Source: Candidatus Aminicenantes bacterium
GTDB lineage: Bacteria; Acidobacteriota; Aminicenantia; Aminicenantales; JAFGBC01
Assembly: GCA_963702005.1 (NCBI GenBank)
Contig: OY969696.1
Coordinates: 864,001-928,000 of the forward strand
Length of the DNA stretch: 64,000 nt
Direction of reading: 5' to 3'
Positions 1-64,000 of the stretch are shown piece by piece (the first letter of the stretch is position 1; each line of letters begins with the position of its first letter). Both the position numbers and the translations under genes were made by a program. The notes under the pieces were generated by a model that worked only from the letters and a program-made list of their open reading frames with translations, was not told the origin of the DNA and searched no databases.

Positions 1-2
1 GA

Positions 3-710
3 GACCAGGTTTCCCGCCGAAGGGCCGTTTCCCTCCATGGCGTCGACGGCGTCGAAAATCGTGAGCCCGGGCCGGATGATCCCGTACAGGTCGCGGACGA
101 CCGTGTAGAACTCGGACGGCCGAGGGGCGAGGCGGTGGAAGTCGGCCTTGATCTGGCCGGGGATCGTCCCGTACATGTTTTTGACCGCGCCGGTGATGAC
201 GTTGGCGAAGGTGTGGGTCTTGAGCTTGGGGAGGGACACGACGAGGTCGGCGTCGAGGACGGCCCGGGCGACCGGGATCCGAGGGACGTAAGGATTGTTG
301 ACCGGGAGCCGGGTCGCGTCGGCGAGGTCGAAGTTGACGAGCTTGGCGCCGATCTCGCGGGCGATCTCCTCGAGGCCGCTCTTCGCGAGCGAGGCCTTGG
401 TAAAGCTGACGCCGGCTTGACTCCCCGCCGCGCTCTCGCCGATCGTGACCTCGGCGCCCTTCTCCAGGAACAGCTCGGCCACGGCCCGGATGAACAGCGA
501 GTGGGTGTTGGCCGGGAACCCGGCCGGCTTGGGCATCATCAGGTTGGGCTTGAGCAGGACCTTGCGGCCCCCGGAGAGGAAGGATCCGATCCCGCCGATG
601 AGGTCGAGGGCGGCCCGGATCGCCCGTTTGAGGACGGGCAGGTCGTAAGCCGCGCACTTGACCAGGGCGACGCGGCTCTTCAGCGCGGGACGTTTCGGAT
701 GATCATTCAT
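3..710 (-). CDS. DUF362 domain-containing protein (partial, runs off left edge)
   Basis: Manual translation from ATG 710: MNDHPKRPALKSRVALVKC...KVLLKPNL...SLPKLKTH...TGAVKNMYG...DAMEGNGPSAG; typical DUF362 motifs. Confidence 0.85.
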   Translation of the reverse strand, partial: MNDHPKRPALKSRVALVKCAAYDLPVLKRAIRAALDLIGGIGSFLSGGRKVLLKPNLMMPKPAGFPANTHSLFIRAVAELFLEKGAEVTIGESAAGSQAGVSFTKASLAKSGLEEIAREIGAKLVNFDLADATRLPVNNPYVPRIPVARAVLDADLVVSLPKLKTHTFANVITGAVKNMYGTIPGQIKADFHRLAPRPSEFYTVVRDLYGIIRPGLTIFDAVDAMEGNGPSAGNLV

Positions 711-787
711 GATTGTGACCTCGGCCGGAATCTCTGTTTATATAACAGACGGCCGAAGCCAAGTCAAATAATAAGCAGGCTCCGGAA

Positions 788-2110
788 ATGTCGTTCCTGG
801 CTTCGGTTGACACCTCTTCTGTCCGATGCTATGGTTTGATTATCTCAGGACAAAAACGATTGCGATTCCCCTTTTTTCGCCGAAAGCGGACGGCGGCCCC
901 TTCCGACGCCGACGGGACTAACGTCCGGGAGATGACGCCTCGGGCTTCCCTCGAAGAGCTCAACGCTGCGGCCGATAAATACTACGCGCAGCGAGAGGAC
1001 GGCGTTTATTTTCTCGCCAAACCCCTGGCGGCGATCCATGAGACCCCCTTGATCCTCATCCAGTTCGGGAAGCTCCTCCAGGGACTCCAGCTCCTGCCGG
1101 ATCATCATGTCCTGGATTTCGGCGCGGGCTCCTGCTGGACGTCGCGCTGGATGACGCAGCTTGGCTGCAAGGTCTTCGCGCTCGACGTGTCTGCGGCCGC
1201 CCTGCGGATCGGGGCCCGGCTGTTCGAGGTCTTGCCCGTCGTCGGGGATCACCATCCTCCGGTCTTCCTGCCCTACGACGGCCGCACCATCCCTCTCGCC
1301 GACGAATCGGTCGACCGCATCTGCTGTTTCGATGCTTTCCATCATGTCGTCAACCCCGAAGAGGTGCTCCGAGAAATGGCCAGGGTCCTGAGGCCGGGGG
1401 GAATCGCCGGATTCGCCGAGCCGGGGCCCAACCATTCGCGCCTCCCCCAGTCTCTGGCCGAGATGGAGGATTTCAAGGTCATCGAGAACGACATCATCAT
1501 CGAACAGATAGGAGACATAGCTCGCCAAGCCGGTTTCAGCGACATGAAGGTTGCCCTTTTCGACGGCGGATTCCGGACCTTCTCGGTCGACACATTCAAC
1601 GATTTTGTCCACGGCAGCGAAGCAATGACCGCGACGATCGTCGCCGGCATGCGGGACTTTCTGCAGACATGCCGGATATTTTTCCTGGCCAAAGGCGAGC
1701 CGCCGGCGCCGGACAGCCGCACGCGAGTCGGCCTGACGGCGGACATCCGGATTGATATCGACAACCGCCGAGTGCGTCATGAGGCGGGAATGGTCAGCGG
1801 ACTGGCGCGCGTCAAGAATTCCAGCCCCTTGACCTGGCTGCCCGCGACGACGCGCGTCGGCGCCGTCCATTTGGGATGCCATCTTCTGAGCGCGGACGGG
1901 CAGATGATCTCTTATGATTTTTTCCGGACGAGCTTGACTCCGGGCATCGATCGGCCCCTGGCTCCGGGGGAAGAGGTCGAGGTCAGGCTCGAGATTCCCG
2001 TCCCCCCGCCCGGCGCCTGCGTCCTTGAGTTCGACATGGTCAGCGAGTGGGTCTGCTGGTTCTCGTTCAACGGATCGCCGACGGTGAAAGTGAACCTGGA
2101 GATCATTTAG
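788..2110 (+). CDS. Class I SAM-dependent methyltransferase with C-terminal Ig-like beta-sandwich
   Basis: VLDFGAGSCW motif I, FDAFHH, VLRPGG; C-terminal VHLGCH...LAPGEEVEV...FDMVSE...WF; true start probably downstream (~932). Confidence 0.8.
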   Translation: MSFLASVDTSSVRCYGLIISGQKRLRFPFFRRKRTAAPSDADGTNVREMTPRASLEELNAAADKYYAQREDGVYFLAKPLAAIHETPLILIQFGKLLQGLQLLPDHHVLDFGAGSCWTSRWMTQLGCKVFALDVSAAALRIGARLFEVLPVVGDHHPPVFLPYDGRTIPLADESVDRICCFDAFHHVVNPEEVLREMARVLRPGGIAGFAEPGPNHSRLPQSLAEMEDFKVIENDIIIEQIGDIARQAGFSDMKVALFDGGFRTFSVDTFNDFVHGSEAMTATIVAGMRDFLQTCRIFFLAKGEPPAPDSRTRVGLTADIRIDIDNRRVRHEAGMVSGLARVKNSSPLTWLPATTRVGAVHLGCHLLSADGQMISYDFFRTSLTPGIDRPLAPGEEVEVRLEIPVPPPGACVLEFDMVSEWVCWFSFNGSPTVKVNLEII

Positions 2111-2235
2111 TCTGGACCGTCTCGATAAAAGCCGCGCGGATTAATGACCGGCCCGGCCCCTATTTCCGCCTCAGATACTCGTAGGCCCTGCTCGCCAGCC
2201 CAATTCTCTTTCGGAGCGGAGCTCCGCGCCTCAGC

Positions 2236-2883
2236 TCAGTTCCTTTTCGTACAGACGAACAATATATGCGGGTAGCATTGGCCGCGGCCGAGCGGGACAA
2301 CCTGGACTTTGAAGCCGATCCCCTCCAGGAGGCGGGTGTAGTCCTCCCGGTTCCGGAAATAGAACTTGCTCCCGAGCGTGAACCCGATGATCTTGACCGA
2401 GACCGTCTCTTGAAAATAGTTCCAAGCGTATTTCCGGCGGGGCCGGGTGTCCATATCCTTGAGGAGGAGGACACCGCCGGGGCGGAGCGCGGCGAAGGCG
2501 CGCCGTAAAATCCGCTCCTGGACATCACAGGGAATCAGGTAGAGGACGTCGATGATCGAGACGATGTCGGCCGGTGGATATTCGGCCTCGGCGATGTTCC
2601 CTTCGCTGAACGAGAGGCGCTCGAACCGCTTCTCGAGGAGCCGAGCCTGTATGATCTTCTTGGGATCGAGATCGATGCCGACGACGGCCCGCTCCGGCGA
2701 GCCGAGTTTGAGGAGCGAAGAGAAAAAACCGTTACCGCATCCTAAATCGAGGACCGTCCCGCGCGCCGGGAAATGGGACTCGACCGCCAGCAGGGGGCAG
2801 ATCCGGAGCTTGATCGCGATGTAGAGCCGGCTCCCGAACGAGCTCTTCCGGAAGAGGCGGAGGACGTTTTTTCTTGTCAGCAC
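2236..2883 (-). CDS. Class I SAM-dependent methyltransferase
   Basis: VLDLGCGNG, GIDLD, LRPGGVLLL; follows asnB. Confidence 0.85.
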   Translation of the reverse strand: MLTRKNVLRLFRKSSFGSRLYIAIKLRICPLLAVESHFPARGTVLDLGCGNGFFSSLLKLGSPERAVVGIDLDPKKIIQARLLEKRFERLSFSEGNIAEAEYPPADIVSIIDVLYLIPCDVQERILRRAFAALRPGGVLLLKDMDTRPRRKYAWNYFQETVSVKIIGFTLGSKFYFRNREDYTRLLEGIGFKVQVVPLGRGQCYPHILFVCTKRN

Positions 2884-2890
2884 CGCGGCC

Positions 2891-4783
2891 TCAAGCTTTC
2901 AGGTAGTGGTCGTGCCAGAACTGGAAGATGATGAGCGGCCAAAGCAGCTGGCGGTGGTTGTGGCTTCCGTCCATGTGCTCCTTGAGGATGCGCTGGACGT
3001 AGTCGGCGTCGAAATAGCCGTGGCCGCGGAGCCGGTCCGGCGCCAAAACGTCCCGGACGAAATCGCAGAGCTCCTCCCGGATCCAAACGCCGAGGGGGAT
3101 GTCGAACCCGATCTTGGGGCGCTTCAGGATGGCCGGCGGCAGGCTTGGCCCGACGGCCTTCTTGAGGATGTATTTCGTTTCCATTCCCTTGAGCTTGAGC
3201 CGGCTGGGGACGGCCGTCGCGAAATCGATGAAGGTGTAGTCGAGGAAGGGGACGCGGATCTCGAGCGAGTTGGCCATGCTCATCCGGTCGACCTTGACCA
3301 GGAGGTCGTCCTGGAGGTAGAGCTTGAGGTCCAGGTAGCAGATCCGGTCGAGCGGGTCGGCGGCTTCGTCGTTGCGGAGGTGGAAGGCGATCGGCGCGAA
3401 GGGATCCTCATGAACCGCGGCCGAGAGCTCGGGGGAGAGAAGGCGGCTTTTCTCGTCCGGCGGGTAGGCCCCCCACCAGATCGTATTGGCGACCTCGGGC
3501 GGATAGTCGATCCCCGAGATGAACTTCTTGGCCTTGAACTCGAAGCTCAGCCGCTTGGCCGAGGCGGGAAGACTCCGGACGAAGGGCTTAACGAGGCCGT
3601 TCCGGATGAGACGAGGCACCTTCCGATAGAAGCGGGCCCACTTGAACGCTTTGTAGGTGTCGTAGCCGCCGAAGAGCTCGTCGCCGCCGTCGCCGGCCAG
3701 GGCGACCGTGACGTACTCGCGGGCCAGCTTGGAGATGATGTAGGTCGGTATGATCGAGGCGTCGGCCAGGGGCTCGTCGAGATACTTCATGAGGACGGGC
3801 ACCAGCTCCTTGACCAGGGTCGACTCGACCACGAACTCCTTGTGCTTGGTGTTGAAACGACGGGCGACCTCGCGGGCGTAGCCGAGCTCGTCGAAGCTTT
3901 TTTCCTTGAAACCGATCGAGAAGGTCTTGATCTCGGAGGCGGCGGCGACCTCTGCCATCAAGGCCGTGACCGTGCTCGAGTCCATCCCGCCGCTCAGGAA
4001 AACGCCGAGCGGAACGTCGCTGATGAGCCGCATCCGGACCGATTCCTTGAGCCGGGCGCGGAGCTCGGCGGCGATCGTCTCCTCGCTCCGGGCGTCGTCG
4101 GGCGAGACGCGGTAGCGGACGTCCCAATAAGGCCGGACTTCGCGGCCCTTGGGTCCGACGATCATGATGTGGCCGGGCAGGAGCTTGCGGATGCCCTTGA
4201 AGATCGTCCGCGGCGCGGGGATGTACTCGAAGGTGACGTACTGGGACAGGGCCTCGAGGTCGATCTCGCGGGGGCAGCCGGCCCTCAGGACGGCCTTGAT
4301 CTCGGAGCCGAAGACGAGGCGATCCCCGTCTTCCCAGTAGTGAAGCGGCTTGACGCCGATCCGGTCCCGGGTCAGGATGAACGTCCGCGTCCGCTTGTCC
4401 CAGAGGGCGATCGCGAACATGCCGTTGAGCTTATGGACGAAGTCGGCGCCGTGCTCCTCGTAGAGGTGGACGATGACCTCGGTGTCGGCCTTGGTCGCGA
4501 AGCGGTGGCCCTTGGCCTCGAGCTCGGCCTTGAGGACGGGGAAGTTGTAGATCTCGCCGTTGTAAACGGTCCAGACGGACTTGTCCTCGTTCGAGATGGG
4601 CTGATGGCCGGTCGCAAGGTCGATGATGCTCAGACGCCGCATGCCCAGGGCGACCGAGTCGTCGAAGTAGTAGCCGTCGTCGTCAGGGCCGCGGTGGACG
4701 ATGGCGTCGCACATGGAGCGGACGAGGCGCTCGTCGGACGGGTCCCGTCCCTTGAGATAGTGGATGCCGCAAATCCCACACAT
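2891..4783 (-). CDS. asnB: Asparagine synthase (glutamine-hydrolysing) family amidotransferase, probably glycan amidation
   Basis: MCGICG, HRGPDD, RRLSIIDL, NGEIYN, LSGGMDS, GDGGDELFGGY, KVDRMSMANSLEIRVPFLD. Confidence 0.93.
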   Translation of the reverse strand: MCGICGIHYLKGRDPSDERLVRSMCDAIVHRGPDDDGYYFDDSVALGMRRLSIIDLATGHQPISNEDKSVWTVYNGEIYNFPVLKAELEAKGHRFATKADTEVIVHLYEEHGADFVHKLNGMFAIALWDKRTRTFILTRDRIGVKPLHYWEDGDRLVFGSEIKAVLRAGCPREIDLEALSQYVTFEYIPAPRTIFKGIRKLLPGHIMIVGPKGREVRPYWDVRYRVSPDDARSEETIAAELRARLKESVRMRLISDVPLGVFLSGGMDSSTVTALMAEVAAASEIKTFSIGFKEKSFDELGYAREVARRFNTKHKEFVVESTLVKELVPVLMKYLDEPLADASIIPTYIISKLAREYVTVALAGDGGDELFGGYDTYKAFKWARFYRKVPRLIRNGLVKPFVRSLPASAKRLSFEFKAKKFISGIDYPPEVANTIWWGAYPPDEKSRLLSPELSAAVHEDPFAPIAFHLRNDEAADPLDRICYLDLKLYLQDDLLVKVDRMSMANSLEIRVPFLDYTFIDFATAVPSRLKLKGMETKYILKKAVGPSLPPAILKRPKIGFDIPLGVWIREELCDFVRDVLAPDRLRGHGYFDADYVQRILKEHMDGSHNHRQLLWPLIIFQFWHDHYLKA

Positions 4784-4848
4784 GTCCCCTCATTTTATCC
4801 CAAATCGCTCCGGCGCGGCCAATTGAAAATTCGGTGACGCTTATCGGT

Positions 4849-5181
4849 TTACCGTATCGCGTAGCGCCGCGGCTCGTTGAAGAAGGTTACGTCCGCGTAT
4901 CCGCGATATATCTTTCCGGAATGCTTGACGCCCGAGGGGATGTAATATCGATCGCCCTTGCTGAAAGTCCGCTTCTCGCCGCCGATCGTCAGGTCGATCC
5001 GGCCTTCGAGGACTATCCCCACTTGAGCCGCGTGCGCGTGCTCGGGCAGGTCGACGTCCTCCTCGAATTCCATGAAGATGATCTGGTGGGTCGCTGCCTG
5101 CGAGAGATAGGCCCTGACTCCCTTAAAAGGGATATCGGCTTCGGGAAGGTTCCTGATCGGTTCGGGAAATATCGGTTCCAT
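4849..5181 (-). CDS. Cupin domain protein
   Basis: PEHAH..Q and IPSGVKHS cupin motifs. Confidence 0.85.
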   Translation of the reverse strand: MEPIFPEPIRNLPEADIPFKGVRAYLSQAATHQIIFMEFEEDVDLPEHAHAAQVGIVLEGRIDLTIGGEKRTFSKGDRYYIPSGVKHSGKIYRGYADVTFFNEPRRYAIR

Positions 5182-5200
5182 TATCGTCTCCTTCGCGCGA

Positions 5201-6373
5201 TCAGCGGCCCTTGAGAAGCGGCAGTACCCTGTCGATCGGCAACGCCTCGGCCCGGTTGCCGTCGCGCCCGACCGTCGTCCGGGCCGCGAACAGGGAATTG
5301 TAGATCGCCTCCTCGGTCGCCTCCTCGACGGCGCGGAACAGGTCGCTCATCGAGTCGTTGGCGATAAGAGCGGGCATCTCGACCGTCTCCCCCCGGCCGA
5401 AGTGGGGGATTGTATAGGCGGTGCTGAAGGCGATAGCGTAGTCGCCCGAGCCGTTCGTCATATGGGTCGTGGTTCGTCCCATGCCGATAAAGGCCCGCTT
5501 AGCCAGGCGCTCCAGATTGCGCTCGGAGAGGGGCGCGTCGGTGGCGACGACGATCATACAGGAGCCGTCGCCGGAGGATGCTCCCGGCGGCAGGCCCGCT
5601 TCCTTCTTCTCCAGGCGCAGCTTCCGGTTGACGGGAACTCCGAGCATGACGAGCTCGCTCCCGAAATTCGTCTGGACCAGGACGCCGACCGTGTAGCGCT
5701 TTCCGCCCCAATCGTCGGTCACGCGGGACGAGGTGCCGATGCCGCCCTTCCAGCCCAGGGCGATCGTCCCGGCGCCGGCGCCGACGCAGCCCTCGGCTAC
5801 CGGGCCATCCTTGGCCGCACGGATCGCCTCCAGAACGTCCTCCTTGCGGACGTGGAGGCCGCGGATGTCGTTGAGGGTTCCGTCGTTGGTTTCGCCCACG
5901 ACGGCGTTAACCGAGCGCACGTCCTCGCAGCCGGGCTGCTCGAGCGTATAGCGGACAACCGCTTCCATGGCGGTGCCGACGCTAAGAGTATTGGTCAGGA
6001 TGATGGGAGTCTCAATATTGCCCAACTCGCGAACCTGGGTGTATCCGGCCAGCTTCCCGAATCCATTAAAGACATGGATAGCCGCCGGCGCCTTCTGCAG
6101 GAAGATATTTCTCCCGTGGGGAAGAACAGCCGTGACGCCCGTGCGCACGGAATCGCCCTTGATGATCGTAACGTGACCGACCTTCACCCCGGCCACGTCC
6201 GTGATGGCGTTCAGCGGGCCGGTGGGCATGACCCCGGTGATAAGCCCTAGGGCGCGCGGCCGCGGCCGGGCGGCGTCTTCGGCGCTCGTTCCCGGCGAGG
6301 GCCCGAGGATGGAGAAGCAGGCGATGAGAACGATGACGCCAACGAAAGCCGCTTGTCTTGGTTTCCCGTTCAT
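5201..6373 (-). CDS. Secreted DmpA/P1 (S58) family aminopeptidase
   Basis: Signal peptide; NAITDVAGVKVGH, NGFGKLAG, VVGETNDG, GKGGIG-like WKGGIGTSSR, autocleavage G-S in DGSCMIVVATDAP, NGSGD. Confidence 0.9.
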   Translation of the reverse strand: MNGKPRQAAFVGVIVLIACFSILGPSPGTSAEDAARPRPRALGLITGVMPTGPLNAITDVAGVKVGHVTIIKGDSVRTGVTAVLPHGRNIFLQKAPAAIHVFNGFGKLAGYTQVRELGNIETPIILTNTLSVGTAMEAVVRYTLEQPGCEDVRSVNAVVGETNDGTLNDIRGLHVRKEDVLEAIRAAKDGPVAEGCVGAGAGTIALGWKGGIGTSSRVTDDWGGKRYTVGVLVQTNFGSELVMLGVPVNRKLRLEKKEAGLPPGASSGDGSCMIVVATDAPLSERNLERLAKRAFIGMGRTTTHMTNGSGDYAIAFSTAYTIPHFGRGETVEMPALIANDSMSDLFRAVEEATEEAIYNSLFAARTTVGRDGNRAEALPIDRVLPLLKGR

Positions 6374-6444
6374 GAAAGAATTATTCGACGGCGCGCCCCG
6401 ACTTGTCAACCCACCTGATCTGTTCTCTTTTATTCTAAGATAAG

Positions 6445-6761
6445 TTATTTGGAGTGAATAACGTCAAGGATTATTTCATCAAAACCAAGTCCTGGTAGTA
6501 AAGTTGCATCAAGCGCAAGCGTTAGTGACTCTCGGATTGATTGTGGAATGCGTTTTGCTTTGACCGCAATAGATTCATGAAGTGCAGCTAAGACTTCTTC
6601 TGAATTTAGTGAACGCTCGGCTGAGCCAGTATAGCTGAGCTGGCTCCACAAAGCTTGATCTGTTCCGCTTGAGGGAGATTAGACAGATCGGAAAGAAGCC
6701 TTCCACATGATCCGCAATACACCTGCCGTTCTGAGACATTATTCTTTTCAGCTACTGACAT
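6445..6761 (-). pseudogene. Fragmented AT-rich gene relic (CxxC N-terminal piece plus out-of-frame C-terminal piece)
   Basis: ATG 6761 gives MSVAEKNN...YCGSCGRLL (51 aa, stop 6606); another frame carries DQALWSQL...LTLALDATLLPG; region about 40% GC by eye. Confidence 0.4.
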
Positions 6762-7130
6762 ATAAGCCTTCTTACTTTGTTCAATAAATATCTTTTCTTC
6801 CGACCCGATTAATCGTCATTCCTACAATAATAGCTACGTGTTCAGGCTTGTAGCCCCGCTTAAGTAAGGATAGGCCTTGAGACACGCGGATTGTATTAGA
6901 TGATCCAAATTCTGGAGGCCGGAAATCTGCTAGAACTAACCTCTCCCCAAGAATATTGTAAATAAAGCATAATAATTTCTTGGTTTGATTACAAGCCTGC
7001 CTTTTCCATGTGTCTAATATAAATATCATTGACCGAAGCACAATTGAGGCCACCATAGGCACCGACGAGTCATCAAAGGTGGAGATAGATGAGGTCAGGG
7101 AGAGGCTTTGGATAAAAGGCCCTTGGGATT

Positions 7131-7511
7131 TCAGTCTGGGCGGAAGACTTCGAGATCCAATTCCTTAATCATCCGGTAATGGCGGTCGTTGGCGGTCAGG
7201 AGGGATTCCCCGTGGACGATGGCCGTCGAGCAGATTAGGGCGTCGGGCAGGGTCAGGCTCTTGCTCAGGAAATGCCGCTCGATGTAGAAGATCGCTTTGG
7301 CCGAGATGTCTTCGCTGATATAGAGAAGCCGGGCGTTCCAGGCCCGGAACGCCTTCCTCAAGTCCTGAAGCTCCCGCTTGTTTCTCATTCCCTGGAGGAG
7401 TTCCGCGTAGGAAACGGCCGAAACGGCCAATGTCCGTCCCCTTTCGATGGCGGCGCGGGCCTTGCGGTTGCCCCGCATGTACCAGATCAGGACGTCGGTA
7501 TCGACGATCAT
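7131..7511 (-). CDS. vapC: VapC/PIN-domain toxin
   Basis: MIVDTDVLIW, SYAELLQG, PDALIC, LLTANDRHY acidic PIN motif; ATGA overlap with antitoxin. Confidence 0.9.
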   Translation of the reverse strand: MIVDTDVLIWYMRGNRKARAAIERGRTLAVSAVSYAELLQGMRNKRELQDLRKAFRAWNARLLYISEDISAKAIFYIERHFLSKSLTLPDALICSTAIVHGESLLTANDRHYRMIKELDLEVFRPD

Positions 7512-7750
7512 TCGAAGCGGCCTTTCCTGATCTTGCGAACGTACCCGTTGACGTCGGCGACGGCGGGATTGTCCTTCCACATCCCGAAAAGCCCGAGCTC
7601 CGCAGGAGCCGAGGGCGTTTCCCGCTCTTTGAAGGGAATGATTTTCGCCCTGGGCTGGCCCCGGAAGGTAATCACGACCTCTTCCCCCCGGGAGACGGCA
7701 TCCAGAATTTCCTTGGAGTGAAACCTCATGTCTTTGGCTGTCGCGCGCAT
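7508..7750 (-). CDS. Phd/YefM-family antitoxin
   Basis: MRATAKDMRFHSKEILDAVSRGEEVVITFRGQPRAKIIP; directly upstream of PIN toxin. Confidence 0.88.
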   Translation of the reverse strand: MRATAKDMRFHSKEILDAVSRGEEVVITFRGQPRAKIIPFKERETPSAPAELGLFGMWKDNPAVADVNGYVRKIRKGRFE

Positions 7751-7769
7751 AGTCGCTCGGCTTTCGATA

Positions 7770-7814
7770 ATAGTTGACATTATGAAATGTAAACTATCAA
7801 CAAGCCCTTGTCAA
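7770..7814 (-). promoter_or_regulatory. Sigma70 promoter with overlapping inverted-repeat operator for the TA operon
   Basis: TTGACA (7814-7809), 17 bp, TACATT (7791-7786); IR ATAGTTGACAT-N6-ATGTAAACTAT (7770-7797, 10/11 match). Confidence 0.75.
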
Positions 7815-8135
7815 GCTGTTTTTCGGGCGGATTCGCCCCGAATGGCCAGCGCATCGACGAAAACCTCCTTTCCCTCAAAGAGGACGCGCCGGCAGCCGGG
7901 CCGTTCTCAATGAAAATATTCGGCGGCGCCTGTCGGCGGCTGGAACCGCGGCGAGGAATATCAGGCTGCCGATGACGATTGGCCGGTCGGCTTTTTTAAA
8001 TGAAGCGAAAGAGTGCGGGCGACGCCCCGCCCGATTCCGACACGGCGGTTACGCGATTATTCATTTTCCTTGGGAACGGCGCAGATGAACAGGAGGGGCG
8101 GGTCCTTGGTTCTATTCCGGACTGGTGTTTCTCGT

Positions 8136-10166
8136 CTATAGTTTTTTCTTCCAGATTCCGGCGCTGTAGGTTCCGGCGAACAGGGTCCGGCTGGCGGCAT
8201 GAAATTCGAGATGGAGGATGTTTTTATCGATCAGCCCTTCGGAGATGTCGGTCCAGGTCAGGCCCCGGTCCTTGCTCTGAAATACGCCGCCGCTTCCCCC
8301 GCTAAAGATCTCGTTCGGGTTGCTTTTGTTGGCGATGATGGAATATGCGCCGTTCGGGCCCGAGCACTTGGTCCATGTTTGGCCGCCGTCCGCGCTCCGA
8401 TAAATTCCATCCCATGAGGTTCCGGCGTAGACGATGTTCGAGTTTCCCGGATCGACGGCGATGGACTTGATGTCCCTGTAGGTCCAGGGGAGCCGCGTCC
8501 AGGACGCGCCGCCGTTCGTGCTCTTGTAGATAGCCCCGACATTGTAGTCGGAGGTGTAGCCTCCCGCGAAAATAACGCTGGAGTTCGAGGGGTCGAAGGC
8601 CGCGGTGTTGATGGTGTAGGCCGTCTCGTTGGCGATTTTGGCCTGGGTCCAGGTATCACCCCCGTTCGAGGTGAGATACAGCCCGATATAATTCGGGTCG
8701 CTAGACGTGTTGTAAATCCACCCCGAGACCGCGATCCGGCTGGGATTCCGGGGGTCCCCGGCGATTCCGGTGACGTTCTTGTGGAGGATGTTCGTTTTCG
8801 TCTGGGCTCCGTCTACAGACCTGTAGACGTCGTCCTCGCCTCAACCCCCGGCCAGGAAAAAGACCGTCTTTGGGTTCGAAGGATGGACGACAAAACCCAG
8901 AATACTCTCACAGCGGTAAAAATCAGGGCACTTGGTCCAAGCCCCGCCGCCGTTCGCGGTCTTGAACAGGGCGTAGTTCGCGACCTCGGTGTAGATCGTC
9001 TGAGCGGAGGAGGGCGCGACTCCGAAGGAATCAGGCCTGGAGGCCCTGATCCCTGTGTGGCTCGCTTTCCAGAGGATCCCTGCGTTCTGGCTCTTGAAGA
9101 TCCCGGCCCAGGTGCCGCCGATGATCGTGTTGCCGTTCACCAGGAGCCGGGTGCCGTATCCGTAGATCCCGTTTCCGTAATGTGTCCAGGTCTTCCCGCC
9201 GTCCACGCTCTTCCAGCAGCCCCGATCGTTCTCCTCGTTGCCGCTGCCCAGGCCATAGAGCGTGCCGGGCTTGGCCTTATCCACTGCGAGGGCGCTCACG
9301 TTCAAGTAAAATGGTGAGGCTTGGTTCTGCCACGAGCCCCCTCCGTTCGTCGTCCTCGCGACTCCATTACTGTAAGCGACGAAGACGGAGTTCGGGTCTA
9401 TCGGATGGAGGACCAGTCCGTCGGCTCTGGGATTGATGACAGTGCCGGGATTGAAAACAGCGTCCTTGGTGATGTTCTTGTAGCTGCCGCCGCCGTTCGT
9501 GGATTTAAAAATCCCGACCTTCCCTTTGCCCGCTTTAGTATAGTTCCCGCAGAGGTAGATGATATTCGGATTCTTGGGATGGATTCCGATGTCGAGGATG
9601 TCGCCGTACTGGGCCGTCGGCTCGAGCTTGACGATCGTCCAGGTTTGGCCGCCGTTCGCGGACTTGGCGACGGCCGGGCAATAGGCCCACGTCGAAAAAT
9701 TTGTGACGAAATGTCCCGTGATGAAAAAAATCTTCGAGTTCGAGGGATGGATCGCCATGCGGCCGCTGTAGGCCTGAAAACCGAACGGGCAGGCGATGCT
9801 GTCGGGAAAAGTGACGCCCCGGTCCGAGGACTTGAGAATGGCATAGCTCGAGTAAGCGAAGACGACGTTGGCGTTTTTCGGGTCCGTCACTATATCATTG
9901 ATGCTGTTTTGGAGGATAAGGGTCCGCGTCCAGGTCAAACCGTTGTTCGAGGACTTGAAGAATTGAGAGGGATAGACGGCAGCGGAGGCGTAGATCTCGC
10001 TGGGATATTTTGGGTTCCGGGCCAGCCCTCGGACTTCTCCCCCGTAGGGGCCGATGGCCGTCCAGGCGGAGGCGCCGCCGGGCGCCCTGTCAGCCGGCGT
10101 CTCCCGCCCGCCGAAAAGCAGGGCGCAACACAGGACGATGATAGCGACGAGGACAATCCTCTTCAT
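8136..10166 (-). CDS. Secreted Asp-box/BNR-repeat beta-propeller protein, 676 aa if the in-frame TGA (8843-8841, codon 442) is read as selenocysteine
   Basis: GGAGG RBS, signal peptide MKRIVLVAIIVLCCALLFG; S-x-(N/D)-G-G-x-(T/S)-W repeats on both sides of TGA; frame stays open 234 codons to TAG 8138-8136 with no in-frame ATG/GTG/TTG. Confidence 0.8.
8810..8829 (-). promoter_or_regulatory. Candidate bacterial SECIS element
   Basis: mRNA UGA-GGCGAGGACGA-CGUCUACAGGUCUGUAGACG: perfect stem starting 11 nt after UGA, apex CAGGUCUG as in E. coli fdhF SECIS. Confidence 0.75.
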
Positions 10167-10209
10167 GGCCCTCCTCCCAGGCGGCTTTGAGGCAAATCCC
10201 TTTAGCCAA

Positions 10210-10238
10210 ATAATAGCGCCACAGGCCACGTGCGTCAA
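10210..10238 (-). promoter_or_regulatory. Sigma70-like promoter of the Asp-box gene
   Basis: TTGACG (10238-10233), 17 bp, TATTAT (10215-10210). Confidence 0.55.
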
Positions 10239-10267
10239 TCTTAGAGAACTGGATTCACGCGCAAGGT

Positions 10268-10324
10268 GGAATTCCGGGGACACGATACCGAATTAAGAAA
10301 TTCGATTCATGTCCCCGGAATTCC
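10268..10324. repeat. Long palindrome, REP/MITE-like
   Basis: Perfect 15-bp IR GGAATTCCGGGGACA/TGTCCCCGGAATTCC enclosing an inner IR CGAATT/AATTCG. Confidence 0.7.
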
Positions 10325-10373
10325 GGGCCGGTCTTGATTTCGCCGCCGCCTTGCGGATAATATGGTCGGGAAC

Positions 10374-11222
10374 ATGATCAAGGTCATCGTCAACGCCGAC
10401 GATTTCGGCTTCTGCCCGAGCGTCAACGAGGGCATCGTCCTCGCCCACCGCGAGGGGATCCTGACCAGCGCGACCTTGATGGCCAACGCCCCCGGCTTCG
10501 ACCAGGCCGTCGCCCTCTCCCGCGAGAACCCGAACCTGGGCATCGGCGTCCACCTCAACATCGTTCGGGGACGGCCCCTGTCGGACCCCGCCCGGATCTC
10601 GAGCGCGGTCGCCCCGGACGGCCGTTTTTGGGGGAGCGTCTACAAGATCATCCGCAAGCACTATGCGCGCTCCATCCGCCTCGCCGACGTCGAAACGGAA
10701 TGGCGGGCCCAGATTGAGAAGGCCCTGAGGGCCGGGATCGCCGTGACCCATCTCGACAGCGAAAAGCACATGCACACCTTCCCGCCCTACTTCAGGATCG
10801 CGCTCAAGCTCGCCGGCGACTTCAACATCCGGGCCGTCCGCTTCATCAACGAGCGCTGCCTATCCCTCTCGCCGGCCCAAAACGTCAAGTCCTTCTTCAT
10901 CGCGGCCTGCTGCCGTTCGATGCGTAAGACGATTCGCAATCATGGTATAATGACCGTCGACCGCTTCTACGGCGTGTGCCATAGCGGCCGGATGACGGCC
11001 CCCCGGATCCGGAGGATCCTGGAGCGGGCCGGGGAGGGCTGCAGCGAGATCATGGTCCACCCCGGCCGCCTGACGGAGGAGCTCGTGTCTCTGGAGAAGG
11101 AGTTCGGGTCTTATTACATCAACAACCTCCGGGAGGTCGAGTTGGGGGCCCTGCTCGACCCGGACCTCAAGCGCGTCGTCCGCGAGCGCGGGGTCCGGCT
11201 GATCTCCTACGGCGGGATGTGA
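10374..11222 (+). CDS. YdjC/ChbG/HpnK-family carbohydrate deacetylase
   Basis: IVNADDFG, TSATLMAN, GVHLN, THLDSEKHMH, EIMVHPG. Confidence 0.9.
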   Translation: MIKVIVNADDFGFCPSVNEGIVLAHREGILTSATLMANAPGFDQAVALSRENPNLGIGVHLNIVRGRPLSDPARISSAVAPDGRFWGSVYKIIRKHYARSIRLADVETEWRAQIEKALRAGIAVTHLDSEKHMHTFPPYFRIALKLAGDFNIRAVRFINERCLSLSPAQNVKSFFIAACCRSMRKTIRNHGIMTVDRFYGVCHSGRMTAPRIRRILERAGEGCSEIMVHPGRLTEELVSLEKEFGSYYINNLREVELGALLDPDLKRVVRERGVRLISYGGM

Positions 11223-11224
11223 GA

Positions 11225-12220
11225 ATGAACAGAGTCCGAAACGCCATCGACCTTTCCATCGTCGTCCCCTTCTTCAACGAGGAGGCGAGCATCCCCGAGC
11301 TCTACCGGCGGCTGGCCGACGTCCTCCGCAAGACGCGGCTCCGCTACGAGCTTATCTTCGTCGACGACGGCAGCCGCGACCGGACGCCCCAGGTTCTGGA
11401 CGGCATTTTCCGCAAGGACAAGGCCGTCCACGTCATCCGCCTCAAGAAAAACTTCGGCCAGACGGCGGGGCTGGCGGCCGGGTTCGATTTCGCCCAGGGC
11501 GAGACGATCATCTCTATGGACGGCGACCTCCAGCACGCGCCCGAGGACATTCCCCTCTTCCTGGAGAAGATGAAGGAAGGCTACGACATCGTCAGCGGCT
11601 GGCGCAAGCGCCGGGTCGACAACTTCATCCTGCGCCGGCTTCCCTCGCTTGTCGCCAACCGGATGATGAAGAAGCTCTCGGGCGTCGACATCCACGACTT
11701 CGGGACGACCTTCAAGGCCTACAAGAAGGAGGCCATCAAGAGCGTCGATCTCTACGGAGAGCTCCACCGCTTCATCCCCGCCCTGATCAGCCGGACCGGC
11801 GTCAAGATCGTCGAAATTCCGATCAAGAACATCGTCCGTCCCAAGGGGAAGTCCAAGTACGGGCTGTCCCGGGTCCGGCGGGTCTTCTTCGACTTGATGA
11901 CGGTCAAGTTCCTGATCTCTTTCCTGGATCGGCCCCTTCAGTTTTTCGGCCTGATCGGGCTCATCCTGGGGGGGCTGGGATTTCTGATCGCCCTTCTCCT
12001 GACCCTCGGTTTCTACCTGCTGGGCTGGTCCATCCGGGAGAACATGGGGAATCTCGTCCTGGCCGTGTTCCTGATGATCCTGGGCGTCCAGTTTGTCATG
12101 ACCGGGCTCCTGGCCGAGATGATCTCCCGCATCTACTTCACGACCCATAAAATCAAAATCTATACCCTGGAAAGGGTCCAGACCCACCGGAAAGACGACC
12201 GTGCGGCCCATTCCCGATAA
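11225..12220 (+). CDS. GT2 polyprenol-phosphate glycosyltransferase (ArnC/DPM-like)
   Basis: VVPFFNEE, VDDGSRD, NFGQTAG, MDGDLQH, SKY; two C-terminal TM helices. Confidence 0.9.
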   Translation: MNRVRNAIDLSIVVPFFNEEASIPELYRRLADVLRKTRLRYELIFVDDGSRDRTPQVLDGIFRKDKAVHVIRLKKNFGQTAGLAAGFDFAQGETIISMDGDLQHAPEDIPLFLEKMKEGYDIVSGWRKRRVDNFILRRLPSLVANRMMKKLSGVDIHDFGTTFKAYKKEAIKSVDLYGELHRFIPALISRTGVKIVEIPIKNIVRPKGKSKYGLSRVRRVFFDLMTVKFLISFLDRPLQFFGLIGLILGGLGFLIALLLTLGFYLLGWSIRENMGNLVLAVFLMILGVQFVMTGLLAEMISRIYFTTHKIKIYTLERVQTHRKDDRAAHSR

Positions 12221-14309
12221 GACAAGGAGCCTCGTCCTCTGGGCGGCCGTCGCCCTGCTGGCCCTGGCCGCGCTCCTGGCCCTCCTCCCCAGGCTCGGGT
12301 CGCTCGCCCTGTGGATGGACGAAGGCTTTCACTGGCTGGCCGCCCGCGGCATCCTGGATCACGGCTACCCGCTTTTTCCCTCGGGCCATGTCTATTACAA
12401 GGCCATCCTCTATACCTATTTTCTCGCCCTTTTTTCCTTGCTCTTCGGGCTCTCGGCGACGAGCCTCCGGCTGGTGAGCGTGCTAGCCTTCGCCGGCCTG
12501 CTGCCGGTCGCCTTCCTGACCGTCAAGCGATTCTTCGGCCGGACGGCCGCCCTGGTCGCGGTCCTCGGCCTCGCCTTCTCCGCCTGGCAGGTCGAATTCG
12601 GCCGAGCCGCCCTCTACTTCGCCCCGCTCCAGGTCGCTTACCTGGCTTGTCTCTACTTGTTCTATAGAGGCTATTTCGAGGAGGACGCCCGGGCGCGGCG
12701 CTGGGCGCTCGTCCTGTTCCTGCTCATCCCGCTCATCCACCAGCTCGGCGTCGGCGTCTGGTTCTGCTTTCCCGCTCTCCTCTTCATCCGCGGAGCCAAG
12801 CGTTTCTTCCGGAAGGACGTCCTCGTGCCGCTGGGCGTCATCACGGGCTTCTACGCCGCGGTCCAGCTCCAAGAATTCTTCTTCTGGCAGGTCGGCTACG
12901 TCTACGAGCGGACCGACCAGAGCCTGAGCGGGCTCGTCCACTACTTCATCTCGGGATTTTCGCTGAGCTACTTTCAGGAGTTTTTCAAGAGCTTCCCGGT
13001 CATGAGCCTGGTCGTGGCCGCCGGATTCTTCCTCTGCCTCGGCGTCCGGCTCCGGGCCGGGGACGATGAAAAACGGTCGGGCGGGGGGATGTTCGGCGTC
13101 CCCTGGCTGTTCATGAACCTCGGCCTCCTCTTCCCCGTCCTGTTCCTGGGCTTCTTCCGCACCCATGTCCAGCCGCGCTACCTGGCCCAGCTCTACCCCG
13201 TCTTCCTGATCCTGTTCGTGGCCGCCCTCTTCGCCCTGGCCGCGGTCCTGTTCGACCTCGTCGTTTCACCCCTCGTTTCGTTCAAGACGGAGGGGCTCCG
13301 CAAGGCCGTGGCCGGGGGGCTGGCCGTCCTCCTCTTCGTCCTCCTGGCGGAGGGAATCGGCGTCGGCCGGGTCGAAAAAATCCTCCAGCGCCGCTACGGC
13401 GATCCCATCGCGTCGGACATCATCACCCGCTCCGGCCGCTTCGAACATTACGATAATGAGGGCGTCGGATCCTATGTCCGCCGCTTCCTCGCGCCCGACG
13501 ACATCGTCATCGCCGTCCACGTCGTGTTCGGATATATTTACGCCGGCCGGGTCGACTACTGGTTGTGGACCGGGGGGCCGGGGACCTGGGACGCCTGGGA
13601 GAAGACGGCCGAAGGCTGGAAGGATTTCTACATCGGCGCGAAGTGGGTCAACACCCTGTCCGACCTGAGGACGATCATCGATGGAAATCCGGCCAAGCGG
13701 ATCTGGCTGATCGCCTCGCCCTCCCTCGATAATCCGGCCCACGTCCGGACGGAGGTCGCGGACTACATCAAGAGCGATCCGGGGCGGCTCGTGTTCCGGG
13801 GCCGGGACGGAATGTCCGGAGTCTATCTCTGGCACGACGCCAAGGGCGAATTCGCCGGACCGCCCCGCAGCCTCGAGGGCGAATGGATTCCGGAACCGCC
13901 CGGCCGGCTCGTGTTCGCCCCCGACGCCTCCAGGCAGTGCGCCCTTCTTCTGGAGAAAAAAAGGATGAGGAGGCCCGCGGCCTTCGAGGCCGCTCTCGAG
14001 GCGAAGCTTCCGGCCGGCCGCTATAAGCTCGTCATGCGCGCTAAGACCGACGAGGCGGGCATCCTGGAGAGGATTTTGGGCGTCTCCCTTCAAGCGGGGA
14101 AGGCAGAGTCCGAGGTCCGTTCCTTCACGGTCGCCGGGTCCGATTTCGAGGGGCCGGACCGCTACCGGGAGTTCGCCTGGGATATCATCCTCGAGCGCGC
14201 TGAACCGCTTGTCCTCAAGTTCCTGTTCACGGGCCGGGCGAACTTGACCCTGGATTATATCGACATCCGGCCCGCCGACGCCGCGGAGAGGGAAGGGGGG
14301 AGGCGATGA
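12201..14309 (+). CDS. GT-C fold (ArnT/PMT-like) membrane glycosyltransferase with C-terminal beta-sandwich
   Basis: LWMDE motif after TM1, many TM segments, QPRYL, soluble C-terminal domain ending LTLDYIDI. Confidence 0.78.
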   Translation: MRPIPDKTRSLVLWAAVALLALAALLALLPRLGSLALWMDEGFHWLAARGILDHGYPLFPSGHVYYKAILYTYFLALFSLLFGLSATSLRLVSVLAFAGLLPVAFLTVKRFFGRTAALVAVLGLAFSAWQVEFGRAALYFAPLQVAYLACLYLFYRGYFEEDARARRWALVLFLLIPLIHQLGVGVWFCFPALLFIRGAKRFFRKDVLVPLGVITGFYAAVQLQEFFFWQVGYVYERTDQSLSGLVHYFISGFSLSYFQEFFKSFPVMSLVVAAGFFLCLGVRLRAGDDEKRSGGGMFGVPWLFMNLGLLFPVLFLGFFRTHVQPRYLAQLYPVFLILFVAALFALAAVLFDLVVSPLVSFKTEGLRKAVAGGLAVLLFVLLAEGIGVGRVEKILQRRYGDPIASDIITRSGRFEHYDNEGVGSYVRRFLAPDDIVIAVHVVFGYIYAGRVDYWLWTGGPGTWDAWEKTAEGWKDFYIGAKWVNTLSDLRTIIDGNPAKRIWLIASPSLDNPAHVRTEVADYIKSDPGRLVFRGRDGMSGVYLWHDAKGEFAGPPRSLEGEWIPEPPGRLVFAPDASRQCALLLEKKRMRRPAAFEAALEAKLPAGRYKLVMRAKTDEAGILERILGVSLQAGKAESEVRSFTVAGSDFEGPDRYREFAWDIILERAEPLVLKFLFTGRANLTLDYIDIRPADAAEREGGRR

Positions 14310-15083
14310 GCCGGGACTACTACGGCAGCATCCACAAGGAGCTTCTTCGAGAAGGACCGGACCTTGTCCGAAAAATACGCGGACATCGTCATCGGCCGCA
14401 AGGGACTCTTCCGGCTCCTCAAGCACGAGCTCATCGTCCTGTGTTTCTCGGGATTGCCCGGCGCGCTGGGCTTCTTTCTGAGGAAGATCTTCTACCCGCG
14501 CTTGTTCGGGAGCGTCGGCCGGGGCGTCGTCTTCGGGCGGAACATCGTCTTCCGCCATCCCGGCAAGATCGCGATCGGCGACAACACGATCATCGACGAC
14601 GGCGTCGTCCTCGACGCAAAGGGGAAGGGGAGCGAAGGGATCCGGATCGGCCGCCACGCCTATATCGGCCGCAACACTATCCTGAGCTGCAAGGACGGCT
14701 CCATCGTCGTCGAGGACTACTGCAACATCTCGGCCAACTGCACGATCCTGTCCGAGACCGAGGTCCGGCTCGGGACGTACTGCTTCCTGGCCGGGAACTG
14801 CTACCTCGTCGCCGGCGGCAACCACCGTTTCGACGACGTCGCGACGCCCATCATGTTCCAGCCCTCGATCACCAAGGGCGGGATCCGGGTCGGGTCGGAC
14901 GTCTGGCTCGGGGCGGGTGCCGTCGTCCTCGACGGGGTCACGGTCGGAAAAGGCGCCGTCATCGGGGCCGGTTCGGTCGTCACCGGCGACGTCCCCGACT
15001 ACGCGGTCGCCCGGGGCGCCCGCCAGCTCAAGATCCTGGGCCGCCGCGGCGAGCCGGAAAATAATAGTCAAAAAAAAGCTTGA
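14306..15083 (+). CDS. Hexapeptide-repeat acyltransferase with apparent +1 frameshift near 14342
   Basis: Hexapeptide repeats and IGAGSVVTGDVP in frame 14364-15083; RBS-bearing ATG 14306 lies in another frame. Confidence 0.8.
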
Positions 15084-15110
15084 CCCTCCCCCTGGGGGAG
15101 GCTCTACCCT
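15080..15110 (+). promoter_or_regulatory. MerR (BmrR-type) promoter/operator
   Basis: TTGACC, 19 bp, TACCCT; perfect dyad CCTCCCCC-T-GGGGGAGG (15085-15101) in the spacer. Confidence 0.8.
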
Positions 15111-15142
15111 GGGACTGAAATTTATGATATGGAGGTATGATC

Positions 15143-15787
15143 ATGAGTCCCACCAAACCCGCCCGGGGCAAGCTGGATTTCAAGAAGGATTTCAAGAAGC
15201 TGTACGCGGCCTCTCCCCAGGAGCCTTCGCTCGTGGACGTTCCGGTCTTCAACTGCCTGATGATCGACGGCCGGGGACATCCCGGGAAATCTCCCGATTT
15301 CCAGAAAAAAATCGAAGTCCTCTTCGGTCTGGCCTACACCTTGAAATTCACGTTCAAGTTCGACAAGAAAAAGCCGCTCGATTTCGCCGTGGCGCCCCTG
15401 TCCGGCCTCTACACGGCCGACGATCCGTCCTGTTTTCTGGACGAGCGCCGTCAAGCGGAATGGAAATGGACGCTGGCCATTCCGCTGCCGGACGAAATCG
15501 GCGCCGCCGCACTGGACAGGGCTAAGGCCGGCCTCCGCGAGAAAAAAAATCCCGAATTCCTGGATCAAGCCTACTTGAAAGTCCTCGACGAGGGGCTTTC
15601 GGTTCAGATCATGCACGTCGGTCCCTACGATAAGGAGGGGCCGACCATCGAGAAGCTCCATGCCTTCATGAAAGAGAACGGCTATAAGTTCAACGGCGCC
15701 CACAACGAGATCTATCTCGGGGACCCGCGCCGTGCCGATCCGGCGAAGCTTAAGACTATCATCCGCCAGCCCGTGAAAAAAGGATAA
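15143..15787 (+). CDS. GyrI-like small-molecule-binding domain protein
   Basis: LMIDGRGHP, PLSGLY, QIMHVGPYDKE, HNEIYLGDPRR, KLKTIIRQPV. Confidence 0.88.
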   Translation: MSPTKPARGKLDFKKDFKKLYAASPQEPSLVDVPVFNCLMIDGRGHPGKSPDFQKKIEVLFGLAYTLKFTFKFDKKKPLDFAVAPLSGLYTADDPSCFLDERRQAEWKWTLAIPLPDEIGAAALDRAKAGLREKKNPEFLDQAYLKVLDEGLSVQIMHVGPYDKEGPTIEKLHAFMKENGYKFNGAHNEIYLGDPRRADPAKLKTIIRQPVKKG

Positions 15788-15790
15788 CGG

Positions 15791-15913
15791 ATGCTTTCGA
15801 TCGGCGAGTTCTCCCGGGTGACGCAGATCGAGGAGTACGTCAAGGGACCAGGCTTCATTTTCCGCGGGAACCCCAAGAACTACCTGACCAAGCTCATGGT
15901 GCTCTTATCCTGA
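15791..15913 (+). pseudogene. MerR/GyrI-type regulator with large in-frame internal deletion
   Basis: 40 aa: MerR N-terminus MLSIGEFSRVTQ joined to GyrI-type C-terminus IEEYVKGPGFIFRGNPKNYLTKLMVLLS. Confidence 0.75.
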
Positions 15914-16297
15914 CAAAGATTCCCGTCTTCCTCGGAAGGGCTCGGGGCAGGATGGCTCGAAGGCACGTTCGCTTTCCCCAGACAGACTCGGCCGATGGGA
16001 TTCGAAGGACGCGAAATGATCCCAGCGAGCCCATTTCGCTCCGGCTTCGGGTCTCGCTCCCCTCAAGAGAGGAACCATGCCCGCTCGACCCTCCGACGGC
16101 CTTCTCCACCCCATCGACCTCGCCTGTTCCCCCTTTTCACATTCATGCCCGCTCGGTCTCTCATACGGCCTTCTTCACCATCCTCCCCTCGCCCTTACCT
16201 CAGGAGCTGATGTTGACCATTCCACCCAAAAAATTGACAGGCGGGGCCGATTATGTTAATTTGGCCGGTTTCATAACGCGTTTTGGGAGTCTGTCCG

Positions 16298-16387
16298 ATG
16301 AAGAAGTGGTTTCTGATCCTTCTGGGCGTCGTGGGCGCCGTGGCCGCCGTCCTGACCTTCCAGAAGATCCGTAAAAATAAGTCTTAA
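16298..16387 (+). CDS. 29-aa single-TM peptide MKKWFLILLGVVGAVAAVLTFQKIRKNKS
   Basis: GGGAG RBS, GC-rich third positions, upstream TTGACA (16234) with TG-n-TAATTT; 10 bp before next gene. Confidence 0.6.
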   Translation: MKKWFLILLGVVGAVAAVLTFQKIRKNKS

Positions 16388-16397
16388 AGGCGGGCCC

Positions 16398-17381
16398 ATG
16401 ACCAAACGAAAAGCCCAGGAGAAGACCTTGTCTCGAGGGCGTAAGACAGCGGTATCCCGTCCCCGGCGTCCGGCGGTAAGGCCGTCTCAGGCCGCGGCGA
16501 AAACCTCCGCTCCGCCGCCCGCGCCGGCCAGGGCGGCGTCCTCCGTCAAGAACGAAGTCGCCCTCATGTTTTCGGGCGGCATCGACTCGCTCCTGGCCGC
16601 CGTCCTTCTCGCCAAGGAATACGACCGGGTCCATCTCCTGACCTTCAAGAAGGGCTACCTGGAATTCGGGCTCAAGAACAGCCGGCCCAACGTCGAGCGG
16701 CTCAAAGCCCTCTGCGGCGAGGACAAGTTCATCCACAAGATCGTCAACATCAAGCCCATGGTCCGGCGCTTCTCGATCCGGACAATCGTCCGCGACCGGT
16801 TTCGGTACGGGACCGAGGTCGTCTGGTGCGTCGCCTGCCGGACGACCATGAACGCCGCGGCCATGCTTTACGCCCTCGAGAACAAGCTGGCCGCCATCTC
16901 AGACGGCTCGAACCGGGAGCAGATCCCGGGCGAGAAGCACCTGACCGGGACGGCCGAGAATTATCCGAGCGTCGTCACCCGGCTCAAGGATTTCGCCCTC
17001 AACCACGGCGTCGAGTTCGCTACTCCCGTCTACGATTTCGGAAACCGCGAGGAGCGGCGCCGCAAGCTCGGGGAGCTCGGGTTCGAGATCGACTACCTCA
17101 GCAAGGACCCCACCAAGACCCTGAAGGGGATGCTCCGGAAAGATTTTTTCAAGCGCTCCCAACCCCTGTGCCTGTCGGGTTGGATTATCCACTGGAGGCG
17201 GAACCTGTTCGGGGTCCCGGTCAAACAGGACGAAGCCAAGACCCTGGAGTTCGTCGCCAAAAAACAAAACACCGTCATTAAGAAATACATCGCCGCCCAT
17301 TTCCGGAAGAAGGGGATCGACCTCGATTCTCTCATCCGCGAGCGGACGGAATTCCTGCGGGCCAAAACCGGCCGGGGATAA
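16398..17381 (+). CDS. PP-loop (adenine nucleotide alpha hydrolase; QueC/ThiI-like) protein of unknown substrate
   Basis: MFSGGIDS PP-loop, CVAC, later QPLC; basic low-complexity N-terminus. Confidence 0.7.
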   Translation: MTKRKAQEKTLSRGRKTAVSRPRRPAVRPSQAAAKTSAPPPAPARAASSVKNEVALMFSGGIDSLLAAVLLAKEYDRVHLLTFKKGYLEFGLKNSRPNVERLKALCGEDKFIHKIVNIKPMVRRFSIRTIVRDRFRYGTEVVWCVACRTTMNAAAMLYALENKLAAISDGSNREQIPGEKHLTGTAENYPSVVTRLKDFALNHGVEFATPVYDFGNREERRRKLGELGFEIDYLSKDPTKTLKGMLRKDFFKRSQPLCLSGWIIHWRRNLFGVPVKQDEAKTLEFVAKKQNTVIKKYIAAHFRKKGIDLDSLIRERTEFLRAKTGRG

Positions 17382-17419
17382 TAGCCGAATTTCCCGGCCG
17401 TCGGCGATGTTTGTCCGAA

Positions 17420-18256
17420 TTACAGGAGGACGGCGTCCCCGACGGCGTAGCGGCCTTTCTCGTCGATCTTGACGCGCGCCGCGGCGACATCCGGGTCGTG
17501 CTCGAAAACGACGATCCAGCGGCGGTCGACGGCCGCGGCCAGGAATTCCGCTTTCTCCCTGAGAAGAATCTCGGCCGACATGTCGTAACCCATCAAATAG
17601 GGAAGAGGCAGGTGGCGCGAGGTCGGCACCAGGTCGCTTGGGAAGACGACCGATTCGGCGCCGTTCCGGACTTCCAACCACTGATGGCCCCGGGTGTGGC
17701 CGTCGGTCCGGTGAACCCGAAGACCGGGCGCGATCTCTTCTTCGCCGCGCGTGAGCCTAAGGTCGGCCTCGCGGAGAACGGAGATATTCTCCTTTAAATA
17801 GCTGGCCCGTTCGCGGGGGTTGGGGTCCAGGGCGGTCTCGTAGTTCGCGGCTTGGACCCAGACGCGGGCCCGGGGATAACGGAGCTCGACGTCGGTCGCG
17901 CTCCCCGGCTTGAAGACAGAAATCCCTCCGGCGTGGTCGAAGTGGAGATGGGTGATGACGATGTCCGTGACATCGTTCGGGTCGAGCCCGACTTCCCCGG
18001 CGGGGAGATTCTCGATGCCATAAAGCTGGCGGAGCTTGTCCGGCCATTTATCGCCGTTCCCGAGGTCGACCAGGACAATCCTTTCGCCGTCCTCGATGAG
18101 GAGCGTGCGCGTGGCGAGACGGATGCGGTTCTCCTCGTCGGGCGCGATCAGACGGGACCAGATCGTTTTCGGCACCGCCCCGAACATGGCCCCGCCGTCG
18201 AGGCGGAAAAAACCGCGGTTAAGGGCGGTGATCCGGAAACGTCCGAACGCCATCAT
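17420..18256 (-). CDS. MBL-fold metallo-hydrolase (YtnP-like)
   Basis: LDGGAMFG, THLHFDHAGG, GHTRGHQ, FEHDP. Confidence 0.9.
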   Translation of the reverse strand: MMAFGRFRITALNRGFFRLDGGAMFGAVPKTIWSRLIAPDEENRIRLATRTLLIEDGERIVLVDLGNGDKWPDKLRQLYGIENLPAGEVGLDPNDVTDIVITHLHFDHAGGISVFKPGSATDVELRYPRARVWVQAANYETALDPNPRERASYLKENISVLREADLRLTRGEEEIAPGLRVHRTDGHTRGHQWLEVRNGAESVVFPSDLVPTSRHLPLPYLMGYDMSAEILLREKAEFLAAAVDRRWIVVFEHDPDVAAARVKIDEKGRYAVGDAVLL

Positions 18257-18395
18257 GACCGCTCGCAGTATACCATAGGGTCTGGTTGCCGGCCAGGGCT
18301 CTCCTCGCGGCGTCCCCGGCTCTTCCGCCCCTCTTCGTGTTGGACTATAATAGATAAGAAATTTTTTTGTTTTTCGCAATTAGAGGAGTCGTCCC

Positions 18396-19814
18396 ATGAG
18401 CCATCAGCCGACGGTCATAAAACTCGGCCAGATCCCCGAGGTGCTTGCCAAGGAATTCGCGGACAGGGACGTCGTGACCTGCTATATAGGCTCCAACGCC
18501 GCGACGCCGACGGCCTGCCTCGATGCCGTGACGGCGGCCGTCAAGTCCAGAACGCCCCGCCTGCCCTTCCTGAGGATGGTCCATCTCCTCCTCCAGGGGC
18601 CCGTCTCCTACGTGGAGAAGGGGATTCAGGACCGCATCATGACCTATTCGATCTTCTCGACGGGTGACGTCCGGAAGGCGGCCAACGAGGGCCGCGCGTT
18701 TTATCTCCCCTGCACCCTGGCCAACCTCGAAAGTCTCATTGGAAAGGGACGGCCTTACCAGCCCGATGTCGCCATCTTCAAGATCCGGCCCCACGAGATC
18801 ACCGGAGAGTTCAGCCTGGGCCTGTCCGTCGAGGCGATGCACACGGCCATCGACCACGCCAAGTGCGTTATCGCCGAGCTCGATTTCAGCATGCCCTTCA
18901 CCCAAGGGCAGAGCATCGTCGACGCCCAGTCGATCGACTACCTTGTCGATGACGACGACATCAAGGGCGTCTACAACTTCCCGGCGCCCGACTTCGCCAA
19001 CCTTCCCGGCGCCGAGCAAAGGATCGGCGAGCTCGTCGCCCGGCATTTCATCCGCGACGGCGTCACTCTCCAGGTCGGGATCGGGCAGATTCCCGACGCC
19101 GTCGTCGGGGTCATCAATGAAACCCGCCCCAAGGACCTCGGGATCCAGACCGAGCTGTACGGGGACGGCCTGATGATCCTTCAAAAAGCGGGGATCGTGA
19201 CGAACCGGCGCAAGAAGCAGCATATGGGATACAGCACGACTTCCCTGATCATGGGCTCGATGGAGCTTTACGAATACGTCCACATGCGGGCGGGGATTCA
19301 GATGCGGCCCTGCATGGAAACCAATTCGGCCGAGGTCATCCGCAGGAACAGCCCCTTCATCTCGATCAACACCGCCATGGGCGTCGACCTGTTCGGGAAT
19401 GTCTGGGCCGATTACATCGACGCCCGGCGCTATTACAGCGGGGTCGGCGGCCAGCCCGATTTTGTCAATGCCCTGAACGACCCCTCCTACGGCGTACCGA
19501 TCATCGCGCTCAAGAGCACGACCGATAAAGGGCAATCGAAGATCGCAAAAGTCCACCCCCCCGGCGTGAGCCTCACGGCTTCGGCCTACGACGGCGTCGT
19601 CATCGTCACCGAGTACGGCATCGCCGACCTCCGGGCCATGACGGCCGGAGAGAAAGCCCTGGCCATCGCCAGCATCGCCCATCCCCGCTTCCGCGAGCCG
19701 TATCTGAAAAGCATCGTCGACGACCGCCTGTTCACCAAGCCCCTCGGATTTTCCCTGGACAAGACTCCGCGCGGGGTGATCATGTACCAGGGCGACGTCA
19801 AGATCGAGGACTAA
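18396..19814 (+). CDS. Acetyl-CoA hydrolase/4-hydroxybutyrate CoA-transferase family
   Basis: LQVGIGQIPDAV, GIQTE, SGVGGQPDF, VTEYGIADL, IAHPRFR. Confidence 0.88.
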   Translation: MSHQPTVIKLGQIPEVLAKEFADRDVVTCYIGSNAATPTACLDAVTAAVKSRTPRLPFLRMVHLLLQGPVSYVEKGIQDRIMTYSIFSTGDVRKAANEGRAFYLPCTLANLESLIGKGRPYQPDVAIFKIRPHEITGEFSLGLSVEAMHTAIDHAKCVIAELDFSMPFTQGQSIVDAQSIDYLVDDDDIKGVYNFPAPDFANLPGAEQRIGELVARHFIRDGVTLQVGIGQIPDAVVGVINETRPKDLGIQTELYGDGLMILQKAGIVTNRRKKQHMGYSTTSLIMGSMELYEYVHMRAGIQMRPCMETNSAEVIRRNSPFISINTAMGVDLFGNVWADYIDARRYYSGVGGQPDFVNALNDPSYGVPIIALKSTTDKGQSKIAKVHPPGVSLTASAYDGVVIVTEYGIADLRAMTAGEKALAIASIAHPRFREPYLKSIVDDRLFTKPLGFSLDKTPRGVIMYQGDVKIED

Positions 19815-19839
19815 GGGCCGGGACGCTTTCGGCCGCGTC

Positions 19840-20364
19840 TCAAAGGATAAGCGACAGCCGGTACCGATAGCCGAGGTCCTTCCGGACAAACTTCAGGGAC
19901 TCGATGACTTTGAGCTCCGCTTCGTTCCATTTGGCGATGCAGGCGTAGATCTCCTTATGCCCCTGCCGGCGGGCGTAGGAGACGATCTCCCGGTGAAGAG
20001 CCGTCGAGACGCCCCTGTTCCTGAAGGGCCGGGAGACGAAGGTGATCTGGATGTAGAACTCGGCCGGCCGCCAGGAAGAGGTCTGGGGGAGGATGTCGTA
20101 AATCTGGTCGACATCGGGAGCCCCCAGGGAAGGATAGCCGATGAGATAGGCGATGACCTTCCCCTCGAACTCGGCGACGAACGTTTTGTACTTCGTGCCG
20201 GGCTTCAGGTAGCGGACCCGGTAATTGCCGGTCTCGGACAGGATGCGGACGTCGCTGAATTTTTCGGCGAGCTCGGCTTCGAGCTCCCGGACCAGGTCCA
20301 GGACTTGATCCAGGTCGGCTGGGGCATACTCTCGGATCAGGACATCGAGCCTCCGCTCTGACAT
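19840..20364 (-). CDS. GNAT family N-acetyltransferase
   Basis: FVSRPFRNRGVSTAL motif A; IREY start. Confidence 0.8.
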   Translation of the reverse strand: MSERRLDVLIREYAPADLDQVLDLVRELEAELAEKFSDVRILSETGNYRVRYLKPGTKYKTFVAEFEGKVIAYLIGYPSLGAPDVDQIYDILPQTSSWRPAEFYIQITFVSRPFRNRGVSTALHREIVSYARRQGHKEIYACIAKWNEAELKVIESLKFVRKDLGYRYRLSLIL

Positions 20365-20398
20365 ATTCCGAATTCCCTTCTCTACATTGGGGCGCGGC

Positions 20399-21169
20399 CT
20401 AGCTCAGGAAGATCCTCTCGGGATCGACGTCCTCGCGCAGGATGCGGAGCTCCTCGGCCGAGGGAGGGGGGGTCTCGGTCGCGCCCGTGACGTCCAAATG
20501 GAAGCCGGTCGCTTCGGCGACGGCTTGGGGCGTCAGGCCCGGATGGAAGCTCGCCAGATAAGCCTCTTTGCTCTCGGGCTTGAAGCGCAAAACGCCCATG
20601 GTCGTGACCACGGAGCTCGGCCCGCCCCGGATGAGGCCGGACTCCCTCCGGCTCGTTCCGCCCGCCAGCCATCCGGGGCTCGTGACGTAATCCACTTTGT
20701 CCGGGAAACGCCTTTTCTCGTGCTTGGCGATGATGATCGTGCGCCGGGCGAGACAGGCGATGTCGCACGCTCCGCCGCTCCCCGAGAAACGGACGGAAGG
20801 GCGCCGCGGGTCGGAACCGATCGAAGTGCTGTTGATGTTTCCGAACCGGTCGACCTGGGCCCCGCTCAGAAAACCGACGTCCACCCGGCCCGCCTGAAGG
20901 ACGAAGGTAAAAACTTCCATGAGCCCGGCCGCGGTCGCGGCCCCGCGCATGACGCGCGGGTCCCCGACCGACATCGGCAGGTGGGCGAGCCGACTGGCGA
21001 CCGTTCCCGCCTCGAAGATGATGATGCAGCGAGGGGCGTGGGTCCGCTGGGCCAGCATGACGCCGAGCATCGGGAGGCCGGTCCCGGCGAAAACGACCTC
21101 GCCGTCCGCGATTTCGCGGGCGGCGACCACGGCCATGAGCTCGGTCAGGGTGTAGCGGGGTGTCGTCAT
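20399..21169 (-). CDS. Glutaconate-type CoA-transferase subunit B
   Basis: FAGTGLP, IIFEAG (catalytic Glu retained), GAQVDRFGNIN, GSGGACD, TSPG. Confidence 0.88.
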   Translation of the reverse strand: MTTPRYTLTELMAVVAAREIADGEVVFAGTGLPMLGVMLAQRTHAPRCIIIFEAGTVASRLAHLPMSVGDPRVMRGAATAAGLMEVFTFVLQAGRVDVGFLSGAQVDRFGNINSTSIGSDPRRPSVRFSGSGGACDIACLARRTIIIAKHEKRRFPDKVDYVTSPGWLAGGTSRRESGLIRGGPSSVVTTMGVLRFKPESKEAYLASFHPGLTPQAVAEATGFHLDVTGATETPPPSAEELRILREDVDPERIFLS

Positions 21170-21171
21170 GG

Positions 21172-22134
21172 TTAAACTCTCCGCTTGAGGTCGGGGCGAT
21201 AGCCGAAGGGCGGTTTCGCTTTCAGGGATGCGAGCCGGGCCGATCCGCCGATCGCTTCGAGGTATCCGACCTGATCCTTGACGCCGTACACGTACGCGTC
21301 GAGGTAGCGCCGATAGGCGGCGTCGTCCTTGGCGCTCCCGTGGTACTCCTTGAGCTGGAGGGGGTCGTAATCGTAATAGTTGAACACGGCGTAGGGGTGG
21401 GCTCCGTACGGGACGTGGCAGACGTGGTTCACGGCGAGCGAGGGGATCGGATTCCTCTCCGGCTCCCTGCGCAGGACGTCGTCCTCGACGATCTCCTCGG
21501 CGGTCACGATCACGACATCGGCGCACATGGCCTGCTGGACATCCGCGAAGGTCTGCCCCTCGATCCGGACCGTCCCCTGGTCCGTCGCCTTCTGGACGTG
21601 GAGGACGGCGAAGTCGGTGTGGATGGCGGGCACCAGCACGACCCGGTCGCCGGGCTGGAAAGGCGAGTCCATGACGTGGAGTTTCTTGGGCGAGGTGCGG
21701 GAGTCGGCCGCCCTCTGTTCCGACGAGAGAGTCTCCTGACTGATCAGGTCGCTCCCGAGCAGGCTGCGGACGGGCATGAAGGGGATGCCCATCGCTCCGG
21801 CCGTGAAGCGGGCCACCATCGAGAAGTTGCTGTAGTCTTCCCACTCGATTTCGCCCCGTTCGACGGCCCTCCGCCAGCGAGGTCCGACCGTGTTGAACGC
21901 TTCATCGGCCTCGTAGGCGAGCTCAACCCGTTTGACGCATCCCGCGCCGATGAGAATATCCCAGTCTCCTCCCGGCGAATGCCCGAAAAGGTACAGGTTG
22001 CGCCGTCCGAGCCGGATGAGCTCGTAGATGAAGGCCATCGGGTGGCGCTGGGTCGTGAATCCGCCGAAGGAGATCGTCGCCCCGTCGGGGACGAGGGCGG
22101 CCGCGGTTCTGAGGTCGATGATCTTGCCGGTCAT
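21172..22134 (-). CDS. Glutaconate-type CoA-transferase subunit A
   Basis: FGGF, LIGAGCV, AGAMGIPFMP, VPYGAHP, YDYD. Confidence 0.88.
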   Translation of the reverse strand: MTGKIIDLRTAAALVPDGATISFGGFTTQRHPMAFIYELIRLGRRNLYLFGHSPGGDWDILIGAGCVKRVELAYEADEAFNTVGPRWRRAVERGEIEWEDYSNFSMVARFTAGAMGIPFMPVRSLLGSDLISQETLSSEQRAADSRTSPKKLHVMDSPFQPGDRVVLVPAIHTDFAVLHVQKATDQGTVRIEGQTFADVQQAMCADVVIVTAEEIVEDDVLRREPERNPIPSLAVNHVCHVPYGAHPYAVFNYYDYDPLQLKEYHGSAKDDAAYRRYLDAYVYGVKDQVGYLEAIGGSARLASLKAKPPFGYRPDLKRRV

Positions 22135-22369
22135 CTGGCGGCTCCTTTTCAGGAATGCGGAGTTGATGTTCCTGTGCCCGATCCCGTTCTTGTGTTTTTC
22201 ACTCTATATCAGCCTTTTTTGAAAATCAAGCGTCGGGGTTGACTTCGCGGGAGAGATATGGAAGGATAGCATCATCTTGCGGAATCATGGGCTGCCCCAT
22301 CTTGCTTCGTCGAATAAATCCATGACAGAGAAAAAGGTGGTCTATCTTTCTCGAAAGGAGGTCCCAGCC

Positions 22370-23416
22370 ATGGCCGGCATCATCGGCTACGGGGCATACA
22401 TCCCGAGGAACAGGATCAAGGTTGAGGAGATCGCCAAGGTCTGGGGGGCCGACGCCCCGAGCTATAAAAAAGGGCTGATGCTCGAGGAAAAATCCGTTCC
22501 TTCGCCCGATCAGGACACGATCACCATGTCCGTCGAGGCGTCCCGGAGTGCCCTGAAAAGGGCGGGGATCGATCCCCGGGAGATCGGGGCCGTCTATGTC
22601 GGGTCCGAATCCCATCCCTACGCCGTCAAGCCGAGCGGGACGGTCCTGGCCGAGGCGATCGGGGCCACGCCCGAGTGCCACACGGCCGACCTCGAGTTCG
22701 CCTGCAAGGCGGGGACGGAGGGGATGTTCATCGCCTTGAACCTTGTCCGGTCCGGGGCGGTCAAGTACGGGCTGGCCGTCGGCGCGGACACCTCGCAGGG
22801 CGCCCCCGGCGACGCCTTGGAATATTCGGCCGCGGCCGGGGCCGCCGCCTTCCTGTTCGGGAAGGACGACCTGGTCGCCGAGGCGGTCGAGAGCTACGCC
22901 TTCATGACGGACACGCCGGATTTCTGGCGCCGGGAATACAAGTATTACCCCCGGCACGGCGGCCGTTTCACGGGGGATCCCGCCTACTTCAAGCACACCA
23001 CGGGCGCGGCCGAGGGAATCATGGCCAAAGCCAAGCTGAAGCCCGCCGATTTCGCCTACGTCATCTTTCACCAGCCCAACGGGAAATTCCCGTTCCGGGC
23101 GGGCGAAATCCTCGGCTTCGCCCGAAAACAGATCGAGCCCGGTTGGCTGGTCAACCGCCTGGGTAATACCTACTCGGCGTCCTCGCCCCTCGGGCTGACG
23201 GCGACGCTCGACATCGCCAAGCCGGGCGACCTGGTCCTGATGGTCTCCTACGGCTCGGGCGCGGGGAGCGACGCTTTCATCTGGCGCGTCACCGACCGTA
23301 TCGACAAGGTCCGGAACCTCGCTCCCCGGACGCGGGACCTCCTCGACGGCAACAAGGCCTACCTCGATTACGGCGTGTACGCCAAGTTCCGCCGTAAAAT
23401 CAGGAAGGCGGAATAG
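22370..23416 (+). CDS. Archaeal-type hydroxymethylglutaryl-CoA synthase
   Basis: GYGAYIP, GSESHPYAVKP, EFACKAG, FHQPNGKF, GNTYS, SYGSGAGSD; AAGGAGG RBS. Confidence 0.92.
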   Translation: MAGIIGYGAYIPRNRIKVEEIAKVWGADAPSYKKGLMLEEKSVPSPDQDTITMSVEASRSALKRAGIDPREIGAVYVGSESHPYAVKPSGTVLAEAIGATPECHTADLEFACKAGTEGMFIALNLVRSGAVKYGLAVGADTSQGAPGDALEYSAAAGAAAFLFGKDDLVAEAVESYAFMTDTPDFWRREYKYYPRHGGRFTGDPAYFKHTTGAAEGIMAKAKLKPADFAYVIFHQPNGKFPFRAGEILGFARKQIEPGWLVNRLGNTYSASSPLGLTATLDIAKPGDLVLMVSYGSGAGSDAFIWRVTDRIDKVRNLAPRTRDLLDGNKAYLDYGVYAKFRRKIRKAE

Positions 23417-23425
23417 GAGGCGGCC

Positions 23426-24580
23426 ATGAGAGACGTCGCTATCATCGGCGTGGGCATGACGAAATGGGGCGAGCTCTGGGAGAAATCGCTCCGAACCATT
23501 TTCACCGAGACGGCCTTGCTGGCCTTTGAGGACGCGGGCGTGGATAAAATCGACTCCATGGTCGTCGGCTGCATGTCCTCGGGATTGTTCGTCGGGCAGG
23601 AGCATCTCGGATCGCTCCTTTCCGACTATCTGGGAAAAAACCCCGTGCCGGCGGCGCGGGTCGAGTCGGCCTGCTCCTCGGGCGGCCTGGCGCTGCGCCA
23701 GGGCTTCATCGAGGTCGCCTCCGGCCTGTCGGACGTGGTCCTCGTCGGCGGGATCGAGAAGATGACGGACGTGACCGGCTGCGAGGCGACCTACGCCCTG
23801 GGGACGGCGGCCGACCAGGAATACGAAGGCTTCCACGGCCTGACCTTCCCCGCCCTGTACGCGATGATGGCCGTGGCCCACATGCACAAGTACGGGACGA
23901 CCCGCGAGCAGCTCGCCCTAGTCGCCGTCAAGAACCACCTGAACGGCTCGAAGAACCCGCTGGCCCAGTTCCCGTTCACGATTTCGGTGGAAGCCGTCCT
24001 CTCCTCAGTCCTCGTCTCCGATCCGCTCCGGATCCTGGACTGCTCGCCGATCACGGACGGCGCCGCGGCCCTCGTCCTCTGCTCCCTGGAAACGGCCCGG
24101 AAGCTGAAGAAGCCTTTTATCCGGATCGTCGGGAGCGGTCAGGCCTCGGATACGATCGCCCTCTCCTCGCGGAAGGATTTGTGCTGGATCGAGTCCACTC
24201 ACGTCGCCGCCCAGAAGGCCCTGTCGATGGCGGGCCGCAAGGTCGAGGACATTCAGCTGTTCGAAGTCCACGACTGTTTCACGATCGCCGAGATCATGGT
24301 CACGGAAGCCCTGGGCCTCGTCAAGAAAGGGCAGGGCGGCAAGGCGGTCGAAGACGGCTTGACCGCGATCGGCGGCAAGTTCCCCGTCAACCCGAGCGGC
24401 GGCCTGAAAGCCAAGGGCCATCCCGTCGGGGCGACCGGCGTCGCCCAGGCCGTCGAGGTCGTCAAGCAGCTCCGGGGCGAGGCCGGGGAGCGGCAGGTCA
24501 AGGGCGCCAAGCGCGGACTGACCCAGAATATGGGCGGCACGGGCGGGAGCTCGGTCGTCCATGTCTTCGAGGCGGACTGA
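23426..24580 (+). CDS. Archaeal-type acetoacetyl-CoA thiolase
   Basis: [19 protein letters not shown]. Confidence 0.92.
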
Positions 24581-24592
24581 GAGGAGGACGAG

Positions 24593-24985
24593 ATGCCGAC
24601 ACCATCGAGATATTGGCGCGAAATCCCCCAGCGCTACAGATACGAGGCCGGGCGGTGCAAGGCCTGCGGATTCATCTGTTTCCCGCCCCGCCTGGTCTGC
24701 CCCCGATGCGGTGCCCGGGAATTCGAGCCGACGAAGCTTGCCGAAGCCGGGACCGTTCTGACCTACACGATCATCCGGGTCCCTCCCGAGGGCTTCGAGG
24801 ACCAGACTCCCTACGCCGTGGGGATCGCCGAGCTTGAGGACGGCGTCAAGCTCACGGCCCAGATCGTCGACTGTGATCCGGCCTTACTCAAAGTCGGGAT
24901 GAGGGTCCGGCTTGAGTTTCGCAGGCTCTCCGAGGACGGGGAGGCCGGGATCATCCACTACGGCTACAAGTTCGTCCCGGCCTGA
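24593..24985 (+). CDS. DUF35 Zn-ribbon/OB-fold scaffold protein
   Basis: [16 protein letters not shown] fold, YGYKF end. Confidence 0.92.
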
Positions 24986-24992
24986 GCCCGCC

Positions 24993-26600
24993 ATGTTCAG
25001 GATGGAATCCAAGGTCGATACCCAGAGCTCCGAATACCGGCAGAACCTGGAGCATATGAACCGGGTTGTCGCCGAGTACAGGGAACGGCTGGCCAAGGTC
25101 CGGGAGGGCGGTCCGCCCAAGTCTCGCGAGCTTCACGCCTCGCGCGGCAAGCTCCTCGTCCGCCAACGCCTGGAGATGCTTTTCGACCGCGATACGCCCT
25201 TCCTGGAGCTCAGCCCCCTGGCCGCCAACGGCCTGTACGATGACGAAGCGCCCGCCGCCGGCATGGTGACCGGCATCGGCGTCATCCACGGCCGCGAGGT
25301 TCTCATCGTGGCCAACGACGCGACCGTCAAAGGCGGGACCTATTTCCCGATGACGATCAAAAAACACATCCGCGCCCAGGAGGTCGCCCTCGAGAACCGG
25401 CTTCCCTGCGTCTACCTCGTCGACTCGGGCGGGATCTTCCTCCCCCATCAGTCGGGGACGTTCCCCGACAAGGAGCATTTCGGGCGGATCTTCTACAATC
25501 AGGCCCGCCTCTCGGCCCTGGGGATTCCCCAGATCTCGATCGTCATGGGGTCCTGTACGGCCGGCGGCGCCTACGTCCCGGCCATGAGCGATGAGACGGT
25601 CATCGTCCGCCGCCAGGGGACGATCTTCATCGGCGGGCCGCCCCTGGTCAAGGCGGCGACCGGAGAGGACGTCTCGGACGAGGACCTCGGGGGGGCCGAC
25701 GTCCATTGCCGGATCTCGGGCGTCTCGGACTACTACGCCCAGAACGACGAGCATGCCCTGGAGATCGCCCGTAACATCGTCGAAACGCTCGACCCTCCCC
25801 GCCGCTTCGAGCTCGACCGGGCCGAGCCCGAGGAGCCGCATTACGACCCGGCCGAGATATCCGGGATCGTCCCCCGCGACCTCCGCAAGCAGTTCGACAT
25901 CAAGGAGATCATCGCCCGGATCGTCGACGGGAGCCGCTTCCAGGAATTCAAGGAACTCTACGCCCGGACGCTCGTCTGCGGGTTTGCCCGGATCATGGGC
26001 TATCCGGTCGGGATCTTGGCCAACAATGGCGTCCTCTTCTCCGAGAGCTCCCTCAAGGGGGCCCACTTCATCACGCTGTGTGCCATGCGTAAGATCCCGC
26101 TCGTCTTCCTTCAGAACATCACCGGCTTCATCGTCGGAAAGGACTACGAGCATCGCGGGATCGCCAAGGACGGCGCCAAGCTCGTCCACGCCGTAGCCAA
26201 CGCCGACGTCCCCAAGCTCACGGTCATCGTCGGCGGTTCCTACGGCGCGGGGAACTACGCCATGTGCGGCCGGGCTTATGGGCCGCGCCTTCTCTGGATG
26301 TGGCCCAATGCGCGGATCAGCGTCATGGGCGGCGAGCAGGCGGCCAATGTGCTGGTCACGGTCAAGATCAAGAAGCTCCAGGAAAAGGGCGTGGTCATGA
26401 CCGAAGAGGAGAAGGCCAAGATGATGAAGCCCATCCTCGACGCCTACGAGGCCGAGGCGAGCCCTTACTTCAGCACGGCCCGGCTCTGGGACGACGGCAT
26501 CCTCGAGCCCCTCGAGACGCGCCAGGCCCTGGCCCTGGGGATCGCCATGAGCCTCAACGCGCCCATCCCCGACTACAAGGTCGGGATTTTCAGGATGTGA
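24993..26600 (+). CDS. 3-methylcrotonyl-CoA carboxylase-type carboxyltransferase subunit
   Basis: [49 protein letters not shown]. Confidence 0.9.
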
Positions 26601-26612
26601 GAGGACGAGGCC

Positions 26613-27404
26613 ATGGCCGAGACGACCTATAAGACGATCCTGGTCGAGAAAGAAGGCCGCGTCGGCCGCGTCTGGCTCAACCGGCCGGACCTCCGGAACG
26701 CTTTCAACGCCGTCATGATCCGGGAGCTGCGGGACGCCCTCCGAGCCTTGGGCGGAGATGAAGCCCTCCGAGTCGTAGTCCTTTCCGGCCGGGGAACGTC
26801 CTTCTGTGCCGGGGCGGACTTGAACTGGATGCGGGAGATCATCCGTTTCTCGTACGATCAGAACCTGGCCGAATCGCTCGAACTGGCCGCCCTTCATTGG
26901 GAGCTCTACAGCCTGCCCAAGCCGACGATCGCCCGGGTCAACGGCCCGGCCATCGGCGGCGGCACCGGCTTTCTCTCCGCCTGCGACATGGCCGTCGCCT
27001 CGACGGACGCCGTCTTTGGGCTGAGCGAGGTCAAGATCGGCCTTGTCCCGGCCTGCATCGCGCCCTACGTCGTGAGGCGGATCGGAGAGAGCCGGGCCCG
27101 CCAGTATTTCCTGACCGGCGAGCGGATCGACGCGCGGAGGGCCTGCGAGATCGGCCTCGTCCACGCCGTGGCGGAGCCCGAGAAGCTGGATGGGAAAGTC
27201 GAAGAATGGGTCGGGCTCCTGCTCTCCTCGGGCCCGGAGGCCGTGGCCAAGGCCAAGGAACTCCTGAGCAAAGTCCCCGGCATGGACGCGTCGGAGGCCC
27301 AGCGATTCACGGCCGAAATGATCGCCGGGCTGCGGACGAGCCCCGAGGGCCAAGAGGGCATGGCCGCCTTCCTCGGGAAACGGAAGCCCCGCTGGACGGC
27401 CTGA
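26613..27404 (+). CDS. Methylglutaconyl-CoA hydratase-like enoyl-CoA hydratase (LiuC-like)
   Basis: FCAGADLNWM, GGGTG, LSEVKIGLVPA, EGQEGM; position in liu-like operon. Confidence 0.85.
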   Translation: MAETTYKTILVEKEGRVGRVWLNRPDLRNAFNAVMIRELRDALRALGGDEALRVVVLSGRGTSFCAGADLNWMREIIRFSYDQNLAESLELAALHWELYSLPKPTIARVNGPAIGGGTGFLSACDMAVASTDAVFGLSEVKIGLVPACIAPYVVRRIGESRARQYFLTGERIDARRACEIGLVHAVAEPEKLDGKVEEWVGLLLSSGPEAVAKAKELLSKVPGMDASEAQRFTAEMIAGLRTSPEGQEGMAAFLGKRKPRWTA

Positions 27405-27405
27405 G

Positions 27406-28932
27406 ATGTTTAAAAAGATCCTGATCGCGAACCGCGGCGAGATCGCCGTCCGAATCATCCGCGCCTGTCGGGAAATGGGGATCACGACCGTCGCCGTGTA
27501 TTCCGAAGCGGATCGGACCAGTCTCCACGTCCAGCTGGCCGACGAGGCCGTTCCGATCGGGCCGGCCCCCGCCGTCGAGAGCTACCTGGATATGAACCGG
27601 ATCGTCCGGGCCGCCCATGACACCGGGGCCGAGGCGATCCATCCCGGCTACGGCTTCCTGGCCGAAAACGCGGCCTTCGGCCGTCTTTGCGAAAAGGAGG
27701 GGGTCGTCTTCATAGGGCCCAACTCCGCGGCCCTCGAGCTGGTCGGCGATAAGGTCCGGGCCCGCCAAACGATGGAAAAGGCGGGGATCCCCATCATCCC
27801 GGGCATGAAGTCCGTCGCTAAGAGCCCGCACGAATGCGAAGCCGCGGCCCGCTCCCTGGGGTACCCGGTCATCGTCAAGGCTTCGGCCGGGGGCGGGGGC
27901 AAAGGGATGCGTATCGTCGCCGATGAAAAGGGCCTCGCTCCGGCTCTTGAAGCCGGCTGCCGCGAAGCCAAGTCCGCCTTCGGCGATGAGTCTGTTTACC
28001 TCGAAAAGTACATCGAGGACCCCCGGCACGTCGAGTTCCAGGTCCTGGCCGACGGCGCCGGACATACGGTTCACCTCTTCGAGCGGGAGTGCTCGATCCA
28101 GCGGCGCTTCCAGAAAATCGTCGAGGAGACGCCCTCGCCGGCGCTTGATCCCGAGTTAAGGGCCCGGATGGGGGAGACGGCCACCAGGGTCATGAAAGCG
28201 GCGGGGTACACGAACGCCGGGACCGTCGAGTTCCTCCTCGATAAAGACCGCAACTTCTACTTTCTCGAGGTCAACGCCCGGCTCCAGGTCGAACATCCCG
28301 TGACCGAGCTCGTGACCGGCCTGGACCTCGTTCGCCGCCAAATCATGATCGCGGCCGGCGAGCCGCTGGGGCTGAATCAGGACGACCTCCGCCAGCGGGG
28401 CCATGCCCTCGAATGCCGGATCTACGCCGAAGACCCCCGGCGCCGTTTTCTGCCCTCCTCCGGCCGGATCGTCTTCCTCAAGGAGCCCCAAGGCCCCGGC
28501 GTCCGCTGCGACAGCGGGATCTACGGCGGCTGGGAGGTCCCGGTTTATTACGATCCTATCCTGGCCAAGCTCATTGTCTGGGCCGAGAACCGCGAGGCGG
28601 CCTGCCGGAGGATGGCCTCCGCCCTCGACGACTATGTCGTCCTGGGGATCCATACCACGATCGATTTCCTCAAGGACGTCGTCCGCCACCCCGAGTTTCT
28701 GGCGGGCCGGACGACGACGGCTTTCCTCAAGAAGCATTTCGAGGGATGGGGAGAGGGCGGGGCGGACGAGGATACGCTTCGGCTGGCCCTGGCGGCGGCC
28801 GCTTATGACGAGATGACCCGCGCCCGAATTCCGGGGCCGTCCCGGGCCGGGGGACCCGCGCCGGGCATCCCTTCGCCATGGACAACGCTGGGCGGCTGGA
28901 GAAACGGAGGAACGGGATCCCATGAAGTTTGA
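27406..28932 (+). CDS. Biotin carboxylase subunit
   Basis: ANRGEIA, HPGYGFLAEN, GGGGKGMR, ERECSIQRR, RLQVEHPVTE. Confidence 0.93.
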   Translation: MFKKILIANRGEIAVRIIRACREMGITTVAVYSEADRTSLHVQLADEAVPIGPAPAVESYLDMNRIVRAAHDTGAEAIHPGYGFLAENAAFGRLCEKEGVVFIGPNSAALELVGDKVRARQTMEKAGIPIIPGMKSVAKSPHECEAAARSLGYPVIVKASAGGGGKGMRIVADEKGLAPALEAGCREAKSAFGDESVYLEKYIEDPRHVEFQVLADGAGHTVHLFERECSIQRRFQKIVEETPSPALDPELRARMGETATRVMKAAGYTNAGTVEFLLDKDRNFYFLEVNARLQVEHPVTELVTGLDLVRRQIMIAAGEPLGLNQDDLRQRGHALECRIYAEDPRRRFLPSSGRIVFLKEPQGPGVRCDSGIYGGWEVPVYYDPILAKLIVWAENREAACRRMASALDDYVVLGIHTTIDFLKDVVRHPEFLAGRTTTAFLKKHFEGWGEGGADEDTLRLALAAAAYDEMTRARIPGPSRAGGPAPGIPSPWTTLGGWRNGGTGSHEV

Positions 28933-29428
28933 ATTCCTGGTCGACGGTGCTCTCAGGAAGGTCTCCCTGGAGAAAAAAGACGCCGGGTTCGTCTTCCGCG
29001 AGGGCGGGACCGTCTTGGACGCTGAAATCCGGCCCGTCTCGGAGAACACCCTCCTGATCCTGGCGGGCGGCCGGTCCCATCTCGTCCGGCTCGCGCGCGC
29101 GGGCGAACGGACGCTCGTCGCCCTCCACGGGCGCGAATATGCGCTTGTAAAACCCGCCGCCGAGGCCGCGCGCTTCGGGCGGGGGGATGACAAAGTCCAC
29201 GAAGGAGAGAGGCAGGTTCGGACCCCGATGCCGGGCAAGGTCATCAAGCTCTGCGTCTCTCCCGGCGAGGAGATCCGGAAAAACCAGGTCCTGGTCATTG
29301 TCGAGGCCATGAAGATGGAAAACGAGATCGTGTCCGGGACGCCTGGCGTCGTCAAGAAGATCTTCGTCGCGGTCGGCGAACTCGTCGATCCTCAGAAGAT
29401 CCTGATCGAGATCGAGCCCCGGCCCTGA
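28922..29428 (+). CDS. Biotin carboxyl carrier protein
   Basis: PMPGKV, EAMKMEN. Confidence 0.92.
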   Translation: MKFEFLVDGALRKVSLEKKDAGFVFREGGTVLDAEIRPVSENTLLILAGGRSHLVRLARAGERTLVALHGREYALVKPAAEAARFGRGDDKVHEGERQVRTPMPGKVIKLCVSPGEEIRKNQVLVIVEAMKMENEIVSGTPGVVKKIFVAVGELVDPQKILIEIEPRP

Positions 29429-29473
29429 CCGGGAAGCGGAAGCGACGCGTAAATCCAAACGGAGGAGAAGGCC

Positions 29474-30616
29474 ATGACCAACCAAGACGCGGAATCTTTA
29501 AAGGAATGTCGGGAGATGGTCCGGGATTTCGCCCGGGCCGAGATCGGCCCCCACGTCCGGGAGTGGGATGACAAGGCCGTCTTCCCCCGCGACGTATTCC
29601 GCCGGCTGGGCGAGCTGGGCCTGATGGGGATTCTGATCCCGGAGGAGCACGGCGGCGCGGGGATGACCTACCGCCACTACGTCGCCGTCCTGGAAGAGCT
29701 GGGGGCCGTCGAGGGCGGGATCGCCCTTTCCGTCGCGGCCCACAACTCTCTGTGCACGAATCATATCTACACCTACGGGAGCGAGGGCGTCCGCCGCGCC
29801 TGGCTGGCCCGGCTGGCGAAAGGGGAAGTCCTGGGGGCCTGGGGCCTGACCGAGCCCGAGGCGGGGTCCGACTCGGGCGCGACCAAGACGACCGCCGTCC
29901 GCGAAGGCGACGGCTGGATAATAAACGGCAACAAGAATTTCATCACCCACGCCGGCGTCGGCGGCGTGGCCGTCATCATGACCCGGACGAAGCCGGGAAC
30001 CGACCACCGCGGGATCTCGGCCTTCGCCGTCCCCCTCGACGCCCCCGGCGTCACCGTGGGCAAACACGAGGACAAGGTCGGGATGAGGATCTCGGACACG
30101 GCTTCGCTCATCTTCGAGGGCTGCCGCGTCGGCGCGGAGGCCCTGCTCGGCCGCGAGGGCGAGGGCTTCATCCAGGCCATGGAGATCCTCGACGGCGGCC
30201 GGATCTCGATCGCGGCCCTGTCCGTGGGCATCGCCCGGGGCGCGCTCGACGCGGCCGTGGCCTACGCCAAGGAGCGCCGCCAGTTCGGCAAGCCCCTGGC
30301 CGCCTTCCAGGCGATCCGCTTCAAGCTGGCCGACATGGCGACCGAGGTCCAGGCGGCCCGCCTTCTGACCGAGCGGGCGGCCGAGGACAAGGACGCCGGC
30401 CGAAAAACGACCCTCCTCTCCTCCCAGGCCAAGCTCTATGCTTCCGAGGTCGCCGTCCGGGTCGCGGAGAACGCCGTCCAGATCCTGGGCGGGTACGGCT
30501 ACTGCAAGGATTACCCCGTTGAGAAATTCTGGAGGGACGCCAAGCTGTGCACGATCGGCGAGGGGACGAGCGAGATTCAGCGCCTGGTCATCGCCCGCGA
30601 AGTCATCGGGGAGTGA
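29474..30616 (+). CDS. Acyl-CoA dehydrogenase (isovaleryl/short-branched type by context)
   Basis: GLTEPEAGSD, NGNKNFIT, GGRI, RRQFGK, GEGTSEIQR. Confidence 0.9.
   Translation: MTNQDAESLKECREMVRDFARAEIGPHVREWDDKAVFPRDVFRRLGELGLMGILIPEEHGGAGMTYRHYVAVLEELGAVEGGIALSVAAHNSLCTNHIYTYGSEGVRRAWLARLAKGEVLGAWGLTEPEAGSDSGATKTTAVREGDGWIINGNKNFITHAGVGGVAVIMTRTKPGTDHRGISAFAVPLDAPGVTVGKHEDKVGMRISDTASLIFEGCRVGAEALLGREGEGFIQAMEILDGGRISIAALSVGIARGALDAAVAYAKERRQFGKPLAAFQAIRFKLADMATEVQAARLLTERAAEDKDAGRKTTLLSSQAKLYASEVAVRVAENAVQILGGYGYCKDYPVEKFWRDAKLCTIGEGTSEIQRLVIAREVIGE
30586..30616 (+). repeat. Direct repeat copy 1 (3' end of acyl-CoA dehydrogenase gene)
   Basis: GGTCATCGCCCGCGAAGTCATCGGGGAGTGA; 26 of first 27 nt match 34495-34521. 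Confidence 0.8.
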
Positions 30617-32372
30617 ACGGGATCATCACTTGCTGCCGTCTTTTCCCTTCCGCTCCGGAGACGTATTCATAGGCTCCGAGATCAAAGGCCGAGCCCTGGG
30701 GCCTGGCCGTACCGAGAAGATCCCTCTTGACCACCGAAGAGAGGTTCGAGCCGGCGTCTATACAAGGGCTGCCGGATTTGAGCTCAAAGTTCTTCCCGCC
30801 GGGAGCAGTGAAGCGGGGATCCTGGTTGATCGCGCTCGTATCCCAGGAGGGCGGAGCGCCCTTGCCGAACCAGCAGTTTCGGTAGGCCGCCGAGGAAAGC
30901 GAGACGGATTCCGCGGCCATATACGGCGCGCCCTTTGAAAAGATGATGTTATTCCTGATATCCGCTTTCGTGCCCGTTGCGACGGCCTCGGGACTGATCA
31001 GCAGGTGGCCGCTGGAAGCCGGGTCCGCGGCTCCGGACCAACCGCAGCCGTAGAGCGTGTTGTTGTAGCAGTAAACACGCGCGTTGCGTCTCGCCTCATG
31101 CCCCGTATTGATCCGGATTCCGGTATGGTAGGAAGCGTCATCGGACCACTCCGGGCCGAGTCCCGCGTTGACAATGAGGTTGTTGGTGATCCAGTTGTCG
31201 CCCGTAACGTAGTAACCCAGCATGATGCCGTCGCCCCGCTGGTTGACGATGACGTTGTCATGGATGCGGTGCCGCTCGATGAAGGCCGCGTACTCCTGCT
31301 CGCTGTAGACGTTGATCCCCCGGTTGCACTTGTTGTCGTGGATGTAGTTCCAAGCGATCTCACGATTCGATTCCGTCGGCGCTCGCGGAGGATCATCCTT
31401 TCTCCACCCTTTGCCGTAGACCCCGTGATAGAGCTTGCTGCAGGAGGCCTTCCCGACATTTTTCAACTCATTGCCGAGGACGAAGACGTCATTCCCTTCG
31501 ACGTTGATGATCCCGTCCATGCCGTCGCCGTTGGGCGCCGTCATCACGTTTCCGATGACCCGGAATCCCGTTCTGGCGGCCACGCCGATGGTTCCCGTCG
31601 TAATGGTAAACTTGGCCACAACCCAGTGGGAGGTGTAAGCGTCGTCATCCCACGAGTAATTATAGAAAGCGCGCTCGATCCCGCTGTTTCCCACCCGAGA
31701 AGTCGCTCCCGGGTAGACCACGAGGGCCTTCGGCTTGCCTTTCTCGCCGTTGGAGCCGAGGTTGACGCAGGCGCTGGAATCGGTTTCCGTCGTCTGATCG
31801 ACTCCGTTCCCGATATAGGCGATATCGCCCGGAGCGAGCGCCTGCACCGCGGTCGGGATTGTCCTCCAGGGCTTGGACCAACTGCCGTTACCGGAATTAT
31901 CCTTGCCGTCGGTCTTGACGAAATAGATGCGCCCCGCGCGCACGGTGAACTTAAGCGAATTCGATTTCCGGCCGTTCACTATGACGTAGATCTGGCCGTT
32001 TCCATCCTTGGCCAGACGGCTCACTTGAAACGAAACCATCTGCATTTTGTGGAAGGTCGAGAGGTCGGCCGGGGCGGTGGCATTGCCCCAGAAGTAGTAC
32101 GAGGCCGCCTCGCTCCCGTTGCAGTACGCTTTAGAGGATCCCCGGGTGCTGCCCAGATTGACCCCCCAGATCGTCACGATGGCCCCGTTCTGGCCCGGAA
32201 TGCGCCCCCCCGAACTGTCGCTATTGCCGGTCTTCGGGCCGCTCGTGATGTCGCTGAAGTAGAGGACCGGGGCTCCGAAGGCAGCTCCTCCGATCATGGA
32301 GATGACGGCCGCCAGTAAAACCGGCCGCAAGCGCCGGCCGCAAACTCGACCGATGGGCCCGAATCTTGGCAT
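30603..32372 (-). CDS. Secreted right-handed beta-helix protein with N-terminal Ig/IPT-like domain
   Basis: Signal peptide; WNYIHDN, IHDNVI, NNLIVN repeats; C-terminal SPCIDAG...RPQGSAFDLGAYE. Confidence 0.75.
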   Translation of the reverse strand: MPRFGPIGRVCGRRLRPVLLAAVISMIGGAAFGAPVLYFSDITSGPKTGNSDSSGGRIPGQNGAIVTIWGVNLGSTRGSSKAYCNGSEAASYYFWGNATAPADLSTFHKMQMVSFQVSRLAKDGNGQIYVIVNGRKSNSLKFTVRAGRIYFVKTDGKDNSGNGSWSKPWRTIPTAVQALAPGDIAYIGNGVDQTTETDSSACVNLGSNGEKGKPKALVVYPGATSRVGNSGIERAFYNYSWDDDAYTSHWVVAKFTITTGTIGVAARTGFRVIGNVMTAPNGDGMDGIINVEGNDVFVLGNELKNVGKASCSKLYHGVYGKGWRKDDPPRAPTESNREIAWNYIHDNKCNRGINVYSEQEYAAFIERHRIHDNVIVNQRGDGIMLGYYVTGDNWITNNLIVNAGLGPEWSDDASYHTGIRINTGHEARRNARVYCYNNTLYGCGWSGAADPASSGHLLISPEAVATGTKADIRNNIIFSKGAPYMAAESVSLSSAAYRNCWFGKGAPPSWDTSAINQDPRFTAPGGKNFELKSGSPCIDAGSNLSSVVKRDLLGTARPQGSAFDLGAYEYVSGAEGKRRQQVMIPFTPR

Positions 32373-32441
32373 TGAACTTCTCCCTTCTCGTCCGGCAATC
32401 CCCCGGATTGTTTTCAAGCGCGGACCGGATATCCCGAGTGC

Positions 32442-33494
32442 TCAGTTCACCCGGATGATGTGGGACGCGGCATTCTGTTCCTCGACCTCTGTGATGGACC
32501 TGTCGTAGTCGGCGATCGCCCCCAGCCAGTAGGTGGTTCCCGATACGAGATCGGCGGGAATCGTCAGGGTCACGTATCGCGTATCGACATTGTTGCATTT
32601 CTGGGTGAACGTCCTTGTGTCGATCAATCTGTCGTTGGTCCCGATGCTGGAGTCGGTCGAAATGTAGTAGCCGATTTTCACGGTCTGGGTGGTCTCGCCG
32701 CTGTTTTCGTAAGTGAACCAGACGCGCACCCGTTGACCCTTGTTCACGTTGTAGCGCCGCTGGCCGGAATAATCCGTGTAGGTCAGCTCGACCCCCCCGT
32801 CGGTCATCGTGCATTTGTCGTGCACGCTATACTCTCCGTCCACCCCGATCCACTTAAAAAGGTTCACGCTCACGTTCTCGATCGCGATGCCGTCCCGATG
32901 CGTGTAGAGGCTGACCAGGCCGTGGGCGGCGTCCTCGCCGAGATAAGCGTAGGCCCTGGGGCCGTTGACGCCGATATGGGTCCAATCCTCGCCCATGATG
33001 TTGTATTCACGGGATTCGTGACTCAGACCGGCCGCATGACCGTATTCATGGAGCGCCGTCGTTTCGAAGGGACGGTATTCGCCTCCGTAGGGCCACAGGT
33101 CGAGTTTGACCATATTCGCCGTGTAGTTTTCCCCGGAATAAAAAATGACATCGGCCTCGACGATGCGGCCCAGGATGTTGTACGAGTAAATTGTCACGGC
33201 CGGGTCGTAGTCGGCATTGTTCGAAAACCAAACCTCGTTTTGATCGTTGTCCAAACTCACGGAAGTATCGTCAAACTGCTGGGAGAAACGAAATTCGCTC
33301 GGATTCCTGTTGAAAGCGTTGACAACGTCCCTCAGGGCGTTCCGTATGGCGAACCCCGCGGGAAAACTCTGCTTGTGGGCCCGCATGGTCGCGTGGTCGC
33401 TGGTCCAGCGGCCGTGCGTATGATAAGCCAAAGACGCCGAACCGGCCGCCATCAAACCGAAGAAGACGGCCCAGGATATCAGCCTCTTTTTCAT
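32442..33494 (-). CDS. Secreted metzincin (matrixin-like) metalloprotease with C-terminal CARDB-like domain
   Basis: HEYGHAAGLSH plus Met-turn (NIM); YWLGAIAD...ITEVEEQN. Confidence 0.82.
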   Translation of the reverse strand: MKKRLISWAVFFGLMAAGSASLAYHTHGRWTSDHATMRAHKQSFPAGFAIRNALRDVVNAFNRNPSEFRFSQQFDDTSVSLDNDQNEVWFSNNADYDPAVTIYSYNILGRIVEADVIFYSGENYTANMVKLDLWPYGGEYRPFETTALHEYGHAAGLSHESREYNIMGEDWTHIGVNGPRAYAYLGEDAAHGLVSLYTHRDGIAIENVSVNLFKWIGVDGEYSVHDKCTMTDGGVELTYTDYSGQRRYNVNKGQRVRVWFTYENSGETTQTVKIGYYISTDSSIGTNDRLIDTRTFTQKCNNVDTRYVTLTIPADLVSGTTYWLGAIADYDRSITEVEEQNAASHIIRVN

Positions 33495-34282
33495 CTTGAC
33501 CTCCCTGACGTCTTTTTAGCGGGCGGCTTTTCCGCCGGCGGAGGGGCGGGCGTCTGATCGGGGCCCGCGAACGGCTTGGCACGGTCCGCATTCATGAAGA
33601 TCCTCGCTGGGGCCATGTCGCGGGTTAAATCGGCGATGATCGTCATGAGCTCTTCGGCCCCCACGGCGTTGCCGGGAAAATCCACGGCAGAGGGGCCGGT
33701 GGTCTGAGTCTGGAAGATGCGTCCGTTGACGGAAGTCGCGGAAACCTCCTCGAGACGGACCATCTCTCCGGTCCTCAGGAGACCATCTTGCCCCGGCAGA
33801 ACGGCCAGGCCCATCTCCGAGTAGACGCGACCCCGGACGATGCGGAGCCGGCCATCGGCACGGCCTACCAGCGGGCAAATGCTCTTGGTATTCCCCGCGA
33901 CGAACAGGATGTCAAGATCGCCCACGTCGAACTGGGGAGTGATGCTTGAGGCCATGTAGCGCATCTTCCGGGAATCCCATCCCCCCATAAATCGCAGGGT
34001 TACCGGACCGCCCGGCGCCTGCCCGAGGAACAGCCGCTCCACCCGATAGGTTACGAACGTATGGGGCACGCGCACGCCTTCCGGAGGCGTCGGCTCCGAG
34101 AGCAGGTATTCGATCTTCTCCACCCGTCCTGCGAACACGAGCTCGGATCGGGCGGCCATGTCCTTGAAAGACAGCCGTCCCGGCGATGCTTGCACGGTTC
34201 CGGCGTCTAAGGCCATTGTCGCCATCGCGGCCGAAATGAGCCCCAGAAGCGCGATTCTCCTTAGCCAAGAATTGCCTTTCAT
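33491..34282 (-). CDS. Secreted hypothetical protein
   Basis: AAGGAGG RBS, signal peptide, ELVFAGRV...TFVTYRV...GG...PQF; ATGA overlap with protease. Confidence 0.7.
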   Translation of the reverse strand: MKGNSWLRRIALLGLISAAMATMALDAGTVQASPGRLSFKDMAARSELVFAGRVEKIEYLLSEPTPPEGVRVPHTFVTYRVERLFLGQAPGGPVTLRFMGGWDSRKMRYMASSITPQFDVGDLDILFVAGNTKSICPLVGRADGRLRIVRGRVYSEMGLAVLPGQDGLLRTGEMVRLEEVSATSVNGRIFQTQTTGPSAVDFPGNAVGAEELMTIIADLTRDMAPARIFMNADRAKPFAGPDQTPAPPPAEKPPAKKTSGRSR

Positions 34283-34494
34283 ACATACCTCCTTTGCTCT
34301 CAATTCAGTCGGCATCAAAAAATGATGCGCCTCTCCCAGGACGAAAGCTTATAATAGCGAGCGCAGCGGATGAATTGATTTTTGCTCCCCTCACCTCTTT
34401 GACATTCACTATAGATATTAAGGCATTCAATGTCAAACCGTAATCCGAAGATCGCACAAGGGGAGTTTCTTTGAATGGGAATCTCGGACGATGC

Positions 34495-34525
34495 GGTCAT
34501 CGCCCGCGAATTCATCGGGGAATAG
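34495..34525 (+). repeat. Direct repeat copy 2 (displaced acyl-CoA dehydrogenase 3' end)
   Basis: GGTCATCGCCCGCGAATTCATCGGGGAATAG encodes VIAREFIGE* versus VIAREVIGE*. Confidence 0.8.
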
Positions 34526-34534
34526 AGTCCGAAA

Positions 34535-35782
34535 TCACTCCCCGCGGCGGTAGACGACGGCAGTAACCGTCTTGTCGTTCCCGCCCATGTTCACGGATAG
34601 TCCGTAAGGGCGGTTCGGGGGAACGGCAACCTGCCAATTTCCCGCCTTTCCCGTGAGCTGCTGCCAAACCGTGACGGCTTGCCGGACGCCCGTGCCGCCC
34701 GTGGGATGCCCCCAGCCGATGAGGCCGCCGCAGGTGTTGATGGGGATCGCTCCTTGTCGGGCCGTGTTCCCGCCCAGGATGTAGTCGGCCCCTTCCCCTT
34801 GCTTGGCGAGGCCGATCGCCTCGACCGACAGCAGCCCCGAGATCGTGAAGCAGTCGTGGCATTCGATCGTTCCGATCTCGCCGAGGCCGACTCCGGCCGT
34901 CTCCAAGGCCTTGGCCACGGCCCGGGCCGTCGTTTCCAGACGGGTCGGGTCCCCGGGAGGGACGGTCAGGTCCGCTTCGACCTGTCCCCAGCCGGCGATT
35001 TCGACGGCGTCCGCGGGAGAGATCCCCGCCCGCTTCAAGCCTCCTGCGGAGAGGACGGCGATGGCGGAGGCGGCGTCGGAAACCTTGGAGCAGTCGTAGA
35101 CATTCAGGTGATCGACAAAGCTCCGGGGATTCGGCTCGGTCAGGGCCAGGGATTCCAGATCTTGAGCCGTGTTGTGGAATTCCTGGGCCGTCTCGCACAG
35201 CCGGGCGTTTTCGATCGCCTGGCGGTACCAGCGGGCGAACGCCCGCCGCGTCTTCTCTCGGCCGTATTTCTCGAAATAAGCTCCCGTCCGGTCGCTGAAC
35301 TGGGCCGGGAAGAAATAGGCGTGGCCATTCTTGCGCTCCCCCCGGTACCAACCCGCGCCGGCCAGGATGTCCGCTCCGTAGATGGCCTTGACCGTGTTCT
35401 GGACTTCGACCCCGATGACGAGGACAATGTCGGCCGTCCCGGCCAGCACGGACTTGACCGCCGTCGCCAGCCCCAGTCCTCCCGAGCCGCAGGCGCCTTC
35501 GACCCGGGTGCACGGCTTCCAGCGCAGGTCGGGGTCCACGGACGGGATTAGGGCCGCGAGATTACCCTGCCTGTTGAAGCGGGCCGCCATGAAATTGCTG
35601 ATAATGCCTTCGTCGACGTTCGCCCCGCCCCCGATCTGCTTGAGCGTTCCCTGGCCGGCTTCCCGAATGTACTCTTCGAGGCCCGGCCGGGCTTTCTTGG
35701 GATGGAACTCCTTCCGGCCCGTCCCCATCGAGACGGTGTTGTACCCCGCCGTCATGAAGATTTTTTTCCGCCGCTTCGTCAT
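34535..35782 (-). CDS. SCP2-type thiolase
   Basis: EGACGSG, HDCF, GHPTGGTG. Confidence 0.88.
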   Translation of the reverse strand: MTKRRKKIFMTAGYNTVSMGTGRKEFHPKKARPGLEEYIREAGQGTLKQIGGGANVDEGIISNFMAARFNRQGNLAALIPSVDPDLRWKPCTRVEGACGSGGLGLATAVKSVLAGTADIVLVIGVEVQNTVKAIYGADILAGAGWYRGERKNGHAYFFPAQFSDRTGAYFEKYGREKTRRAFARWYRQAIENARLCETAQEFHNTAQDLESLALTEPNPRSFVDHLNVYDCSKVSDAASAIAVLSAGGLKRAGISPADAVEIAGWGQVEADLTVPPGDPTRLETTARAVAKALETAGVGLGEIGTIECHDCFTISGLLSVEAIGLAKQGEGADYILGGNTARQGAIPINTCGGLIGWGHPTGGTGVRQAVTVWQQLTGKAGNWQVAVPPNRPYGLSVNMGGNDKTVTAVVYRRGE

Positions 35783-35793
35783 GGCTTGACCTC

Positions 35794-37131
35794 TCAGTCG
35801 AAATAGTTATTGATCGGGCCGTAGGCGTGGTAGAAGCCCGTGAGTAGGACCGTGTTGACGTCCTCGTCCCGGGCCGCAACTCCGTCCCGGACGAGTCCCA
35901 GCCCTATTTCCTTGGACGTCCGTCCGTAGGTCCGGGCGAGCTCGGCCCCCAGAGTCGTCATCGTCCTCAGCTCTCCGAAATAGACGTCGAGGGCTTTGGC
36001 CCGGTCGGGAAGCTGAATGACGCTCTTCCAGGGTTTGGCCTGTCCGGGAAGGGCTCCAATTTTTCCGTCGCTGCGGCCGGCAATGTCGGTAAAAGACACA
36101 TAGGCCCGTGTCTCGGGGTCGAAGACTCCGGCCGGCCGGCCCTTCTCGTATTTCAGGATTCCGTCTTTCTGGGATCCGTCGGCGAACTGCCCGCTCTTGA
36201 TCCCCAGCGAGATGAGCCGGTCGAGCAGGGGGCTGCTCAGGCCGCGCCCCGGCAGGCGCTCGTTCATAACGTTCAAGATGCATTGGCAGACGTCGAGGCC
36301 GACGTAGTCGACGAGCTGGAAGATGCCCATGGGCCGGATCAGGAAGTCCTGGCTGACCTTGTTGACCATGTAGACGGCGTCGACGAAGCCGTGCTCCGGG
36401 GCGAGCCGCTCAACCTCGGCGATCCCGTGGAGAGCGTCCCGCATGAAATGCCCGTTGCCGATGAAACCGGCGACGTCGTGCGAGGGGACGACCGTCTTGC
36501 GCAGCTTCTTGGCGAATTCGGCGGCAAAGCCGGCCAGATCGGGGAGCGTCGCCTCGGCCCGGATGACCTCGACCAGCCTTTGGACGGCCGGGGGATTATA
36601 GAAGTGGAACCCGATGACCCGGCCGCCCAGGTTCGCCTTTTGGTTCAACTCGGAGATGGGAATGGACGACGTGTTCGTCAGGAACCAAGCGTCCCGGCCG
36701 CCCCGGGAGACGATCTCCGAGTAGAGCTTGACCTTGAGCTCCGGGTTTTCATTGACGGCCTCGAAGACGAGGGTGGAATCGCCTGCGCTCTCAACCCGGG
36801 TCGTGGGCTGGACGACCGACAGCACATCCTCGACGTATTGCCGGATGATCTCCTCGTTCTCGACGAGGTCCTCGCGCTTCTGGTAGGCCTTGCGGAGCCA
36901 GACCGCCTTCTTCTCCGCCGCCCGCAGGACCTGCGATCGGAGGTACTTGAGGAGGCCGGCCAGGGCTTCCTCGGAGACGTCGACGGCCCTGAGCGCAAAC
37001 GAGCGCGACTCGTTCCCGGGCTCCAGGCTCAGGTCCGCCATTTCCATGGCCGTGAGCAGGACGATCCCGCTTCCCATCTTTCCGGCGGCGCCCAGAACCG
37101 CCACTTTCTCGAGCCGATCGGCGTAGGACAT
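35794..37131 (-). CDS. 3-hydroxyacyl-CoA dehydrogenase family
   Basis: GAAGKMGSG, FEAVNEN, TNTSS, GFHFYNP, GFIGN, DYVGLD. Confidence 0.88.
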   Translation of the reverse strand: MSYADRLEKVAVLGAAGKMGSGIVLLTAMEMADLSLEPGNESRSFALRAVDVSEEALAGLLKYLRSQVLRAAEKKAVWLRKAYQKREDLVENEEIIRQYVEDVLSVVQPTTRVESAGDSTLVFEAVNENPELKVKLYSEIVSRGGRDAWFLTNTSSIPISELNQKANLGGRVIGFHFYNPPAVQRLVEVIRAEATLPDLAGFAAEFAKKLRKTVVPSHDVAGFIGNGHFMRDALHGIAEVERLAPEHGFVDAVYMVNKVSQDFLIRPMGIFQLVDYVGLDVCQCILNVMNERLPGRGLSSPLLDRLISLGIKSGQFADGSQKDGILKYEKGRPAGVFDPETRAYVSFTDIAGRSDGKIGALPGQAKPWKSVIQLPDRAKALDVYFGELRTMTTLGAELARTYGRTSKEIGLGLVRDGVAARDEDVNTVLLTGFYHAYGPINNYFD

Positions 37132-37155
37132 GGATCTCGCCTCCTCCCGGCCCTC

Positions 37156-37929
37156 TCAGCCGCCCCACTTGGGGGGACGCTTTTCGAGGAAGGCCCGCAT
37201 CCCTTCGGCGGCCTCTCCTTCGAACAGGGACCCGAACGCCTCCGACTCCAGAACGCAGCCGGCTTCGAACTCGGTCAGAATTCCCTGGCGCGCGACCCGC
37301 TTGACGACCTGGACGGCCAGAGGACCCTTGGAGGCGATCGTCTTGGCGATCTCGGTCGCGGCGGGGAGAAGCGCCTCCGGCTCGACGACTTTCTGGACGA
37401 GGCCCATCCGCAGCGCCTCCTCGGCGCCGATGAGCTCAGCCGTCAGGAGCAGGTAGAGGGCGTTCCCGAGTCCGATCAGCCGGGGCAGTCGCTGGGTCGC
37501 CGCGTATCCCGGGATGACGCCCAGGTTGACCTCGGGCTGGCCGAACTTAGCCTTGGAACTCGCGATCCGGAAATCGCAGGCCAGGGCCAGCTCGCAGCCG
37601 CCCCCCAAGGCGAATCCATTGACGGCCGCGATGACGGGCTTGGGGAGAAGCTCCAGGCTGCGGAAGGTCTGCTGTCCCCAGCGGGAAAACTCCTGGCCCT
37701 GGGCCCGTGTCATCCGGACCATCTCGGCGATGTCGGCGCCCGCCACGAACGCTTTCCCCTCTCCGGTGATGATCAGGACCTTGACGTCGTCCCGGCCGCC
37801 CAGTTCGGGGAGGAGGGCGTCCATCTCCCGGAAAAAAAGGGAATTCAGGGCGTTGAGCGCCTGGGGCCGGGAGATCGTGACAATCGCGATCCCATCGGCC
37901 ACCGATGTTTTGAGGATCTGATAGTCCAT
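37156..37929 (-). CDS. Enoyl-CoA hydratase (crotonase)
   Basis: AFVAGADI, GGGCE, GQPEVNLG (both catalytic Glu). Confidence 0.92.
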   Translation of the reverse strand: MDYQILKTSVADGIAIVTISRPQALNALNSLFFREMDALLPELGGRDDVKVLIITGEGKAFVAGADIAEMVRMTRAQGQEFSRWGQQTFRSLELLPKPVIAAVNGFALGGGCELALACDFRIASSKAKFGQPEVNLGVIPGYAATQRLPRLIGLGNALYLLLTAELIGAEEALRMGLVQKVVEPEALLPAATEIAKTIASKGPLAVQVVKRVARQGILTEFEAGCVLESEAFGSLFEGEAAEGMRAFLEKRPPKWGG

Positions 37930-37943
37930 CGCTTCTCTCCTTT

Positions 37944-39089
37944 TCATTCCGCGAACAGCGACCGGGCGATGACGACGCGCTGGATCTCGGATGTCCCTTC
38001 ATAAATCTCCGTGATCCGCTGGTCCCGGTAGAGACGCTCGACCCGGTAGTCCTTCATGAATCCGTAACCGCCGTGGATCTGGAGGGCCTTGTGGCAGACC
38101 CGGTGGGCCATCTCGGCCGCGAACAGCTTGATCATCGCGGACTCGGTCGTGAAGCGCCTCTTGCCGGCGTCCTTGATCGAGGCGACGCGGTAGAGCATGG
38201 TCTTGGCCACTTCGACGTCGACGGCCATGTCGGCCAGCATGAACTGGAGGCCCTGGAATTCAGCCAGGGGCTTGCCGAATTGGACTCTTTCCTTGGCGTA
38301 GCGGACGGCCGCCTCCAGGGCGCCCTGGGCGATGCCTACGGCCTGGGCCGCGATCCCGACCCGGCCGCAGTCCAGGGTCGCCAGGGCGATGCTCAGCCCC
38401 TTGTTTTCCTGGCCCAGCATGGCCGTCGCCGGGACCCGGCATTCGCTGAAGACGAGCTCGGTCGTCGAGGAGGTCCGGATCCCAAGCTTGTCCTCATGCT
38501 TGCCCACGGCATAGCCGGGCGTGTTTTTGTCGATGAGGAAGGCCGAGATGCCCTTGGCGCCTTTTTCGCGGTCCGTCTGGAAGAAGGCGATGATGACGTC
38601 GGCGAAGGAGCCGTTCGTCGTGAAGTTCTTCGTTCCGTTGAGAACGAACCGGTCGCCGTCGCGGACGGCCGAGGCCCGGAGCGCGCCCGGATCGCTGCCG
38701 GCGCCCGCTTCGGTCAGGGAGAAGCATCCGAACAGCTCTCCCGAGCAGAGCTTGGGAAGGAGGGTCTTCTTCTGCTCCTCGGTCCCGAACATGACGATGG
38801 CGTCATTGACCAGGGAGTTCTGGACCGAGACGCCGACCGCCGTTCCGGCGTCGACCTTGCTGAACTCGATCATGGCGCCCACGTAAGCGACCGCGCCCAA
38901 GCCCGTGCCCCCGTAGGCCTCGGGGACCGTCATGCTCAGATAGCCCAGCTCCCCGAGCTGCTTGAGCGCGGTCAGGTTGACTTCCTGCCGGGCGTCGAGT
39001 TTCTCGACGGCGGGCGCCAGTTCCTTCTCGGCGAACTTCTTGGCCCCGTCGATGACCATCTTCTGTTCTTCGCTGAATTCGAAATCCAT
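37944..39089 (-). CDS. Short-chain (butyryl-type) acyl-CoA dehydrogenase
   Basis: SLTEAGAGSD, ERVQFGK, EIYEGTSEIQR. Confidence 0.9.
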   Translation of the reverse strand: MDFEFSEEQKMVIDGAKKFAEKELAPAVEKLDARQEVNLTALKQLGELGYLSMTVPEAYGGTGLGAVAYVGAMIEFSKVDAGTAVGVSVQNSLVNDAIVMFGTEEQKKTLLPKLCSGELFGCFSLTEAGAGSDPGALRASAVRDGDRFVLNGTKNFTTNGSFADVIIAFFQTDREKGAKGISAFLIDKNTPGYAVGKHEDKLGIRTSSTTELVFSECRVPATAMLGQENKGLSIALATLDCGRVGIAAQAVGIAQGALEAAVRYAKERVQFGKPLAEFQGLQFMLADMAVDVEVAKTMLYRVASIKDAGKRRFTTESAMIKLFAAEMAHRVCHKALQIHGGYGFMKDYRVERLYRDQRITEIYEGTSEIQRVVIARSLFAE

Positions 39090-39113
39090 GATGATGCCTC
39101 CTTGGATTCCGGA

Positions 39114-39521
39114 TCACCCGGCGTGCGCGGCACGCCAGTGCCGGATATAATCGATGATCTCCTGAAGATCGTCGCCGGGGCCGAAGACCTTTTCGACCCC
39201 GATCTCCTTCAGTTTGGCTTGGTCCTTGGTCGGGATGATCCCCCCTCCCGTGAGGAGGCGGTCGCCGAGGCCCTGGCCGTCCATGAGCTCCTTGACCCGC
39301 CGGAAATGGATCATGTGGGCTCCCGAAAGGATCGAGAGCCCGACGACGTCGGCGTCCTCCTCGACCGCCGCCCGGACGATCGATTCAGGCGTCTGCTGAA
39401 GGCCCAGGTAGACGACCTCCATTCCGGCCTCGACCAGGGCCCGCGCGACGACTTTGGCGCCTCGGTCATGGCCGTCCAATCCCGGCTTGGCGATGATGAC
39501 CTTGATTCTCTGTTCCGCCAT
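39114..39521 (-). CDS. icmB: Cobalamin-binding small subunit of acyl-CoA mutase
   Basis: [22 protein letters not shown]. Confidence 0.85.
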
Positions 39522-39547
39522 GCGGTCTCTCCTTTTCTCTCCTCCCC

Positions 39548-41191
<1,644 letters not shown>

Positions 41192-42317
41192 GCTTGGCTC
41201 CCTCCTTCGCGTAAGTGACACGGACCCGCGAGCAGGTTCGGCGGAGATAAGGATACGGGGATTGCCGATTCTCGAGGACGCGCCCGGCTACGGCCCGGAT
41301 CTCGTCACGCGCGTTCGTCAGGGTTGAGTATCTTTCCCAGAGATTGTCCCGAATCGCCGACTGAATATCCCGTTCGAGCCGCTGCCGCTTTTTCTCGTGG
41401 AGCTCCCCGGACTCAACCAGCCCACGGATCCTCCGCTCGATCTCGGCGTGGACTTCGTCCAATCCTCTATCCTGGAGGGCCGAGACGGTCAGGACCGAGG
41501 GGAGAGGTTTCGCGGTCTTGCGGAGGCCGATCTCGAACAGGAACTTCAGGGAGTCCAGGAGGAGGTCGGCGCCGGGAAGGTCGGCCTTGTTGACGAGGAT
41601 GATGTCCGCGATCTCGAGGATTCCGGCCTTGAGCGTCTGGATGATGTCGCCGGTCCCGGGTTGGAGGACCAGGAGAATGAGATCGGCGCAGGTCAGGACG
41701 TCGAGCTCGGCCTGGCCGACGCCGACCGTCTCGATGAAGATGCGGTCCATACCGAAGGCATCCAGGACATCGGCCGCGTAGGGCGTCGAGGGGGACAGGC
41801 CGCCGTGGCCGTTCCGGCTGGCTTGGGACCGGATGAACAGGCGCGCTTCTCCGCCCAGGCCTTGCATCCGGATGCGGTCGCCCAGGAAGGCGCCGCCCGA
41901 GAACGGACTCGAGGGGTCCACGGCGATGACGCCGGCGGAATGGCCTCCGGCGATCGTCCGCCGCGCCAGGGCCGCCGTGACCGTGCTCTTCCCGACGCCG
42001 GGAGGCCCGGTGATCCCGATCCGGACACCCCCTTTCTGGCGGGGGATGAGCCGGTCCCGGATGATCGGGACGAGCCGAGGATGGTTCTCAACGGCCGTGA
42101 TCAGACGGGCGCAGGCTAAACGATCGCCTTGAAAAAAACGCTCCCAGATATCGGGAATCAGGAGAGATCCCGCTTTCCGCGTCCGGTCGCCGGGAGACTT
42201 CTTCCTTTTAAGCTCCGAACTCACTCGACTCCCTGCTTATACAGCTGATAGGCCGGAAATACGTAAAGACTATATCGCCAACGGAAGACGGATGTCAATA
42301 CGGATCGAAGGGGGAGA

Positions 42318-43295
42318 TTAGAGCCAGCCGTTCGCCCGGCACCAGTCCACGGTCCGGGCCATGCCCGATTGAAAATCCGTGGCCGGTTTATAGCCCAGCC
42401 CCCTCTTTGCCTTGTCGATCGACATCGGTTTGGAATCCGTGAAGAAACTGAGCTTTCCCGGCGTCAGGGGCGCCTCGATGCCCAGCGGCCGGAAGGACGT
42501 CTCCATCATGCCCGCCGCGACCAGCGCCGGCAGAAGCGGCAGGGACACGGCCGGGATGGAAACGCCGCAGCAGCGGGCGATCGTCTGAGCCATCTCCTTT
42601 ACGGTCAGGATCTCTTCCCCCGCCAGGTGGTAGATCTCGCCCGGGTTCCCCTTGGCCGCGCAGAGAAGAATCCCGGCCGTGAGATCGTCGATGAAAACCG
42701 GGGTTTGACGGCCCCGCCCTTTCGCCACCAGGACGAGCCGCTTGCGGGCGATCGATCGGATGAGCTTGAAGGTCCTCCGGTCGCCCGGGCCGTAGGCCCA
42801 GCCCGGCCGGACGACGACGACGTCCTGGCCGGCCGCGGCGGCCTTGAGAGCCAGCCGCTCGCCCTCGAGCTTGCTTTTATCGTAGACGTTCCGGGGATTG
42901 GGTGCGCGGGATTCGTCCGCGACCTCGCCGTCCGCGACCTTGCCCAGGACGCCCGCCGAGCTGATATGGACGACGCGCCGGACGCCGGCTTCGCGCGCCG
43001 CCCCCAGCAGGCTCTCGACGCTCCCGGCGTTGATCCGGAAGAATTCCCTTTTTGAGATGCGCGAAGCGCCGAGCGCCGCCGCGAGATGAAACAGGACGTC
43101 GGTTCCTTGGAGGGATCGGCGAAGAAGGGCGGTATCCCCGATGTCACTCTGAACGATCGTGAACTTCCCTTCCGGCCCGACCCGGGCCAGCGGCGTCCGA
43201 TGAACAAGGGCGCCGACTTCCCATCCCTTGGCCAGCAGGGCGTCGATGAGATGGCCGCCGATGAATCCCGAGCCGCCTGTGATGAAAGCGCGCAT
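42318..43295 (-). CDS. NAD-dependent epimerase/dehydratase
   Basis: TGGSGFIG, YDKSK, YGPGD. Confidence 0.88.
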   Translation of the reverse strand: MRAFITGGSGFIGGHLIDALLAKGWEVGALVHRTPLARVGPEGKFTIVQSDIGDTALLRRSLQGTDVLFHLAAALGASRISKREFFRINAGSVESLLGAAREAGVRRVVHISSAGVLGKVADGEVADESRAPNPRNVYDKSKLEGERLALKAAAAGQDVVVVRPGWAYGPGDRRTFKLIRSIARKRLVLVAKGRGRQTPVFIDDLTAGILLCAAKGNPGEIYHLAGEEILTVKEMAQTIARCCGVSIPAVSLPLLPALVAAGMMETSFRPLGIEAPLTPGKLSFFTDSKPMSIDKAKRGLGYKPATDFQSGMARTVDWCRANGWL

Positions 43296-43312
43296 GATCG
43301 CTCCCGGCGGCT

Positions 43313-44476
43313 TCAACCCCGTTTGCGGAGCGCCGTCTCCAGGCACCGCCGCATCTTTTCCGTGTAGCGTTCACGCGTGTATTCGCGGTCGGCCATTTCC
43401 TTGGCGGACCGGGCCCGGCGCCGTGCCTCCGGGTTGTTGAGGGCGTAAGAGATCCCGCGGGCCAAGCTCTCCGGCTCCGGCTCGACCAGGATTGAAATCC
43501 GCTCGTCGAGGATCTGGGTGTGCGTCCAAAGGTTCGTGGCGACCAGCGGCTTTCCCGACTTGAGGAAGGAGTAGATTTTAAGGGGCGTATTGGTGCCCGT
43601 CAAGCGGGGCGAAACAAGGACGTCGGCGAGCTCGATGAACAGGGCGACTCGGGCCGGCGGGACCTTGTCCACAAAGACGGTCTTGCCGGCGATCCCCAGG
43701 TCGGCGGCCTTGCGTTTCATCGCCTCGAGCTCGGCGCCCGTCCCGCCCAGGAGCAGGAAGACGGCCTTGTCCTTGACGCGGACTGCGGCTTCGAGCAGGA
43801 GCGATATGCCCTGATAGCGCTGGAAGTTCCCGGCATAGAGGACGATCTTTTCCCCGCCGGGCGCGCAGGCTTTTCTTTTTTGGACGACGTCCTCGGCCCT
43901 GAAGGGATCGCTCGGGAAGTCGAGGACGTTCTCGATGAGATGAGCCTTGTCCCCATGGCCGTCGCGCGTGACCTTTTCCAGAAGGTCCCGGCAGATGACG
44001 ATCACGGCCTCGGACCTTTTAAGATAGAAGTTCTCCATGGCGACAAAGACGGTCCGGAGGAAGGGCGACCGCGAGAAATCGAAGTTCGTGAGCTGTTGGG
44101 GCAGGCTCGAGTGCATGTCGTAGATGTGGGGGGTCCGGCTGAGGACTCCCAGGACGCTTCCCATGACGGCCGCTTCCTCATGGGTGAAGATGATGTCGTA
44201 GCGGCGCCTCAGGAGGCGAAAAGCGGCGCGAACAAAAAGGAGGGCGTCCAAGGGGAGCTTGGCGAAGGACGGCCCGATCTCGATCGTCTTCAGGCCGAGG
44301 ATGTTCGGGACCCGGAAGACGCGCAGGTTATCGAGGGGCATGTTCCCGCCCAACGGATAGGTGATGAGGTCGACTTGATGGCCCAGGTCGCCGAGCGCCT
44401 TGATCCTGAAGTAAACGCTGATCGGCGTCCCGCGAGGCTGGAAGAACGGCTCGGGCGCCAGCATCAGGATCTTCAT
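43313..44476 (-). CDS. Glycosyltransferase family 4
   Basis: YAGNFQRYQG, PLKIYSFL..GKPLVAT. Confidence 0.88.
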   Translation of the reverse strand: MKILMLAPEPFFQPRGTPISVYFRIKALGDLGHQVDLITYPLGGNMPLDNLRVFRVPNILGLKTIEIGPSFAKLPLDALLFVRAAFRLLRRRYDIIFTHEEAAVMGSVLGVLSRTPHIYDMHSSLPQQLTNFDFSRSPFLRTVFVAMENFYLKRSEAVIVICRDLLEKVTRDGHGDKAHLIENVLDFPSDPFRAEDVVQKRKACAPGGEKIVLYAGNFQRYQGISLLLEAAVRVKDKAVFLLLGGTGAELEAMKRKAADLGIAGKTVFVDKVPPARVALFIELADVLVSPRLTGTNTPLKIYSFLKSGKPLVATNLWTHTQILDERISILVEPEPESLARGISYALNNPEARRRARSAKEMADREYTRERYTEKMRRCLETALRKRG

Positions 44477-44483
44477 GACGGGC

Positions 44484-45476
44484 TCAGGAGCGGGCGTCGT
44501 CCGTCCGGGCTTCGGCTTCGTCGTCGAGGACCTCGCGGATGAAATAGGTCGGCTGGTGGGCCGCCTCGTGGTAGGCGCGGACCATGATCTCGGCCAGCAG
44601 GCCGAGGGTGATGAACTGGATTCCGATCAGGATGAGGAGAATGGCCAGCAGGAGGAGCGGGCGGCCGGCGATGGCGATCCGGAGGACGAGCCGCTCGTAG
44701 GACAGCCAGATCGAGATGAGTCCGCCGGCCAGCAGGGAAACGAGCCCGAAGATCCCGAATATCTGCAGCGGCCGGGTCGAATAGCTCAGGAGGAACTTGA
44801 CGGTCAGCAGGTCCAGGGCGACCTTGACGGCGCGGAAGATGCTGTACTTGGACTTCCCGTGCCGGCGCGGCCGGTGGTTGACCTTGACCTCGGCGACCGC
44901 GACGCCCATCTTGCTGGCGATGGCCGGGATGAAGCGGTGGAGCTCGCCGTAGAGACGGATGTTTTTGATGACGTCCTTCCGGAAGGCCTTGAGGGTGCAG
45001 CCGTAGTCGTGGAGCTTGACGCCGGTGATCCGGGAAATGAGCCAGTTGGCCAGGATCGAGGGCAGGCGGCGGGTCAGGAAGCGGTCCTTCCGTTTCTGGC
45101 GCCAGCCGCTGACGATGTCATAGCCCTCCTCGATCTTGGCCAGCAGGAGGGGGAAATCGGCGGGGTCGTTCTGGAGGTCGGCGTCGAGGGTCAGGATGAT
45201 GTCGCCCCTGGTCCGATCGAACCCGGCGGCCAGGGCGGCCGTTTGGCCGAAGTTCTTGCGGAAGCGGATGACCCGGATCAGGGAATTTTCCTGGCGGAGC
45301 TTCTTGAGGACGGCGAACGTATCGTCCCAGCTCCCGTCGTCGATGAACAGGATCTCGAAGGTCTTGCCGAGGCGGGCGCAGGCGTCCTGGATCTCCCGGG
45401 CCAGCACGGGAAGACTGTCGGCCTCGTTAAGGACGGGGACGACGACGGAGATATCGATTTTGGCGGGTGCGGTCAT
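44484..45476 (-). CDS. GT2 polyprenol-phosphate glycosyltransferase
   Basis: VPVLNE, DDGS, NFGQTAAL, DADLQNDP, LYGELHRFIP; paralog of 11225-12220. Confidence 0.9.
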   Translation of the reverse strand: MTAPAKIDISVVVPVLNEADSLPVLAREIQDACARLGKTFEILFIDDGSWDDTFAVLKKLRQENSLIRVIRFRKNFGQTAALAAGFDRTRGDIILTLDADLQNDPADFPLLLAKIEEGYDIVSGWRQKRKDRFLTRRLPSILANWLISRITGVKLHDYGCTLKAFRKDVIKNIRLYGELHRFIPAIASKMGVAVAEVKVNHRPRRHGKSKYSIFRAVKVALDLLTVKFLLSYSTRPLQIFGIFGLVSLLAGGLISIWLSYERLVLRIAIAGRPLLLLAILLILIGIQFITLGLLAEIMVRAYHEAAHQPTYFIREVLDDEAEARTDDARS

Positions 45477-45616
45477 CGGCGACACTATAGCACAAAGGCC
45501 CGGGGGCCTTCAATCGCCCCCTCGTCCCGGGCAGGCTCAGCTGCGCCACCCGTTTTCATGGGCGTTCTTATATTAGCCCTTTAAGTCCGCTTTGGATTAT
45601 AATTATCTAATAGGCG

Positions 45617-47770
45617 GTGAAGATGAAACGTTTGGGATTGGCCTTTTGCGCAACTCTGCTCTGGTTTTTTCCCTATATCCTCTCGGCTCCCCGGCAGGAC
45701 CGGCAGAGCCAGACCCCCCTTCAGCACGAGGTTTCGGTCACATTGAAGCTTATCCAGGTCTATGTCACGGATAAAAAAGGAAATCCCGTCCTGGACTTGA
45801 CCAAAGACGACTTCATCATCTTGGACGGCGGTCTGGAGAAGACGATCACGGAATTCGAAAAACACGTTCTCAAGCCGCCGGCGGAATCCGCGCCGCAGCC
45901 GCCGGCCGAGGAAGTCGTGCCGACCCAGGCCCCCGCGGCACGCTCCCTGAGCCGGAAATACTTCCTCTTTTTCGATTTCGCTTTCAACAGCCAGAGAGGC
46001 ATCCAACAATCCCTCCAGGCCGCCCTCCATTTTCTGGACAAGGACGTCAAGCCCGGAGACGAAGTGGCCTTGCTGTCCTATTCGATGATAGGGGGACTCC
46101 AATTCCACGAATACTTGACTGGCGACCATACCAAGGTCAAGGACGCGCTCAAGGCCATCACCGTCAAGGCGATCGCCGGACGGGCTAGCGAGATCGAAGA
46201 AGCCTACTGGCGGGAAGCCCAAGAGGGGCTCCCCGCGCGCGACATTAATATGACCGCGACTCAGTCCAGAACGCAATATAACTGGCAGCGCCAGGAAAGC
46301 AAGGCGATCGCCCGACAATACATCCTCAGGCTGACGGCCCTGGCCAAAGCCCTGCGCATGATCGAGGGACAGAAAAATTTCATCTTCTTCTCCTCGGGCC
46401 TCCCGGCCTCAATGGTTTACGGAAATCAATCCGGGAATCCCGCCCGGACCGGGGATCAGGCCGGTTTCGACGTCGGAGATCCGGTCCTGCGTCCCTTGAA
46501 CGAGGAGCTCTATAAGGAACTGAGCGCTTCCAACTGCTCATTCTTCTCTTTCGACACGCGCGATACGGCCAAGGTTCCTTCCCTTTTCGAATATGACGAG
46601 GCTACGTTCGGGTCCGGAGGGCGGAATATATTCTCCGTACCAGGCGTCTTCCAGGATACGACGGGAGTATTCCGGGACGACAAGACGACCGGCCTCAATT
46701 CGCTGAAGAGGCTTTCCGACGTAACCGGCGGGAAGTTCTTCTCGAACATCCATTATTACCCCAAGAACCTGGCCCAGGTCGAAACCCTGACCGGTTCGTT
46801 TTATGTCCTCGGCTACTATATCGACGAGACCTGGGACGGCCGGTTCCACGAGATCAAGGTCGAGGTCAAGAGGAAGGACTGCGAGGTCCGGGCCCAGGCC
46901 GGCTATTACAATCCCAAGCCGTTCCGCGAGTATTCGGACCTTGAGAAGCAGCTCCAACTCTTCGATTTGGCCCTGAACGAACGATCCCTATTCCAGACGC
47001 CGAAAGTATTTTCCATGATCGCGCTGGCCTATGAGGACGGGACGGACGGACGCGTCCAGATGATGACGAAAATCCCGGCGTCGACCGCGGCGGATCTTTC
47101 CGGTCCGGAAGTGGAATTCGTCTCGTTGGTCTTCGACGAGGAAGAGAACTTGGCGGACCTGCAAAGGACCCAGATCGACCTCTCCCGATACCAAGGCCGC
47201 GACCTTTTCTATTCGTCGGGGGCGCGGCTCGCGCCCGGCCGCTACAAGTGCCGGATCGTCGTCCGGAACCTGGCGAGCGGCGGAAGCGCCGTCGCTTCGA
47301 CTCCGGCCGGCGTTTCTAAGCTGGTCCCGACCGGCCTCAGCCTGCAGACGCCGCTCCTGCTTGTTCCGGAGCGCAGCCCGATGAACATGGAGGCGGTCGG
47401 GAAAGGGCCGGCGTCTGCCGCCAGTTGGCGGAATTTTTATCCTTACGACCGGACGCAATACGCGCCGCTGGTCGGGGGGGTCGCCAAAGACGTCTCCAAG
47501 GTCTTCGTCGTCGTGCCCTGTCGGATCTCCGGGTCGGAACAGCCGAATGTCGTCCTGGCGGCCTTCGTGATCGACGCCGCGACAGGCCAAAAGCTAGCCG
47601 TCCCCTTCAACCTCGTTTTCAGCGAGCGCCGGGAGAATACCGAGGTCTTCTTCCTGGAATTTCCGCCGGACGGACTGCCGCCCGGCCGTTACCTGCTTTA
47701 TATCCATGCCGGCTACGCCTCTCAGCCGTCCCTCAGCAGGGTTCAGACATCGTTCGAGGTTCTGTCCTGA
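45617..47770 (+). CDS. VWA domain-containing secreted protein (Acidobacterial VWFA type)
   Basis: Signal peptide, VYVTDKKGNPVLDL, FFD, K..IFFSSG, TGG, YVLGY, beta-sandwich C-terminus. Confidence 0.82.
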   Translation: MKMKRLGLAFCATLLWFFPYILSAPRQDRQSQTPLQHEVSVTLKLIQVYVTDKKGNPVLDLTKDDFIILDGGLEKTITEFEKHVLKPPAESAPQPPAEEVVPTQAPAARSLSRKYFLFFDFAFNSQRGIQQSLQAALHFLDKDVKPGDEVALLSYSMIGGLQFHEYLTGDHTKVKDALKAITVKAIAGRASEIEEAYWREAQEGLPARDINMTATQSRTQYNWQRQESKAIARQYILRLTALAKALRMIEGQKNFIFFSSGLPASMVYGNQSGNPARTGDQAGFDVGDPVLRPLNEELYKELSASNCSFFSFDTRDTAKVPSLFEYDEATFGSGGRNIFSVPGVFQDTTGVFRDDKTTGLNSLKRLSDVTGGKFFSNIHYYPKNLAQVETLTGSFYVLGYYIDETWDGRFHEIKVEVKRKDCEVRAQAGYYNPKPFREYSDLEKQLQLFDLALNERSLFQTPKVFSMIALAYEDGTDGRVQMMTKIPASTAADLSGPEVEFVSLVFDEEENLADLQRTQIDLSRYQGRDLFYSSGARLAPGRYKCRIVVRNLASGGSAVASTPAGVSKLVPTGLSLQTPLLLVPERSPMNMEAVGKGPASAASWRNFYPYDRTQYAPLVGGVAKDVSKVFVVVPCRISGSEQPNVVLAAFVIDAATGQKLAVPFNLVFSERRENTEVFFLEFPPDGLPPGRYLLYIHAGYASQPSLSRVQTSFEVLS

Positions 47771-47832
47771 GGTCATGGCCCGGCGGGTTCGGGCGGAGGC
47801 AAGCGATTGCCGAGGTCCGATGGAAGGATTGA

Positions 47833-48765
47833 ATGGCCAGGATAAAAAAGGCGGCGGGACTTGCGGCGGTTCTCCTCCTGATCATAACGGTCTTGGGGGG
47901 GTCCGCGGCGGCGCGCGGCCAGGAAACCAAAGCGCCGCCTCCGGATCCTTTCCATTTGGCCCTGATCCTCAAGGCCGGCCGGGAATACAGTCAGAGGCTC
48001 GGGCGGGCCGCCCTGGATTTCGTCTGTCTGGAAGAGATCACCGACAAGATCGACTTGAGCCGGGACGGCCCGCACGATCTAGTCCGGCAGGGGGGGGAGA
48101 TAGCCGGCGGCGCGCACTCTTGGGTTTCGTCCGGCGTCAGCCTTCGTTTCGAGCGGAGCCCCAAGAGCGCGAAAGGGACTAGTGTCTATGTCTTCGACTA
48201 TCAATTCATCCGGCAGGCCGGGGAGGTCAAGGAAACCCGGAAGCTCCTGAAAGAGAACGGAAAAGACGCGAAGCCGAACGACCCTGTCCCTCAAACGACT
48301 GTCTTTCAATATTCGGATATCCTGATGGCGCCCGTCCAAATCCTCGACGAGAAATTCCGGGATTTCTATCGCTATCGCTTGCTCAGGGAGGACGCCCTCG
48401 ACGGCGTCAAGTGCTGGGTCGTCGAGGTCTCTCCGAGCCTGTCCGTGGTCGAGAAGTACTTGGGGGGATTGATCTGGCTTAGACAGGACGATTATAGCAT
48501 CCTCAAGGTCGAATGGGACCCCGCGACCTACAGCGGCTACGACAAGATCCTCCTCCGGGCTCGCGGGCTCGAAGCCGAGCCGCGCGTCGTTTCGGTCACC
48601 GAATTCGGGGTCGAGAAGAACGGCATCCGTTTCCCCAGCCGGGATTTCACCCAGGAGGCCTATCTGGGCAAGGACGGCAAGCTCTTCGTGAGGTCCGAGA
48701 CCCAGGTCCTCTATAAGGACTACAAATTTTTCACGGTCGAGACCTCGACCGAGTTCAAGAAATAG
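47833..48765 (+). CDS. Secreted hypothetical beta-rich protein
   Basis: Signal peptide; DFVCLEEI, YKDYKFFTVET; host-like codon usage. Confidence 0.75.
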   Translation: MARIKKAAGLAAVLLLIITVLGGSAAARGQETKAPPPDPFHLALILKAGREYSQRLGRAALDFVCLEEITDKIDLSRDGPHDLVRQGGEIAGGAHSWVSSGVSLRFERSPKSAKGTSVYVFDYQFIRQAGEVKETRKLLKENGKDAKPNDPVPQTTVFQYSDILMAPVQILDEKFRDFYRYRLLREDALDGVKCWVVEVSPSLSVVEKYLGGLIWLRQDDYSILKVEWDPATYSGYDKILLRARGLEAEPRVVSVTEFGVEKNGIRFPSRDFTQEAYLGKDGKLFVRSETQVLYKDYKFFTVETSTEFKK

Positions 48766-48802
48766 CGGGCCGGAAAAAGAACGGCCCGTAAGGCCGGCCG
48801 CG

Positions 48803-48948
48803 TTGACCCGTTTGCTAAGGCTCCGGGTCAACCCCAAGCATGCTCCAGCCTTATGGCTAGCTGGCCGGGGGTTTGACCCGTTCGCTAAGGCTCAGGGTCA
48901 ACCCCAAGCATGCTCCAGCCTTATGGCTAGCTGGCCGGGGGTTTGACA
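48803..48948. repeat. Two tandem 70-bp REP-like palindromic units ending in TTGACA
   Basis: Units 48803-48872 and 48873-48942 differ at 2 positions; each starts with hairpin TTGACCC...GGGTCAA. Confidence 0.85.
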
Positions 48949-48971
48949 GGACCGAAAGGTTTGATTACAAT
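48943..48971 (+). promoter_or_regulatory. Near-consensus sigma70 promoter
   Basis: TTGACA, 17 bp, TACAAT. Confidence 0.75.
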
Positions 48972-48995
48972 GCCGGTGCGGCGTAGAGAAGCGGA

Positions 48996-49442
48996 ATGGC
49001 CGAAAAGAAGATCCTGATCGTCGATACCGACACCTCCCACCTCGATTTTCTGACCCAGCTCTTCAAGCCCAGCCGGTTCAAGATCGTCCGGGCCAAGGAC
49101 GGCGTCGAGGCTCATGAGAAGTTCAAGGAGGAGCGGCCCGACCTCGTCATCCTGGAGGCCCTTCTGCCCAGGCTCCACGGCTTTGACCTGACCAAAAAGC
49201 TCACCCAGGAAACGCGCGGAGAGGTTCCGATCATCATCATCACCGGGCTCTACCGCGGCTCCCACTACCGGCATGAAGCCATCTCCTCCTTCGGAGCGAC
49301 CGAGTACTTCGAAAAGCCCTACGACAAGGAAAAGCTCCTCAACACCGTGCTCAGCCTCCTCAACGAGGAAGAGGAGATCCAGGATGAGCTTCCCGACTCG
49401 GAAGCCATCGTCCAAAACCTCGCCAAGCGGATCAAAAAGTAG
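48996..49442 (+). CDS. Single-domain response regulator with atypical receiver
   Basis: KILIVD, PDLVILE (Glu at phospho-Asp position), ITG, FEKP. Confidence 0.85.
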   Translation: MAEKKILIVDTDTSHLDFLTQLFKPSRFKIVRAKDGVEAHEKFKEERPDLVILEALLPRLHGFDLTKKLTQETRGEVPIIIITGLYRGSHYRHEAISSFGATEYFEKPYDKEKLLNTVLSLLNEEEEIQDELPDSEAIVQNLAKRIKK

Positions 49443-49476
49443 GCGAGGCCGGACCCGGGACGGCCCGTCCGCCCGG

Positions 49477-49586
49477 TTGACCCGTTCGCCGACGCTACCC
49501 CGCCCTGAAAGGCGGGGACGAGAAGCGAGGCTCAGGGTTAATCCAGATCAATCCCCGGCATTCATGCCGGAGTCGGAGGATTGACA
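49477..49586. repeat. REP-like element related to 48803 units, with nested hairpins
   Basis: TTGACCCGTTCGC...GCTCAGGGTTAA...GGATTGACA; inner CCCCGCC-N6-GGCGGGG and CCGGCA-N4-TGCCGG. Confidence 0.7.
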
Positions 49587-49611
49587 AGCCCGATGGAGGC
49601 TGTTAGTATTC

Positions 49612-50415
49612 ATGGCTGTCATGACGAATCCGTGGACGCGTTGCAACAACTGCCTTAAAATCCTGTATAAGCAGGATATTATCGACAATAACACCGTGTG
49701 CCCGTCCTGCAACTTCCATTTTCGGCTGTCCGCCCTGGAGCGGCTTCGGACCCTCTTCGACGACGGGGCGTTCACCATCTTCGACGACAACGTCTACCCC
49801 AAGGACGCGCTCGGCTTCATGGACGGGCTGAAAAGCTACGGCCAGAAGCTCCAGGAGAATCAAAAGAAAACGCGCCTGTCGGAGGCCGTCGTCAACGCCA
49901 TCGGGACCATGGGCGGCCTCAAGGTCGTCATCTCGGCCATGGACTTTTCCTTCCTGGGGGGAAGCATGGGGTCCGTCGTCGGGGAGAAGGTGACCCGGGC
50001 CGTCGAGCGGGCCATCAAGGAAAAAGCGCCCTTCATCGTCGTTTCCTGTTCGGGCGGGGCCCGGATGCAGGAAGGCGCCCTGTCCCTGATGCAGATGATG
50101 AAGACGAGCGCCGCCCTGGCCAGGCTCGAAGCGGCCCGCCTCCCCTACATCTCCGTCCTGGCCGACCCGACCACGGGCGGCGTCACGGCCAGCTACTCGA
50201 TGCTGGGCGATATCAACGTCGCCGAGCCCCAAGCCCTGATCGGGTTCGCCGGCCCCCGGGTCATCGAGCAGACCGTCAAGGAGAAGCTCCCCAAAGGCTT
50301 CCAGCGCTCCGAATTCCTGCTCGAGCACGGCATGCTCGACGACGTCATCGAGCGGAAACGCCTTCGCCCCTACCTGATCAAGGCGATCCGGCTCTTCCTC
50401 AACCGTCCGGAATAG
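49612..50415 (+). CDS. accD: Acetyl-CoA carboxylase carboxyltransferase beta (start may be 49621)
   Basis: CNNC..CPSC zinc finger, GGSMGSVVGEK, SGGARMQEG, PTTGGVTAS, FQRSEFLLEHG. Confidence 0.95.
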   Translation: MAVMTNPWTRCNNCLKILYKQDIIDNNTVCPSCNFHFRLSALERLRTLFDDGAFTIFDDNVYPKDALGFMDGLKSYGQKLQENQKKTRLSEAVVNAIGTMGGLKVVISAMDFSFLGGSMGSVVGEKVTRAVERAIKEKAPFIVVSCSGGARMQEGALSLMQMMKTSAALARLEAARLPYISVLADPTTGGVTASYSMLGDINVAEPQALIGFAGPRVIEQTVKEKLPKGFQRSEFLLEHGMLDDVIERKRLRPYLIKAIRLFLNRPE

Positions 50416-50512
50416 GGGAGGGGGCCGCGCCTTCGCTCCCAGCCCCGCCTCGATCCCCAATGGCTCAACCAAACGGAACCCGACAGGCGAGCCCGGCGTC
50501 TGGGGGAGCGCG

Positions 50513-51838
50513 ATGAGGAGGACGGGGCGGGCCTCCGCGACCTGGCCGGCCGCCTGCCGGGAATTTCTCGATCATCTTCAAGTCCACGGGATCAAGCTCG
50601 GCCTGGGGAATATCAGGGCCCTTCTCGCCGAATTGGGCGATCCTCAAGAATCCTTCCCCTCGGTCCATGTGGCCGGCACGAACGGGAAAGGCTCGGTCTC
50701 GGCCATGCTGGCGAGCATTCTCTCCCGTCATGGTTTCCGGGTCGGGCTCTACACGTCTCCCCATCTGGTTAAGGTCGAAGAACGCATCCGTATCGGGGAC
50801 AGGCTTATCGACGGCGCGGACTTTTGCCGCCTCCTCAACGTCATAAGGCGCCGGATCGGGAGGCTATTAAAAAATGGCCGGCTCTCCGCCCACCCGACCT
50901 TCTTCGAGGTCCTGACCGCGCTGGCCTTTCTCTATTTCCGGGAGAAGGGCGTTGATATCGCCATCCTCGAGGTCGGTATGGGCGGCCGGTTCGATGCGAC
51001 CAACGTCGTGACGCCCCTCGTCTCCGTCATAACCTCGATCGCCCGCGATCATGAAGAGTACCTCGGGAAAGGGCTGAGGCGAATCGCCCGGGAAAAGGCG
51101 GGCATCATCAAGCCGGGAGTTCCGGTTGTCTGCGGCTGCGAGAAGGGCGTCGCCCGTGCCGTCATCGGAGGCCGAGCCCGCGCGCTCCGCGCTCCTCTCC
51201 GGGGGGTCTTCGATTTCCCAGGCCGGTTCAGGACGACCAGGACCGCGTCCGGGTATCGTTTCCAGTTGGACACGGGCCGGGAGGTTTATCGCTTTTCGCC
51301 GGCGCTGCGCGGCCTTCACCAGGGCCGGAATGCGGCTCTGGCCGTTGCCGCGGCCGAGACGATCGCGGACGTCTGGAAGCCGCTCGTTTCCGGTAAAATC
51401 GTCGCGGGGATCGAGGGCGCGCGTTGGCCGGGCCGGCTCGAGCTCGTCTCGCGCCGGCCCGACGTTATCCTCGACGGCTGTCACAATGAAGAAGGGGCTC
51501 AGGCGCTTGCCCGCTACATGCGGGATTTCGTCCCCGGCCGTCCCGTCCTTGTCTTCGCCGCGTCCGCCGATAAGCCGGTCCGGAAGATGGCAGACCATCT
51601 CTTCCCCCTGGTTCGTCGGGTCAAACTGACCAGCTTCCCTTCCCCCAGGGCGCTCGACCCCGCCCAAATGCTGAGGATTCTGCCGTCTTTCAAGGCCAAA
51701 ACGGCCATTGAGCCCGATCCAGTGAAAGCCGTTCGCTTGGCAATGGCTGAGGCGGGTCGGCGGGGGACCGTCGTCGTCGCTGGCTCGCTCTTCCTGGTGG
51801 GCGAGGTCAAACGGCTCCGGCTCTTCTCCATGCGATAA
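50513..51838 (+). CDS. folC: Folylpolyglutamate/dihydrofolate synthase
   Basis: VAGTNGKGS, YTSPHL, EVGMGGRFDATN, WPGRLE, DGCHN, GSLFLVG. Confidence 0.93.
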   Translation: MRRTGRASATWPAACREFLDHLQVHGIKLGLGNIRALLAELGDPQESFPSVHVAGTNGKGSVSAMLASILSRHGFRVGLYTSPHLVKVEERIRIGDRLIDGADFCRLLNVIRRRIGRLLKNGRLSAHPTFFEVLTALAFLYFREKGVDIAILEVGMGGRFDATNVVTPLVSVITSIARDHEEYLGKGLRRIAREKAGIIKPGVPVVCGCEKGVARAVIGGRARALRAPLRGVFDFPGRFRTTRTASGYRFQLDTGREVYRFSPALRGLHQGRNAALAVAAAETIADVWKPLVSGKIVAGIEGARWPGRLELVSRRPDVILDGCHNEEGAQALARYMRDFVPGRPVLVFAASADKPVRKMADHLFPLVRRVKLTSFPSPRALDPAQMLRILPSFKAKTAIEPDPVKAVRLAMAEAGRRGTVVVAGSLFLVGEVKRLRLFSMR

Positions 51839-51913
51839 GGTCCCTGCGGCGGCTTGCAATTTCGTGCCAAAAAGCGTAAAATTTTTTCTCGTTTTACGGC
51901 CCCGTGAGATGAA

Positions 51914-52330
51914 ATGCTTTCCATCGACGCGTCCTTCATCGCCGTTTTCCTGATCGTTTGGATCCTCGTCCTCGTCCTTTCCAAGGTCTTTTTCAAGCCC
52001 GTGCTGAGGCTCATGTCCGACCGGAACGCCCGGATCAAGGCGGATATCGACACCGCCCGGAACACCCTGACCGTCGCCGAACAGGACCTCCAGAAAATCG
52101 AGGCCAGGCTCAAGGCCGCCCGGTCCAAGGCCGCGGCCGTCCGGGAAGCGGCCGAGATCGAGGCGCTCAAGAACAAGGCCCGGATGCTCGACGAGCTCGG
52201 CGAGGACGGCCGGGCCCAGATCCTGAAAGCCAAGCAGGAGCTGGAGCGGGAAACCGAGCGCCTTAAACAGGAGCTCCGCTCCCAGACCGAGCTTTTAGCC
52301 GAAAAGATCGAAGAAAGATTGCTCCATTGA
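51914..52330 (+). CDS. ATP synthase F0 subunit b'
   Basis: N-terminal TM, FFKPV, coiled coil; heads atp operon. Confidence 0.85.
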   Translation: MLSIDASFIAVFLIVWILVLVLSKVFFKPVLRLMSDRNARIKADIDTARNTLTVAEQDLQKIEARLKAARSKAAAVREAAEIEALKNKARMLDELGEDGRAQILKAKQELERETERLKQELRSQTELLAEKIEERLLH

Positions 52331-52923
52331 CAAGGTCCAAGGCCCTGATCATCCTTCTCCTGCTCTTGGCGGTTCCTTGTCTGGCCCAGGCAGCCGCCGT
52401 CGAGGAGGGCCATTCAGGCTCTTCCGCGACCGCCGCTTTCCTGGGCAAGGCCGTCAACGCCCTGATCCTTTTCGGCGGGCTCGCCTTCCTCTTGGCCAAG
52501 ACCGTCCGCTCTTTCCTGGATACCCGGTCCGCGGGCATCGAGCGGTCCATCCGGGAGGCTGCCGAGTCCCGGGCGGACGCGGAGCGGAGGCTCGAGGACG
52601 TCAGGGCTCGACTGGGCCGGATTGACGAGGAGTTGGGGCGGATCCGGAAGGACGGGGAGGAGGAGACCGCCTTGTCCATAAGCCGGATTCAAGAGCGAAC
52701 CCGGCAGGAAGCCGAAAGGCTCAAGCTGCTGACCCGCCAGGAGATCGAGCTCGGGATCCGGGCCGGCTTGCGCGAGCTGAGGGAATACGCCGCCGACCTC
52801 GCTATCGGGCTGGCCAAGGAGCGCATCCGCAAAGCGCTGACCGAGGACGGGCACGCGCGTCTCATCGACCGTTCCATCGAAAGGCTGGGACGACTCCCCA
52901 ATGAAGAATCAGACGCTTATTAA
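52327..52923 (+). CDS. atpF: ATP synthase F0 subunit b
   Basis: TM segments plus coiled coil ending LIDRSIERL. Confidence 0.85.
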   Translation: MTRSKALIILLLLLAVPCLAQAAAVEEGHSGSSATAAFLGKAVNALILFGGLAFLLAKTVRSFLDTRSAGIERSIREAAESRADAERRLEDVRARLGRIDEELGRIRKDGEEETALSISRIQERTRQEAERLKLLTRQEIELGIRAGLRELREYAADLAIGLAKERIRKALTEDGHARLIDRSIERLGRLPNEESDAY

Positions 52924-53443
52924 AAGCTACGCCGAGGGTCTTGTCCTCGCGCTCGATGACGACGCCGAATACGGCCGCGTCGAGAGCGAGCTTCAAGGGC
53001 TTTGCCGCCTGTTTAACGAGAACCCAAGCCTCCGGCGGACGCTGGATAGTCCTCTCTTGGCGGCCGGCCGGAAGGCCGAAGTCGTCCGGGATATCCTGGA
53101 TCGAGTCGACATCTCCGATAAAACCCGCCGTTTCATCCTCCTTGTCATGGAGCACAACCGGCAGGGCCTGCTGGCTGAAATCATCGAGGCGCTGCCCCTG
53201 GCTTGGAATGATAAGAAAGGGGTCGTCAGCTACGAGGTGACCTCGACCGCCCCGCTCTCGGAAGCGCAGAAAAGGAGGCTCGGCGCCGAGCTCGAGCGTC
53301 TGGAGAGGGCGCCCGTCCGTCTGACTTATGAGCTGAACGCGGCCGTCCTGGGCGGACTTTCGGTCCGGAAAGGAAACCTCGTTTACGACGCGTCGCTCAA
53401 AGGCAGCCTGAACCGGCTGCGGGCTCAAATCCTGGAAGGGTAG
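52901..53443 (+). CDS. atpH: ATP synthase subunit delta
   Basis: [22 protein letters not shown]. Confidence 0.9.
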
Positions 53444-53451
53444 CGGTAACC

Positions 53452-54968
53452 ATGGACATCAAAGCGGACGAAATCCGAAAGATCATCCAGCGCCGGATCG
53501 AAGGCCTGGAGATGGAGGTCGATATCCGGGAGGTCGGGACGGTCATCTCGGTCGGGGACGGCATCGCCCGCATCCACGGCCTGGACCGGGTCATGTACAA
53601 CGAGCTCCTCGAGTTCCCCAACGACCTCTTCGGCCTGGCCCTGAACCTCGAGGAGGACAGCGTCGGAGCCGTTCTCTTGGGCGAAAGCCATCGCGTCCGG
53701 GAAGGCGACATGGTTCGGCGCACGCACCGGATCATGGAAGTCCCGGCCGGCCCGGCCTTAATAGGAAGGGTCGTCAACGCCCTCGGGCTCCCCCTGGACG
53801 GGAAAGGCCCGATCAAGACCGACATCCACATGGCCGTGGAGCGGCTCGCCCCCGGCGTCGTGGACAGGCTCCCCGTCCGGAATCCGCTCCAGACCGGGAT
53901 CAAGGCCATCGATGCCATGATACCAATCGGCCGCGGCCAACGCGAGCTCATCATCGGCGACCGGCAGACCGGGAAGTCGGCCATCGTCCTGGACACGATC
54001 ATCAACCAGAAGGGCAAGGACGTCGTCTGCATCTACGTCGCGATCGGCCAGAAGAACTCCACGATCGCCTTTTTTGTCAAGACCCTGGAGGACTTCGGGG
54101 CCATGGATTATTCGATCGTGGTCGCCTCTTCGGCTTCCGACCCGTCGCCCCTCCAGTACCTGGCCCCCTACAGCGGCTGCGCGATAGGCGAGTACTTCCG
54201 TGATAACGGCCAGCACGCGCTCGTCATCTATGACGACCTCTCCAAGCACGCCGCCGCCTACCGGGAGATTTCGCTTCTCCTCCGGCGCCCGCCCGGCCGC
54301 GAGGCCTACCCGGGCGACGTCTTCTACCTCCATTCCCGCCTTCTGGAGCGGGCCGCCAAGTACGACGACGAGCACGGCGGCGGATCGCTGACGGCCCTGC
54401 CCCTGATCGAAACCCAGGCCGGCGACGTGTCCGGGTACATCCCGACCAACGTCATCTCGATCACGGACGGCCAGATCTACCTCGAGCCGGAGCTCTTCAA
54501 CGCCGGCGTCCGGCCGGCCATCAACGTCGGGATCTCGGTCTCCCGGGTCGGCGGCAATGCCCAGATCAAGGCCATGAAGCAAGTCGCCGGCAAGCTGCGC
54601 GGCGACCTCCAGCAGTACCGCGAGCTCCTGACGTTCGCCCAGTTCGGGACCGAGCTCGACCGGATTTCGCAGGCCCAGCTCGACCGCGGCCAGCGTCTGA
54701 CCGAAGTCCTCAAGCAGAACCAGTTCGCGCCCCTCCCGGTCGAAAAGCAGGTCCTCATCATCTACGCCGGGAACCGCGGCTTCCTCGACGAGATCCCGGT
54801 CGTCCGGATCGGCGAGTACGAGACGAAGCTCTACGAAGTTATAGCCAAGGAGCGGCCCGAGATCCTAATCCAGATCGCCGAGCGGAAGCAGATCGACGCC
54901 CGGCTCGATGAGGCCATCGCCGCCGCCCTGACCGAGTTCAACAAGCGCTTCCGGGAGGGCGCCGTCTG

Positions 54969-54969
<1 letters not shown>
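53452..54969 (+). CDS. atpA: ATP synthase subunit alpha
   Basis: [25 protein letters not shown]. Confidence 0.98.
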
Positions 54970-57547
<2,578 letters not shown>

Positions 57548-57576
<29 letters not shown>

Positions 57577-58285
57577 AACCCTGGACACGTTCTACCAAGG
57601 CCGGGTCCTCGTCCTTCAGAAGAGAAGGGGATACCGGTTCTCCGTGGACGCGCCCCTGCTGGCCGATTTCATCGAGACCCGGCCCGGCGACGCCCTGCTC
57701 GAGCTCGGCACCGGCTGCGGGATCATCGCCCTCCTCCTCGCCCTCAAGCCGTTCCGCCGCCTGGTCGCCCTCGAGATCCAGCCCTCCCTGGTCGACCTGG
57801 CCAGGCGCAATGTCGGGCTCAACGGATTCGAGGAGCGGCTCGAGGTCCTCGAGACGGACTTCCGCTCCTTCACGACGGACGAGCGATTCGACGTCGTCTT
57901 TTCGAATCCTCCCTACATCCGGCGCCGGGGAGGCCATCTCAGCTTGAGCGAGGAGAGGTCGATCGCCCGCCACGAGGTCGCCTGCGACATTTTCGATGTC
58001 ATGGCTAAGACCGCTGAGCTCCTCGCGCGCGACGGCCGGGCCCATTTCATTTATCCCGTCCGGCGGACGACCGATTTCCGGACGGCCCTCGACCGGAGCG
58101 GCCTCGGGCTGCGCCGCTTCCGCCCCGTCCTTCCCCGGGAGGGCGCTCCGGCCAACCTGTTCCTGGCCGCCTGCGGATTTGAGGCCGGCCCGGCCGAGGA
58201 GCTCCCGCCCCTCGTCCTGTTCGGCCCGGACGGGACGTACTCGGCCGAAGCCCAGGAGATATTTTCAGGGAGAGCCCATGCTTAA
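57548..58285 (+). CDS. TrmN6/YfiC-like adenine-N6 methyltransferase
   Basis: GYRFSVDA, ELGTGCG, SNPPY, ARHE. Confidence 0.85.
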
Positions 58286-59114
58286 AGTCGTCGAGAATTT
58301 CAAGGTCGTTTACAGGTACCGGGTCCTCATTCAAAACCTGATCAGCCGCGAGCTCAAGGCCCGCTACCGGGGGACCGTCCTCGGCTTCCTCTGGTCGTTC
58401 ATCAACCCGCTCCTGCTCATGATCATCTACACGATCGTCTTCGGGTTCATCATCGGCCCCCGCGACCCGGCCTTCGGCAAAAGCTCCATCCTCTACGCCC
58501 TGTTCCTCTTCTGCGGCGTCCTTCCCTGGTCATGGTTCGCGTCTTCGTCGATCGAGTCCGCCAATATTCTGATGATCCAGGGCAACCTCATCAAGAAGGT
58601 CCTCTTCCCGGCCGAGGTCCTGCCCATCGTCGTCGTGACATCGAACTTCATCAATTTTCTGTTCGGGCTTCCCATCCTGCTGGCGGCCAGGCTCATCATC
58701 GTGCTGCTCGTCCCCCAGTCCCCGCCCTTCTCGGCCTATCTCGCTTTGCTGCCTCTGGTCATGCTCGTCCAGTACATTTTCTCGCTCGGTTTCGGGTTTT
58801 TGATCTCATCGCTGACCGTCCACTTCCGGGACATCAAGGACATCCTCTCCAACCTGCTGACCTTCTGGTTCTTCGCGACGCCCATCATCTACCCGATGAC
58901 GTTCCCGGCCATCCAGCGTTCGAGCCTGTTCCGTTTCTTCCTGAACCTGAACCCGATGACCCATATTATCCAGGGTTACCACGCCACCCTGTACTATGGA
59001 CAGCCGCTGGATTGGCTCCACCTGGGAGGCACGCTCGTTTTTTCCCTGCTCCTGCTCTGGGCCGGCCATACCGTCTTCGACCGGCTGCGCGATTCCTTCC
59101 CCGAGGAGGTTTGA
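58278..59114 (+). CDS. wzm: Polysaccharide ABC transporter permease
   Basis: KARYRGTVLGFLWS, FRDI, TPIIYP, LNPM. Confidence 0.9.
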   Translation: MLKVVENFKVVYRYRVLIQNLISRELKARYRGTVLGFLWSFINPLLLMIIYTIVFGFIIGPRDPAFGKSSILYALFLFCGVLPWSWFASSSIESANILMIQGNLIKKVLFPAEVLPIVVVTSNFINFLFGLPILLAARLIIVLLVPQSPPFSAYLALLPLVMLVQYIFSLGFGFLISSLTVHFRDIKDILSNLLTFWFFATPIIYPMTFPAIQRSSLFRFFLNLNPMTHIIQGYHATLYYGQPLDWLHLGGTLVFSLLLLWAGHTVFDRLRDSFPEEV

Positions 59115-59115
59115 G

Positions 59116-60453
59116 GTGTACGCCATCGACGTCGACAACGTCACCCGGATCTACCAGAAATATTCGGCCCGGCACCGCTTCCAAACCTTCAAAAGCGCCC
59201 TGCTCAAGGGGGATTTTTTACGGGCCCTCCGGCCGGACGAGCTGGTCCGAGCCCTGGACGGAGTCAGCCTGAAGATCGAAAAAGGACAGACTTTCGGCAT
59301 CATCGGCGAGAACGGCTCGGGCAAGAGCACCCTGCTCAAGGTCGTGGCCGGGATCGCCAAGCCGAGTTCGGGCCGGGTCCGGACCCAGGGCAAGGTCTCG
59401 GCCCTGATCGAGCTGGGGGCCGGCTTTCACCCCGAGATCACGGGGCGGGAGAACGTGACCATCAACGGGATCATGCTCGGGCTGTCCAAGAAGGACATCC
59501 AGCAGAAATTCGACGAGATCGTCCGCTTCGCCGAGCTCGAGGAGTTCATCGACGCCCCGGTCAAGACCTACTCGTCCGGGATGTACATGCGGCTCGGATT
59601 CTCGATCGCCATCAACGTCAACCCCGAGATCCTGCTTATCGACGAGGTCCTGGCCGTCGGCGACGCCTCGTTCGTCCCCAAGTGCCTGGACCGGATCGAC
59701 GACTTCCGGCGCCGCAAGAAGACGATTTTGTTCGTCAGCCACGACCTGCCGACCGTCGCCAAGATCTGCGATAAAGTTGCCTGGATGAAGTCCGGCCGGC
59801 TGATGATGGTCGGCGAGCCCAAGCGGGTCGTCGACGCCTACCTCCAGGAGGTCACCGTCAAGCACGAGGAGAAATTCGAGGAGCGGAGCAAGACGATCGA
59901 CCTCGAGCAGAAGTTCGAGGAGGAGCGCCGCGAGAACCGCTGGGGGGACCGGGCGGTCGAGATCAAGAAGGTCCGGCTCCTGTCCCTCAAGGGGGCCGAG
60001 AAACATATCTTCGCCTCGGAGGAGGGACTGATCATCGAAATGGAGGTTGAAGCCCGTTCCCCGATCAAGGACTTCGTCTTCGGGATCGGCATCTTCAACT
60101 CCCAGGGAGTCGCCTGTTACGGGACGAACACCAATCTCGAGGACTACCTGCCCGTTTCGATCAAGGGCCGGGGCAAGGTCGCCTGCCGGATCGAACGGCT
60201 CGGCCTCATCAACGGGACCTACTACCTCGACGTGGCCGTCCACAAGAAGGACGGCTATCCCTTCGACTACCACCGCAACCTCTATTCCTTCATGGTCACC
60301 TCGACCTTGAAGGACGAGGGGATCGCGCGGCTGGTCCACGGCTGGAGCTTTTCGCCCAAGATCCGCATCCGGCCGCCCAAGCCGGCCGCCAAGGCCCGCC
60401 GAGCGCGCGCCGCCAGAACCCGACATGTCTCGAAAAAAAATAAAAAGCGCTGA
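59116..60453 (+). CDS. wzt: Polysaccharide ABC transporter ATPase with C-terminal carbohydrate-binding domain
   Basis: [25 protein letters not shown] then beta-sandwich. Confidence 0.92.
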
Positions 60454-60919
60454 GGCCCTGCGGCGCGTCCGGGCGCGCCTGCGCCGGGAGGGAAAGACCG
60501 TCGTTTTCACGAACGGCTGCTTCGACCTCCTCCACAAAGGGCACATCCGTCTGTTCCGGAAGGCGAAGAGCCTCGGCGACGTCCTGATCGTCGGGCTCAA
60601 CACGGATGCCTCGGTCCGGCGCCTCAAGGGGCCGGGCCGGCCCATCCTTCCCCTCCGCGAGCGGCAGGAGGTCCTGGCCGCGATTTCCGATATCGACTAC
60701 GTGACGTCTTTCCCCGAAGCGACCCCGCGCCGCATCATCGCCAAGATCCTCCCCGACGTCCTCGTCAAGGGCGGCGACTGGGGGCCGGACAGGGTCGTCG
60801 GCCGGGAGGAGGTCGAGGCCGCCGGCGGACGGGTCGTCATCGTTCCCTATCTCAAGGGGCGTTCGAGCACGTCCATCATCCGGAAGGTGCGCCGGAGCTT
60901 TGGGAAGGGCTCGGGATAG
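60425..60919 (+). CDS. rfaE2: Heptose 1-phosphate adenylyltransferase (RfaE domain II)
   Basis: [32 protein letters not shown]. Confidence 0.92.
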
Positions 60920-60945
60920 CCGACTTATGGTATGATGTCTCCGTC

Positions 60946-61671
60946 ATGGAGAGGGCCGTGCCCGCAGCCGACATTTCGGCCGTCATCCTCTGCTACCGGG
61001 CCGGTCGGGGGGCCGAGGCGTTCGTCCGGCGGGTGATCTCCGCCCTGAACCAAGAGACCGAGAACTGGGAGGCCGTCCTGGTCGGGAACTATCTCAAAGG
61101 AGTCCCGGACGAGACCCCCCAAGTCGTGCGCGCGCTCGCGGCCGAAGATCCCCGGATCAAGGCCGTCACCCTCGAAAAGGAGGGGATGATGGGCTGGGAC
61201 GCCCGGAGCGGCCTGGGCCGGGCGACCGGCCGGACGATCGCCCTGATCGACGGCGACGGCCAGATGCCGGCTGAAGATCTGGTTCGCGTTTATCGGACTC
61301 TCGCCGCCGGCGGCCTGGATATGGTCAAGACCTACCGAAAGCGGCGGGACGACGGCTTCCTGCGCTGGGCCAACAGCGTTATTTACAACGCCGTCTTCAG
61401 GTTCCTGTTCCCCGGGTTCAAGGTCCGCGACGTCAACTCCAAGCCCAAGATCCTGGCCCGCGAGTTCTACGAGAAGCTCGACCTCCGCTCCGACGACTGG
61501 TTCTTGGACGCCGAAATCATCATCCAAGCCCGGCGCCTAGGCTGCCGGCTGGCCGAGGTCCCGACCGTTTTCCTGCAATCCCGGACGCGGCCTTCGTTCA
61601 TCCGGGTCAAGCACCTCATCGAGTTCCTGGGGAACTTATCCGCCGCCCGGGTCCGGGAGTTCCGGCGTTGA
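60946..61671 (+). CDS. Glycosyltransferase family 2
   Basis: IDGDGQ DxD motif, FLDAEII. Confidence 0.82.
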   Translation: MERAVPAADISAVILCYRAGRGAEAFVRRVISALNQETENWEAVLVGNYLKGVPDETPQVVRALAAEDPRIKAVTLEKEGMMGWDARSGLGRATGRTIALIDGDGQMPAEDLVRVYRTLAAGGLDMVKTYRKRRDDGFLRWANSVIYNAVFRFLFPGFKVRDVNSKPKILAREFYEKLDLRSDDWFLDAEIIIQARRLGCRLAEVPTVFLQSRTRPSFIRVKHLIEFLGNLSAARVREFRR

Positions 61672-62543
61672 GCAAGCGCGTCTTTGTGACCGGAGCGACG
61701 GGCGGTTTGGGCCGGAGGTTGCTCCCGCTCTTCGTCGAACGCGGATTTGAGGTCGAGGCTCTCTGCCGCAAACCTCCGGCCGGCATTCCGAGCGGCGTCC
61801 GCGTCGTCCCGGGGGATCTTGAAGCGCCCGAGACCTACGAGGCGGCCCTGGCGGGAGCGGATGCCGTCGTCCACATGGCCGCAGTTACCCATACCAATCA
61901 GACCGGACTCTATTACTATATCAACACGGAAGGGACGCGCCTCCTCGTGGAAGCCGCCCAACGCCGGGCCGTCTCCCGGTTCCTATTCGTGAGCACGCGG
62001 GCCGTCGCCGAGGAGGGCGGACCATACTGCCGTTCCAAGAAACTGGCCGAAGACATCGTGCGGGCGAGCCGGCTGGCCTGGACCATCGTGCGGCCGTCCG
62101 AGGTCTACGGCGTCGAGGGGAGCGAGGCCGTCGGCAACCTCATCCGCTGGATCGAGCGGCTGCCGTTCGTCCCGCTCATCGGGAGCGGGCGGTATGCGAT
62201 GGCGCCGGTCCATGTCGACGACGTTTGCGCCGCGATCGTCAAGATCCTCGAAACGGAGGCGACGGCGGGCCAAACCTACACGCTGGCCGGGCCCGAGGAG
62301 TTCAGCTACCAGTCCTTCGTCGACCGGGTCATGAAGGCCAAGGGAATCCGCAAGCCGGTCGTGAGGATTCCGGTCATCGCGGTCAGGACCGCGGCCGGGC
62401 TGTTCGCGGTCGCCCGGATGCGCAGGCCCCCTCTCGTTCGGGACCAGGTCGCGCGGCTGCTGAGCCCTAAAGGGGCGGATATCTCGGCTGCCCGCAAGGA
62501 CATCGGATACGACCCGCGGCCGTTCGACCCCGGCCGGAAATAA
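61668..62543 (+). CDS. NAD-dependent epimerase/dehydratase
   Basis: TGATGGLG, YCRSK, RPSEVYG. Confidence 0.85.
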   Translation: MSKRVFVTGATGGLGRRLLPLFVERGFEVEALCRKPPAGIPSGVRVVPGDLEAPETYEAALAGADAVVHMAAVTHTNQTGLYYYINTEGTRLLVEAAQRRAVSRFLFVSTRAVAEEGGPYCRSKKLAEDIVRASRLAWTIVRPSEVYGVEGSEAVGNLIRWIERLPFVPLIGSGRYAMAPVHVDDVCAAIVKILETEATAGQTYTLAGPEEFSYQSFVDRVMKAKGIRKPVVRIPVIAVRTAAGLFAVARMRRPPLVRDQVARLLSPKGADISAARKDIGYDPRPFDPGRK

Positions 62544-62598
62544 AATTGTAAAAAACACGGGGATGGAATAGAAATTATTTAGACAAAAGGAGCTCAGC

Positions 62599-64000
62599 GT
62601 GAAAAAACTCAGTTTCGGCATTTGCCTCTTCGCGCTTCTCTCCGCCCTCTCCTGGGGCAAGGTCGGCGACGTCCTGAAAACAATCAAAACCCCGGGTCCC
62701 TGCCCGACCGGGCTGGCTTTTGACGGAAAGCATCTCTGGCTCGCCGACGATTTCACCGATACAATCTACAAGATCGATCCCGAAACCGGCAACGTCCTCT
62801 CGAGCTTCGAATCCCCCGGCCACCACCCCGAGGGCTTGGCTTGGGATGGGCAATATCTATGGAACGTCGACTCCGGAGAAAAGTTAATGTATAAGCTGGA
62901 CCCGGAAACGGGAAGGGCTCTCTCCATCCTCGAATCCAACAGCCCCAACCCGCGCGGCCTGGCCTGGGACGGCGAGTACCTCTGGATCGCGGACTTTATA
63001 AGCGACACTCTGCTCAAGGTCTCGACCGTGGACGGGATGATGGTCCAGACTTTCCCTTCCCCGGCCGGAGAGCCCGCCGGCCTCGCCTTTGACGGAAAAT
63101 ACCTCTGGGTGACGGACCGAAGCGAAGACCGGATTTACCTCGTCAATCCTTCAGACGGACTATGCCTTTCTTCCTTGCGCTCCTACGGGCCGTTTCCCTA
63201 CGGGCTTGCCTGGGGAGGCGATGCCCTCTGGAATGTGGATTACGAAAATGAGGAGATCTACAAGGTCAAGGTATTCGACACGGATATCGCAACGAAGTGG
63301 GATGAGAAGCGGCTTTCCTTGCGGTTCGTGAAGGAATTCCGGAACTACGGCCCCGGGACAGTCAAGACATTGGATATCTACCTGCCGATCCCTGAAAACC
63401 GGGACAATCAGTCCTTGCTGACGGCCGTCCGGTTTGACCCCAAACCGAATGAGGTGATCGAGGACAGCTGGGGCCAGAAAATCGCCCATTTCGCCTTCAA
63501 GGATCTCAAGGGTTATTCGATCGTCCGGCCGGGATGGACGGTGGACGCCCGGATCTTCGCGGTCGAATATTTCATTTATCCGGATAAAGTCGGCGCTCTC
63601 GAAGATATCCCTTCGGACATCCGAAAAAAGTACACCCAGGACGGCGATAAATACCGGCTGAGCGACCCCACTATCCGCGAACTCGCCCAGAAGATCGCCG
63701 GCGGCGAGAAAAATCCGTACTGGATCGTCCGCCGCGTCTATGAATATCTGGCGGACCACTTGGAGTACAACCTCAAGCCCGTGGGCGGCTGGAACCCCGC
63801 TCCGACGGTCCTTCGCAGGGGGACGGCCTCCTGCTCGGAATATTCCTATTCGATGATCGCCCTCTGCCGCTCGCTGGGCGTTCCCATCCGCTATGTGGGC
63901 GCCGTCAGCCTGCGGGGCGATGACGCCAGCGTGGACGACGTCTTTCACCGCTGGACCGAGGTCTACCTTCCTCCCTACGGCTGGGTCCCCTTCGACGTCA
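62599..64000 (+). CDS. Secreted beta-propeller plus transglutaminase-like domain protein (partial, absent from ORF track)
   Basis: AAGGAG RBS, GTG, signal peptide; five P-x-GLA(W/F)-(D/G)G-x-x-LW repeats; SCSEY, FHRWTE, GWVPFD Cys-His-Asp triad; open to window end. Confidence 0.85.
   Translation, partial: MKKLSFGICLFALLSALSWGKVGDVLKTIKTPGPCPTGLAFDGKHLWLADDFTDTIYKIDPETGNVLSSFESPGHHPEGLAWDGQYLWNVDSGEKLMYKLDPETGRALSILESNSPNPRGLAWDGEYLWIADFISDTLLKVSTVDGMMVQTFPSPAGEPAGLAFDGKYLWVTDRSEDRIYLVNPSDGLCLSSLRSYGPFPYGLAWGGDALWNVDYENEEIYKVKVFDTDIATKWDEKRLSLRFVKEFRNYGPGTVKTLDIYLPIPENRDNQSLLTAVRFDPKPNEVIEDSWGQKIAHFAFKDLKGYSIVRPGWTVDARIFAVEYFIYPDKVGALEDIPSDIRKKYTQDGDKYRLSDPTIRELAQKIAGGEKNPYWIVRRVYEYLADHLEYNLKPVGGWNPAPTVLRRGTASCSEYSYSMIALCRSLGVPIRYVGAVSLRGDDASVDDVFHRWTEVYLPPYGWVPFDV

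Follow-up and report, generated by a model that had tools for sequence, protein, structure and literature searches.

An exported Asp-box propeller of Candidatus Aminicenantes with an in-frame UGA: a probable new selenoprotein family

Prokaryotic selenoproteins have been catalogued in 119 families in a 2026 review (PMC13188914). Most characterised selenoproteins have thioredoxin-like folds, and many families are relatives of thiol-oxidoreductases or carry UxxC or CxxU motifs (PMC13188914). Catalogued envelope selenoproteins include the TonB-dependent receptor of the FCYXU type, the GSU2204/MtrB-PioB barrel, ExtKL, the UshA-like type, and the TlpA-type UGC (PMC13188914). The family described here is similar to these in placing selenocysteine (Sec) in proteins that are exported or lie in the outer membrane, in many cases with a Cys nearby, and in the logic of its prediction, which combines a Sec/Cys pair with a bSECIS (PMC13188914). 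It differs in that no beta-propeller and no set of a dozen paralogues per genome has been reported among them (PMC13188914). Table 1 of the review has no propeller, BNR, or sortilin entry among the 119 families, and no NCBIfam selenoprotein model matched the protein. In the literature searched, no paper on a propeller or Asp-box selenoprotein family was found; supplements, which possibly hold more candidates, were not covered. The terms BNR, sortilin, propeller, and glycosyl do not occur in the main texts of PMC12013277 and PMC13326102. An earlier note on this gene, made without database searches, had proposed an undescribed class of selenoprotein, which held against the 119-family catalogue. 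Export as such has precedents among catalogued selenoproteins (PMC13188914). Decoding is very likely canonical (SelB, bSECIS, and UGA) in a bearer that is not: the protein is large, exported, and built of repeats, and its only Sec is placed, by inference from the sequence, in a surface loop.

GH74 enzymes have a tandem 7+7 propeller architecture (PMC2716378, PMC9103125), and in known Asp-box glycosidases the functional residues are on top-face loop 2-3 (PMC2716378). GH74 xyloglucanases (PDB 6p2l, 1sqj/2ebs, 2cn2/2cn3) are the best solved-structure matches to the protein (E 4e-13 for the single protein and 1e-38 for the family profile), and both groups form one chain of about 700 residues with an uninterrupted run of Asp-box blades. 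Unlike GH74, the family carries a Sec, inferred to be on the ninth blade in loop 2-3, and has no CBM and no carbohydrate gene context. Among Pfam families, only Sortilin/VPS10 (PF15902) passes its cut-off (116 vs. 33 bits, in five partial stretches). Sortilin is likewise an Asp-box propeller and is a non-enzyme; it has 10 blades and 10CC modules and serves as a receptor in eukaryotes, whereas no 10CC module was detected in the protein here. Ycf48/HCF136 shares seven-bladed Asp-box repeats, but the protein here is twice as long, and the models stay below cut-off (PF14870, 16.8 vs. 27 bits; NF010237, 22 vs. 326 bits). No sign of phototrophy was seen in the host, unlike the setting of Ycf48/HCF136. 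The product is likely an exported protein of about 650 residues, probably with two 7-bladed propellers like GH74, a reading made without a 3D model. The protein has about 14 repeat units, and the sequence register places Sec442 by inference in the loop that precedes the strand running into the ninth Asp-box.

The gene lies on the minus strand of the window (the whole stretch of DNA analysed, 64,000 nt), whose coordinates are used in Table 1. From 10166 to 8136 (-) there is one frame of 677 codons, composed of ATG, 440 sense codons, TGA, 234 sense codons, and TAG. The TGA (codon 442, 8843-8841) is the single internal stop, and ATG, GTG, and TTG are all absent from the 234 codons that follow. 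In the gene frame, GC3 is 0.78 upstream of the TGA and 0.795 downstream; the other two frames have values of 0.46 and 0.51, with 3 and 4 stops. Asp-box repeats go on downstream of the TGA, as does coding conservation. The protein N-terminus (MKRIVLVAIIVLCCALLFGG) looks like a signal peptide when judged by eye, and inspection by eye of the listed paralogous frames (21 full-length, 3 degenerate) gave the same kind of N-terminus. The earlier note had read the locus as a new selenoprotein gene whose frame and repeats run 234 codons past an in-frame UGA without a start codon or other lesion. All of this held, with exactly one internal stop, and every completed computational check was favourable. 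The promoter, ribosome-binding site, and signal peptide that it named were found as a consensus match, as GGGAGGAGGG, and as the N-terminus judged by eye, respectively. Its SECIS-like hairpin after the UGA also held, with conservation and compensatory changes, and its 676-residue exported BNR/VPS10-like propeller with Sec442 is supported, export being judged by eye. The TGA is very likely a Sec codon in an exported propeller and not a lesion; there are no incorporation or expression data.

Table 1. Predicted features of the gene and its upstream region (window coordinates).
Feature	Position	Strand	Remarks
Promoter-like site, TTGACG-17 nt-TATTAT	10210..10238	-	Consensus match only, 10/12 positions
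Shine-Dalgarno GGGAGGAGGG	10169..10178	-	2 nt 5' of ATG; read from sequence
Predicted selenoprotein gene	8136..10166	-	676 residues plus TAG stop; Asp-box (BNR) propeller, 13 Asp-boxes
Signal-peptide-like N-terminus	10104..10166	-	MKR then hydrophobic stretch; end approximate
Cys419, candidate redox partner	8910..8912	-	23 residues before Sec; partner role inferred
UGA, read as Sec442	8841..8843	-	Invariant Gly codon (GGY) directly 5'; comparative alignment
bSECIS hairpin	8810..8829	-	5' arm 8829-8822, GGUC loop 8821-8818, 3' arm 8817-8810

The gene is one of 12 intact, full-length paralogues with TGA in the genome, which are 30-44% identical, and the TGA is at alignment column 603 in all 12. 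The motif at this column is G-U-x(3-6)-[VI]Y[RS]SVDGG. Outside this genome, the TGA is kept by a 78%-identical orthologue from the same genus, and a genome from a different family has it too. A scan of 185,579 species genomes for the exact hairpin gave 10 matches, 8 of them with the TGA (Ca. Aminicenantes and Ca. Zixiibacteriota); the matches in public metagenome contigs have it in 75 of 77 cases and never have TAA or TAG, so that TGA is present at 83 of the 87 exact matches of the 20-nt probe in public data overall. Two to three further paralogues are decayed; frameshifts occur in those at 756153-758184 and 1976701-1978582, and the latter has TGG at the Sec column. Among the six closest TGA-free homologues, four (P0002, P0005, P0006, and P0007; full length, 53-62% identical) have Cys at the column, as do paralogue 2125121 and P0148. 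In many other homologues the position is occupied by Glu, Ser, Pro, Tyr, or Thr, so that the fold can do without Sec. A FastTree tree (several long branches, arbitrary root) has the Sec and non-Sec forms intermingled.

The SECIS of Escherichia coli fdhF has a short upper stem, a GGUC-type loop about 11 nt after the UGA, and a bulged U. The hairpin here (CGUCUACA-GGUC-UGUAGACG) begins 11 nt past the UGA and resembles that of fdhF in its GGUC-type apical loop on a short upper stem. It differs in its perfect helix of 8-10 bp, in which no bulged U was seen, in its variable spacing, and in encoding an Asp-box. Published bSECIS criteria (PMC13188914) are met, with a 4-nt loop beginning GG, a stem of 8 bp, a UGA-to-loop distance of 19 nt, and a free energy of -9.6 kcal/mol for the hairpin alone; the 45 nt after the UGA fold with -15.6 kcal/mol. 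An Rfam search gave no SECIS family, its sole match being a chance one to CRISPR-DR (E 6.9). Compared with shuffles, the fold of a 71-nt stretch (from 7 nt before the UGA) was not unusual (z -1.42). A single-sequence fold therefore proves little, and the weight rests on comparative data.

All 12 paralogue TGAs are followed, 10-14 nt downstream, by a hairpin of 8-10 bp with a GGUC loop. Across the genome there are 13 occurrences of the hairpin core, each of them (13/13) preceded at 15 or 18 nt by an in-frame TGA, and a covariance model found 14 sites. The outer pair of the stem is G-C in 34 aligned rows, A-U in 16, and unpaired in 1, and double changes are present at three stem pairs. Of all cells, 98.3% are paired, compared to 14-52% with the partner slid. 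Most rows of this alignment (A3) were retrieved by the exact hairpin pattern, and six of the eight pairs are consequently fixed in those rows. One compensatory change, UAC..GUA to UUC..GAA, alters two amino acids and keeps the pairing; a second is UAC..GUA to CAC..GUG. The hairpin sits inside the codons for (D)VYRSVDG, the next Asp-box strand. In the post-UGA boxes, Arg is AGG in 9/9, Ser is UCU in 10/11, and Val is GUA in 10/11, whereas the 27 other YRS Asp-boxes of the family have AGG in 4 and UCU in none. These data make selection on the hairpin at the RNA level likely; part of the conservation is at the protein level, since the hairpin overlaps a conserved peptide motif. Three BNR genes (L041, L108, and L131) have the hairpin codons without an upstream TGA, so the hairpin alone is no proof of Sec. 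A near-invariant SECIS that doubles as Asp-box codons shows neatly, in nature, how constraints on RNA and on protein can overlap, and its 20-nt sequence can be used as a family probe with few false matches. In some metagenome copies the UGA-to-stem spacing is larger than 10-14 nt.

The genome has a complete set of selA, selD, selB, and tRNA-Sec at 765.4-770.1 kb. This locus is flanked by seven copies of the family, five just upstream and two downstream. TGA is also the commonest ordinary stop, ending 1884 of 3917 long frames, and it terminates five paralogues. Searches of the genome for the FdhA, SelD, and AhpC/TSA families showed no internal stops, and the Rdx family search had no match. A crude screen for further Sec genes (open frame on both sides, GC3 signal, and bSECIS-like hairpin) gave 29 candidates, ten of which are members of the propeller family. 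No UxxC or CxxU context was seen in the other 19, and the screen is too rough to show absence. Several checks had been proposed in the earlier note. Homologues passed, with TGA retained in paralogues, orthologue, and public matches as given above and Cys forms existing; the Sec machinery was all present; and the raw reads of four DNA runs yielded nothing beyond fragmentary contigs. A contig of 158 nt (run X3) covers 8839-8996 without differences, with the TGA at its very end, and it was not counted as evidence. A miscall is excluded because the TGA is conserved in independent assemblies, not because of the reads.

Between two of the paralogues are genes for three exported CxPC redoxins, a NapH/MauN-like ferredoxin, and an outer-membrane barrel. 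Homologues of these genes (45-90% identity) are present in 24 of 88 mostly short loci. Of 86 unique Sec contexts, 82 include a Cys at -31 to -18 or +21 to +28, and a CxxxU is present in another two; the position -23 is Cys in 50 of the 86, and Cys-form homologues are without this Cys. In the PSG-U-P subgroup the candidate partner is a Cys at +24. The conserved TlpA/ResA-like and NapH-like neighbours, together with the nearby Cys, suggest an envelope Cys-Sec redox site. In the proposed mechanism, SelB would be recruited by the bSECIS hairpin, and the genome's own SelB and tRNA-Sec would decode the UGA as selenocysteine. Sec and the neighbouring Cys would form a redox-active selenol/selenenylsulfide, the exported TlpA/ResA-type CxPC redoxins may keep the Sec reduced in the cell envelope, and the NapH/MauN-like membrane ferredoxin may feed the redoxins. 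The nearness of Sec442 to Cys419 and the placement of Sec on the top face are inferred from sequence register alone. A Cys-Sec envelope redox site served by redoxins and ferredoxin is an inference for which the evidence falls a little short of an even case. The redoxin cluster is not dependent on Sec, because the cluster-linked propellers of G003 and G011 have Pro at the Sec column. The chemistry put forward in the earlier note (redox, metal, or an Se-S bond) likewise remains inference, and selenium incorporation is undemonstrated.

A bolder reading is conceivable. The Sec propellers may be the terminal, substrate-facing part of an undescribed envelope electron-transfer module, in which electrons would pass from the NapH/MauN-like ferredoxin to the CxPC redoxins and to the top-face Cys-Sec. 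The substrate would be extracellular or periplasmic (for instance polysulfide or sulfur, selenium, or arsenic species, or organic disulfides). On this reading, these Aminicenantes would retain the Sec machinery mainly for the sake of this family, which has expanded to 12-14 copies next to the sel genes. The conserved gene cluster provides a specific, testable hypothesis on envelope selenium chemistry in uncultured anaerobes.

Among rival explanations, the one that survives best accepts the Sec and takes it to bind a soft metal or metalloid (Cu, Hg, As, or Se), the propellers being envelope binding or handling proteins. TlpA and NapH/CcoG-type proteins serve copper-centre maturation in other bacteria, and the neighbours here resemble them. 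The lone Sec in an exposed loop with a Cys nearby fits this explanation, and several metal-binding selenoproteins are listed in the review table (PMC13188914). Against it, no metal-binding domain or motif was detected in the protein (Pfam, NCBIfam), and no metal transporter was seen in the cluster. A metal role remains possible, and the present data cannot separate it from the redox reading.

Sec could also be the nucleophile or acid-base residue of a GH74-related hydrolase, in a loop of the 2-3 kind. The nearest solved relatives are GH74 enzymes by family profile, the GH74 Asp is in loop 2-3 with Sec in a like loop of another blade, and the column is occupied by Glu, Cys, or Ser in homologues. 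The GH74 blade-1 Asp ('YARxD'), which we take to be catalytic, follows the 'YARA' strand end in loop 2-3; the site is Asp in entry 2cn2 and Ala in 2cn3. It aligns to 'YAatas' of the family profile and to Y-A-S-A-A in the protein, with no Asp. For the C-terminal propeller, where GH74 has a second catalytic Asp, the matches gave no alignment in register. The matches are mostly through Asp-box repeats and out of register, the F510_1955 family glycosylhydrolase model NF045728 is below cut-off (160 vs. 175 bits, residues 478-672 only), and no carbohydrate-active neighbours were seen in the cluster. We consider a hydrolase unlikely.

A third explanation is a selenium-dependent switch, with a truncated 8-blade product or the full protein made according to selenium supply. 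Sec decoding competes with termination in bacteria, and the paralogue expansion adjoins the sel genes. A product cut after blade 8 of 14 would be unlikely to fold (an inference), the existing Cys forms are incapable of switching, and no terminator-like site was seen after the UGA; such a switch is very improbable.

A nonsense mutation or sequencing error would make the gene a pseudogene, from which only a 441-residue fragment or nothing is made. Public gene callers do stop at the codon, the Gly before it is the last residue in 31 of 32 short database relatives, and some paralogues of the genome are truly decayed by frameshift. This explanation is all but excluded by the single TGA column in 12 such divergent paralogues, the recurrence of TGA in independent assemblies, the retention of frame, GC3, and repeats in the downstream codons, and the conserved hairpin with its compensatory changes. 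A genome-wide change of code in which UGA means Gly or Trp (codes 25 or 4), under which the GG-UGA-G context would read smoothly as a Gly run, is as good as ruled out by the use of TGA as the commonest stop and at the ends of five family members, by its internal occurrence once per gene in one column and always with the hairpin, by the complete Sec machinery, and by Cys, not Gly or Trp, at the column in TGA-free homologues.

With Sec decoding as the preferred reading, the propellers very likely constitute a large, so far unannotated selenoprotein family in sediment bacteria, for which there are no selenium incorporation data. Every gene caller sampled truncates the members at the TGA, and the family would therefore be missed by current annotation and by selenoproteome surveys restricted to known families. 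Members occur in Ca. Aminicenantes and Ca. Zixiibacteriota, and they turn up commonly in metagenomes of sediments and wetlands. Truncated relatives carry the JGI name 'photosystem II stability/assembly factor-like'.

The in-frame UGA of the window gene very likely encodes selenocysteine (Sec442), selenium incorporation itself being inferred. TGA 8843-8841 is the only internal stop in the frame, and no ATG, GTG, or TTG occurs among the 234 codons 3' of it. GC3 of the frame is 0.78 on the 5' side of the TGA and 0.795 on the 3' side; on the 3' side, the two alternative frames show 0.46 and 0.51 and contain three and four stops. Asp-box repeats (...KS.DGG.TW...) continue past the TGA. The N-terminus resembles a signal peptide, which is inferred from sequence alone without a predictor. 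An earlier note had described this gene and proposed it as a new selenoprotein; the description held in all details that were checked, and the proposal very likely holds, with its functional part remaining a hypothesis.

Features of the window gene (window positions), the sel cluster, and the gene cluster 3' of tRNA-Sec (G000, source genome; C1, its contig)
Feature	Position	Strand	Description
Window gene	10166-8136	-	677 codons: ATG, 440 sense, TGA (codon 442), 234 sense, TAG
Ribosome-binding site	2 nt 5' of window gene ATG	-	GGGAGGAGGG; sequence reading
Promoter-like site	10238-10210	-	Upstream of window gene
Hairpin	8829-8810	-	Perfect 8-bp stem, GGUC loop; starts 11 nt 3' of UGA
selA	765.4-766.8 kb		sel cluster
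tRNA-Sec	770,011-770,106		sel cluster
Conserved cluster	G000:C1:774988-780261 (L114:4988-10261)		Between two paralogues 3' of tRNA-Sec
Outer-membrane beta-barrel protein			In conserved cluster
Exported redoxin			In conserved cluster; 205 residues, CVPC
NapH/MauN-like Fer4_5 ferredoxin			In conserved cluster
Lipoprotein-like redoxin			In conserved cluster; 251 residues, CGPC
Divergent redoxin			In conserved cluster; 681 residues, CVPC, DUF6029 tail

Comparison of the read-through protein with the whole genome revealed many paralogues, each with exactly one in-frame TGA. Twenty-one full-length frames were extracted, and 12 have an internal TGA, always in the same alignment column and within the motif G-U-x(3-6)-[VI]Y[RS]SVDGG. 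Paralogue identity to the window gene is only 30-44%. The nine TGA-free paralogues have Cys (1), Ser (2), Pro (1), Tyr (1), Thr (1), or a gap (3) at this column. The TGA is kept in a same-genus orthologue (78% identity) and in a homologue from another family of the order. Of the six nearest full-length database proteins that lack the TGA (53-62% identity), four have Cys at this column and two have Glu. A lesion at TGA 8843-8841 was rejected on the evidence of TGA at one column in paralogues, orthologue, and other-family homologue, and of Cys in TGA-free relatives. TGA is also an ordinary stop in this genome: of 3917 long stop-to-stop frames it terminates 1884, and it closes the frame of five family members.

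A decayed paralogue (G000:C1:1976701-1978582) has a frameshift just 5' of the Sec column, TGG (Trp) at the column, and has lost the hairpin. Matches to paralogues G000:C1:756153-758184 and 3454954-3456883 are split over two frames, suggesting frameshifts; both retain TGA and hairpin, and the latter has a compensatory UUC..GAA variant. Homologue L015 (G016:C11:1150574-1152100) is reported to have two in-frame TGAs, and its residue at the family column is not Sec.

A common hairpin follows the TGA in all 12 TGA-bearing paralogues. A relaxed pattern of its core matches 13 times in the 4.3 Mb genome, every time in a family member with an in-frame TGA 15 or 18 nt 5' of the core, and a covariance model made from the hairpin alignment finds 14 sites, one variant copy more. 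Scanning one genome per species (185,579 species) with the exact 20-mer of the hairpin gave 10 matches. Eight have TGA in the same motif and belong to four MAGs, three of Ca. Aminicenantes and one of Ca. Zixiibacteriota; of the remaining two, one is an unrelated frame and the other a TGA-free BNR protein. JGI metagenome contigs yielded 77 matches on 71 contigs, and 75 have a stop 5-7 codons 5' of the 20-mer, which is TGA in all 75. The earlier note had named homologues with TGA or Cys at the column plus a conserved hairpin as support, and these were found. Three BNR genes have the hairpin without an upstream TGA, a caveat on the hairpin as evidence for Sec.

These three BNR-repeat genes, in which Asp-box codons form the GGUC hairpin, are at loci L041 (Roseivirgaceae MAG), L108:2518, and L131 (G410:C41:7680-7715). 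Their hairpins could be chance matches or relics of lost Sec.

The window gene hairpin meets published bSECIS criteria (PMC13188914), with a GGUC loop, an 8-bp stem, 19 nt from UGA to loop, and -9.6 kcal/mol. The absence of a matching Rfam family is a caveat. Paired cells make up 98.3% of the hairpin alignment, against 14-52% with the partner slid, and three of the eight pairs show two-sided changes. The outermost pair, which the search pattern did not fix, consists of G-C in 34 rows and of A-U in 16, with one row unpaired; Val-to-Ile on one side accompanies synonymous GAC-to-GAU on the other. UUC...GAA replaces UAC...GUA in one paralogue and in its orthologue from the same genus, changing Tyr to Phe and Val to Glu while preserving the helix, and metagenome copies include a CAC...GUG version. 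The post-UGA box has AGG for Arg in 9/9, UCU for Ser in 10/11, and GUA for Val in 10/11; elsewhere in these proteins, 27 "YRS" Asp-boxes use AGG four times and UCU never. Two further caveats apply: the hairpin overlaps a conserved peptide, and most alignment rows were found by the exact pattern, where only two pairs are free.

The earlier note had also made Sec machinery a check, and selA, selD, selB, and tRNA-Sec are all present, clustered together at a distance of about 100 kb from the window. Five family copies lie immediately upstream of selA (756.1-764.7 kb) and two downstream of tRNA-Sec (772.9-774.8 and 780.8-782.8 kb). In the order, selA occurs in 20 of 41 genomes, including all three with the family hairpin. 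Since only three of the 20 selA-bearing relatives have this hairpin, the other Sec users need different selenoproteins. A same-genus genome (83% complete) lacks selA and the hairpin, and its protein is in Ser or Gly form. When the covariance model was run on 151 genomes of the order, five of them, spread over four families, proved to hold true Sec-type members. Distant from the sel cluster is a second SelB-like ORF of 460 residues (G000:C1:461980-463362; L123:1981-3363, minus strand), with SelB winged-helix domains 2 and 3 and no detected GTPase domain.

A rough, unrooted FastTree covers 81 sequences: 47 with Sec, 5 with Cys, and 29 with other states. Sec forms are found on both deep and shallow branches, mixed among non-Sec forms, and the tree requires at least 9-12 state changes. 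Of the 10 sequences in the clade of the window gene, five have Sec, three Cys, and two Glu. A single origin of Sec followed by repeated loss is inferred as the simpler reading because the SECIS is almost identical between proteins about 30% identical.

The family is genuine, very likely so for Sec at the UGA, and apparently undescribed. No propeller, BNR, or sortilin entry is among the 119 prokaryotic selenoprotein families and subfamilies of a 2026 review table (PMC13188914), and the deep-Sep and BSepDB papers mention no such protein in their main texts, supplements being outside our scope; BSepDB searches only known families. The literature searched likewise yielded no paper on such a family, supplements and one 2025 paper excluded, and the novelty proposed earlier held within this scope. 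Among short relatives in the protein collection, 31 of 32 end exactly at the Gly preceding Sec, and their names go no further than "photosystem II stability/assembly factor-like" or "hypothetical". Sec decoding looks canonical; the fold, export, paralogue expansion beside sel genes, and a SECIS within Asp-box codons are the apparently new elements.

Sortilin-Vps10 is the Pfam match above cut-off (116 bits, in pieces); Pfam BNR and Ycf48 and the best NCBIfam match, the F510_1955 glycosylhydrolase model, score below theirs. Among solved structures, GH74 xyloglucanases match best, at E 4e-13 for the protein and 1e-38 for the family profile. With 13 Asp-boxes and some 14 repeat units, the sequence would be compatible with two seven-bladed propellers as in GH74, no 3D model being available. 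The end of the GH74 N-terminal strand, "YARAD", aligns with family blade 1. Its Asp (Asp in 2cn2, Ala in 2cn3) we take to be catalytic, which fits these two entries. The family lacks this Asp and was therefore not filed as a GH74 enzyme. Asp-boxes cover the loop that joins strand 3 to strand 4, and all known Asp-box glycosidases carry their ligand-binding and catalytic residues on the top face, in loop 2-3 (PMC2716378). Sec442 is five residues N-terminal of the strand running into the ninth Asp-box, and is therefore placed, by register without a structure, in loop 2-3.

The function of the family is only a hypothesis. The leading reading, held at slightly less than even odds, is that envelope reductases serve a Cys-Sec redox site on the propeller; it is inferred because redoxin and ferredoxin neighbours recur and Cys lies near Sec. 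NCBIfam matches of the cluster proteins are all under curated cut-offs, the best being ResA, TlpA, and NapH/MauN. All three CxPC redoxins of the cluster are exported and resemble TlpA/ResA. Of the 88 loci searched, most of them short, 24 have homologues of the cluster genes (45-90% identity) beside family members; these 24 include a further Aminicenantes chromosome, where the gene order is identical. In 86 unique Sec contexts, of which one is a false positive, Cys is at -23 in 50 and at -31 to -18 or +21 to +28 in 82; two of the other four have CxxxU. By register, these Cys would lie in loops flanking loop 2-3 on the same face. Against the redox reading, the -23 Cys is absent from Cys-form homologues, and in two genomes the propeller linked to the cluster carries Pro at this position. 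Metal or metalloid binding by Sec is possible and not excluded; a hydrolytic role, also not excluded, is unlikely.

The window gene is adjoined downstream by a PIN-domain toxin and Phd/YefM-type antitoxin pair (window 7131-7780, minus strand), and a YdjC-like gene of the carbohydrate deacetylase family (window 10362-11222, plus strand) is divergent from it.

Follow-up and report, generated by a model that had tools for sequence, protein, structure and literature searches.

A β-propeller gene with an in-frame TGA

The window, that is, the whole stretch of 64,000 nucleotides of Candidatus Aminicenantes DNA that was analyzed, carries on its minus strand a reading frame running from an ATG at 10166 to a TAG at 8136, with a single in-frame TGA at codon 442. 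The features of this locus are the following:

10210 to 10238, minus strand: sigma-70-like promoter match (10/12), from consensus matching only
10170 to 10177, minus strand: Shine-Dalgarno-like sequence GGAGGAGG ahead of the ATG
8136 to 10166, minus strand: gene for a predicted 676-residue exported double 7-bladed Asp-box (BNR/Vps10-type) β-propeller, with TGA as codon 442 and TAG at the end (translation, Pfam PF15902 and PF15899, structural model, GH74-like fold)
10107 to 10166, minus strand: signal-peptide-like N terminus, MKR plus a hydrophobic stretch, read by eye
8910 to 8912, minus strand: Cys419 (FYRC motif), putative partner of Sec442 on the top face (homolog counts, strand register of the model)
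8841 to 8843, minus strand: in-frame TGA, predicted Sec442 (translation, TGA at the equivalent site of the related loci L001 and L002, Cys in nine read-through homologs)
8804 to 8835, minus strand: whole predicted SECIS, with a GA/GA internal loop and a lower stem of 3 to 4 bp (8835–8832 with 8807–8804), from folding
8810 to 8829, minus strand: upper stem-loop of the predicted SECIS, 8 bp, with the GGUC loop at 8821–8818, its apex equal to that of Escherichia coli fdhF and identical in L001
8136 to 8840, minus strand: 234 codons beyond the TGA, open, conserved (199/234 residues the same in L001), and devoid of ATG, GTG, and TTG
7864 to 7883, minus strand: terminator-like hairpin 3' of the gene, weak (four found against 3.5 expected in shuffles)

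The translated product contains Sortilin-Vps10 (PF15902) and BNR (PF15899) repeats, and its structure, predicted from a 14-sequence alignment with a pLDDT of 87.4, matches the GH74 tandem propellers along its length (Foldseek E value of 1e-29 and TM score of 0.64), a VIA structural alignment with 6p2m giving a Z of 29.8 and an rmsd of 5.8 over 589 residues. The model places residue 442 between the strands 435–440 and 445–450, in the second propeller, within loop 2-3 of its second blade, so a stop at this mid-blade position would leave the second propeller with fewer than two blades. The Asp-box of this same blade (8790–8800, minus strand) is without the usual Trp, and close homologs have Lys or Arg instead.

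Regarding the genomic context, the neighbors of the propeller gene are YdjC, a peptidase S58, and a PIN/Phd pair, with no redox genes among them. The latter pair, composed of a Phd/YefM-like antitoxin and a PIN-domain protein (7131–7780, minus strand), separates the propeller gene from that of the peptidase S58; in L001 both flanking genes are present with no Phd/YefM-PIN pair between them.

Geometry and codon usage of the hairpin after the UGA

Directly 3' of the in-frame UGA and inside the coding region, which is the placement of a bacterial SECIS, the minus strand presents the TGA itself (8843–8841), an 11-nt spacer, and then a perfect Watson-Crick stem of 8 bp closed by a GGUC tetraloop (8829–8810). 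The original prediction had described this arrangement of UGA, 11 nt, and perfect stem correctly, and of its estimate of 8 to 9 bp the lower figure stands, since a ninth pair would demand a 2-nt loop. The GGC/GCC pairing that it had placed under the stem is not the one predicted; instead, the lower stem would be formed by GGAC (nt 9–12) with nt 37–40, beneath a GA/GA internal loop. A GCC to GTT change in L001 completes this predicted lower stem, with a folding energy of −17.8 kcal/mol, compared with −15.6 kcal/mol in the window.

A comparison with the SECIS of E. coli fdhF (NC_000913.3, b4079) bears out what the original prediction had stated about the two elements. Both have the 11-nt spacer, the 8-nt apex CAGGUCUG, the GGUC loop, and the location in a coding region, whereas the loop of the window element begins 19 nt after the UGA and that of fdhF one nucleotide nearer, at 18 nt. 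Moreover, the stem of the window is perfect over 8 bp, where fdhF has a bulged U, and it stands on a short lower stem under the GA/GA loop; the proteins served are unrelated. The bulged U17 that marks the E. coli fdhF-type subtype is therefore missing, and the window hairpin would be fdhF-like at its apex while belonging to another subtype.

The hairpin spans the in-frame codons AGG TCT GTA, which are indeed unusual for this DNA, as had been proposed: over 21 genes of the window (8192 codons), AGG accounts for 51/569 Arg codons (9%), TCT for 18/453 Ser codons (4%), and GTA for 11/647 Val codons (1.7%). When the peptide is kept fixed and synonymous codons are drawn at random, a perfect stem of at least 8 bp appears in 28/20000 draws with the codon usage of the window and in 63/20000 draws with the usage of the propeller gene itself. 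The free energy is less striking, being matched in 206/4000 draws (window usage) and 120/4000 draws (gene usage), with z values of −2.0 to −2.6. Since these z values are modest and the true E. coli fdhF element reaches an MFE z-score of only −0.91, energy was kept out of the main evidence. The sequence CAGGTCTG, located 14 to 22 nt beyond a TGA, occurs for only 1/1698 TGA triplets of the window. A scan with the consensus SECIS rule was dropped as a discriminator because it is too loose, with 1163/1698 window TGAs passing our own version of the rule, which has no energy filter; meeting the consensus is thus weak evidence alone.

The V-Y-x-x-V-D motif encoded here is partly self-complementary on its own, and the five other Asp-box motifs of the propeller gene form stems of 3 to 5 bp with commoner codons. 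In the one pairwise comparison with L001, synonymous changes are found in 0/11 hairpin codons and in 133/479 codons elsewhere, and in this same comparison rare codons are kept in 3/3 cases in the hairpin and in 6/37 elsewhere. Because only one pair of sequences is compared, and because at four other places in the propeller gene codon identity extends over longer runs, the conservation of the hairpin codons is taken as supporting and not as decisive.

Conservation of the site in relatives and homologs

The genome scan gave 280 confirmed loci, 80 of them among the matches listed, and among these 80 only L001 and L002 are family members covering the site, the rest being generic BNR proteins. All three members with DNA (the window, L001, and L002) have TGA at the site, so the UGA is conserved in other genomes, as it is in selenoprotein genes, and the reading frame is conserved on both sides of it. 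L001, also from a Ca. Aminicenantes, is 76% identical and shares flanking genes with the window; the 37 nt from its UGA onward are identical to those of the window, and the upper stem is the same. L002 is 28% identical, and its GGUC hairpin, of 6 bp, comes 34 nt after the UGA, 15 nt further out than in the window, being located at 1170–1220 (plus strand) behind a second possible hairpin and with unremarkable folding (z of −1.18). Regarding compensatory changes, the lower-stem change of L001 is compatible with the predicted structure and L002 presents its hairpin at another spacing, in a comparison of few sequences of which the window and L001 elements are near-identical.

The 234 codons that follow the TGA contain no start codon, the sole case among the nine same-frame TGA-split ORF pairs of the window. 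Against L001, this part shows changes distributed as 22/17/52 by codon position, and judged from such sequence comparison, the second half is under purifying selection.

In the protein databases, the family was sampled with a set of 69 proteins, composed of 13 close matches among the 120 listed and of 58/150 rows spanning at least 350 profile positions, two of them shared, with the multi-repeat proteins in the other rows excluded. Pairwise identity in the family goes from 24 to 79%, with a median of 35%. In this set, the sequence of 30/69 homologs stops with a Gly at the site (in the exact column for 28, within 2 columns for two), and the other 39 read through, with Cys in eight, Ser in five, Asn in four, and Trp in none; Gly and Thr also occur. 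A further 21 top matches, hand-picked among the 120 listed, include eight that end at the equivalent Gly, and Cys is found in 1/13 of the others. In total, 38/90 homologs examined end at the Gly that precedes the site, a count made on protein sequences, and 9/52 read-through homologs carry Cys at the aligned position, to be compared with a background Cys of ~1%. Cys-containing homologs are likewise a mark of selenoproteins. Also, the 24/24 short C-terminal fragments picked among the 120 listed matches begin at scattered internal positions (452–545), which is what gene callers meeting a recoded codon would yield. However, neither a Cys nor a stop occupies the site in 31/39 read-through homologs; much of the family can thus do without a chalcogen there, and the fold serves other purposes as well.

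A quick tree of 72 rows, midpoint-drawn, shows the stop state to be scattered, requiring 21 changes, at least 14 of them forced by well-supported branches, with 67/500 shuffles giving a number as low. In pairs of leaves formed by one stop and one read-through protein, the shorter branch belongs to the stop form in 8/9 cases, by our own count on this quick tree. This pattern fits an ancestral Sec followed by repeated loss, as far as the protein sequences can tell.

Some members appear to coexist in one genome. Apparently on the contig of the propeller gene are P0392, a full-length paralog in which 419 and 442 are both Ser, and P0282, a C-terminal fragment that suggests a second split (Sec) paralog. 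P0015, P0276, and P0394, apparently on one contig, comprise a stop-ending form together with the C-terminal fragment belonging to it, and a Cys form of full length, which suggests Sec and Cys paralogs within one genome. As for other stops, those within the alignments of L015 and L043 looked unrelated. A BNR propeller gene of a Nitrospirae MAG (L023, 3621–3623, plus strand) has an in-frame TGA elsewhere, three residues past a Cys (CxxU-like), with 1640 open codons behind it; a search for a consensus SECIS hairpin found none there, and this TGA could be a second Sec site or belong to a broken gene.

The original prediction that a SECIS is encoded here in rare codons, with selection acting on the RNA structure, is thus supported by the conserved stop, the Cys homologs, the lack of a downstream start, the 0/11 synonymous changes, and the retention of the rare codons. 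Based on these sequence comparisons, the hairpin is very probably a bacterial SECIS that recodes the UGA to Sec. By analogy with known systems, SelB on the G-U loop would bring Sec-tRNA to the UGA located 19 nt upstream of the loop, and the ribosome would make one exported protein of 676 residues with Sec at 442, rather than halting at 441.

A candidate Sec442–Cys419 site

Among the conserved polar residues, the strongest enrichment in stop forms is that of R418 and C419. Cys419 is present in 23/30 stop-ending and 7/39 read-through homologs (p of 1.6e-6, uncorrected for kinship), its usual replacement being Ser, and the association between Cys419 and a stop or Cys at 442 (28/5/13/26) has a p of 9e-6, also uncorrected for kinship. 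The association is not strict: Cys419 is missing in 7/33 stop forms, and Ser419 occurs in 6/8 Cys forms. In the model, strands 421–427 and 435–440 adjoin in the blade, which by strand register would put 419 opposite 442. Then, Sec442 would most likely lie next to Cys419 across this strand pair, in loop 2-3 on the top face. In Asp-box glycosidases, the catalytic residues are in loop 2-3 on the top face as well (PMC2716378, in excerpt).

If Sec is inserted, the chances are about even, judging from the homologs, that Sec442 and Cys419 constitute a selenol/thiol redox site outside the cytoplasm. In such a site, Sec442 would act as the nucleophile and Cys419 as an optional resolving residue, with the ligand perhaps lodged between the two propellers. 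Again given Sec, it is a serious possibility, though not the one that we favor, that the pair forms a structural Se-S cross-link or binds a soft metal, and is not a catalytic redox center: the protein is exported, it has other scattered and partly co-occurring Cys (206/413 and 192/338), and neither its fold nor its neighbors are of a redox kind. A purely structural cross-link, however, fails to explain that 442 is often retained with Ser419, a pattern better suited to a redox nucleophile whose resolving Cys is optional, and the site is in a loop that this fold uses for function. The partly conserved Cys columns outside the site are 163, 192, 206, 317, 338, and 413, and the two co-occurring pairs among them may be disulfides or reflect shared descent.

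Alternative readings of the UGA

It had been suggested that the geometry of the hairpin calls for a lineage-specific SelB. This is unlikely, although the bulged U is absent, the loop lies one nucleotide beyond the position in fdhF, and U17 is stated to be required in the E. coli-type element (PMC8659212, in excerpt). According to the available text of PMC13188914, the bacterial consensus SECIS comprises a stem of 4 to 16 bp, a spacing of 16 to 37 nt, a loop of 3 to 9 nt with G in its first two positions, and an MFE of at most −7.5, a bulge not being required; the window hairpin, with 8 bp, 19 nt, a loop of 4 nt beginning with GG, and −15.6 kcal/mol, agrees with every one of these features. Moreover, the hinge of SelB is described as tolerating differences in spacing, and stems of 6 to 8 bp with a G ~20 nt from the UGA are described as general (PMC4605307, in excerpt); within the same propeller family, L002 has another spacing. 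Because the consensus spans this geometry and the hinge tolerates the spacing, a variant SelB is both unsupported and unneeded, and the predicted SECIS is an ordinary one.

Far less probable is that the SECIS-dependent read-through inserts Cys and not Sec through a system of the tRNA-ReC/SelC* type. Such tRNAs decode UGA as Cys before a SECIS in several uncultured lineages (PMC13582414, in excerpt), and Sec and Cys are indistinguishable by sequence evidence. However, in the available part of that source, these tRNAs are found alongside canonical tRNA-Sec, and the single Aminicenantia row, corresponding to one MAG, lists tRNA-Sec and SelD, with SelA and SelB unlisted; also, the stop is spread across a very diverse family. 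None of selA, selB, selC, and selD was seen in the 64-kb window, where ARAGORN gave zero tRNA and Rfam zero matches.

Just as improbable is that the TGA is a true stop, due to a conserved split gene, a pseudogene, or an assembly error, with the hairpin as a by-product of the V-Y-R-S-V-D motif. The codons for V-Y and V-D are partly complementary, the MFE is equalled by 3 to 5% of synonymous draws, and gene callers annotate two pieces. Against this, 38 homologs end at one shared glycine, and Cys homologs exist; a sequencing error was likewise rejected. Moreover, the second half has neither a start codon nor a signal peptide and appears to be under purifying selection, the stop would fall mid-blade, and a stem of 8 bp arises in just 0.14 to 0.3% of draws, the five other Asp-box motifs giving 3 to 5 bp.

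A downstream hairpin can promote the read-through of stop codons. Read-through without Sec, by this leaky route or by a genome-wide reassignment of UGA to Trp or Gly, is nevertheless the least likely reading, in spite of the Gly, Ser, Asn, and Thr found at the site in homologs: reassignment is rejected because TGA terminates the majority of long ORFs in the window. Moreover, Trp is found at the site in none of the homologs, the most frequent residue there is Cys (8/39), and the apex copies a SelB-binding motif.

A probable selenoprotein family and its relation to known systems

Recoding of the UGA to Sec by an ordinary SECIS, as preferred here, would define a probable new family of exported β-propeller selenoproteins that are currently annotated as broken genes. 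The fuller reading, which we hold with modest confidence, is that of an old, paralog-rich family of exported double β-propeller selenoproteins in Aminicenantes-like anaerobes, with a fold absent from the selenoprotein catalog and a cross-strand Sec/Cys pair 23 residues apart that would serve as an extracytoplasmic site for redox chemistry or covalent capture; Sec would be the ancestral state, with many later losses, and databases would contain dozens of members as truncated "Ycf48-like" proteins. The original prediction centered on the hairpin and missed the main point, the identity of the recoded protein, where the value of the locus lies.

If this is true, Sec on the ligand face of an exported, glycosidase-like propeller would bring to Sec chemistry a fold and a geometry that are both new, and natural Sec, Cys, Ser, and null variants of the family already exist for comparison. 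At least 38 database proteins that are cut at the site would have their annotation corrected, and a compact, near-perfect natural SECIS would let the needs of SelB be probed beyond the E. coli model.

Thioredoxin-like and metal-cofactor redox enzymes make up the majority of the bacterial selenoproteins known (PMC13188914, in excerpt). Table 1 of this 2026 review catalogs 119 families of prokaryotic selenoproteins, and in the part of it available, no β-propeller, BNR, or Vps10 entry appears. No mention of propeller, BNR, Vps10, WD40, or Aminicenantes was found in PMC13188914, PMC13326102, and PMC12013277, and the supplements of PMC12013277 and PMC5330540 have no matching entry. Also, no selenoprotein model of NCBIfam (June 2026) matches any of the 10/10 family proteins tested. 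No prior description of a propeller selenoprotein was found in the literature searched, which was mostly without subscription papers, and an earlier mention is possible.

Regarding the fold, the likeness to the GH74 xyloglucanases (2cn2/2cn3, 6p2m, 5fkq) consists in the tandem 7+7 Asp-box propellers, which the window protein has as well. However, identity is 18 to 22%, and the predicted Sec and Cys of the window protein are in the next blade. Moreover, the first catalytic Asp, recognized because 2cn2 and 2cn3 differ there (D/A), falls on a variable, non-acidic column, and the second catalytic site, placed by analogy, has Asp in at most 9/72 family rows. Membership in GH74 was rejected because these two catalytic aspartates (loop 2-3, first blade of each propeller) are not conserved; the product would then be a tandem 7+7 Asp-box β-propeller devoid of them. 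The BNR-repeat proteins Ycf48, Vps10, and F510_1955 share the Asp-box repeats and are the origin of the automatic names, but the matches are at the level of the repeat, the score of the query being 160 for NF045728, where the cutoff is 175, and lying far under the cutoff for Ycf48.

With respect to the consensus bacterial SECIS, no difference was found in the available text of PMC13188914, the consensus itself being loose. Finally, the protein resembles the catalogued prokaryotic selenoproteins in its single predicted Sec, its Cys homologs, the downstream SECIS, and a GxU/GGU-like context, and it differs from them in that the predicted Sec and its putative partner Cys are 23 residues apart and not in a CxxU arrangement.
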